This document shows, one piece after another, positions 1 to 32,000 of a DNA stretch of 32,000 nt. Made by a program: the position numbers and the translations under genes. Each line of letters begins with the position of its first letter. Position 1 is the stretch's first letter. The stretch covers positions 877,297 to 909,296 of the forward strand of contig JBNJFY010000001.1 of NCBI GenBank assembly GCA_051747265.1, written 5' to 3'. The notes beneath the pieces were generated by a model. The model had not been told where the DNA came from. It did not search any database and worked only from the letters and a program-made list of their open reading frames with translations. The stretch is from Bacteroidota bacterium. Lineage in GTDB: Bacteria > Bacteroidota > Rhodothermia > Balneolales > Balneolaceae.

Positions 1-1190
1 ATATCGGTATCGAAATCACCGCCGGTAGCTTCCAGCTGTTCGCTATTAAAATGGGCCAGCCCTTTATAATCACCCGTCACTACGGCATTTCCCCGTCGAT
101 TGATGGTGACACTTCGGCCATAGTCCCACCCGGTTCCACCACCGGATTGCGCCCAAAGATAGGTGCCATCGGTATCTAACTTGGCAACAAAACTGTCATC
201 AGCGCCGCGGCTTTGCAATTGGGTATCTCCAAAGTCTGCTTTATCGCTGAAGAAACCGGTCATAAATACCTGGCCTTCATCATTTACGGCCAAATCATAG
301 GCCTGCTCGGAATAATAGCCTTTGCTTTGCTGGGTCCATTCCACCGATCCGTCGGCGGTCATCTTGATGATGTAGATATCGTAATAACCGGTTGAGGTCA
401 TCTCTTCCTCTTGGAAAGTCGCGGTATTATTGAATTGTCCAACCGCATAGAGATTGCCATCGGCATCCGATTCTATAGCATAGGGATAGGTTTCGCTATC
501 TCCGCCTAAAATTTCATACCAGTTTAATACACCTTCTGTACTCCATTGGGCGATAATCACATCTTGATTGTTAGAGGTAGCGACGGTTTCGCCATCAATC
601 GTCAGATCACCACTAACTTGACCGGAAATACTTACCCGCCCCTGGGAATCTACGGTAATGCCGCGAGCGAAATCATTGGCTGATCCCCCTATTGTTTTCA
701 CCCAGGCCCATTGGCCACTGGCATCTAATTTGGCCACATAAAGATCGCTGCCGCCATTGCTGGTAATAGGTTGTTGATCTCCAAACTGAGTAACACCATT
801 AAATTTACCAGTAACGTACACATTCCCGTCTCGATCAGTCGCTACATCATAAATGATTTCGTCGCCGGATCCCTGAATGGCATTATACCAATCAAATGAT
901 CCGTCTCTTTTATATCGCACGATGACGCCATCCCCGTGTCCGCCATTGGTATACGTGGCATCCTCAAACTGGATGTCGCTATAGGCGTTAGATGTGGCTA
1001 TTAATCGTCCTTGTTGATCGGTTGTGATGGCATACGAAAAATCACTTCCGGTTCCACCGATGTGGTGAAGTTGCTTCCAACCTTCAGTCTCTTGAGCGTT
1101 TGTGTGACTAGAAAAAATACTGAGTGTAGTCACTAATGTTATAGTCAAGATCTGAAGTACGCGCTTTTTATAGGTTCCTTGCGTGTTCAT
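1..1190 (-). CDS. Secreted SBBP-type beta-propeller repeat protein (N-terminus present, C-terminus cut by window edge)
   Basis: My own minus-strand translation from the ATG (rc of 1188-1190) runs open to position 1. It is absent from the ORF track because it leaves the window. The N-terminus MNTQGTYKKRVLQILTITLVTTLSIFSSHTNA looks like a signal peptide. At least five tandem units end in motifs such as DLYVAKLDASGQWAW, DSFVAKLDTDGTYLW, DIYIIKMTADGSVEW and GVIVRYKRDGSFDWY, typical of SBBP beta-propeller repeats. Confidence 0.75.
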   Translation of the reverse strand, partial: MNTQGTYKKRVLQILTITLVTTLSIFSSHTNAQETEGWKQLHHIGGTGSDFSYAITTDQQGRLIATSNAYSDIQFEDATYTNGGHGDGVIVRYKRDGSFDWYNAIQGSGDEIIYDVATDRDGNVYVTGKFNGVTQFGDQQPITSNGGSDLYVAKLDASGQWAWVKTIGGSANDFARGITVDSQGRVSISGQVSGDLTIDGETVATSNNQDVIIAQWSTEGVLNWYEILGGDSETYPYAIESDADGNLYAVGQFNNTATFQEEEMTSTGYYDIYIIKMTADGSVEWTQQSKGYYSEQAYDLAVNDEGQVFMTGFFSDKADFGDTQLQSRGADDSFVAKLDTDGTYLWAQSGGGTGWDYGRSVTINRRGNAVVTGDYKGLAHFNSEQLEATGGDFDTD

Positions 1191-1362
1191 AATCTTCCTC
1201 CGTTCGAGGTATTGCTTAGGTTCACCAGTTATAGTACCACCTAAGGCAAGGGCGGAAAATGAGAGGAAGTATCAGAATGTTGTAGCCTCAGAAGCACAGC
1301 GGGGGTTACAAACAGTAGGTGGGGGTGTCATCTTAGCTTGACGAACTACCGTTATATAGCAA

Positions 1363-1392
1363 CCGCCCTGTGGTGAGTTTCCTACAGGGCGG
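1363..1392 (-). terminator. GC-rich hairpin 67 nt downstream of the hutG stop (possible weak terminator)
   Basis: Perfect 9-bp inverted repeat CCGCCCTGT (1363-1371) / ACAGGGCGG (1384-1392) with a 12-nt loop. The minus-strand trailing sequence UUGCUAUAUAAC is only moderately U-rich, so this is not a canonical intrinsic terminator. Confidence 0.35.
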
Positions 1393-1458
1393 CAAGCAAT
1401 CTGCCTATCATGTACCGAGTATTTACTGCTGGGCAAGGAGCTGCGGCAAATTCGATCG

Positions 1459-2400
1459 CTATTTGCGAAGTGACAACCCCAGCAAAATTTCCCATATCGT
1501 ATGGGCCGCCAATCGAACGGTTTGCTCATCGCGATCCAGCGCAGGATTCACCTCCACCAAATCAAAAGAGTTGATGTTGGTCTGCTGCGCTATACGAAAG
1601 GCGTACTTCAGCCACTCTTCGCTGCTGATTCCATTGGTGGCCGGCGCGCTAACCCCCGGTGCGTAGGCTTGATCAACCGCGTCCATATCCAGGGTTAACA
1701 TCAGCGGTTCATTCTTGAGATCTTCCAATACATACTTAATCGTAGATAAATTGGTGGCATCGCGTAGAAAATATTGACCGCCGTGATCTTTGATATATTG
1801 CAGATGAGCTTCCGAAACCGAGGAAGGCTGAATTCCCGCCACCACATAGCGCAGGCAATGCTTTTGTTCTTCCAAGGCTTGATAGAACGGAGATCCGGAA
1901 TGCGGTTTTCCCTCCTTCAGCGGACGCACATCGGTATGGGCATCGATATTTAGTATGGCCGTGGGACGATCTGCCATTACATATCCCCTGTAATGTCCGT
2001 AGGCGGTCTCATGCCCCCCACCTAGAATGATTACCGGAATATCTTTCTTTATATAAGGGGCGATGACCTCTGCCAAACGCTGCTGATCATCGGCCACATC
2101 ACCGGTTATTTCCACGTTACCCAGATCGCGGGTGTGTTCCACAAAACTGGTCATCTGCTCAACATAGCTGGCGTGTGGGGTTAGTTTCCATAAGCGCTTC
2201 CGAATGGCATTGGGCGCTTCGCTGGCTCCGGGTCGACCGCCATTGCGCTGCACCCCCATATCCGAAGAGAAACCCACGATAACCGCTCGGGGCGTATCCC
2301 CCTCTGATAATGCGCGCCCCACTAATCGGCCGATGCGCGGATCATTGGTTTCCGTTTGAGGATCTTGGATTTCGATGGATGTTAGTAGCTGTTTGGACAT
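1459..2400 (-). CDS. hutG: Formimidoylglutamase (arginase/ureohydrolase family)
   Basis: 313-aa ORF with ureohydrolase metal-site motifs GGGHETAYG, DAHTDVRP and LTLDMDAVDQAYAPGVSAP. It lies 12 bp downstream of hutI on the same strand. The family fold is clear; the substrate call rests on hutI adjacency. Confidence 0.8.
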   Translation of the reverse strand: MSKQLLTSIEIQDPQTETNDPRIGRLVGRALSEGDTPRAVIVGFSSDMGVQRNGGRPGASEAPNAIRKRLWKLTPHASYVEQMTSFVEHTRDLGNVEITGDVADDQQRLAEVIAPYIKKDIPVIILGGGHETAYGHYRGYVMADRPTAILNIDAHTDVRPLKEGKPHSGSPFYQALEEQKHCLRYVVAGIQPSSVSEAHLQYIKDHGGQYFLRDATNLSTIKYVLEDLKNEPLMLTLDMDAVDQAYAPGVSAPATNGISSEEWLKYAFRIAQQTNINSFDLVEVNPALDRDEQTVRLAAHTIWEILLGLSLRK

Positions 2401-2412
2401 AGTAATTGGTAA

Positions 2413-3636
2413 TCAAGCTTGGGATTGATAAGATTCTCCGCCTATAAATAGATCACTGCAGGCATTGGGTCTAAAATGATACATCCAGAAATTGGGGTCC
2501 GGGGTATCGATAACCGCCAAATCCGCTCGCTTGCCTACCTCAATGGAGCCCAAAGTATCTTCTCGTTGGATGGCCTTGGCGGCATTGATGGTTACGCCCT
2601 TGAGTACTTCCGCCGGAGTGAGCCCCCCGGTGTTACAGGTCAACATCATAGCTAACGGCAGATCATAACTAGGCGCGGATCCAGGATTAAAATCAGTAGC
2701 GATGGCCACATCCACGCCCGCCTGCACCAGTTTTCGCGTATTCAAAAAGGGTTGCTGCGTATATAACGAAGCCAATGGCAAGTTGACCCCAACCACACCG
2801 GCTTCGGCCATGGCGGCAATACCTTCCTCCGAAATTTGTTCGAGGTGATCCGCCGAAGCGGCGCCCACTTCCGCGGCCAGCTCCGCTCCACCACAAGAGG
2901 TTAGTTGATCGGCGTGTACCTTGGGGGTTAACCCCAGCTCCTTGCCCCGCTTATAAATGCGCCGGGCTTCATCGACAGAGAACGCACTATCCTCCACAAA
3001 AATATCACAAAACTCCGCCAACCCTTCTTCGGCCACGGCGGGCAACATTTCATTGATCACCAGATCGATATACGCTTCGCGGCGATCATCAAATTCGGGA
3101 GGTATGGTATGCGCTCCCAAAAAGGTAGGCACAATGGTGATGGGCAACGCTTCATTCAGTCGTCGATATACACCTAAGGTCTTTAGCTCATCCTCCACAG
3201 AGAGTCCGTATCCACTTTTACACTCTATCGTGGTGACCCCCAGTTTTATCATTTCATGGGCGAGACTTTGCGCCTTATCGAACAGCTCCTGCTCGCTGGC
3301 CGCCCGAGTATGTTTTACGGTGGATCTGATGCCGCCGCCGGCTTTAGCAATTTCCAGATACGACTTTCCCTGTACCCGCATGGCAAACTCATCCGGACGC
3401 CATCCTCCGAAAGCCAGGTGCGTGTGGCAATCCACCAATCCGGGAATTACCATCTGTTGACGCGCATCGTACACCGGTTCCCGATGATAAGCTTCAGGCA
3501 AATCCGCATCTTTGCCAATCCAACTGATTTTCTCATTCTCCCAGGCAATCGCGGCATCTGTCAACGCATGTATATCTGATTGTAAGCCCTCGGGTTTACA
3601 AGTAGCTAGATAACCAATGTTACGAAGTACGGGCAT
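2413..3636 (-). CDS. hutI: Imidazolonepropionase
   Basis: 407-aa ORF with amidohydrolase-type motifs (PGLVDCHTHLAFGG, KSGYGL, KVHADQL, ATDFNPGS) characteristic of HutI. Confidence 0.9.
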   Translation of the reverse strand: MPVLRNIGYLATCKPEGLQSDIHALTDAAIAWENEKISWIGKDADLPEAYHREPVYDARQQMVIPGLVDCHTHLAFGGWRPDEFAMRVQGKSYLEIAKAGGGIRSTVKHTRAASEQELFDKAQSLAHEMIKLGVTTIECKSGYGLSVEDELKTLGVYRRLNEALPITIVPTFLGAHTIPPEFDDRREAYIDLVINEMLPAVAEEGLAEFCDIFVEDSAFSVDEARRIYKRGKELGLTPKVHADQLTSCGGAELAAEVGAASADHLEQISEEGIAAMAEAGVVGVNLPLASLYTQQPFLNTRKLVQAGVDVAIATDFNPGSAPSYDLPLAMMLTCNTGGLTPAEVLKGVTINAAKAIQREDTLGSIEVGKRADLAVIDTPDPNFWMYHFRPNACSDLFIGGESYQSQA

Positions 3637-3967
3637 AAACGCGAGATATGTTTAATTTCTAAATAATACTGTTATCACTAACCACTGTAGAATCTATCTT
3701 TTCTACACTAATCATCCAACCGACGTCCTGATTGGTTCGCCTCAAATTGTCTACTTTACCCCACATACTTCATAATGCGATTTAACTGCATTCTTCTTGA
3801 TATGTACTTTATCTTTATCATATTCCATTTAATGGTAGGTAAACGGATTTGAATTACCATCTGTGATTACCACTTTAATCTATCGGGAAATACTTCCCGG
3901 AATTGCCCGTTGCTCTTGACCGATTGACGGCAAGCCCAAAAACGACCAAGGATATACACTTACTGAT

Positions 3968-5143
3968 ATGGACAAACGAAACCAGTACGAAAAGCGAGCA
4001 CTGGAAGCACACAAAAAATATCGAGGCAAAATTGAAATCAGATCCAAGATGCCTCTGGAAACCACCGACGATTTAAGTATCGCCTATACTCCGGGGGTCG
4101 CGGCGCCCTGTAATGAAATTGCCGCGGATCGAGATAAAGCTTACGACTACACCAGCAAAGGCAATATGGTGGCGGTTATCAGTGACGGCTCCGCGGTTCT
4201 GGGGTTAGGAAATATTGGCGGCGAAGCCAGTATGCCGGTCATGGAGGGCAAAGCCGTGTTGTTTAAAAAGTTTGCCAACATTGATGCTGTACCCATCGTG
4301 TTAGATACCCAGGATCCCGAAGAGATTATCACCACGGTTAAGCATATTGCCAATACCTATGGCGGGATCAATCTGGAAGACATCGCCGCTCCCAACTGCT
4401 TTGAAATTGAGCAGCGTCTCAAACAAGAGTGCGACATTCCTGTTCTTCATGACGATCAGCACGGGACCGCCATCGTAACTTTGGCTGGTTTGATCAATGC
4501 TTGCAAAGTCACCGGGCGAAAGCTGGAAGATTTAAAAATCGTGGTGAATGGAACCGGGGCGGCCGGAGTGGCCATCATCAAACTGCTGCGCTCTGTAGGC
4601 ATCGATTACATCCTGACCTGCGACAGCAAAGGGATCATTTACGAAGGACGCGACTACCTGAACCCTGTCAAAGAGAAAATTGCGAAACTGACCAATCCTA
4701 AGGGAACACGAGGCACCTTGGCGGAAGCCATCTGCGATACGGATGTATTCATCGGGGTATCTGTGCCTGATGTGATTAGCAAGGAAATGATCGAATCCAT
4801 GTATGACGATCCGATTATTTTTGCCATGGCTAACCCCATACCAGAGATTATGCCCGAAGATGCCATCGCCGCCGGAGCCGCCGTGGTTGCCACCGGACGA
4901 TCTGATTTTCCCAACCAAATCAATAATGTATTGGCTTTTCCCGGCCTGTTCCGAGGAGCGTTAAATGCCCGGGCATCCAAATTTACCACCGATATGTTCC
5001 GTGCCGCGGCACGTTCCATTGCCAGTTGCGTGTCGGATCCCAACCCTGAACAAATTATTCCCAGTCCTTTTGCTCCACATGTTGCCGAACGAGTGGCCAC
5101 AGCTGTGGAAGAGGTCAGCAGGGGTGAAGCGACTATGGTGTAG
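3968..5143 (+). CDS. NAD(P)-dependent malic enzyme, small type
   Basis: 391-aa ORF. N-terminal [25 protein letters not shown] and [25 protein letters not shown], Rossmann NGTGAAGVA, and ANPIPEI are all hallmarks of short malic enzymes. Confidence 0.9.
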
Positions 5144-5178
5144 CCAAGCAACCATCACACGACAACAACGAATCAATC

Positions 5179-5216
5179 AGAGGAGCCTTACAGTACCATG
5201 TAAGCTCCTCTTTTTT
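5179..5216 (+). terminator. Rho-independent terminator of the malic enzyme gene
   Basis: AGAGGAGCCTTAC (5179-5191) pairs with GTAAGCTCCTCT (5200-5211) as 12 bp with one bulged C and an 8-nt loop, running directly into TTTTTT (5211-5216). It lies 36 nt after the stop codon. Confidence 0.75.
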
Positions 5217-5308
5217 ATGTGGTTGGCTAGATATTTGAAAAGTATTGCGTAAACTGTATTTATATATAAACGGCTTTGCATTCCTGATCACAAAATTTTT
5301 GTTGCTGA

Positions 5309-5866
5309 ATGGCACAATTCAAGGCATTTGATACCAGTGTCGAAATCAACGGGCGAACGGTCCTGTCGGTTATTGATGGTATGGGATCGATGATCTCCTC
5401 CCGTCAGAAGGCGATGGAAATTTTGCGCCGTCATGGTATTACACATCTACATAAATCGGGCTGGTACAAGCAACAAGATTGGCTGGATTCCATACAGGAA
5501 ATTGCCCACACCTTTGGCAACCGTACGCTGTATTTAATTGGCAAACGCATTCCTAAAAACGCCAAGTTTCCTCCCCAAATACATAATCTGAAGTCTGCGC
5601 TAAAAGCTATAGACGTAGCGTACCATCAAAACCATCGCGGCGGCGAAATCGGCTCCTATACCTTGGAGTCTTTTGGGGAAGAACGTCGAATGGCCGTCAT
5701 GACATGCACCAATCCCTACCCTTGTGATTTTGACCGGGGGATCATTGACCGGCAATGCCAGCAATTCAAGCCGGTAGGTGTCAAACACGTTCGGGTTGAA
5801 CACGATCCCCATTCCCCGTGCCGTAAAGAAGGAGCCGAATCCTGCACTTATCATATCTACTGGTAA
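5309..5866 (+). CDS. Hypothetical protein, Cys/His-rich C-terminal half
   Basis: 185-aa ORF with no family I recognise. Its stop is 1 bp from the fliR stop (convergent). Coding status rests on ORF length, on there being no competing long ORF beyond an 84-aa antisense one, and on non-low-complexity composition. Confidence 0.5.
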   Translation: MAQFKAFDTSVEINGRTVLSVIDGMGSMISSRQKAMEILRRHGITHLHKSGWYKQQDWLDSIQEIAHTFGNRTLYLIGKRIPKNAKFPPQIHNLKSALKAIDVAYHQNHRGGEIGSYTLESFGEERRMAVMTCTNPYPCDFDRGIIDRQCQQFKPVGVKHVRVEHDPHSPCRKEGAESCTYHIYW

Positions 5867-5867
5867 G

Positions 5868-6647
5868 TCAACTTCCCATAACCTGCATTACTTGCGCCAG
5901 GTAATCGTACATGCGCTGGAAAAAGCCATCGAAGGCGATCAATAACTTGGGAACAATCAGCCAGAGTACAATCAAACCACCTCCTACCTTCAGGGGCAAA
6001 GCGATGAAGAAGATATTGGCTTGCGGCATAATACGCGCAAAAATGGCAAACGTCAGATCCAACATGAAGATGACCACGATAAACGGGGATGCCAATTGAA
6101 CGCCGATCACAAACAGATCGCTAGCCATATCAATAAAGTCTGGAGCTACCGCGGCAGCATTAACCTGGCCTAAGGGAACAATCTCAAAACTTTTGGCCAT
6201 GGCCCGCAAAAACACCTGCTCTCCCCCCATCAGTATAAACAGCAAAACACCGAACAGGGTAAATAGTTGGCTAAAAATCGGATTCTGCGTTTGGGTGCGC
6301 GGATCTACTACATTGGCGAACCCCAAACCTACCTGGATGCTGATAAACTGACCACCAAACTGTACGCCCCCAAAGATAATCTGACCGACAAAACCCAAGG
6401 CCAAGCCCACCACAATTTCTTTAAAGATGGCAATCACAATTTCCAGCAATTTGGCATCCAGCGGTATAACTGCCCCTTCCAAAGGCACCGTAGGGATTAC
6501 CGCAATGGTAATCAAAAAAGCGAAAAAGAGCTTTACCCGATCAAAAAATATCTCTGATCCAAAAAATGGAGCCAACAGCACGATGGTGGTCACCCGTACA
6601 AAAATCAGAAAGGCCGTAGTAAGTACTTCGGGTGAGAGCAGATCCAT
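5868..6647 (-). CDS. fliR: Flagellar export apparatus protein FliR
   Basis: 259-aa polytopic membrane protein directly after fliQ. The N-terminus LIFVRVTTIVLLAPFFG is typical of FliR. Confidence 0.9.
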   Translation of the reverse strand: MDLLSPEVLTTAFLIFVRVTTIVLLAPFFGSEIFFDRVKLFFAFLITIAVIPTVPLEGAVIPLDAKLLEIVIAIFKEIVVGLALGFVGQIIFGGVQFGGQFISIQVGLGFANVVDPRTQTQNPIFSQLFTLFGVLLFILMGGEQVFLRAMAKSFEIVPLGQVNAAAVAPDFIDMASDLFVIGVQLASPFIVVIFMLDLTFAIFARIMPQANIFFIALPLKVGGGLIVLWLIVPKLLIAFDGFFQRMYDYLAQVMQVMGS

Positions 6648-6663
6648 GCGCGATCAATAAAGG

Positions 6664-6933
6664 TTACTGCCCGATCATAGGGATAAAATTAAAAATACGT
6701 TCCGTGAAACTGATAGCGTACTGCAGCATATAGCTAAACAAGAAAAAGAGCATCAGGGCCACCACAATCATTTTGGGGATATAGGTCAGTGTCATCTCCT
6801 GGATGGATGTAGCCGCCTGAAATACCGCGACTAGCAAGCCCACTACCAAGGCGCCCATCAACAGCGGTCCGGCTAGAAACACTACCGCGGATAACATCTC
6901 CTGTACCCAATAAACACCCACTTCTGTATTCAT
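6664..6933 (-). CDS. fliQ: Flagellar export apparatus protein FliQ
   Basis: 89-aa two-TM protein. The motif LLVAVFQAATSIQEMTLTYIPK matches the FliQ signature, and it sits between fliP and fliR. Confidence 0.9.
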   Translation of the reverse strand: MNTEVGVYWVQEMLSAVVFLAGPLLMGALVVGLLVAVFQAATSIQEMTLTYIPKMIVVALMLFFLFSYMLQYAISFTERIFNFIPMIGQ

Positions 6934-6946
6934 GAGATTCTCCCGG

Positions 6947-7816
6947 TCAATTAAAGCTTCGCATCATAGAATCAACGATCAAATACCACCCATCGGTCAG
7001 TACAAATATCAAAATCTTGAAGGGTAACGAAACCAATACCGGCGGCAGGAAAATAATACCCATGGCCAGCAGAACCGAGGCCACCACCAGATCCACAACC
7101 AAAAAGGGCAGATAGATCATAAACCCGATTTGAAAGGCCATTTTCAGCTCACTGATCACAAACGAGGGCACCACCACGTAGAGCGGAATCTCGGCCGCGT
7201 TGGTTACTGCCGGCTCTCCGGCTAAATCCATGAACAGTAGCAGATCCTTTTCGCGGGTCTGTTTGATCATGAAATCCTTGAGTGGTATCGCCGCCGCGTC
7301 CAGCGCTTCGGTTTGGGTTACCTCATCGTTCAGATACGGTTGAATCGCTTGTTGGTTCACTTGATTAAATACCGGCGACATGATGTAGATGGTCAAAAAC
7401 AGCGCCAATCCCACCAATACCTGGTTGGGTGGTGATTGCTGGGTACCCATGGCTAAACGCAAAAAGGAAAACACCACAATCAGCCGTGTGAAGCTGGTCA
7501 TCATGGTGATAAACGCCGGTCCAAAAGATAGAATGGTGAGTAGAATCAAGACCTGGATGGCCATCGCATAATCATCCTTGCCCTCAACTGGGGTCACGGA
7601 TAAATCAATACGGGGCAGGTTGGATCCGGTGACATTGCTGCCTTGTTGCGCGTTTTGGTTTTGATTAGCGCCATTCTGCTGCGCCTGAACTCCGGGCACC
7701 GCCGAACATAGCAGTACCATCAATACGCCCAGCATAACCATTCGGCTCCACAACCGAGAATCTAAACGTAGGCTGGTTACTGATTTTGACATGACTGGCA
7801 AAGCCCTCATAATCAT
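6947..7816 (-). CDS. fliP: Flagellar export apparatus protein FliP (N-terminal extension; alternative start possible at 7741)
   Basis: The C-terminal ~220 aa carry FliP motifs (FTRLIVVFSFLRLAMGTQQSPPNQVL, PFKILIFVLTDGW). A signal-like segment MVMLGVLMVLLCSAVPGVQA is followed by a Q/N-rich stretch. The ATG at 7816 abuts the fliO stop. Confidence 0.9.
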   Translation of the reverse strand: MIMRALPVMSKSVTSLRLDSRLWSRMVMLGVLMVLLCSAVPGVQAQQNGANQNQNAQQGSNVTGSNLPRIDLSVTPVEGKDDYAMAIQVLILLTILSFGPAFITMMTSFTRLIVVFSFLRLAMGTQQSPPNQVLVGLALFLTIYIMSPVFNQVNQQAIQPYLNDEVTQTEALDAAAIPLKDFMIKQTREKDLLLFMDLAGEPAVTNAAEIPLYVVVPSFVISELKMAFQIGFMIYLPFLVVDLVVASVLLAMGIIFLPPVLVSLPFKILIFVLTDGWYLIVDSMMRSFN

Positions 7817-8365
7817 TTAAGAGGATGATTTAAATCGATTCAACATTTGATCAAAGCTGGCCGAACCCTGCGATCCACCAGACGGAAACCCTTGGGGCTT
7901 GCGTTGCTCCCACTGTTCAGCAGTCCATTTTTCTAATAAATTGACGCTGTTGCTGGTTACGCCCAATACCCAAAACTCGTCGCCCATATCTACAATTTTG
8001 AGCGACTGGCCCGGTCCAAGGTCAAACTGCCCCACTACGGTAAAGGTAAGCTCTTTGGTTTCGGTATTTCCCCGGTTCCACCACCAAAGAACCGCTAAAC
8101 CACCACCCAGGATGATGATCACCCAGAGCATGTTATCCCACATATTTTGATTGGGATCGTTTTGCTGGATGGATACGTCTCTGCCCAGTGCTTGACGGAG
8201 ACTGTCTACACGGGCTTGTTGTTCAGGAGTATACTCTTCGTAATCGGGACCCGAGGTCTGGGTTTGCGACATGACAAACACCCAGATCACCAACAGGGTA
8301 GCTCCCAAAGCAACGACCAGGTTGAAGAAGCGTTTGGTATTGGTTGGAAGCCCCCATTTTTGCAT
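7817..8365 (-). CDS. fliO: FliO/FliZ-family flagellar biosynthesis protein (longer than usual, two predicted TM segments)
   Basis: 182 aa, positioned between fliN and fliP. The TM WVIIILGGGLAVLWWW is followed by FDLGPGQSLKIVDMGDEFWVLGVTSNSVNLLEK, resembling the FliO core. An extra N-terminal TM is FFNLVVALGATLLVIWVFVM. Confidence 0.65.
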   Translation of the reverse strand: MQKWGLPTNTKRFFNLVVALGATLLVIWVFVMSQTQTSGPDYEEYTPEQQARVDSLRQALGRDVSIQQNDPNQNMWDNMLWVIIILGGGLAVLWWWNRGNTETKELTFTVVGQFDLGPGQSLKIVDMGDEFWVLGVTSNSVNLLEKWTAEQWEQRKPQGFPSGGSQGSASFDQMLNRFKSSS

Positions 8366-8383
8366 ACAATCAGTGGCTGGTAA

Positions 8384-9400
8384 TTAACGTAAACTTTCAA
8401 TTCGTTCGCGCGTGGATACCAAGTTGGTCACCCGTACCCCAAAGTGCTCGTCGATAACCACCACTTCGCCTTCGGCGATGCGATGCCCGTTGGCGTACAC
8501 CTCAACCGGCTCGCCGGCAAGCTTGTTTAATTCGATTACTGACCCGCGTACCAGATGCAGAATATCGCCCAGTGGGACTTCCTTACGGCCCAGCTCAACG
8601 GATATATCCAGCTCCACATCTTTCAACAGATCCAGGTTGCGGACTTCCACATCGCTATCCGCGGCCATTTGAGGACTGAATTCCTCAAAATCCACATGGC
8701 GTCCTTTCACATCGGGTTTGGCTTGTGCGCGTTCACTTTCCACAGCCTCGCCGGCAGGAACCGGTTCAGGTTGATCACCGCCATCATCCGACGTTGATTC
8801 AACGGCTTGCTCTACCGCTTCATCCGCTTCGGGTTCGGATGCTTCTTCCTCACCTCCCATTACTTCCTGAACGGTTTCCTCATCCGGAATAGCAAAGGTG
8901 ATGATCATGGCCAGTTGCGGCTGTTCGTCGCCTTCAATCTCAAACTTACCGGATACATCAACCTGGGCCATAAAATAATCGGCCTCATCCACGGCGTTCG
9001 AGATCTGACCCGACTTCAACAAGTTGACCTCGCCCGGCTCCAGCGGTATACCCTGCTCTTGCAAGGTCATTTGGGCCGTTCCCAGTAACTGCTGGGAGAA
9101 TTCCGTAATCAGATCGCGGGTGATCTCATTCACATCCTGCTCTTCGACTCCCAGCATGGCCATGGATAACTGCGGAATCCAATTTTCATCGAAAGCGATA
9201 AAGATATCGGATCCGAAAGTTTCTTCTCTGGTTTGCACCACTACCGTCCCCGTTTTCAGGGCTTCGATCACCATGGCTTCGTCGGCCACACTTGATGCCG
9301 ATAATTCCGCTCGTAATTTTTTGAGCATGATGGTTTTCAGGAAGCCTTCCAGCGCGGAAAGATTCTCCTGTACCCCTTGCTCAAGTACTTCGATATCCAT
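8384..9400 (-). CDS. fliN: Flagellar motor switch protein FliN/FliY type (long form)
   Basis: The C-terminal SpoA/FliN domain is [63 protein letters not shown]. It is preceded by an acidic linker and a ~180-aa N-terminal domain, as in FliY-like proteins. Confidence 0.85.
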
Positions 9401-9402
9401 CG

Positions 9403-10401
9403 TTATTCCTCGTTATCCGTTTGATCTAAAATATCGTAAATCTTAATTGCTTTCTGCTTGCGTACCCGCCCCGGATATCCGGTCATTTTTTGTTCATTAT
9501 TTACCAAAATACTGAGTGGTTCTTCCACTCGCTGTTCCAAAGGAATCACATCCCCTTCCTGCATCTGAATCAAATCCCGGATCGATATTTTGGTGTTGCC
9601 CAATTGGGCCTGCAGGGGAACGGAAATTTCTTTCACTTTGGACTGATAGCGTTGCCGCTGCTCCGGTTCCAGATCGTCCTTGCGCATCTGATTAGACATC
9701 TTGAGCAGCGAGTTGCTCAATGCCTCTTCCAGCAAGGCGTAGGGGTAACACATATTAAAGGTTGCCTTGCTGTCGTATACCTGCACGGTATAAAAAACCA
9801 CAATGGCGGGTTCTACCGCGGAGATAATCTGAATATTTTCGGGATTACTTTCGTAGGAATGCTGATAAACCGTTAAATCAGTGAACGGCTCCCAGGCCAG
9901 TTGAATCTCCGAGTACACCCGGTTCATAACCCGAGACATAATCTTCTCTTCGATCTGGGTCATTTCCCGGCGAAAGGTCATTTCTTTGCCGGATCCCCCG
10001 CTTTGGCGCTCCACCGCGAAAATGCAGTATCGTGGATCGATCTCTATAACCGCCTCGCCGCCCCATTCTTCAATGGTGAACAAAAATAGCGCGCTAGGGG
10101 ACGCGATAGATTGCACAAATTCCGAATACACCACCTGGTCGATGGCATTCAGTTGTACATCCACGATGGTGCGCAGCGTATTGGTGAACGCGACACTGAG
10201 ATTTCGCGCCAGGGTTTCGTGCAGATTGCGCAGTGAGCGCATCTGCTCCTGCGATACCAATTTCGGATGTCGGAAATCATAGGCATTAACCTCCTTGGAA
10301 GGCTGTAATACCTGCTCCTGTTCTTCAATTTCAGGCACTTCACCTGAAACCTCCGACATCAGGGCATCAATTTCGCGTTGTGATAATAATTTATGAGCCA
10401 T
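9403..10401 (-). CDS. fliM: Flagellar motor switch protein FliM
   Basis: 332 aa. The N-terminal [10 protein letters not shown] is the CheY-P-binding motif of FliM. There is a C-terminal SpoA-like domain, and the gene lies between fliL and fliN. Confidence 0.9.
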
Positions 10402-10440
10402 AAGTAAGGTCCATCATTGTATATTCCAGCCCTAGCTGGG

Positions 10441-10956
10441 TCACTGCATCACATATTCAGTGAAAAATAAATTCTTAACGGCTTGCCGCTCGATGGTCTG
10501 GTTTATCATAATCCCAATTTCTTGTTTCAGCTCCTTGCGAGTTTCCAGCTGCGCCAGTTCTTCTACCGTCCGCCTGCTGAGCAAGGTGTTTATGGCATCC
10601 CGTATCATGATCTCCCGGCGCGTAATTACTTCGATATCTTCTTTGTTTCGAACCTGGATCCCCATAGAGACCACGAGGAACCTTGTTCCGTTAGATCCGG
10701 CTGGATTTACCGTTAAATCTTCCAGTTCGTAGAATCCGCCCATTTCAGGTGGCTGCCCATACATATATTCGTACATGGATGGATAATAGAGTGCCACCAC
10801 GGTATAAGCCGCTACAGCCTCGGCTATTAATATCGCGGCAATCAGGAATATATTCCCATAGTTCTTGCTAAACGAACTGGGTATGGTAACCACGGGGATG
10901 TCCCCGTCGTCCATGTTTTGCTGTTGATTTGCCTGATCTAAATTTTGCTTGGCCAT
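10441..10956 (-). CDS. fliL: Flagellar basal-body-associated protein FliL
   Basis: 171 aa with a single N-terminal TM. FYELEDLTVNPAGSNGTRFLVVSMGIQV matches the FliL core motif. Position between motB and fliM. Confidence 0.8.
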   Translation of the reverse strand: MAKQNLDQANQQQNMDDGDIPVVTIPSSFSKNYGNIFLIAAILIAEAVAAYTVVALYYPSMYEYMYGQPPEMGGFYELEDLTVNPAGSNGTRFLVVSMGIQVRNKEDIEVITRREIMIRDAINTLLSRRTVEELAQLETRKELKQEIGIMINQTIERQAVKNLFFTEYVMQ

Positions 10957-10985
10957 AATTTTTGAATTTCTTCACTCATATTGTA

Positions 10986-11001
10986 TCAAAAAACGCGCCA
11001 A
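10986..11001 (-). promoter_or_regulatory. sigma-54-like -24/-12 element TTGGCGCGTTTTTTGA upstream of fliL (overlaps the terminator stem)
   Basis: This is the same TTGGC-N7-TTGA pattern and spacing as the element upstream of flgB. It is built from the 3' half of the motB terminator hairpin plus its T-run, so it may be coincidental. Confidence 0.15.
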
Positions 11002-11024
11002 ACTCTATATTTCGAGCTGCGCGT
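10988..11024 (-). terminator. Intrinsic-terminator-like hairpin after motB (attenuator between motB and fliL)
   Basis: On minus-strand RNA, ACGCGCAGCUC-GAAAUAUA-GAGUU(UG)GCGCGU forms 11 bp with a 2-nt bulge and one G-U pair. It is followed by the remaining 5 U of a 6-U run whose first U closes the stem. It starts 35 nt after the motB stop. Confidence 0.5.
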
Positions 11025-11058
11025 CCGATTCCAGGGCGATAATTACGGGCCGTAATGA

Positions 11059-11808
11059 TTAATTTCTTCCGGCCGGTAGTAACAACTCCTCTCGCATATT
11101 ACTTCTGGGACGATTACTGGAAGATTCATTTTGCTCGCTCTGTCGATATCGTATTAACACTTCCACCCTGCGATTGGCCCGCCTGCCTTCATCGGTTTCG
11201 TTGGTAGCCAGCGGGCGAAATTCGCCGACGCTGCTGGCTTTAAATTTTTCGGGGGGAATGTCGGTGTTGGCCACTAAAAATTGCAATACCGAAATGGCCC
11301 TTTCTGCTCCCAAATCCCAGTTGGAGCGATACCGGCCGGAGCGGATGGGCTGATTATCGGTATGTCCCTGCACCTCGATTTCGGCCACATCCTGATCAAA
11401 TAGATAGGTAATCTCTTGCAATACCGATTTCGACTGTTCTCGCAAGGTTGCCGCGCCGCTCCCAAAGGTTAGGGATTCCTTCAGGATAATACGGTTCCCT
11501 TGAGGCATCAGATCCAGCTGTACCTGATCTTGCAGATTTTGCTCATCGATATAGTCGTTGAGATTTTCCCAGCGCTGCTCACGTTGTCGAACGCGTTCGG
11601 CGAGGGATCCGGCGGGAATGACCGAACTTTCATTTAACACGCCTCGCCCACCTTGAAAGGTGTTGAGTATGGCGGTTAGCTTGCTATCCTCAATGCCATC
11701 GGTCATGGAGTAAAACACGACGAAAAATACCAACATCAAGGTCATGAAGTCACTGAATGTGACCAGCCAGGTGTTGGAGTTATTATTGTTATTGGAATTA
11801 TTTGCCAT
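11059..11808 (-). CDS. motB: Flagellar stator protein MotB (OmpA-like C-terminal domain)
   Basis: 249 aa. The N-terminal TM with the conserved Asp is WLVTFSDFMTLMLVFFVVF. The C-terminal OmpA-like motifs are VQGHTDNQP and NRRVEV. It lies directly after motA. Confidence 0.85.
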   Translation of the reverse strand: MANNSNNNNNSNTWLVTFSDFMTLMLVFFVVFYSMTDGIEDSKLTAILNTFQGGRGVLNESSVIPAGSLAERVRQREQRWENLNDYIDEQNLQDQVQLDLMPQGNRIILKESLTFGSGAATLREQSKSVLQEITYLFDQDVAEIEVQGHTDNQPIRSGRYRSNWDLGAERAISVLQFLVANTDIPPEKFKASSVGEFRPLATNETDEGRRANRRVEVLIRYRQSEQNESSSNRPRSNMREELLLPAGRN

Positions 11809-11856
11809 AAGGAGCGAAAAGCCCTGCTTTGCTCAATTTCCCTAAGTTGTGTCAGC

Positions 11857-12723
11857 CTACATGGTGGAAACGACGTTTTCCCATTTTTCTTTTTGTTCGG
11901 CCACCCAGTGATTGTACATCTGCTGTTCTTGTTTTTTGGAGAAACCGCGATCTCCATGGATTCGTATGTATTTTGCTCGTTCTTCGGGGGAAACGTAGGT
12001 CAGCATTTTTTTCTCCATGATCCGCGGGTTTTCGCCGTTGGCCAGGGATAACAACCCGGTGCGCATCATTTCTTTTTCGTTTTTCTCCTGTTCGGAGAGT
12101 TTATCCAGTTTTCCGCCTAAGGGAATAAATACCAGGTTGGATAATATGGTACCATAAAATGTGGTGATCAGCGCGATGGCCAGCCCGGGTCCGATGCCTT
12201 CGGGGTTGTCTAGGTTACGCAGCATCAGAATCAATCCAATCAGGGTTCCGATCATCCCGAAGGCGGGCGAGTAGGTCCCCATGGAGTTTAGCACATTGAT
12301 GGAGGTGGTGTGTCGACGTTCCAGCGCTTTGATTTCATCATCTAAAATCTGGACCAGGTTTTCTTCGGGAATGCCGTCGATAACCAACTCTAACCCGTTT
12401 TTCAGATATCGGTCTTCTACATAGCGCACATCATCATCCAGTGTTAATAACCCCTGCCGACGTGCCCGGCGGGAAAACATGGTCATCAGTTCGATATCTT
12501 CGGTGAGGTCGATGCTTGGGCGACCAACCACCGATTGAATGGCTTGGTAGCTGGTGGTAATATCTTCCACGGAGTAATTTACCAAGGTGGCCGCAAAAAC
12601 TCCCCCAACTACAATGAGTAAGGATTCGATGCTCAGGAAAGACGACAGCCCCCCCTGCACCAATATAGCAATGGCAATCAGCGCAAACCCTGACCCCAGC
12701 CCAATAAGTGTTGAACGTTCCAT
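11857..12723 (-). CDS. motA: Flagellar stator protein MotA
   Basis: 288 aa. The MotA/TolQ/ExbB channel motif is GTYSPAFGMIGTLIGLILML...ALITTFYGTILSNLVFIPL. Gene order is motA-motB. Confidence 0.9.
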   Translation of the reverse strand: MERSTLIGLGSGFALIAIAILVQGGLSSFLSIESLLIVVGGVFAATLVNYSVEDITTSYQAIQSVVGRPSIDLTEDIELMTMFSRRARRQGLLTLDDDVRYVEDRYLKNGLELVIDGIPEENLVQILDDEIKALERRHTTSINVLNSMGTYSPAFGMIGTLIGLILMLRNLDNPEGIGPGLAIALITTFYGTILSNLVFIPLGGKLDKLSEQEKNEKEMMRTGLLSLANGENPRIMEKKMLTYVSPEERAKYIRIHGDRGFSKKQEQQMYNHWVAEQKEKWENVVSTM

Positions 12724-12782
12724 AACGTAGTTATCCTATCCTATAATTACTCACAGACCATTATCATCATAAATTACCTCCA

Positions 12783-12818
12783 TTTAACAATTGTCGGTAA
12801 TTAATGATGAATAATTAA
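12783..12818. repeat. Left arm of nested inverted repeats flanking the four-helix-bundle gene
   Basis: TTTAACAATT (12783-12792) and ATGAATAATTAA (12807-12818) are the exact reverse complements of 13281-13290 and 13243-13254 respectively. Confidence 0.6.
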
Positions 12819-12844
12819 AAATTAACAAACCATCACTGATATAT

Positions 12845-13210
12845 TTAGCGATTATTCCCTTTAAGGGTATTTAAAATAGAGGTCAGTATTCTAAGAACTT
12901 CATCACAATCTTGCTTCAGTTCTTTATATACCTGGTCATCGATATAGGATGATTTGTTTAATAGTTTAATCCAAAAGCTGGTTTCCCTTGCTTCCTTATA
13001 TGAGATCGAAAGTTTATGTATAAAATCCGCTTTTGATTGCGCCCCTATGGCCTCTTCAACATTCGCGCCAACCGAGGTGCCGGATCGTAACAACTGCTTA
13101 CTCATCACAAATTCTTTTTTCTGATGAACTAATACCTTATAAAGGTCTACAATTTTCAAAGCGAAATCGAAGCTTTTTTGCTGTATGATATTTTCTTTAT
13201 CTCGTCTCAC
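12845..13210 (-). CDS. Four-helix-bundle protein (23S rRNA intervening-sequence protein / Avd-like family)
   Basis: 121 aa. QLLRSGTSVGANVEEAIGAQSKADFIHKLSISYKEARETSFWIKLL is the signature core of the TIGR02436-type four-helix-bundle family, in the subfamily common in Bacteroidota. A hand-counted 60-nt block (12901-12960) is 33% GC, versus about 50% for the neighbours. Confidence 0.9.
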   Translation of the reverse strand: MRRDKENIIQQKSFDFALKIVDLYKVLVHQKKEFVMSKQLLRSGTSVGANVEEAIGAQSKADFIHKLSISYKEARETSFWIKLLNKSSYIDDQVYKELKQDCDEVLRILTSILNTLKGNNR

Positions 13211-13242
13211 AGCATCATATTAATACCATTAGCAGCCAATTA

Positions 13243-13290
13243 TTAATTATTCATTGATAATTATTCATTCCCAAACTGCTAATTGTTAAA
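13243..13290. repeat. Right arm of nested inverted repeats flanking the four-helix-bundle gene
   Basis: TTAATTATTCAT (13243-13254), with a tandem near-copy TAATTATTCATT (13258-13269), and AATTGTTAAA (13281-13290). These are reverse complements of the left-arm elements in a nested (outer-outer, inner-inner) arrangement. Confidence 0.6.
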
Positions 13291-13318
13291 AAGCAGGACG
13301 ACGCTTCGAAACGCCGCC
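13288..13318 (-). terminator. Intrinsic-terminator-like hairpin after flgE
   Basis: On minus-strand RNA, GGCGGCG-UUUCGAA-CGUCGUCC forms 7 bp including one G-U and one bulged U, followed by UGCUUUUU. It starts 19 nt after the flgE stop. Its U-tract runs into the outer inverted repeat of the cassette. Confidence 0.5.
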
Positions 13319-13337
13319 CCACTCATCAGTTTAACGA

Positions 13338-15014
13338 TTAACGCTTCAGCTGCACGGCCTCAGCCATGAGTTGATCGGAGGTGGTGATCACCCGTGCGTT
13401 GGACTGGTAGGCCCGCTGCGTGACGATCATCTCGGTGAATTCCTGCGCCAGATCTACGTTGGATCCTTCCAGGAAGCCTGAGTTCACAGAGGTGTCCACC
13501 ATGCTACTGGCGGTATCCGTACGTACTTCCCCGGCTTGGGTTTGAGCGGCATACAGACCGTTACCCTCGTTAGAGAGTCCTTCCGGATTGGCCACATCGG
13601 CTACGGCCAGCTGAGCAAGATTCTTACTCTTACCGTTGCTGTAGTTACCCACGATTAAGCCATCCTTGTCGATGAAGAAGTCCACCAATTCACCCTTGGC
13701 AAAACCATCCTGAGAGTCCACATTAGCCGTGGTGGTTCCCTGGAATTGACTCAGCGACTTGGAGCCTGAGTCGAAATTGAGCGCGAAGCTCATCGGGTTG
13801 GAGCCATTATTGGGGTTGAACGTGATGGTTGAGGAATCATCGGTGATGTTCCCGCTGGAGTCGAAATTAATTTCTCCAGTTGGATTGGCTGTAATGGTTT
13901 CCCCATCCAAGAACTTGGCTTGATATTGCCAGGTATCGGATGAGGTTCGATCACCACTTTGATCCAATCCCTGAGTAAACTCAACAATTAAAGTGTGAGC
14001 TTCTCCTAAATCATCATACACTGTAGATGAAATTGTGCGACTGTTGTATGCACCTTCTTGACTTACATCAAAAGTAGGTGGATCAAAATTACCACCTGCA
14101 TCGTCCAACGATATATCTAAACTACTTGCTCCAGGACGGTCAGATCTTAGGTTAATCAACCCATCATCCAATGTTGCCGTAGCATTTGCTGTTGATCCAT
14201 TACTTTGTGATTGACTTGTAATGAAATCTACAAACTCACCAACTGTTGTACCATCGGTTCCATATTGGAATCCATAGGTATTTGTAACAGCATCAGCAGG
14301 ATCTGTACTACTTGGATCATCTTCGGTTAATGTTACTTGAATCGTTTGACCACCACCAGATGATAAATCACCTGTTGTTTGATCAAGCGCATTTAAGTCA
14401 GTTGACCTAGTTGCCAGATCTCCACTGTTGGTAGTTAAGGCCTGAACAGCGGAAACGATTTGTTCTTCGCTGGTCTTGGAGTTCAGATTCCCGGCCAGAT
14501 TTACGTTCTGGGTTTTCTGAGGGGAATACACATCCTGGAAATCGACCTGGATGTCATTCGCGGATCCACCGCTTACCACTTCACCAGCAGAATTGGCGTT
14601 GAATCCTTGCACGCTCAGCCCTTGCTGGGTAACCAGATTACCGTTCTTGTTGAAGCTGAAGTTACCGGAGCGGGTCAGCATGTTTTGGGATCCGTCATTG
14701 ACCATGAAGAATCCGTTGCCTTCCAGCGCCAGATCGGTAGTACGGTTGGTGGCATCCAGTGACCCTTGCGACATATCTTGGTCGATAGAGGCCACACGGA
14801 CACCCAGTCCTACCTGGTTATTCTGCTTGGGAGCGGATTCATAATCCGCGCCGCCGCGGCTCATATTTTTCTGCAGCATTTCAGAGAATGCTACCCGCCC
14901 GGACTTAAATCCAGACGTGTTGACGTTGGCAATGTTATTACCAATAACGTCCATTTTGGTTTGAAAGCCCTTCAAACCACTAACACCGGCTTGTAATGAA
15001 TTAATTAAAGCCAT
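13338..15014 (-). CDS. flgE: Flagellar hook protein FlgE (long form with central insertion domain)
   Basis: 558 aa. The N-terminal rod/hook motif is SLQAGVSGLKGFQTKMDVIGNNIANVNTSGFK and the C-terminal motif is EFTEMIVTQRAYQSNARVITTSDQLMAEAV. A strong SD (AAGGAGGAA) lies 6 nt upstream of the ATG. Confidence 0.9.
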   Translation of the reverse strand: MALINSLQAGVSGLKGFQTKMDVIGNNIANVNTSGFKSGRVAFSEMLQKNMSRGGADYESAPKQNNQVGLGVRVASIDQDMSQGSLDATNRTTDLALEGNGFFMVNDGSQNMLTRSGNFSFNKNGNLVTQQGLSVQGFNANSAGEVVSGGSANDIQVDFQDVYSPQKTQNVNLAGNLNSKTSEEQIVSAVQALTTNSGDLATRSTDLNALDQTTGDLSSGGGQTIQVTLTEDDPSSTDPADAVTNTYGFQYGTDGTTVGEFVDFITSQSQSNGSTANATATLDDGLINLRSDRPGASSLDISLDDAGGNFDPPTFDVSQEGAYNSRTISSTVYDDLGEAHTLIVEFTQGLDQSGDRTSSDTWQYQAKFLDGETITANPTGEINFDSSGNITDDSSTITFNPNNGSNPMSFALNFDSGSKSLSQFQGTTTANVDSQDGFAKGELVDFFIDKDGLIVGNYSNGKSKNLAQLAVADVANPEGLSNEGNGLYAAQTQAGEVRTDTASSMVDTSVNSGFLEGSNVDLAQEFTEMIVTQRAYQSNARVITTSDQLMAEAVQLKR

Positions 15015-15289
15015 AGTGATTCCTCCTTATTTGGTGCACAGCGTCAATCGGTCGGCTGTGCGCGGGCTTCCCTTGCGGGTCCAGCCCAATTAAAGGTTGT
15101 TTAATTGAAAAGTTGAATATCACGGTCCGCTACACGGTAACTTATGCGAAAGCAACCGAGGGAACCCACCCTAGTCGAGGGGCGATATTCAAGAGTTAGA
15201 TTTTAAAAGAACAAAGATCGCTTGGTGTACTTTTCGGTTTTGAACCGTCTCGCGCCGTCGATCTTATATCAGGTTTCAGAGAACATAGG
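15015..15289 (-). promoter_or_regulatory. 275-nt structured leader/intergenic region upstream of flgE
   Basis: Three consecutive hairpins on the minus strand lie just upstream of the SD. They are CAATTAAA/TTTAATTG (15087-15107), GGGCU..CCC-GCAA-GGG..AGCCC (about 15064-15087, GNRA loop), and GCACAGC/GCTGTGC (15036-15061). This is the longest non-coding gap inside the cluster. Confidence 0.35.
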
Positions 15290-15727
15290 TTAACTGTTCA
15301 CTCCATTGGAGCCCTGTGCTTGCGTAAGCACCGTGCTGTCAATCTGGGTAAACACCTTTTCTCGCATTTCCAGCTGGTCTACCGCGGTAATCACCGTACG
15401 GTTTTCCACATTGACGATAAACGCGTTATCGCCATCCAGAATCAGCGATTCCTTGCTGCCCTTCGCCTGTGCCCGATCCACCGCTTCTTCGATGCGCTGC
15501 ATATCAGCTTGATTTAGCTGTATGTTGCGATCGACCAAACGTTGCTGCGCGTGTCCGGAGAACTGTAGGCGTTCCGCTTGCGGGGTTTTATCCACCGACT
15601 TCCGCTGGAAGACTTCCTTAAAAGTCTCGCCCTGCGGCGTGCGTTTGGCCTGTTCGGTTCCCGGCTGCTGCTTCTGTTTCTGCGGCGAAACAGGATCGAC
15701 ACGACCGGTTAAATGGCGTATATCCAT
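15290..15727 (-). CDS. Flagellar operon protein (TIGR02530-like, as found between flgD and flgE in Firmicutes)
   Basis: 145 aa. The segment RLQFSGHAQQRLVDRNIQLNQADMQRIEEAVDRAQAKGSKESLILDGDNAFIVNVENRTVITAVD matches, from memory, the FS.HA.QRL..RNI.L...L..AV..A..KG.K.SL...D.AFIV.V.N.TVITA pattern of that family. Position between flgD and flgE. Confidence 0.65.
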   Translation of the reverse strand: MDIRHLTGRVDPVSPQKQKQQPGTEQAKRTPQGETFKEVFQRKSVDKTPQAERLQFSGHAQQRLVDRNIQLNQADMQRIEEAVDRAQAKGSKESLILDGDNAFIVNVENRTVITAVDQLEMREKVFTQIDSTVLTQAQGSNGVNS

Positions 15728-15784
15728 CGTGATTTTACATCATTGATTGATATCCGCATCATACGGTTTCGGCGTTTCATGCGC

Positions 15785-16477
15785 CTAACCTTCTGATGAT
15801 TGGGGTACCTCCCCAATTTCTTCTACGTCGCCCAAGCTAACTGACAATCCGTTGACCATCAACTTCACGCCCTCACCTGAGAAACGTATTCGTGAAATTT
15901 CTCCTCGTACAAACGAGGTCGACTTCACCTTAGCATCGCCATCTTTGGCATTAATCTCAACCGTGTACTCTCCTTCAGGAGCCTTATTACCACTTCCGGT
16001 ACGTCCGTCCCACTCCCAACTGTGATCACCTTTTCCAAGGTTACTCAAGTTTTCGGTGCGAACAACCGTACCGTCCTGGTCACGAATGACCACTTCGGTA
16101 TCCGAAGCATTGCCATCCAGCTTAAACTGGATATCGGCTTTGCCCGAGTCACCCAGCGCCAACTGATTGGTATGCACTTTTACCTGCTTACCGGTCAGCG
16201 TAGATGCCATCGTGTTGACCAAGCCGTTACTCATGGACTCTTGCTGTTGGGCAAGTTTTTCCAAGCCACTATTCACGTTGACCAACTGCTCCACGGAGTT
16301 AAACTGAGCCAGCTGCGAAGCAAACTCAGCGCCTTCCATCGGGTTCACCGGATCCTGATTGCGAAGCTGGGTGACCAGCAACTGCAAAAAATCCTGCTTC
16401 CCGAGATCGGACTTCCCCGGTTCAGAAGAAGCCTGACGGATGAACGATGTATTGCTATTAATAGACGCTACATCCAT
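15785..16477 (-). CDS. flgD: Flagellar hook assembly/capping protein FlgD
   Basis: 230 aa. The N-terminal motif is DFLQLLVTQLRNQDPVNPM. The C-terminal Ig-like FlgD domain includes GEYTVEINAKDGD. Confidence 0.9.
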   Translation of the reverse strand: MDVASINSNTSFIRQASSEPGKSDLGKQDFLQLLVTQLRNQDPVNPMEGAEFASQLAQFNSVEQLVNVNSGLEKLAQQQESMSNGLVNTMASTLTGKQVKVHTNQLALGDSGKADIQFKLDGNASDTEVVIRDQDGTVVRTENLSNLGKGDHSWEWDGRTGSGNKAPEGEYTVEINAKDGDAKVKSTSFVRGEISRIRFSGEGVKLMVNGLSVSLGDVEEIGEVPQSSEG

Positions 16478-16518
16478 AGGTTATTGGTTTATGTTATCGA
16501 GCAACGACATGACGCTCA

Positions 16519-19500
16519 TCATCCCGTCCACTCATTGTTATTAAATCCAAAAAGTCGCGGACGTTGTCGGCTGCGAGATCCTTGCTCGCTCTGGGCCGCT
16601 TCGGCACCCGGCCGGCCGGATCCACCCGACAGACCCTCGCCTTGTCCGTTCAGTTGTTGCTCAAAGCCGCCCTGGGCTTCCGCCCCGGCTTCCTGTTGCA
16701 ATTGTACATCCACCTGCAGATCCAGCTGCTCCTGCAAATGGGCCTTAATATGTTGAATATGTTGCTGTAGCAAGCGGTTCATTTCCGCGTTGCCGGTAGT
16801 AATATGCACATGCAGCGTACCATCCGATTTCTGCATAGACAAGTTCAGTGTTTCCCCCTTGTCCAATACAATGCGATGGCGGTGCCACTGCTCTCCCCCC
16901 TTGGAGGAAGAACGCACCGGATGACGCTGAATCACTTGTGCAATTTTGTTGGGTAACTCCTGACGAGCAAACTGCATGGCCGCCGCGTCATTGCGGAACA
17001 TGGTAGGCATGCCGTCTACTTTCTTGCCAGCCATTTTAGCCGCGTCAGTCATTTTACCGGCGGCCTCCATACCCGCATCGCCCCCGGCTCCACCGGATCC
17101 TGCCTGGTTATTGGAAACACCGGCTTCTCCGCCCGAACCGCTATTTACGGAGGACGAACCGGAAGATTTGCTAGCGTCACTAATTTCTGAACGTTGGGTA
17201 TCCATGGCCAGTCGCGGCTCCTTGGAGGATTGCTGCGATGCCTTGCCGGATCCCTGCTTCGCTTGGCTTTCATTCTGTGAAGAGTTGGAAAACGAAAACG
17301 ATTTCTGTCCGGCTGATTTCGCTGATTCATTTCCTTTGGCCGAACCGTTTACCGAATTTGATTTAGCAGATTGCTGCTGCTTGGCATTCGCATTCTCATT
17401 CTTCGCACTCACCGCATCCGAAGCGCTGCGCGAAGTGGAAACCTCCGCCTGTTTGGCACTGGAAACCGCATTATTCACTTGCTTCACCTGATCAGTCGCC
17501 TTCGAAGTTGATTTGGAAACGGCGGCTTCTCCTTGTCCAGCCTTCGCGGTCTGTTGCGCATTCAAGTTTTGCGTTTTAGCAGAACCATTCTGAGATTTAA
17601 TTCCTGCCTTGGAACTCGCCTTGGCATCCAGCGGCTGCGTTTGCTGCTTCTGCTGTTGCTGTAATCCCTTCTGGGTCAATTCCGCTTTATCGGATCCCGC
17701 TGCGGTTTGCGAAGCCCCCATGGCTTTCTGCTGTGCGCCGGATTTAGAATCAGTACCTAAATATTGGTGCCCACGAATTTTACCCTGCGACCAGGTCAAG
17801 CTCTTGCTTTGTGTGGTCGAGGACTGATTAACGGACTTACTTTGGGTGCTCTTTGTATCAGTTCCCGAAACCTTAGTCGTAGTGCCTGGCTCGGGTTTCG
17901 GAGATTCCGCGGATGCCTTCGAAGCTGTTTTAGGTTTAGACTGAGTTGAAGCCGATTTATCAGTAGCCTGCGATTGTTGAGCAGTCTGCGCCTTTGATGA
18001 CAATTTCGACTTATTCGATCCACTCGCTGCTTGCGCCTGTGTCGAAGATGTAATTTCTGCATTTGCAGTGGATTTCGGCTCCACGTTTTGGGTGCCAGAG
18101 CTAGACGGCTGCATCCCTTTGTTGGATGCAGATTCCGAGCGTGAAGATTGTGAACTATTTTGCTCGGATTTTCTTACCCCGTCCGATTGTTTAGCTTCCA
18201 CTGAGTTAGTAGAATCCTTCGTATTTGAGGGCACCTCCCCAGACTTAGCAGACACCTCGCTTTTCGTCTGCACATCGTTTGAGGATTGCACAGACGACGG
18301 CTGAGAAGTTACAGTGTCAGACTTCGACGAGGAATCAGCCGCTTGGTTTTGGGATTCACTAGCTTTGTATGACTGGGAAGACTCCTCCCTATCTTGTGCA
18401 CCATTTTGTGCATCAGATATCTGGGTACCCTGTCCTTTAACCTTCTGTGTGGACGGAGCAGGTTGAGAGTCAACTTTTTTGGGTGAACTCGCCTTTGAAG
18501 CGGTTTCTGAAGACTGAGCACTCATTGTATCTGCCTCAGCCTTGGTACCACTAATCTCGGTTTGCTGATTCGCTTGTTTCGTGAATTCTACTTTATCGGA
18601 ATCTTTCTGGGTCGTTTGCTGTGCAGACGGTTGATTCTCAGACGTTGTATTTTTAGCCGGATCCGCCGTTTTCAACCTGGAATTAGTGTTTTGCGATGAA
18701 GCATCTTGCTGAGAAACCGGTGAGCTCTGGTTATCTACCTGTCCCGAATCATCTGATGTCTCTCCCTTCTTCCCAGCATTAGCGGCAACTTGTGATGCTC
18801 CCTGCTGTTTCGTTTGAACCGAGGCTTGTTGGTTCTTAGCAGCACTTTTGGAATTGGTTTTAACCTTGGCCTGCTTATCCTGAATTTGACCAGCGTGTTC
18901 TTTTTTGGTCTCAGAAGCACCTTCAGACATTGATGTTGTTTCAGATGGTGCCTGTGAGCTCTTGCTATCTACCTGCTGAGTGGACCCCGATTCGTTAGTC
19001 TTAGCAGCGTTTGGCCGGGGCTCGTTTTCAGATTGAGTTGATTGAGTCTTTTCTGCCTGATTCGCCGAAGAAGAATTTGAATTCGATTGAGCTTTTTCGC
19101 TGGATTTAGCTTCATCATTCTGCGGGGACGGTGAAGTCGACTTGGAGTCCGACTCCGATTTCGCATCAATAGGAATTTCTTTACCCGTTTTCGGATCTAC
19201 CGTAACCTTCTGCCCCTGTCCATTTTTCGCAGCATTAGTATCAGTACTTTTCGAATCTACGGTAACTTTTTGCTCCTGGGCAGCATCTCCGGATTGCTGA
19301 CTAGGTGCATTTTGATCAGCTTTTCCATGTTTCGAAACCTTGGACGCTTGTTGCGATTCGCCCGTCTTGCTTTGCTGTTTACTCTGGGAAATCTCTTTGC
19401 CATTCTTGGCTTGTTGATCGGCTAGTTGCTTGCCCTTGAGGCGGCTTTTTTGATGCTTATTTCGTTTTCCAACCACCTCTTCGCTGAGCTCGGCATTGGA

Positions 19501-19836
19501 ACCCTTTAGGTTTAAGTGAATTCCTTCCTGCTCGGCCTGCTGTAATAAACTCTTGGAGAATTGTACGCTTACCTGTAGGCCATGCTTATCAATATAGCCT
19601 TCTTTCACGCCCAGGTGTTTAGCCATCAACGATTTCAGGCTCTGCTCATCGAGCGATTCCACCCCTTGCGCTTTCAGAAACTCGATGAACTTGGCTTGAT
19701 TGACATTCAGGCCATCGCCACCTGCCTTACCCATACCTTGGGCATTAGCCAATTGGGATGCACTGGAGGCACCGGATCCGTTGGACCCTTTGCTCTCGAA
19801 AAGTTGAGCTAGCTGTTTGAAGACATTGAAATTCAT
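16519..19836 (-). CDS. fliK: Flagellar hook-length control protein FliK (1105 aa, giant low-complexity central region)
   Basis: The C-terminal Flg_hook-like domain (about aa 945-1045) is LPNKIAQVIQRHPVRSSSKGGEQWHRHRIVLDKGETLNLSMQKSDGTLHVHITTGNAEMNRLLQQHIQHIKAHLQEQ. Position between the flbB/ylxF-like gene and flgD. About aa 123-940 are S/Q/K/A/T/N-rich and nearly free of aromatic or bulky hydrophobic residues. Confidence 0.8.
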   Translation of the reverse strand: MNFNVFKQLAQLFESKGSNGSGASSASQLANAQGMGKAGGDGLNVNQAKFIEFLKAQGVESLDEQSLKSLMAKHLGVKEGYIDKHGLQVSVQFSKSLLQQAEQEGIHLNLKGSNAELSEEVVGKRNKHQKSRLKGKQLADQQAKNGKEISQSKQQSKTGESQQASKVSKHGKADQNAPSQQSGDAAQEQKVTVDSKSTDTNAAKNGQGQKVTVDPKTGKEIPIDAKSESDSKSTSPSPQNDEAKSSEKAQSNSNSSSANQAEKTQSTQSENEPRPNAAKTNESGSTQQVDSKSSQAPSETTSMSEGASETKKEHAGQIQDKQAKVKTNSKSAAKNQQASVQTKQQGASQVAANAGKKGETSDDSGQVDNQSSPVSQQDASSQNTNSRLKTADPAKNTTSENQPSAQQTTQKDSDKVEFTKQANQQTEISGTKAEADTMSAQSSETASKASSPKKVDSQPAPSTQKVKGQGTQISDAQNGAQDREESSQSYKASESQNQAADSSSKSDTVTSQPSSVQSSNDVQTKSEVSAKSGEVPSNTKDSTNSVEAKQSDGVRKSEQNSSQSSRSESASNKGMQPSSSGTQNVEPKSTANAEITSSTQAQAASGSNKSKLSSKAQTAQQSQATDKSASTQSKPKTASKASAESPKPEPGTTTKVSGTDTKSTQSKSVNQSSTTQSKSLTWSQGKIRGHQYLGTDSKSGAQQKAMGASQTAAGSDKAELTQKGLQQQQKQQTQPLDAKASSKAGIKSQNGSAKTQNLNAQQTAKAGQGEAAVSKSTSKATDQVKQVNNAVSSAKQAEVSTSRSASDAVSAKNENANAKQQQSAKSNSVNGSAKGNESAKSAGQKSFSFSNSSQNESQAKQGSGKASQQSSKEPRLAMDTQRSEISDASKSSGSSSVNSGSGGEAGVSNNQAGSGGAGGDAGMEAAGKMTDAAKMAGKKVDGMPTMFRNDAAAMQFARQELPNKIAQVIQRHPVRSSSKGGEQWHRHRIVLDKGETLNLSMQKSDGTLHVHITTGNAEMNRLLQQHIQHIKAHLQEQLDLQVDVQLQQEAGAEAQGGFEQQLNGQGEGLSGGSGRPGAEAAQSEQGSRSRQRPRLFGFNNNEWTG

Positions 19837-20474
19837 TTCATGACCCTCCGTAGTAAGGTCGCTGCTTTGCCTGGATCAAGCGAACGCATCAGCTTGGAAC
19901 GGCGAATGTTGCTTGAATTCGTGTACAGCTCTTCGAGTTGCGAATCGGTGAGCCTGTTTACAATCGGTCCCAGCTCTTCTTCATCGAGGGTCATGAGACT
20001 TTTGGCAATGGCAGCTAACCTGCCATCACCTTCCAGTCCATTGGACGCTGACGTCCCCCCGCCGAATCCACCTCCAAAGGCAAATCGATCAGCATTATCC
20101 TGCTGTCCGTTTTGCAATTGTGCTTCCAGACGAGCAATACGCCGATCCTTCCGATCGGTCTCCCGTTGCAAAGAGTCGATCACTTGGATATCGCGATCGT
20201 CTTTGTCCTGTCGCGAGGCAATTTGCTCTTCCAGTTGCTCAATTTCTTCCTGGAGGCTCATCACTGCAGCCGGACCGAAGCGGACATAATCAAATTCGTA
20301 ATATCCTTTTGAAGGTCGCGGCATTTCTATTCGAGTAGATTCGATCTCCGCATCCGGGTTGAACACCGGGTACAGATAAAACGAAACCATCATGAATAGA
20401 AGGAATGCAGCAATCAAGGCAAGGACAATCAGTATGATGCGTCGCGTACCATACATGGTTACCTCCTTTGCCAA
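19833..20474 (-). CDS. FlbB/YlxF-like flagellar protein (TM + coiled coil + MgtE-N-like C-terminal domain)
   Basis: 213 aa. The N-terminal TM is IILIVLALIAAFLLFMMVSFYLY, followed by a coiled coil (LQEEIEQLEEQIASRQ...ARLEAQLQ). The C-terminal LAAIAKSLMTLDEEELGPIVNRLTDSQLEELY resembles the MgtE intracellular N domain. It occupies the fliJ-fliK slot held by ylxF/flbB in other operons. The start overlaps fliJ by 16 nt and the stop overlaps the fliK start (ATGA). Confidence 0.55.
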   Translation of the reverse strand: MAKEVTMYGTRRIILIVLALIAAFLLFMMVSFYLYPVFNPDAEIESTRIEMPRPSKGYYEFDYVRFGPAAVMSLQEEIEQLEEQIASRQDKDDRDIQVIDSLQRETDRKDRRIARLEAQLQNGQQDNADRFAFGGGFGGGTSASNGLEGDGRLAAIAKSLMTLDEEELGPIVNRLTDSQLEELYTNSSNIRRSKLMRSLDPGKAATLLRRVMK

Positions 20475-20920
20475 TTATATCGCTGGGTAGCGATTTCATT
20501 GAGCTGTTTCTCTTCCAGCTTGTCAACACGTTCAAGGAACTGCATTCGCTGCTGAGATTCAAGATTTTCGAGCACTTTGACTCTTTTGTTAGCCGAAACT
20601 AACGCTTTCCGTTCTTTTTCTACCTCTTTTTTGATTTCCTGTAACTGTTTTTTCAAATCATACACACGCTGATGCAGGTCCTGCAAGTAGTTGAAATGCA
20701 CATTCAACTTGCGGTGCTGCATGCGTTGTTCACCGCTGGATCGCTCCATTTCTTCAGCGGATCCGCGATTGTGGCGTTCAATTTCCTGATGCACGTTTTC
20801 CAATTCATCTTGCAAATCTTGCTGCCGCTGACGAACCTTAGCGAACTTCATCCGCTGTTGTTCTTCTTCATGGCGGCGAACACGCAATACCGGAGCCAGC
20901 TTAAATTTGAATGCTTTCAT
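20459..20920 (-). CDS. fliJ: Flagellar export chaperone/stalk protein FliJ
   Basis: 153-aa all-helical coiled-coil protein. The N-terminus FKFKLAPVLRVRRHEEEQ is typical of FliJ. It lies immediately downstream of fliI. Confidence 0.75.
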   Translation of the reverse strand: MKAFKFKLAPVLRVRRHEEEQQRMKFAKVRQRQQDLQDELENVHQEIERHNRGSAEEMERSSGEQRMQHRKLNVHFNYLQDLHQRVYDLKKQLQEIKKEVEKERKALVSANKRVKVLENLESQQRMQFLERVDKLEEKQLNEIATQRYNWQRR

Positions 20921-20930
20921 CGTCTACCTC

Positions 20931-22244
20931 CTATCCCTGCAATATTTGTTGTAGACGCTGCCAGATATCGGTATCAAAATCACTGTCGTTGATATCTTGC
21001 GTTAAAAACTCATTCAGATCATCAATCTTGGCGATGGCTTTATCAATTTTGGGATTACTGCCCTTCACATAGGCGCCAATATTGATCAGATCTTCCGCCT
21101 CCTGATAATTGGCTAAAATCTCGCGAGCCTGTTGAGCTAACATCCGCTGGTTTTTAGAAATAATCTTAGGCATCACCCGGGACACACTGCCCAGCACATC
21201 TACAGCCGGATAGTGATTTTTATTAGCCAGATTGCGAGAAAGCACAATGTGGCCGTCAATAATCGAGCGCACCGCATCGGCTACCGGATCATTCAGGTCG
21301 TCGTTATCCACCAGTACGGTATACAGTCCGGTGATGCTTCCCTTCTGGTTTTTACCTGCCCGCTCTAACAACTGCGGCAGTTTGGCAAATACACTGGGCG
21401 GATAACCTTTGTTGGTAGGCGGCTCACCGGAAGCCAATCCAATTTCACGCTGAGCCATGGCTACACGAGTCACCGAATCCATCATGAGCAACACATTCTT
21501 GCCTTGATCGCGGAAATATTCGGCGATGGCGGTGGCCGCGTTGGCCCCTTTCACCCGGCTCATGGCCGCCTGATCGGAAGTCACGGCAACCACTACGGAG
21601 CGTTTTAACCCTTCCTCACCCAGCGAATCTTCCAAGAACTCACGGACCTCTCGTCCACGTTCGCCAATCAGACCGATTACGTTCACATCGGCATCGGAAT
21701 GCTTGGCGATCATTCCCATCATCACACTCTTCCCCACACCGGATCCGGCGAAAATACCCATCCGCTGGCCTTGGCCCACGGTGGTAAACGCATCAATGGA
21801 TCGGATGCCGGTGCGAAGCGGTTTGTCGATGGTTTCTCGTTCCATCGGCCCGGGGGCGTCCTGGTAGAGCGGATATTCCTTCGTCTGTTGCAAAGGCCCA
21901 CCGTTGTCGATCGGATCCACGTTGGCATCTACCACGCGACCCAAAAGTCCTTCCCCCACATGAATGGTCAACGGTCGTCGCATCCGCTCTACCAGCACAC
22001 CCGCGCGCAATCCTTCGGTGCGATCGAGTGGCATCATTACAGTAACATTGTCGCGCAACCCGACTACTTCGGCCTGCACTTTATTTTGTGAGTTGGCGTG
22101 AATAATAAAATGTTCACCCAGAGAAGCGTCCACGCCAGTCACTTCAATTACCAGACCCACCACGGAGCTGACCCGCCCATACCGGGTCGGCTGTACCACC
22201 GACTCGCGCACTTGGGATCGTATATCATCGACCATGGTCAGCAT
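20931..22244 (-). CDS. fliI: Flagellum-specific ATPase FliI
   Basis: 437 aa. Walker A is GSGVGKS and Walker B is VLLMMDSVTR, with F1/T3SS ATPase architecture. It lies between fliH and fliJ. Confidence 0.95.
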   Translation of the reverse strand: MLTMVDDIRSQVRESVVQPTRYGRVSSVVGLVIEVTGVDASLGEHFIIHANSQNKVQAEVVGLRDNVTVMMPLDRTEGLRAGVLVERMRRPLTIHVGEGLLGRVVDANVDPIDNGGPLQQTKEYPLYQDAPGPMERETIDKPLRTGIRSIDAFTTVGQGQRMGIFAGSGVGKSVMMGMIAKHSDADVNVIGLIGERGREVREFLEDSLGEEGLKRSVVVAVTSDQAAMSRVKGANAATAIAEYFRDQGKNVLLMMDSVTRVAMAQREIGLASGEPPTNKGYPPSVFAKLPQLLERAGKNQKGSITGLYTVLVDNDDLNDPVADAVRSIIDGHIVLSRNLANKNHYPAVDVLGSVSRVMPKIISKNQRMLAQQAREILANYQEAEDLINIGAYVKGSNPKIDKAIAKIDDLNEFLTQDINDSDFDTDIWQRLQQILQG

Positions 22245-22258
22245 GGCAAATCCTTTCT

Positions 22259-22999
22259 TTATTGTTGATCCGAATTAGTGGATTCATCTTGGGAATCATC
22301 ATCCACTAAATGCGTCCAATCTTTTACGCGCAGATCGTCGCGCATGTCAGCCAGCGATTTCTGAAAATTTCGCACGACTGCCTCGCGATTGGTTTCTACA
22401 AAATATTCGCCCGGCTGCAGGGTCTCGTCGGCCTGCACGTGTATATTCCGGTTCTCGTACTGCTGAGTAATTTTCTGTATGGATTCAAAATCCTGGTGAC
22501 TCACATACACCTGAATACGCAGCGATTCATCCAGCCGCTCCAGGGTAGATCGCACTTCGCGCCGGACACGCTCGCGAAGTTGCGCGCTGTCTAACGGAAT
22601 ACCGATAATTTTTTCGGCCACATCAAATATCATCGTGGTCACGCCCGGTGAAAGCTCCTCAACCACCTGTTCAACTTTATTACCTGCCACATCCAGGGCT
22701 TGTTTAAAAGCATCCAGTTGTTGATCGATGCGTTTGGTAGCTTGCTGGCGCCCTTCTTCCAAACCACGCTGATAACCTTCCTGCTGGGCTTGATTGCGCA
22801 CTTCTTCCAGCCGCTGATGCCACTGGCGATTATTTTCTTCAATCGCTTGTTCCAACTCTTCCAAACTGGCTTGCTCTGCAGCTTCCTCCTGCTCCTTCTC
22901 AATTTCGGGCTGGCGGAACACCACGTCGTAGGATAGACGGGTGGCATCCGCCTCATCCATATCCAGTCGTTCTTTGTATATCAGTTTGCTAGACGCCAT
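22259..22999 (-). CDS. fliH: Flagellar assembly protein FliH
   Basis: 246 aa with an E/Q/R-rich coiled-coil N-terminal half and a FliH-like C-terminal half. Position between fliG and fliI. Confidence 0.75.
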   Translation of the reverse strand: MASSKLIYKERLDMDEADATRLSYDVVFRQPEIEKEQEEAAEQASLEELEQAIEENNRQWHQRLEEVRNQAQQEGYQRGLEEGRQQATKRIDQQLDAFKQALDVAGNKVEQVVEELSPGVTTMIFDVAEKIIGIPLDSAQLRERVRREVRSTLERLDESLRIQVYVSHQDFESIQKITQQYENRNIHVQADETLQPGEYFVETNREAVVRNFQKSLADMRDDLRVKDWTHLVDDDSQDESTNSDQQ

Positions 23000-23032
23000 T
23001 TGTTGCCTAAATAAAAAAGTTCAGTTTCCCTG

Positions 23033-23063
23033 TCGTCAGACAAACTGTCTGACGAACTTTTTT
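23033..23063 (+). terminator. Perfect hairpin plus T-tract oriented antisense to the operon, in the fliG-fliH gap
   Basis: TCGTCAGACA (23033-23042), AAC loop, TGTCTGACGA (23046-23055), then ACTTTTTT (to 23063) on the plus strand. It is flanked upstream by the complementary AAAAAAGTT (23013-23021). On the sense (minus) strand the U-run is 13 nt from the stem. Confidence 0.4.
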
Positions 23064-23082
23064 AACCCTTATTTTGCACCTC

Positions 23083-24111
23083 TTATTCGATCATCTTCTC
23101 GTTTTCGGTCTTTCGAATGGAAATCTCACCCACTTCCTCAAGCTGCTTGATTTGCTGGATGATACGTTGCTGCGCTTCTTCGACTTCCTTCACCCGCACC
23201 GGACCCAAGGCATCCATATCTTCCATAAGAATACTCTTGGCACGATTGGACATATTGGTAGTAAACTTTTTGAGCAGCTCTTTGCTGGCACCTTTGAGGG
23301 CCACCACCAGATCCCGCTTGTCGATCTCCACAATAACACGCTGAACCACCCGATCTTGCAGATCCAGAATATCCTCGAACAGGAACATCAGGTTCTTGAT
23401 CTCCTGGGCCAGATCCGGATCGCGATCTTCGATATCCTCGAGCACCAAACGCTCGGTGGAAATCGTAGAGGCGTTCAAAATGTTGGCCACAATAGATGCA
23501 CCATTGGAAGCCAAAGTGGTTTCCGATCCGTCCAAGCCCCCCATCTGATCACGGATTACGTGTTCAATTTCTTTGATCACTTCCGGCGAGGTTTTGTTCA
23601 TGGTGGCCAGACGATAGGCTACATCGGCGCGAATATCTTCATCCAGATTGGAAAGCACTTCCGCGGAGCGCTCTACATTCAAGTGTCCTAAGATCAAGGC
23701 CGAGACCTGCGGGTGTTCATTCTGTAAAAACTGCACCATTTGGTTGGTATCCGCCGTCTGAAACAGCGCAAAAGCACTCGTTTCGGTGGCCGCCTCGATA
23801 CGGCGCAGCAATTCACGGGCTCCACGATCGCCCTTAGAGCTTTTCAAAATTTCGCGGGCGTAATCCATACCGCCCTCCATGACGTACTGTTTGGCTAACA
23901 TCAGATCGTAAAACTCCTGTAGTACATCATCTACCACTTGGGGAGCAATATTTTTCAAATTGGCGATCTCTATGGTGATCCGTTCGATCTCCGAATCGCT
24001 CAACTCTTTAAAAATACGCGAGGCCGGCTCGATACCTATGGCAATCATAAGTACCGCGGTTTTCTGCAAACCAGTTAGCTCTGTGGCATCATCTAATGTT
24101 TGGGAAGCCAT
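23083..24111 (-). CDS. fliG: Flagellar motor switch protein FliG
   Basis: 342 aa. Motifs GLQKTAVLMIAIG, EHPQVSALILGHL, MFLFEDI, and a C-terminal charged helix region. Confidence 0.95.
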   Translation of the reverse strand: MASQTLDDATELTGLQKTAVLMIAIGIEPASRIFKELSDSEIERITIEIANLKNIAPQVVDDVLQEFYDLMLAKQYVMEGGMDYAREILKSSKGDRGARELLRRIEAATETSAFALFQTADTNQMVQFLQNEHPQVSALILGHLNVERSAEVLSNLDEDIRADVAYRLATMNKTSPEVIKEIEHVIRDQMGGLDGSETTLASNGASIVANILNASTISTERLVLEDIEDRDPDLAQEIKNLMFLFEDILDLQDRVVQRVIVEIDKRDLVVALKGASKELLKKFTTNMSNRAKSILMEDMDALGPVRVKEVEEAQQRIIQQIKQLEEVGEISIRKTENEKMIE

Positions 24112-24114
24112 GTA

Positions 24115-25830
24115 TTAATTCTCCTTGTTTTGAACCAACATACTTCGAATCAAGTTGGCTGCTTCATCGGACTTAAACTCCGCGAAATTCTTAATCTCTT
24201 CGAACATCTTCGATTTCATCTTCAGGCGACGCTGAGCTTCCGGTGAAAGTTTCCGGCGATACATATCGGTAACTTTTTCCAGCTCGGTCTCATAGGCTTC
24301 ATCATCCACCATACCATCCTCTCCGGCTTGGGCACCTTTGCCTTCTTCTCGCTGCTTGGGAAATTGCTTGCGCTTGCCTTCTTCTTCCTGGCCACGTCCT
24401 TCCACTTCTTTCTGCATAAAGAAGGGCGGACTCATACTTGGGAACATGCGTCGCAAGATGGCATAAATGATGGCCATAGATCCCAACACCGCCAGCAAAA
24501 TTACCCCCCAACGGATCAGCTCGTTGTATCGCTGTTGTTCTTGATACAACTGCTGTTGCTCCTGCATATAATTCTCAACCGAATTATCGAACCGAACCTG
24601 ATTAATAGATAACTGATCGCCCCGCCCCAGGTCCAACCCGATAGCAGCGCTTACCACATCCCTGATCTCATTTAATTCCTGATTGGTATAACGTTGAAAC
24701 GCAACCGAATCTTGCCCATTGGCCCCTTCAAGTACTTGGCGCTTATGGTTTAGCAATACCGAGGCGGTCATTCGCTGAACATTTCCCAGGGGCTTCTCAT
24801 AAGTTTGCTGCGTGGTATTGACCTCATAATTCCGGGTATAATTGGTCGACTGATTATTATCCGTTTCGGTGGTTATCGTTTGTCCACGCATAGCCGGCGG
24901 CGTGTAGTCATCATATTCTATAGGCTGACCCTGCGTATTATTGGTCGATTGGGTCTGCTTCTCTTCAGAAATGACAATACGACTGTCCGGGTCAATCAAC
25001 CGGCTTTCCCGCTTTAGTTTTTCGAAATCATGCTTGGTGGATACCCGAACAATGGCATTTCCGGCTCCTACTACCCGATCCAGCATACTCTGCGCTTTGT
25101 TCATCAGATAGCTTTCCACACTTTTCTGATGTTTCATTTGCGCATTGCTGGCTGCCAAGGCCTCATCCATCATCTCATTATTACTAATCTTATTCCCCTT
25201 CTGATCAATAATGGTGACTTTATCCTTGGACAGTTTTTCTACACTTCCGGCTACCAACGAGCTAATGCCATCAATTTGAGGGGTGGATAGCTGTTGTCCG
25301 GGAGCTACGGTCAGAATCACCGAAGCCGTGGCTTCCACGTTAGACTCTTCAAAGGGAGATCGCTCAGGCAAAACCAGATGCACCCTGGAAAATTCGACTT
25401 GCGCCAGCGCATTGATGGTTCGGGCTAATTCGCCTTCCAAAGCGCGTTTCATATTCACCCGTTGCATAAAATCGGTCATGCCCAAGGTGCTGGAATCAAA
25501 AAGCTCGTATCCCTTGTATTCGGAACTCTTCATCCCTTGGGAAGCATACTGCAACCGAAGATCGTACACCTGCGAGCGAGGCACCATAATCGCGGAGCCG
25601 TTTTGCTCCAATTGATAATCCACGCCTTGATCTTTCAGCTCAGATACTATTTCCTGTGCGCTATCCGGATTTAAGGATCCGAACAACAGGGCATAATCGG
25701 GTCGGGATGCCCAGAAAAACAGCATTGATAATATTCCCAACACAACCACACTCAATAGTCCGAACAACAAGCGCTGAGCGGTATTAAGCGGGCCGAAGAA
25801 GGCTTTTAATTGTTCCACAAAACGATCCAT
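24115..25830 (-). CDS. fliF: Flagellar MS-ring protein FliF
   Basis: 571 aa with an N-terminal TM, a YscJ/FliF periplasmic region (YALLFGSLNPDSAQEIVSELKDQGVDYQL), a second TM near aa 445, and a C-terminal FliG-binding tail. Confidence 0.9.
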   Translation of the reverse strand: MDRFVEQLKAFFGPLNTAQRLLFGLLSVVVLGILSMLFFWASRPDYALLFGSLNPDSAQEIVSELKDQGVDYQLEQNGSAIMVPRSQVYDLRLQYASQGMKSSEYKGYELFDSSTLGMTDFMQRVNMKRALEGELARTINALAQVEFSRVHLVLPERSPFEESNVEATASVILTVAPGQQLSTPQIDGISSLVAGSVEKLSKDKVTIIDQKGNKISNNEMMDEALAASNAQMKHQKSVESYLMNKAQSMLDRVVGAGNAIVRVSTKHDFEKLKRESRLIDPDSRIVISEEKQTQSTNNTQGQPIEYDDYTPPAMRGQTITTETDNNQSTNYTRNYEVNTTQQTYEKPLGNVQRMTASVLLNHKRQVLEGANGQDSVAFQRYTNQELNEIRDVVSAAIGLDLGRGDQLSINQVRFDNSVENYMQEQQQLYQEQQRYNELIRWGVILLAVLGSMAIIYAILRRMFPSMSPPFFMQKEVEGRGQEEEGKRKQFPKQREEGKGAQAGEDGMVDDEAYETELEKVTDMYRRKLSPEAQRRLKMKSKMFEEIKNFAEFKSDEAANLIRSMLVQNKEN

Positions 25831-25864
25831 GTAAACAGTTCTCGTCTAAATCTTATAAAGTATC

Positions 25865-26173
25865 TTAAATCGGCATGCGACTTAATTCGCGATAGGTCTC
25901 TACCACCTTATTACGAATCTGTGTCATAAGCTCGAAGCTAAGCTGGGCTTTCTGCATGGCGATGGTTACCTCATGCACATTATCAGTTCGTCCGGCCACC
26001 AGATCTTCTACTTTCTGATCGGCGTCTTTACTGGCCGCATCCACCGAGTTGACCGCATCTTTCAGCATATCACCAAAAGACTCATCCCCCTGCGTCTTCA
26101 GATTACGACGGCGCGACATCCCTTCATCCCCGGGCATGCCATTTAGTTTCAGTTGTACGGGATCGATAGCCAT
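25865..26173 (-). CDS. fliE: Flagellar hook-basal body complex protein FliE
   Basis: 102 aa. The C-terminal VHEVTIAMQKAQLSFELMTQIRNKVVETYRELSRMPI matches the FliE signature. Confidence 0.85.
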   Translation of the reverse strand: MAIDPVQLKLNGMPGDEGMSRRRNLKTQGDESFGDMLKDAVNSVDAASKDADQKVEDLVAGRTDNVHEVTIAMQKAQLSFELMTQIRNKVVETYRELSRMPI

Positions 26174-26210
26174 AATGCAATCCTTTAGGTTAAAAGCGGA
26201 TCAGAGAAAT

Positions 26211-26429
26211 TTACACTCTGTAATCGAAGTTATTTCCGCGCGCATCCGGATTTTCCGTGCGTTGATTACCGGATGACATATACAATTCCAATTTCTTGTT
26301 GCTGCCTTTGGGGAACTGATCAGAAATCATTTTCTGCTCATCTTTGGACAGCTGTGCGGTCGTTTGCACCGACTGTGAACTTCGCGCCGGCGCCGTTGAA
26401 TTATTAAGTCCTATGCCTTGAATATTCAT
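26211..26429 (-). CDS. Small hypothetical protein (72 aa) inserted between flgC and fliE
   Basis: It is on the same strand with gaps of 30 and 37 bp to its neighbours and no competing ORF. The sequence is polar and probably disordered, and I cannot place it in a family. There is no obvious SD, but most genes here lack one. Confidence 0.4.
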   Translation of the reverse strand: MNIQGIGLNNSTAPARSSQSVQTTAQLSKDEQKMISDQFPKGSNKKLELYMSSGNQRTENPDARGNNFDYRV

Positions 26430-26459
26430 AACGTCTAATCGCTGTTAATTTACCGGTTA

Positions 26460-26969
26460 CTAAATTTGTAAAGCCTGTTTGATGACATCTTTTTCCGCTT
26501 CCACCACAGATAGGTTTGCTTCATAAAGCCGGTTGGCGCTAACCATACGGGTCATTTCTTCTACCAGATCCAAATCAGGGTATTTGACCATCCCATTCTC
26601 ATCAGCGTCGGGATGTGAAGGGTCATACTCGTAGCGATATCGATCCACCTCGGCCACTTCGTCATTCGGGCCCAGACTCTGGGGGCCATCCTCTCGCAAT
26701 CCATAACGGGTATTGCGATCGTTCTCCATATGCTCCATACGAGTTTGTCGCATTCGCATGCGTGACCGCTGCATAGCTTCACTAAAACCGCCACCCCGCT
26801 TCGACTGGGACAACACCAGTTCCTTGGGCTTATAGGGGCCATCTTCGCCCTCTACCCGTGTGGTATTGGCATTGGCAATATTCTCGGAGCTCACCTGCAA
26901 TTGTCGACGTTGCACAGCCATGCCTTTCCCGGCCGTCTTAAATACTGAAAACAATCGATCAACCTGCAT
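26460..26969 (-). CDS. flgC: Flagellar basal-body rod protein FlgC (with ~25-aa internal insertion)
   Basis: 169 aa. The N-terminal motif is QLQVSSENIANANTTR and the C-terminal is YPDLDLVEEMTRMVSANRLYEANLSVVEA. There is an Arg/Met-rich insert, MQRSRMRMRQTRMEHMEN. Confidence 0.9.
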   Translation of the reverse strand: MQVDRLFSVFKTAGKGMAVQRRQLQVSSENIANANTTRVEGEDGPYKPKELVLSQSKRGGGFSEAMQRSRMRMRQTRMEHMENDRNTRYGLREDGPQSLGPNDEVAEVDRYRYEYDPSHPDADENGMVKYPDLDLVEEMTRMVSANRLYEANLSVVEAEKDVIKQALQI

Positions 26970-27005
26970 AATGCCTGTCTTTAGTTTCTGTTACTGCCTG
27001 TTAGA

Positions 27006-27350
27006 TTATCCGCGTCCTTCGCGAATGGCTTGACGGAGCAACCCAAATGAGTGCCGTACCGACTTACTTACCGTGCGAAAGCGTAATTGATTATCGGCCA
27101 TCTCCATAAGCTCATCTTCTAATATCGGCTTGGCGTCCGTTTCCCTCACCTCAGCTTCTACCTTGTCCATATTATTAGACAAGCCCATCTCCTGGGCTTC
27201 TTTCAATTTATCCTCAAAGGAGACCTCTAATCGCTTATAGCCGGGGGTATCAATATTAGATACATTAGAAGCAATGGATTTTTGTCTCATTGCATAGGCG
27301 TCCATCGCCTTCTCTAATAGCCTGGAATGCTGTGTGTCAATGAGTTTCAT
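27006..27350 (-). CDS. flgB: Flagellar basal-body rod protein FlgB
   Basis: 114 aa. MRQKSIASNVSNIDTPGYKRLEVSFEDKL is the rod-protein N-terminal motif. It is the first gene of the cluster, followed by flgC. Confidence 0.85.
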   Translation of the reverse strand: MKLIDTQHSRLLEKAMDAYAMRQKSIASNVSNIDTPGYKRLEVSFEDKLKEAQEMGLSNNMDKVEAEVRETDAKPILEDELMEMADNQLRFRTVSKSVRHSFGLLRQAIREGRG

Positions 27351-27393
27351 AATTCATTCAATTCGTGAAATACTTCTTGCGCTCCATAGTAAC

Positions 27394-27409
27394 TCAATGA
27401 ATATGCCAA
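27394..27409 (-). promoter_or_regulatory. Candidate sigma-54-type promoter (TTGGCATATTCATTGA) upstream of flgB
   Basis: The minus-strand sequence TTGGCAT-ATTCA-TTGA has the exact GG-N10-G spacing of the TGGCAC-N5-TTGC consensus, but with GA instead of GC at -12. It ends 43 nt upstream of the flgB ATG. Confidence 0.3.
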
Positions 27410-27546
27410 TCGGGGTATCCGGCTTAATAGCTTACATTGGCAGCAACAACGGTTAGCGGCAAGGCAGTTTTTTCCGTACCCGGTCTTGCTTTTTCCTATG
27501 TCCCCTTATTGCACCATCTCAACGATTCAACTACCTTTTATGCGTT

Positions 27547-28479
27547 ATGGACACTCAACCTACACCGTTTATTTGGCTGGACGCTATTCCCTCAGCATGC
27601 CTTGTTCAAGACATGGAATCCGATCGGGTTATCTATGCTAACGCGGCAGCAATACAAGAATTGAAGCTTCCCAAAACACCACTGCCCTCCCAGTTGGTTT
27701 CGGATTTATTTCGTATCGATTCGAAACGGGCTAGTGGTATATGGCGACGCAATGGGAGGCGGTATCGCATCCACGAGCAACGCATTGACTGGGGAGGAAA
27801 CAGTTACAAGCAATTATTAATCACCCACCTCGCGCCAGCTATTTCTGAAAAACAGCTACAGGATGCCCAACGGATGGCCCAAGTATTGGTCCACCGGCTT
27901 CGATCTCCATTAAATGGGGTAATCGGCTTTGCGGATATGTTACAACACGCGGATTCCGCGGATGATACCGACGCGGAATGGAGCTCCCTTACCAAAGGAC
28001 TGTATACCATACGTGATTTATTGGATGAATTAGATCGGTTTACCCAACCCATCGATCCACAAGAAGATCACCTTAACGTCATGAATCTAGTTGATGAGGT
28101 ATTGGCTGATTTACCCAGCGACCTACGCCGATCTATTGATATTGAAACGCTTAGTACGCCTTCTGAGATGAAAGGAGATCCATTGTTTTTTCGATTTATT
28201 ATCAACGAGTTACTAGCCAATGCTCTTGAGGCCAATGAAGATGAATTAGACAGTATCTCTATTCAGCTTGCTACATCGGAGATAAAAGTGCGAAACAGTG
28301 GGGGGCATCTCTCTCAATTGCAACGTAAACAACTCTTCCAACCTTTTTTCACCACCAAAGCGCGTCACCTGGGTTTGGGGCTTGCCCAAGCTTGGCGATA
28401 TGCACACACACTTGGGTGGGATCTATATTATGAAGATAGTTCCGGTGGATCCGAACATACCTTCGTTTTACGCTGGTAG
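27547..28479 (+). CDS. Soluble sensor histidine kinase (PAS-like N-domain, HisKA, HATPase_c; NtrB/FlgS-like)
   Basis: 310 aa with no TM segment. H-box LVHRLRSPLNGVIGFADML, N-box INELLANALEAN, F/G2 region LFQPFFTTKARHLGLGLAQA. The G1 position reads VRNSGGHL rather than D.G.G. Confidence 0.8.
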   Translation: MDTQPTPFIWLDAIPSACLVQDMESDRVIYANAAAIQELKLPKTPLPSQLVSDLFRIDSKRASGIWRRNGRRYRIHEQRIDWGGNSYKQLLITHLAPAISEKQLQDAQRMAQVLVHRLRSPLNGVIGFADMLQHADSADDTDAEWSSLTKGLYTIRDLLDELDRFTQPIDPQEDHLNVMNLVDEVLADLPSDLRRSIDIETLSTPSEMKGDPLFFRFIINELLANALEANEDELDSISIQLATSEIKVRNSGGHLSQLQRKQLFQPFFTTKARHLGLGLAQAWRYAHTLGWDLYYEDSSGGSEHTFVLRW

Positions 28480-28774
28480 CACAACCGATCGGCGTATCTG
28501 GAAGTTGCTTGACCGGTGCTGAGCTGAAACCTTCAAAAAAAGCACCTAAGTGACCATCCAGAACAAGCCCGATGCTGTTATAAGTGACTTAAATCTTCAT
28601 TATGGATGAAATTCAGTCCTCTCGTGATGCGGCCAAAAGGGTAGTGGGAGCTTACGGTAATGCTATTGTGACGTCAAAAAAGTTTGATCACTCTGGTATC
28701 ACCGGTATCTCGATATTCAGTCGCCCCGAACATTGCAGATAAGGCCCCATAGCATCGCTGGTGGGGAGCTTCTC

Positions 28775-29392
28775 CTAAAATAGGGAAGCTTGTTGAGCAT
28801 CCTTCGAAGCCTGCTGAGCTGGTTTCTCCGCCTCTTTTTTCTCAGAGCTAACGGTTCCCTCTGTCGTGGCCGAATCACTGGACGAAAGTTGCCGTTGTTC
28901 AATCATCTTGGCTGAAAATGCTCGCCCATACATGCGTCGCGATAAACCATTCAAGGCCCTACGTCCCTCGGCGGTGATCATCAGTTCATTTTTATGTTCG
29001 CCTTCCAACAGGCCAAACTGTTTTAAATCATTGATGATCATAAAGGCAAATTGGGGAATGGTCCCTGAGTGCTGTTCAACATAAGAACGATCGAAATGCG
29101 TTTGGTTTCCCTCTACTTTGGTTAGTCCCAATATAGTAAACTCAATAGCTGTCAACGGGTATCCATTGGCCTCTTCAGTCAGTAGTTGATCCCAAGCCTC
29201 TTGGCTGTAGTACAATCCGAACCACCATTTAGCTTTGCGGATCAACTGGTGAGTCAAAGCGCATCCAAAATACTCCCCCGCTGGCGCTTCAACCGGTTCA
29301 CCCCGTTTTCGGTACATTGATACCAACGTCGCCAAATCCAACTCTTGCACATTGGATGGATACGTAAATATTGGTTTCCCCGTACTCTTCAT
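28775..29392 (-). CDS. Hypothetical protein (possible winged-helix segment, K/E/Q/S-rich tail), downstream of topA
   Basis: 205-aa ORF starting 33 bp after the topA stop on the same strand. No family recognised. FAFMIINDLKQFGLLEGEHKNELMITAEGRRAL is reminiscent of a wHTH recognition helix plus wing. Confidence 0.5.
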   Translation of the reverse strand: MKSTGKPIFTYPSNVQELDLATLVSMYRKRGEPVEAPAGEYFGCALTHQLIRKAKWWFGLYYSQEAWDQLLTEEANGYPLTAIEFTILGLTKVEGNQTHFDRSYVEQHSGTIPQFAFMIINDLKQFGLLEGEHKNELMITAEGRRALNGLSRRMYGRAFSAKMIEQRQLSSSDSATTEGTVSSEKKEAEKPAQQASKDAQQASLF

Positions 29393-29425
29393 CAGCGTTT
29401 AGTTACTCTGAATGATTCGAAACGT

Positions 29426-31990
29426 TTATTTCTTTTTACGGCCTTTTTTGCTCTTTTCCGCATATAACTCGACCGCCTTTTCCATAGTGACTTTTTCCGG
29501 ATCGACATCATCGGGCAGGCTAATATTTTTCCTACCCACCTTAATGTAGGGGCCATATCGCCCATCCATCACTCGAACAGACTTTCCATTTTCCGGATGT
29601 TTACCCAAGTCTTTAATCTCAGATCGACTGCCTTTTTTCTTTTGCTTGAGCAGCTCCAGTGCCCGATCCAATCCAATTTCCAGCACGCTTTCTGATTTAG
29701 GTAACGACTTGAAATTGCCATCATGGACAACATAAGGACCATAGCGCCCCACTCCGGCCCGTACATCTTTTCCGGTTTCCGGATGTTGACCTAAGAGACG
29801 GGGTAGTTCTAACAATTTTAGCGCTAGCTCAAAATCTACATCGGCCGGCTTCATACCTTTCAGTAAAGATACCCGCTTAGGCTTTTTCTTATCTTCACCT
29901 TGATCACCCAGTTGCACATAAGGCCCGTATCGACCGCTCAATACATACACCGGCTTCCCCGTCTCCGGATCATTACCCAGTGATTGCGGGCCTTCTTTTT
30001 CGCTCTTCAGCAATTCCTTTAATTTGTCGATAGTAATATCGCTGGGTTTCATATCCACCGGCAGAGAGGCCGTTACTTCCTCATCGCCTTCTTTGGCTTT
30101 GATATAGGGCCCATACCGACCTACCAAAACTTCAATTCCGTTTAACCCCTCCAGGGGCAGATTCAGTTTTTTGGCATCTTGAGGATCAATTTTGTCCTCT
30201 TGTTCCTCAACTTTGGTTTCAATGCCATTTTTGCCTTTATAGTAAGAACCCAGGTACTGCTTGGGGTCTTCTTCGCCATGAGCAATTTTATCCAACCGTG
30301 CTTCCAGCTCAGAGGTAAAGTCACTATCCACCAGATCAGGGAAGTAGGATTCCAAAAGCTCGGTTACTGCAAATGCCGTGAAGGTGGGAACCAATGAGTT
30401 GCTAATCGATTCAGCGTACCCCCGATCTTGAATGGTGCTGATAATGGTTGCGTAAGTACTGGGTCGACCAATGCCCCGATTTTCTAACTCTTTGACCAGG
30501 GTCGCCTCCGTATACCGTGCCGGGGGCTTGGTTTCGTGGTCTTTGGCTTCCAGTTCATGCAAAGAAATTTGATCGCCTACAGATAGATCCGGCAGCGGAT
30601 TTTCCTGATTTTCCAGCGCCGCCTCTGGATCGTCGGACCCCTCCACGTACGCTAAAAAGAAACCGGGAAACAGAATCTTTTTCCCGTTGGCCTTAAACTC
30701 CGCGCGGGTGTCAGCAGCTTTGGCCTCGATGGTCACATTGGTAAATTCCAGTTCCGCCGATGCCATCTGAGTAGCCACTGTTCGTTTCCAAATCAGATCG
30801 TACAATTTGTATTCAGGTCCACGTAAGCCCAAACTATTGGGGTGTCGAAAAAACGAACCGGCCGGACGAATTGCTTCGTGTGCTTCCTGAGCGCCTTTTT
30901 GCTTCTTCTTACCGTAATTGCGTGCCGATTTATATAAATACTCTTTACCGTATTGTTCTTCCACCGCGTTGCGCGCCGCATTGATAGCCTGTCCTGATAG
31001 ATTGTATGAATCGGTACGCATGTACGTGATGTACCCATTTTCGTAGAGGCTTTGCGCTACCCGCATAGTAGTACGAGCCGGATACCCAAATTTACGGTTG
31101 GCTTCTTGCTGCAAAGTGGAAGTGGTAAATGGAGCGGAGGGATTGCGTTTTTTGCGATTGACCTTCACTTCTGAGACTTCCCAATCGGCCTTATCCAGCT
31201 GATCCCGTAATTTGCGGGCATCTTCATCCAGCAGCAGAACCACGTTATCGGGCTTTTTCAGCTTGCCGGTATTCTCATCAAAATCTTTCCCACTGGCTAA
31301 CCGCTTACCATTGAGATGAGTCAGATCAGCGGGAAACTGCGTCTTATTGCCATCCGGCTTGGATACTTTGGCTTTCAGATCCCAGTATCGCGCGCTTTTG
31401 AATTTCATGCGTTCTCGTTCGCGCTCTACCAAAAATTCCACCGCAACCGATTGAACCCGCCCTGCGGAAAGACCCGGCGCAATTTTTTTCCACAACACCG
31501 GCGAAATCGTATATCCGGCCAGACGATCGATAATCCGTCGCGTTTCCTGGGCATTGACCAGATTCATGTCAATATCACGAAAGTTCTCTAAGGCATCTTT
31601 GATCGCCGAGTCCGTAATTTCATGAAAGACCATGCGCTTTACCGGCTTATCAGTATTCAGTACCTCTATCAAATGCCAGGATATGGCTTCCCCTTCCCGG
31701 TCTTCATCCGTAGCCAGAATTAGTTCATCACTTTCCTTCAGTAACTTCTTCAGACGCTTAACTACCTTCTTTTTGCCGGATGGGATCACATACAAGGGCT
31801 CAAACCCCTCATCTACATTTACTCCTAAATTAGACCAAGATTCCTTCTTAAATTTTGCCGGAATTTCTTTGGCTGAAGCGGGAAGATCTCGAATATGGCC
31901 CATCGAAGAATCTACCTCGTACTCGTTCGACAAGAACTTTCGGATGGTCTTGGCTTTGGTGGGAGACTCAACGATGACAAGTGATTTCAT
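29426..31990 (-). CDS. topA: DNA topoisomerase I (type IA), Zn-finger-free C-terminal repeat type
   Basis: 854 aa. TOPRIM N-terminus [14 protein letters not shown] with DEDREGE, and active-site Tyr context [10 protein letters not shown]. Four C-terminal GRYGPY repeats ([40 protein letters not shown]) and a Lys-rich tail. No cysteine anywhere in the protein. Confidence 0.95.
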
Positions 31991-32000
31991 GCGTATGGCT

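Follow-up and report, generated by a model that had tools for sequence, protein, structure and literature searches.

The four-helix-bundle gene and its junction

The window, by which we mean the whole stretch of 32,000 nucleotides that was analyzed, carries on its minus strand a gene with a GTG start for a 121-aa four-helix-bundle protein (12845..13210), placed between the upstream host gene flgE (hook protein; 13338..15014, a 558-aa ORF with Flg_bb_rod, LlgE_F_G_D1, FlgE_D2, and Flg_bbr_C domains) and the downstream host gene motA (11857..12723; 288 aa, MotA_ExbB domain). The protein matches PF05635 at 101.8 bits over residues 5 to 110 (cut-off, 33.8) and TIGR02436 at 114.9 bits over residues 9 to 117 (cut-off, 24), both above the cut-off, which upholds the original prediction's assignment to the 23S rRNA intervening-sequence (IVS)/four-helix-bundle family, whose members were first encountered within rRNA intervening sequences. 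The segment between the two host genes (12724-13337; 614 bp) contains 34.2% GC, compared to 48.4% for the window, with 26.4% in the left flank and 36.1% in the ORF; the 60-nt blocks at 12781-12840 (23.3%) and 12901-12960 (33.3%) reproduce earlier counts made by hand. The AT-rich island is thus confirmed, although the 50 to 57% then claimed for its neighbors was slightly high (flgE, 48.1%; motA, 49.0%), and the GC3 of the cassette ORF is 0.37, compared to 0.49 to 0.58 in neighboring genes. Among the 37 ORFs of the window, a Pfam scan placed 33 with flagellar or housekeeping families, left 4 without a match (185, 205, 213, and 1105 aa), and detected no transposase, integrase, or reverse transcriptase; at gathering thresholds, no Rfam family, rRNA included, matched anywhere in the window.

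The conserved motif of the PF05635 family, GxxRxxxSxxxNxxE (PMC3936711), is represented by R42, S46, N50, and E53, and in the subfamily its first position is Q39 rather than G; S46, N50, and E53 are invariant in a 20-sequence alignment. Matches to PDB entries 2RLD (E = 3.6e-37, residues 2 to 119) and 2GSC (E = 1e-3), for each of which five chains are deposited, suggest a four-helix-bundle fold assembled as a pentamer. The protein is 86% identical to its orthologue in one sister genome (L081), whose MotA is 97.6% identical to that of the window, and between the two genomes the fast-evolving ORF and its linkers form the outlier. Identity at codon positions 1, 2, and 3 is 85, 93, and 54%, with a dN/dS ratio of ~0.05, and by this pattern of substitution the ORF is under purifying selection. 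A putative three-codon mini-ORF, ATGATGCTGTGA (13207..13218, minus strand), was read from the sequence immediately upstream, its TGA overlapping the GTG of the cassette gene (GUGA), and the L081 counterpart, ATGATGATGTTGTGA, keeps the arrangement unchanged. Exact look-ups of the window protein, in its GTG-start form and as P0001, returned no match, and only P0002, a relative at 85%, gave a locus. In the protein database that was searched, relatives in the PF05635/TIGR02436 family number in the thousands, with several copies in some genomes, and a scan of viral contigs gave 4 loci only; the PHROGs match of the protein is weak and to a family of unknown function. A Cas11 identity was rejected, the PADLOC match being sub-threshold only (E = 0.018).

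In 11 other Balneolales loci, flgE is joined to motA across a gap of 67 to 507 bp without a gene, which is why the gene of the window is read as an insertion. The sister genome L081 carries the same cassette at the same junction, and no member of the PF05635/TIGR02436 family was found in any of 160 other flagellar loci (1.31 Mb). Together with the GC3 contrast, these observations favor the inserted cassette that was the first of three options originally offered. Genome and metagenome scans found no close relative with an empty site by which the borders of the insertion could be set, and a single metagenome scan with MotA yielded nothing above 59% identity and no intermediate relative. The terminator-like hairpin reported after flgE is real: it comprises 15 bp (-21.5 kcal/mol) followed by UUUUU at 13286..13324 on the minus strand, and it is host sequence outside the cassette, 92% identical in L081; a simple terminator scan did not list it. 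A GC-rich hairpin occupies the same position 3' of flgE in 11 of the 11 cassette-free Balneolales loci.

Inverted heptamer arrays bracket the ORF across the family

Two nested pairs of inverted repeats had been described around the ORF, and both are present where they were placed: an outer pair of perfectly complementary 10-nt sequences, TTTAACAATT (12783..12792) and AATTGTTAAA (13281..13290, overlapping the end of the terminator U tract), and an inner pair, ATGAATAATTAA (12807..12818) and TTAATTATTCAT (13243..13254). The tandem second copy of the inner repeat also exists, but it carries one mismatch and lies at 13257-13268. A perfect inverted match of at least 12 nt between the flanks arose in 1 of 2,000 composition-preserving shuffles, and the inner 12-mer, with up to one mismatch, occurs three times in 32 kb, always in this segment, against an expectation of 0.32. 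Perfect matches of at least 10 nt arose in 2.1% of shuffles, so the outer pair is weak by itself; in L081, its pairing falls to 6 bp through changes that are uncompensated, and it is probably incidental.

The inner copies belong to a larger pattern. The 5' arm (13238..13269, minus strand), which holds two of them, is a degenerate heptamer array (TRF period 7, 4.6 copies, 72% matches) and the sole period-7 array in 32 kb; its unit is AATTATT on the plus strand, and its units on the gene strand are AATGAAT, AATTATC, AATGAAT, and AATTAAT, a unit type shared by the closest cassette relatives of the window copy. The 3' arm (12798..12828, minus strand; inverted repeats I1, I2, and I4) holds the third and is the remnant of an inverted heptamer array, with the units AATTAAT, GATGAAT, AATTAAA, and AATTAAC in reverse complement and a lag-7 periodicity of 0.60. 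Self-match is maximal at lag 7 in both flanks, and the best inverted match between the two arms scores 14 over 17 nt (z = 5.1, p = 0.005). In L081, the 5' arm has an A-to-G change that preserves a G.U pair with the 3' arm, which is invariant. The arm-bearing flank blocks are 89 to 96% identical to those of L081, the upper value being that of a 77-nt block (12745-12821), compared to 88 to 98% for other operon spacers; an early view that the flanks are under exceptional constraint was withdrawn on these figures, and the conservation of the arms fits present function and decay equally well.

The same layout, a tandem array of ~7-nt units upstream of the ORF and its reverse complement downstream, with a unit that varies by cassette, is seen in a panel of 29 cassettes that spans several phyla, was gathered by similarity to the window protein, and includes many from cyanobacterial plasmids; the entries are not all independent (the window copy and L081, L170 and L171, L162 and L192, and L179 and L180 are paired). 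The best inverted flank match has a median score of 17.5, compared to 7 for direct and reverse-only controls, and lies at the floor of p = 0.005 in 20 of 26 cassettes. Other genes of the cassette loci (n = 1365) have a median of 7 and a maximum of 16, and a score of 13 is reached by 0.7% of them, compared to 77% of cassettes (Mann-Whitney p = 2e-18). Self-match across the panel is 0.67 at lag 7 and ~0.38 at other lags, TRF periods are multiples of 7 in 43 of 48 flanks, and a long-range closing stem is present in the MFE fold of 25 of the 29 cassettes; the window copy is among the weakest of the panel. These data show that the window cassette is a member of a widespread class, marked by an ORF set between an upstream ~7-nt array and its downstream reverse complement, and that the unit changes from one cassette lineage to another with complementarity preserved. 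The IVS-like architecture originally proposed therefore holds as a property of the family, its repeat brackets recurring around paralogues, but is not supported as the specific 10+12-bp stem in the window. Arm sequences differ across lineages, and the unit type AATTAAK is common within the subfamily of the window protein, whose nearest relatives (Bacteroidota and Parcubacteria) have AATTAAG or AATTAAT units resembling those of the window. Cassettes L178 and L184 lie in different contexts and have only the array-ORF-array unit of ~500 nt in common, homology stopping at the arrays, which shows that arms and ORF move together. Close homologues are found in efflux, restriction-modification, CRISPR, DISARM-like, and conjugation operons, and of 25 annotated cassettes, 21 share the orientation of the downstream gene, with 4 antisense to their neighbors. 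Two further ideas were discarded: that arrays contain five units to fit a pentamer (the median copy number is 4.35, with a range of 2.4 to 16) and that the Nostoc flagelliforme plasmid copies document mobility (all three lie in one duplicated segment).

These properties admit, as a tentative alternative, a mobile element acting at the DNA level, in which the inverted arrays would be terminal inverted repeats or hairpin/cruciform substrates moved in trans and RNA pairing would be a by-product. Mismatches in the arms comprise 24 G.U and 33 A.C and are uninformative on whether pairing operates at the RNA or the DNA level; as there is no excess of G.U, any selected pairing could operate on DNA that serves as a substrate for recombination or transposition, rather than on sense RNA. 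The family's arms are long and nearly perfect, tandem arrays are a typical sign of DNA slippage, four cassettes are antisense, homology between L178 and L184 goes no further than the arrays, and IVSs were proposed by earlier authors, as quoted in PMC4990558, to be remnants of transposition. Such an element is, however, hard to reconcile with arm sequences that vary widely between lineages, unlike ends recognized by a transposase, and with the co-orientation of most cassettes with the host operon. No transposase or integrase is associated with the cassettes, for which no mobility enzyme is known and none is present in the window, and there is no clear target-site duplication, only a 6-nt ACAATT direct match that was noticed on reading the sequence around the arms and that has no significance in AT-rich DNA.

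Folding and candidate regulatory sites

In fold predictions on 600-nt RNAs, which ignore co-transcriptional folding, ribosomes, and proteins, the bipartite 10+12-bp stem originally envisaged appears in neither the MFE nor the centroid fold (pair probabilities, 3e-5 and 1e-9), and the cost of imposing it is 6.9 kcal/mol for the inner pair, 13.6 kcal/mol for the outer pair, and 14.0 kcal/mol for both. Together with the decay of the outer pair in L081, this speaks against the stem. The window cassette has two long-range pairs in the MFE fold and 1.8 expected in the ensemble; the longest long-range helix available comprises 12 AU-rich bp (-9.0 kcal/mol) and is set apart from the outer 10 bp by an internal loop of 26 x 14 nt. 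Each arm is instead taken up in a local hairpin, so that long-range pairing, and with it RNase III excision, is predicted to be unlikely in this copy. One hairpin surrounds the 5' arm (13222..13290, minus strand; I12 and folds; -13.9 kcal/mol) on a TTAGCAG/CTGCTAA stem whose base is invariant in L081, and the other pairs part of the 3' arm with downstream GGAGG...ATGATGA (12762..12812, minus strand; I3 and folds; -17.4 kcal/mol), competes with the long-range stem, and lies inside the 77-nt block. A GGAGG at 12777-12781 precedes a putative 7-codon mini-ORF, ATGATGATAATGGTCTGTGAGTAA (12770->12747), and the two (12747..12781, minus strand), which were read from the sequence upstream of motA, are conserved in L081, with codon 2 changed from ATG to TTG. 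By eye, ACCGACAA at 12790-12797 resembles a sigma-28 promoter, a candidate for motA, and CCGATAA or CGATAA occurs in the spacers of several cassette-free Balneolales relatives.

The old arms might alternatively serve as regulatory DNA, a promoter or operator for the cassette gene and motA that is possibly bound by the cassette protein itself, in which case the repeats would have been kept for control of transcription rather than for pairing. We regard this as doubtful in itself and compatible with the main explanation given below. Two sigma-70-like matches, of consensus type only, fall in the 5' arm hairpin at a suitable distance upstream of the ORF (TTAACA-18-AATAAT, 13289->13260, and TTGGGA-17-AATAAT, 13274->13246); the 96%-conserved block upstream of motA contains a 22-bp near-palindrome; the CCGATAA-type motif recurs in relatives, with ACCGACAA in the window; repeat unit type tracks protein subfamily; and heptamer arrays of Nostoc altered promoter use in reporter assays (bioRxiv 10.1101/2022.06.06.494920). 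The covariation of unit and protein is, however, explained equally well by common descent, and a sigma-70 scan, the scope of which leaves Bacteroidota-type promoters outside, gave 4 promoter-like sites in the region where 6.6 +/- 2.8 were expected. The TTGTTA-N17-ATTAAT promoter suggested earlier for motA is not among these sites, and the region shows no enrichment that would favor it.

An active processing module, in which the arms pair and RNase III cuts so that the flgB-flgE message is parted from that of motA-fliR or the two differ in stability, appears improbable. The family-wide closing stems and the precedent of the Coxiella IVS (PMC4990558) speak for it, as do the G.U pair retained in L081 and the 89 to 96% conservation of the arms, but that conservation is unexceptional among operon spacers, the changes in the outer pair of L081 are uncompensated, and the fold predictions, with probabilities not above 3e-5 and a cost of 6.9 to 14 kcal/mol, stand against it. 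The double-stranded RNA preferred by RNase III spans about two helical turns, and the longest helix here has 12 AU-rich bp. Moreover, the uncoupling once proposed would be unnecessary, because all of the cassette-free Balneolales relatives already possess the hairpin after flgE.

The location had also been described as the slot of flbD. FlbD/SwrD (PF06289) occupies the gap between flgE and motA in Bacillota, spirochaetes, and several other phyla and thus shares an operon position with the cassette gene, but there is no sequence relationship: the ORF has no PF06289 match, neither the window nor any of 12 Balneolales loci yielded an FlbD homologue, and tblastn of the window with 10 FlbD proteins, the query ORFs of which are genuine (83 to 103 bits), gave nothing at E <= 1. 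The slot is absent from this clade. That the gene was recruited as a flagellar accessory, for example, as a functional replacement for FlbD/SwrD, is very hard to sustain, since its retention under purifying selection at one junction in two diverged genomes fits any function, its family is missing from the 160 other flagellar loci, its homologues sit in the unrelated operons listed above, and the Balneolales junctions examined have no flbD to be replaced.

Origin of the cassette and its relation to known elements

We consider it probable that the element is an IVS-type four-helix-bundle cassette that was inserted into the flgE-motA spacer and whose arms have decayed. It would span ~470 bp (about 12798-13269) and would have entered just behind the conserved terminator hairpin of flgE, in the ancestor that this genome shares with the one sister genome. 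In the family at large, we infer that cassettes are co-transcribed with the host operon and that their arms pair to close the ORF in a stem-loop cleavable by RNase III; insertion between genes would be tolerated because the arms pair and can be cut. In the window copy, the arms appear to have been reduced to 4.6 imperfect AT-only units and no more than 12 contiguous base pairs. The gene is probably still expressed, either by transcription that runs past the flgE terminator or from a promoter-like, AT-rich site in the 5' arm, and motA may still be served by the well-conserved stretch of ~75 nt that separates its start codon from the 3' arm. An old, vertically inherited cassette with eroded arms, and with nothing that points to a flagellar role, is the best reading of the data as a whole.

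The nearest parallel is the 23S rRNA IVS of Coxiella burnetii and Leptospira, which likewise encodes a PF05635 protein (S23p), is of similar size (428 to 444 nt, compared to ~470 nt), and sets its ORF within terminal inverted repeats, with tandem heptamers upstream of the ORF inside the stem (PMC4990558). In Coxiella, whose IVS is the one member that has been examined by experiment, the terminal stem is 28 bp, the heptamers upstream of S23p are tandem copies of GACAGAT, and RNase III cleaves the IVS at the first repeat in the stem, freeing an ORF-containing RNA; the distribution is sporadic in both cases, which suggests horizontal transfer (PMC4990558). The IVSs lie in helix 9, 25, or 45 of 23S rRNA, whereas the window element lies between two flagellar protein genes; its arms, unlike theirs, are eroded and not predicted to pair, and its ORF shows purifying selection, while that of Coxiella is reportedly in decay and probably not translated (PMC4990558). 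The DGR accessory protein Avd has a homologous four-helix-bundle fold and belongs to the same family (PMC10053308), but its genes are not described as being bracketed by inverted heptamer arrays, and the 32 kb examined here contain no reverse transcriptase or other retroelement gene.

Heptamer arrays have been described independently of any gene, as GGGAATC pairs in Xanthomonas and GGGGA(C/T)T in Nostoc (PMC4692102), as TAACTGA in Beggiatoaceae, cyanobacteria, and Bacteroidetes (PMC4679880), and as TTTTGAA/TTCAAAA in Nostoc (bioRxiv 10.1101/2022.06.06.494920). They resemble the arms of the cassettes in their 7-nt unit, in lying between genes, in their frequent position next to start codons, in a copy number of ~4, and, in Xanthomonas, in forming convergent inverted pairs, and the Nostoc TTTTGAA/TTCAAAA unit is the very unit that brackets L178 and L184. 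The published arrays were treated as free-standing, with no gene named, whereas here they form inverted pairs around a four-helix-bundle ORF; in a limited body of literature, we found no paper linking PF05635/TIGR02436 genes to inverted heptamer arrays, which does not by itself prove novelty. Genes annotated as 23S_rRNA_IVP in cas loci (PMC3936711; listed in PMC10910872) also stand between otherwise unrelated operon genes, such as cmr3 and cmr2, and their location was taken to mean a functional association with CRISPR-Cas (PMC3936711), whereas the data presented here suggest a general tendency to insert between operon genes.

Taken alone, the window gives a modest result: its AT-rich island is an old insertion rather than a missing flagellar gene. 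Of broader value is the finding that genes of the uncharacterized PF05635/TIGR02436 family are bracketed by inverted 7-nt arrays far more often than other genes are, in an anatomy that is that of the RNase III-excised Coxiella 23S IVS. We suggest, as a speculation that may well prove wrong, that the cassettes are pan-bacterial "operon interlopers," ORFs closed by inverted heptamer arrays that insert between genes or in rRNA helices and are looped and cut from the transcript by RNase III; that the intergenic arrays of cyanobacteria, Xanthomonas, Beggiatoaceae, and Bacteroidota are their arms, ORF-less derivatives, or footprints; and that the pentameric protein acts on the arrays in mobility or processing. 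If this were to hold genome-wide, the IVSs of rRNA would be unified with the many family members that sit in operons for CRISPR, restriction-modification, efflux, and conjugation, these operon-borne genes could be read as insertions rather than as components of the systems in which they lie, and the heptamer arrays of bacteria, unexplained since their description, would be offered an origin; arms and ORF placed in an rnc+/- background would then provide a simple system for the study of tolerated intra-operon elements.

Context and insertion of the cassette

The flagellar cluster is complete, with all relevant genes on the minus strand in the order flgB, flgC, fliE, fliF, fliG, fliH, fliI, fliJ, an unassigned 213-aa ORF, an unassigned 1105-aa ORF, flgD, a TIGR02530 gene, flgE, a 121-aa ORF, motA, motB, fliL, fliM, fliN, fliO, fliP, and fliR. 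The 121-aa ORF (12845-13210), which lies between flgE (13338-15014) and motA (11857-12723), matched PF05635 (101.8 bits), TIGR02436 (114.9 bits), and PDB entry 2RLD (E=3.6e-37), in agreement with its assignment to the four-helix-bundle family of 23S rRNA intervening sequences (IVSs). The GC contents previously counted for 12781-12840 and 12901-12960 were reproduced on recomputation (23.3% and 33.3%), against 34.2% for 12724-13337 and 48.4% for the window, and the terminator-like structure after flgE was recovered as a 15-bp hairpin (-21.5 kcal/mol) followed by a U run. No Rfam family, rRNA included, and no reverse transcriptase, transposase, or integrase was present in the window.

The closest species representatives by MotA in a genome scan were Balneolales metagenome-assembled genomes (MAGs) (61-63% identity). 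In 11 Balneolales loci, the flgE-motA gap spans 67 to 507 bp and contains a GC-rich hairpin after flgE and no gene; the cassette was thus inserted into a spacer in which a terminator hairpin was already present. No four-helix-bundle homologue occurred in 160 other flagellar loci (1.31 Mb), and nothing points to a flagellar function for the cassette. In loci of Bacillota and of several further phyla, the gap measures 220-430 bp and encodes FlbD (PF06289, 83-103 bits); ten such proteins used as queries had no match in the window or any of 12 Balneolales loci, and the proposal that the cassette occupies an flbD slot is not supported. These comparisons, together with a GC3 of 0.37 versus 0.49-0.58 in neighbor genes, indicate that the cassette is an insertion, one of the options originally raised, and that the Balneolales loci examined have no flbD slot.

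Several cassette-free Balneolales flgE-motA spacers (L005, L009, L010, and L073) contain, by eye only, CCGATAA or CGATAA, preceded in some cases by TAAG at a distance of about 15 nt; the motif resembles the sigma-28 consensus, TAAA-N15-GCCGATAA, and its counterpart in the window, also by eye only, is ACCGACAA at 12790-12797. The 507-nt flgE-motA spacer of a Balneolaceae MAG (L010:5494-6001) lacks a convincing ORF and is made up in part of three related hairpin modules, all of which terminate in a T run; it resembles a small repetitive extragenic element. Elsewhere in the window, the 1105-aa ORF (16519-19836, minus strand), between fliJ/orf213 and flgD, has a very high content of Ser, Gln, and Lys, matches no Pfam family (E<=1e-3), and occupies the position expected for fliK (hook-length control). 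The 275-nt noncoding stretch that separates the TIGR02530 gene from flgE (15015-15289) is, as spacers go, both long and well conserved, and it matches no Rfam family. A second AT-rich stretch (3601-3900, 35% GC) separates the amidohydrolase gene from the divergently oriented malic-enzyme gene and is probably a divergent promoter region of the usual kind.

Conservation and predicted folding of the window's copy

A protein search returned the window's own protein (P0001) and one close relative with 85% identity, the remaining matches reaching at most 69%; the relative is located in a sister genome (locus L081) at the corresponding flgE-cassette-motA junction. The two ORFs are 85, 93, and 54% identical at the three codon positions, with a dN/dS of about 0.05, and the protein is thus maintained by purifying selection. 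The arms and a 77-nt block upstream of motA are 89 to 96% identical, which reflects ordinary constraint, since other spacers of the operon are 88 to 98% identical. Between 9403 and 19836, the proportion of synonymous differences from the sister genome is 0.12-0.20 for flgD, the TIGR02530 gene, fliL, and fliM, 0.35-0.49 for fliK, flgE, motA, and motB, and 0.71 for the cassette ORF; this mosaic pattern points to recombination or to constraint that differs greatly along a single operon. The sister genome also retains the 1105-aa ORF (1106 aa; 81% identity) and the spacer after the TIGR02530 gene (92% identity). A tiny upstream ORF (ATGATGCTGTGA; 13207-13218, minus strand), whose TGA shares bases with the GTG initiation codon of the cassette gene and which persists in L081 with one additional ATG codon, may be a stop-start coupling device. 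A GGAGG followed after 7 nt by a seven-codon ORF (MMIMVCE; 12747-12781, minus strand) lies 23 nt upstream of motA within a 22-bp near-palindrome, conserved in L081 save for ATG to TTG at codon 2.

All of the listed repeat copies were found at their positions. A perfect inverted match between the flanks of at least 12 nt arose in 1 of 2,000 shuffles (at least 10 nt in 2.1%), and the inner-pair 12-mer (12807-12818/13243-13254), allowing one mismatch, occurs three times in 32 kb, always at the cassette (0.32 expected). The bipartite stem envisaged from them was absent from the predicted fold of the 614-nt transcript, in which both flanks pair locally, the 5' arm (13238-13269) within a hairpin of -13.9 kcal/mol and the 3' arm (12798-12828) within one of -17.4 kcal/mol. 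Pair probabilities were 3e-5 for the inner pair and 1e-9 for the outer pair (12783-12792/13281-13290), and forcing them cost 6.9 and 13.6 kcal/mol, respectively, or 14.0 kcal/mol together. In L081, an A-to-G change in one inner arm preserves pairing as G.U, and the outer pair falls from 10 to 6 bp through uncompensated changes. Tandem Repeats Finder (TRF) resolved 13238-13269 as a 7-mer in 4.6 copies (72% matches), the sole period-7 array in 32 kb. The 5' arm reads AATGAAT AATTATC AATGAAT AATTAAT on the gene strand, and the 3' arm, once reverse complemented, gives AATTAAT GATGAAT AATTAAA AATTAAC. The arms are an instance of a family-wide inverted-array architecture.

An inverted heptamer bracket across the family

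The nearest homologues likewise sit between genes of operons: between RND adaptor and pump genes (L162, L174, and L192) or after a pump gene (L190), twice in a type IV secretion operon (L168), between hsdS and hsdR (L176), drmD and an MmeI-type gene (L186), helicase and methylase genes (L182 and L187), or csx2 and cas1 (L189), upstream of recF (L173), and antisense between cas2 and cas1 (L179 and L180). The L176 ORF (2007-2357, Monoglobus pectinilyticus plasmid) is missing from the PLSDB gene table. For 26 cassettes, the 120 nt preceding the start codon were compared with the 120 nt following the stop codon: the best inverted match had a median score of 17.5, versus 7 for direct and for reverse-only matches, and 20 of the 26 reached the shuffle floor (p=0.005). 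Among 1,365 other genes of the same 189 loci, the median was 7 and the maximum 16; scores of at least 13 were attained by 77% of cassettes and 0.7% of control genes (Mann-Whitney p=2e-18), so that repeat brackets do recur around paralogues. The arms consist of tandem repeats: self-matching peaked at lag 7 (0.67 versus about 0.38) and showed harmonics at lags 14 and 21, and the TRF period was a multiple of 7 in 43 of 48 flanks (median, 4.35 copies). The unit varies by cassette lineage (AATTCAA, GAGGTCG, TCGTAAT, GTGATTA, ATTTTAG, ACTCATT, and others), while the downstream array is the upstream one reverse complemented.

In minimum free energy (MFE) folds of whole transcripts from 29 cassettes (the 26 and three added), 25 had a closing stem, usually of 30 to 60 pairs; some panel members are not independent of each other (WIN, the window's copy, and L081; L170/L171; L162/L192; L179/L180), and cyanobacterial plasmids are abundant in the panel. 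The IVS-like architecture holds for the family; the window's copy (2 pairs) and L081 (5 pairs) belong to the four cassettes whose MFE folds lack such a stem. In the closest protein relatives, which come from Bacteroidota and Parcubacteria, the ORF is accompanied by AATTAAG/AATTAAT arrays, so that arms and ORF move together from phylum to phylum. Two cassettes set in different gene contexts, L178 and L184, are 76% identical across about 500 nt comprising only array, ORF, and array, from about 95 nt before the start codon to 24-30 nt after the stop. Very long perfect arrays of 13 to 16 units occur at L173:1839-1933, L185:2444-2555, and L177:2378-2465; there, one arm greatly exceeds its partner in length, suggesting that the array has grown rapidly through slippage.

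The panel resembles the Coxiella 23S IVS, in which tandem GACAGAT heptamers, differing in number among strains, lie upstream of the S23p ORF (PMC4990558). Family members between cas genes were known earlier and interpreted as a functional association (PMC3936711). Earlier descriptions of heptamer arrays, among them the convergent pairs of Xanthomonas and the TTTTGAA/TTCAAAA arrays of Nostoc, do not connect them with any gene (PMC4692102; PMC4679880; bioRxiv 10.1101/2022.06.06.494920), whereas the arrays described here bracket a four-helix-bundle ORF; no link between such arrays and this gene family was found in the literature searched.

Proposed mechanism

The data demonstrate an insertion, purifying selection, a family-wide inverted heptamer bracket, and weak arms in the window's copy. 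Because 21 of 25 cassettes are co-oriented with the downstream gene, we suggest that operon-borne cassettes are transcribed together with their host genes; the arms would close the ORF into a stem cleavable by RNase III, as in the rRNA-borne member excised by this enzyme (PMC4990558), and would thereby render insertion tolerable. A role of the arms in DNA, as a recombination or transposition substrate, is a serious alternative for the family, since their mismatches show no excess of G.U over A.C (24 versus 33). The original observation is confirmed and its interpretation upheld in part; neither the flbD slot nor the specific stem is supported. The window's feature is most likely an old and eroded IVS-type cassette with decayed arms, each held in a local hairpin, so that it would now amount to a small gene lodged between a terminator and motA. 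Its main interest lies in the family-wide bracket pattern that was reached through it.
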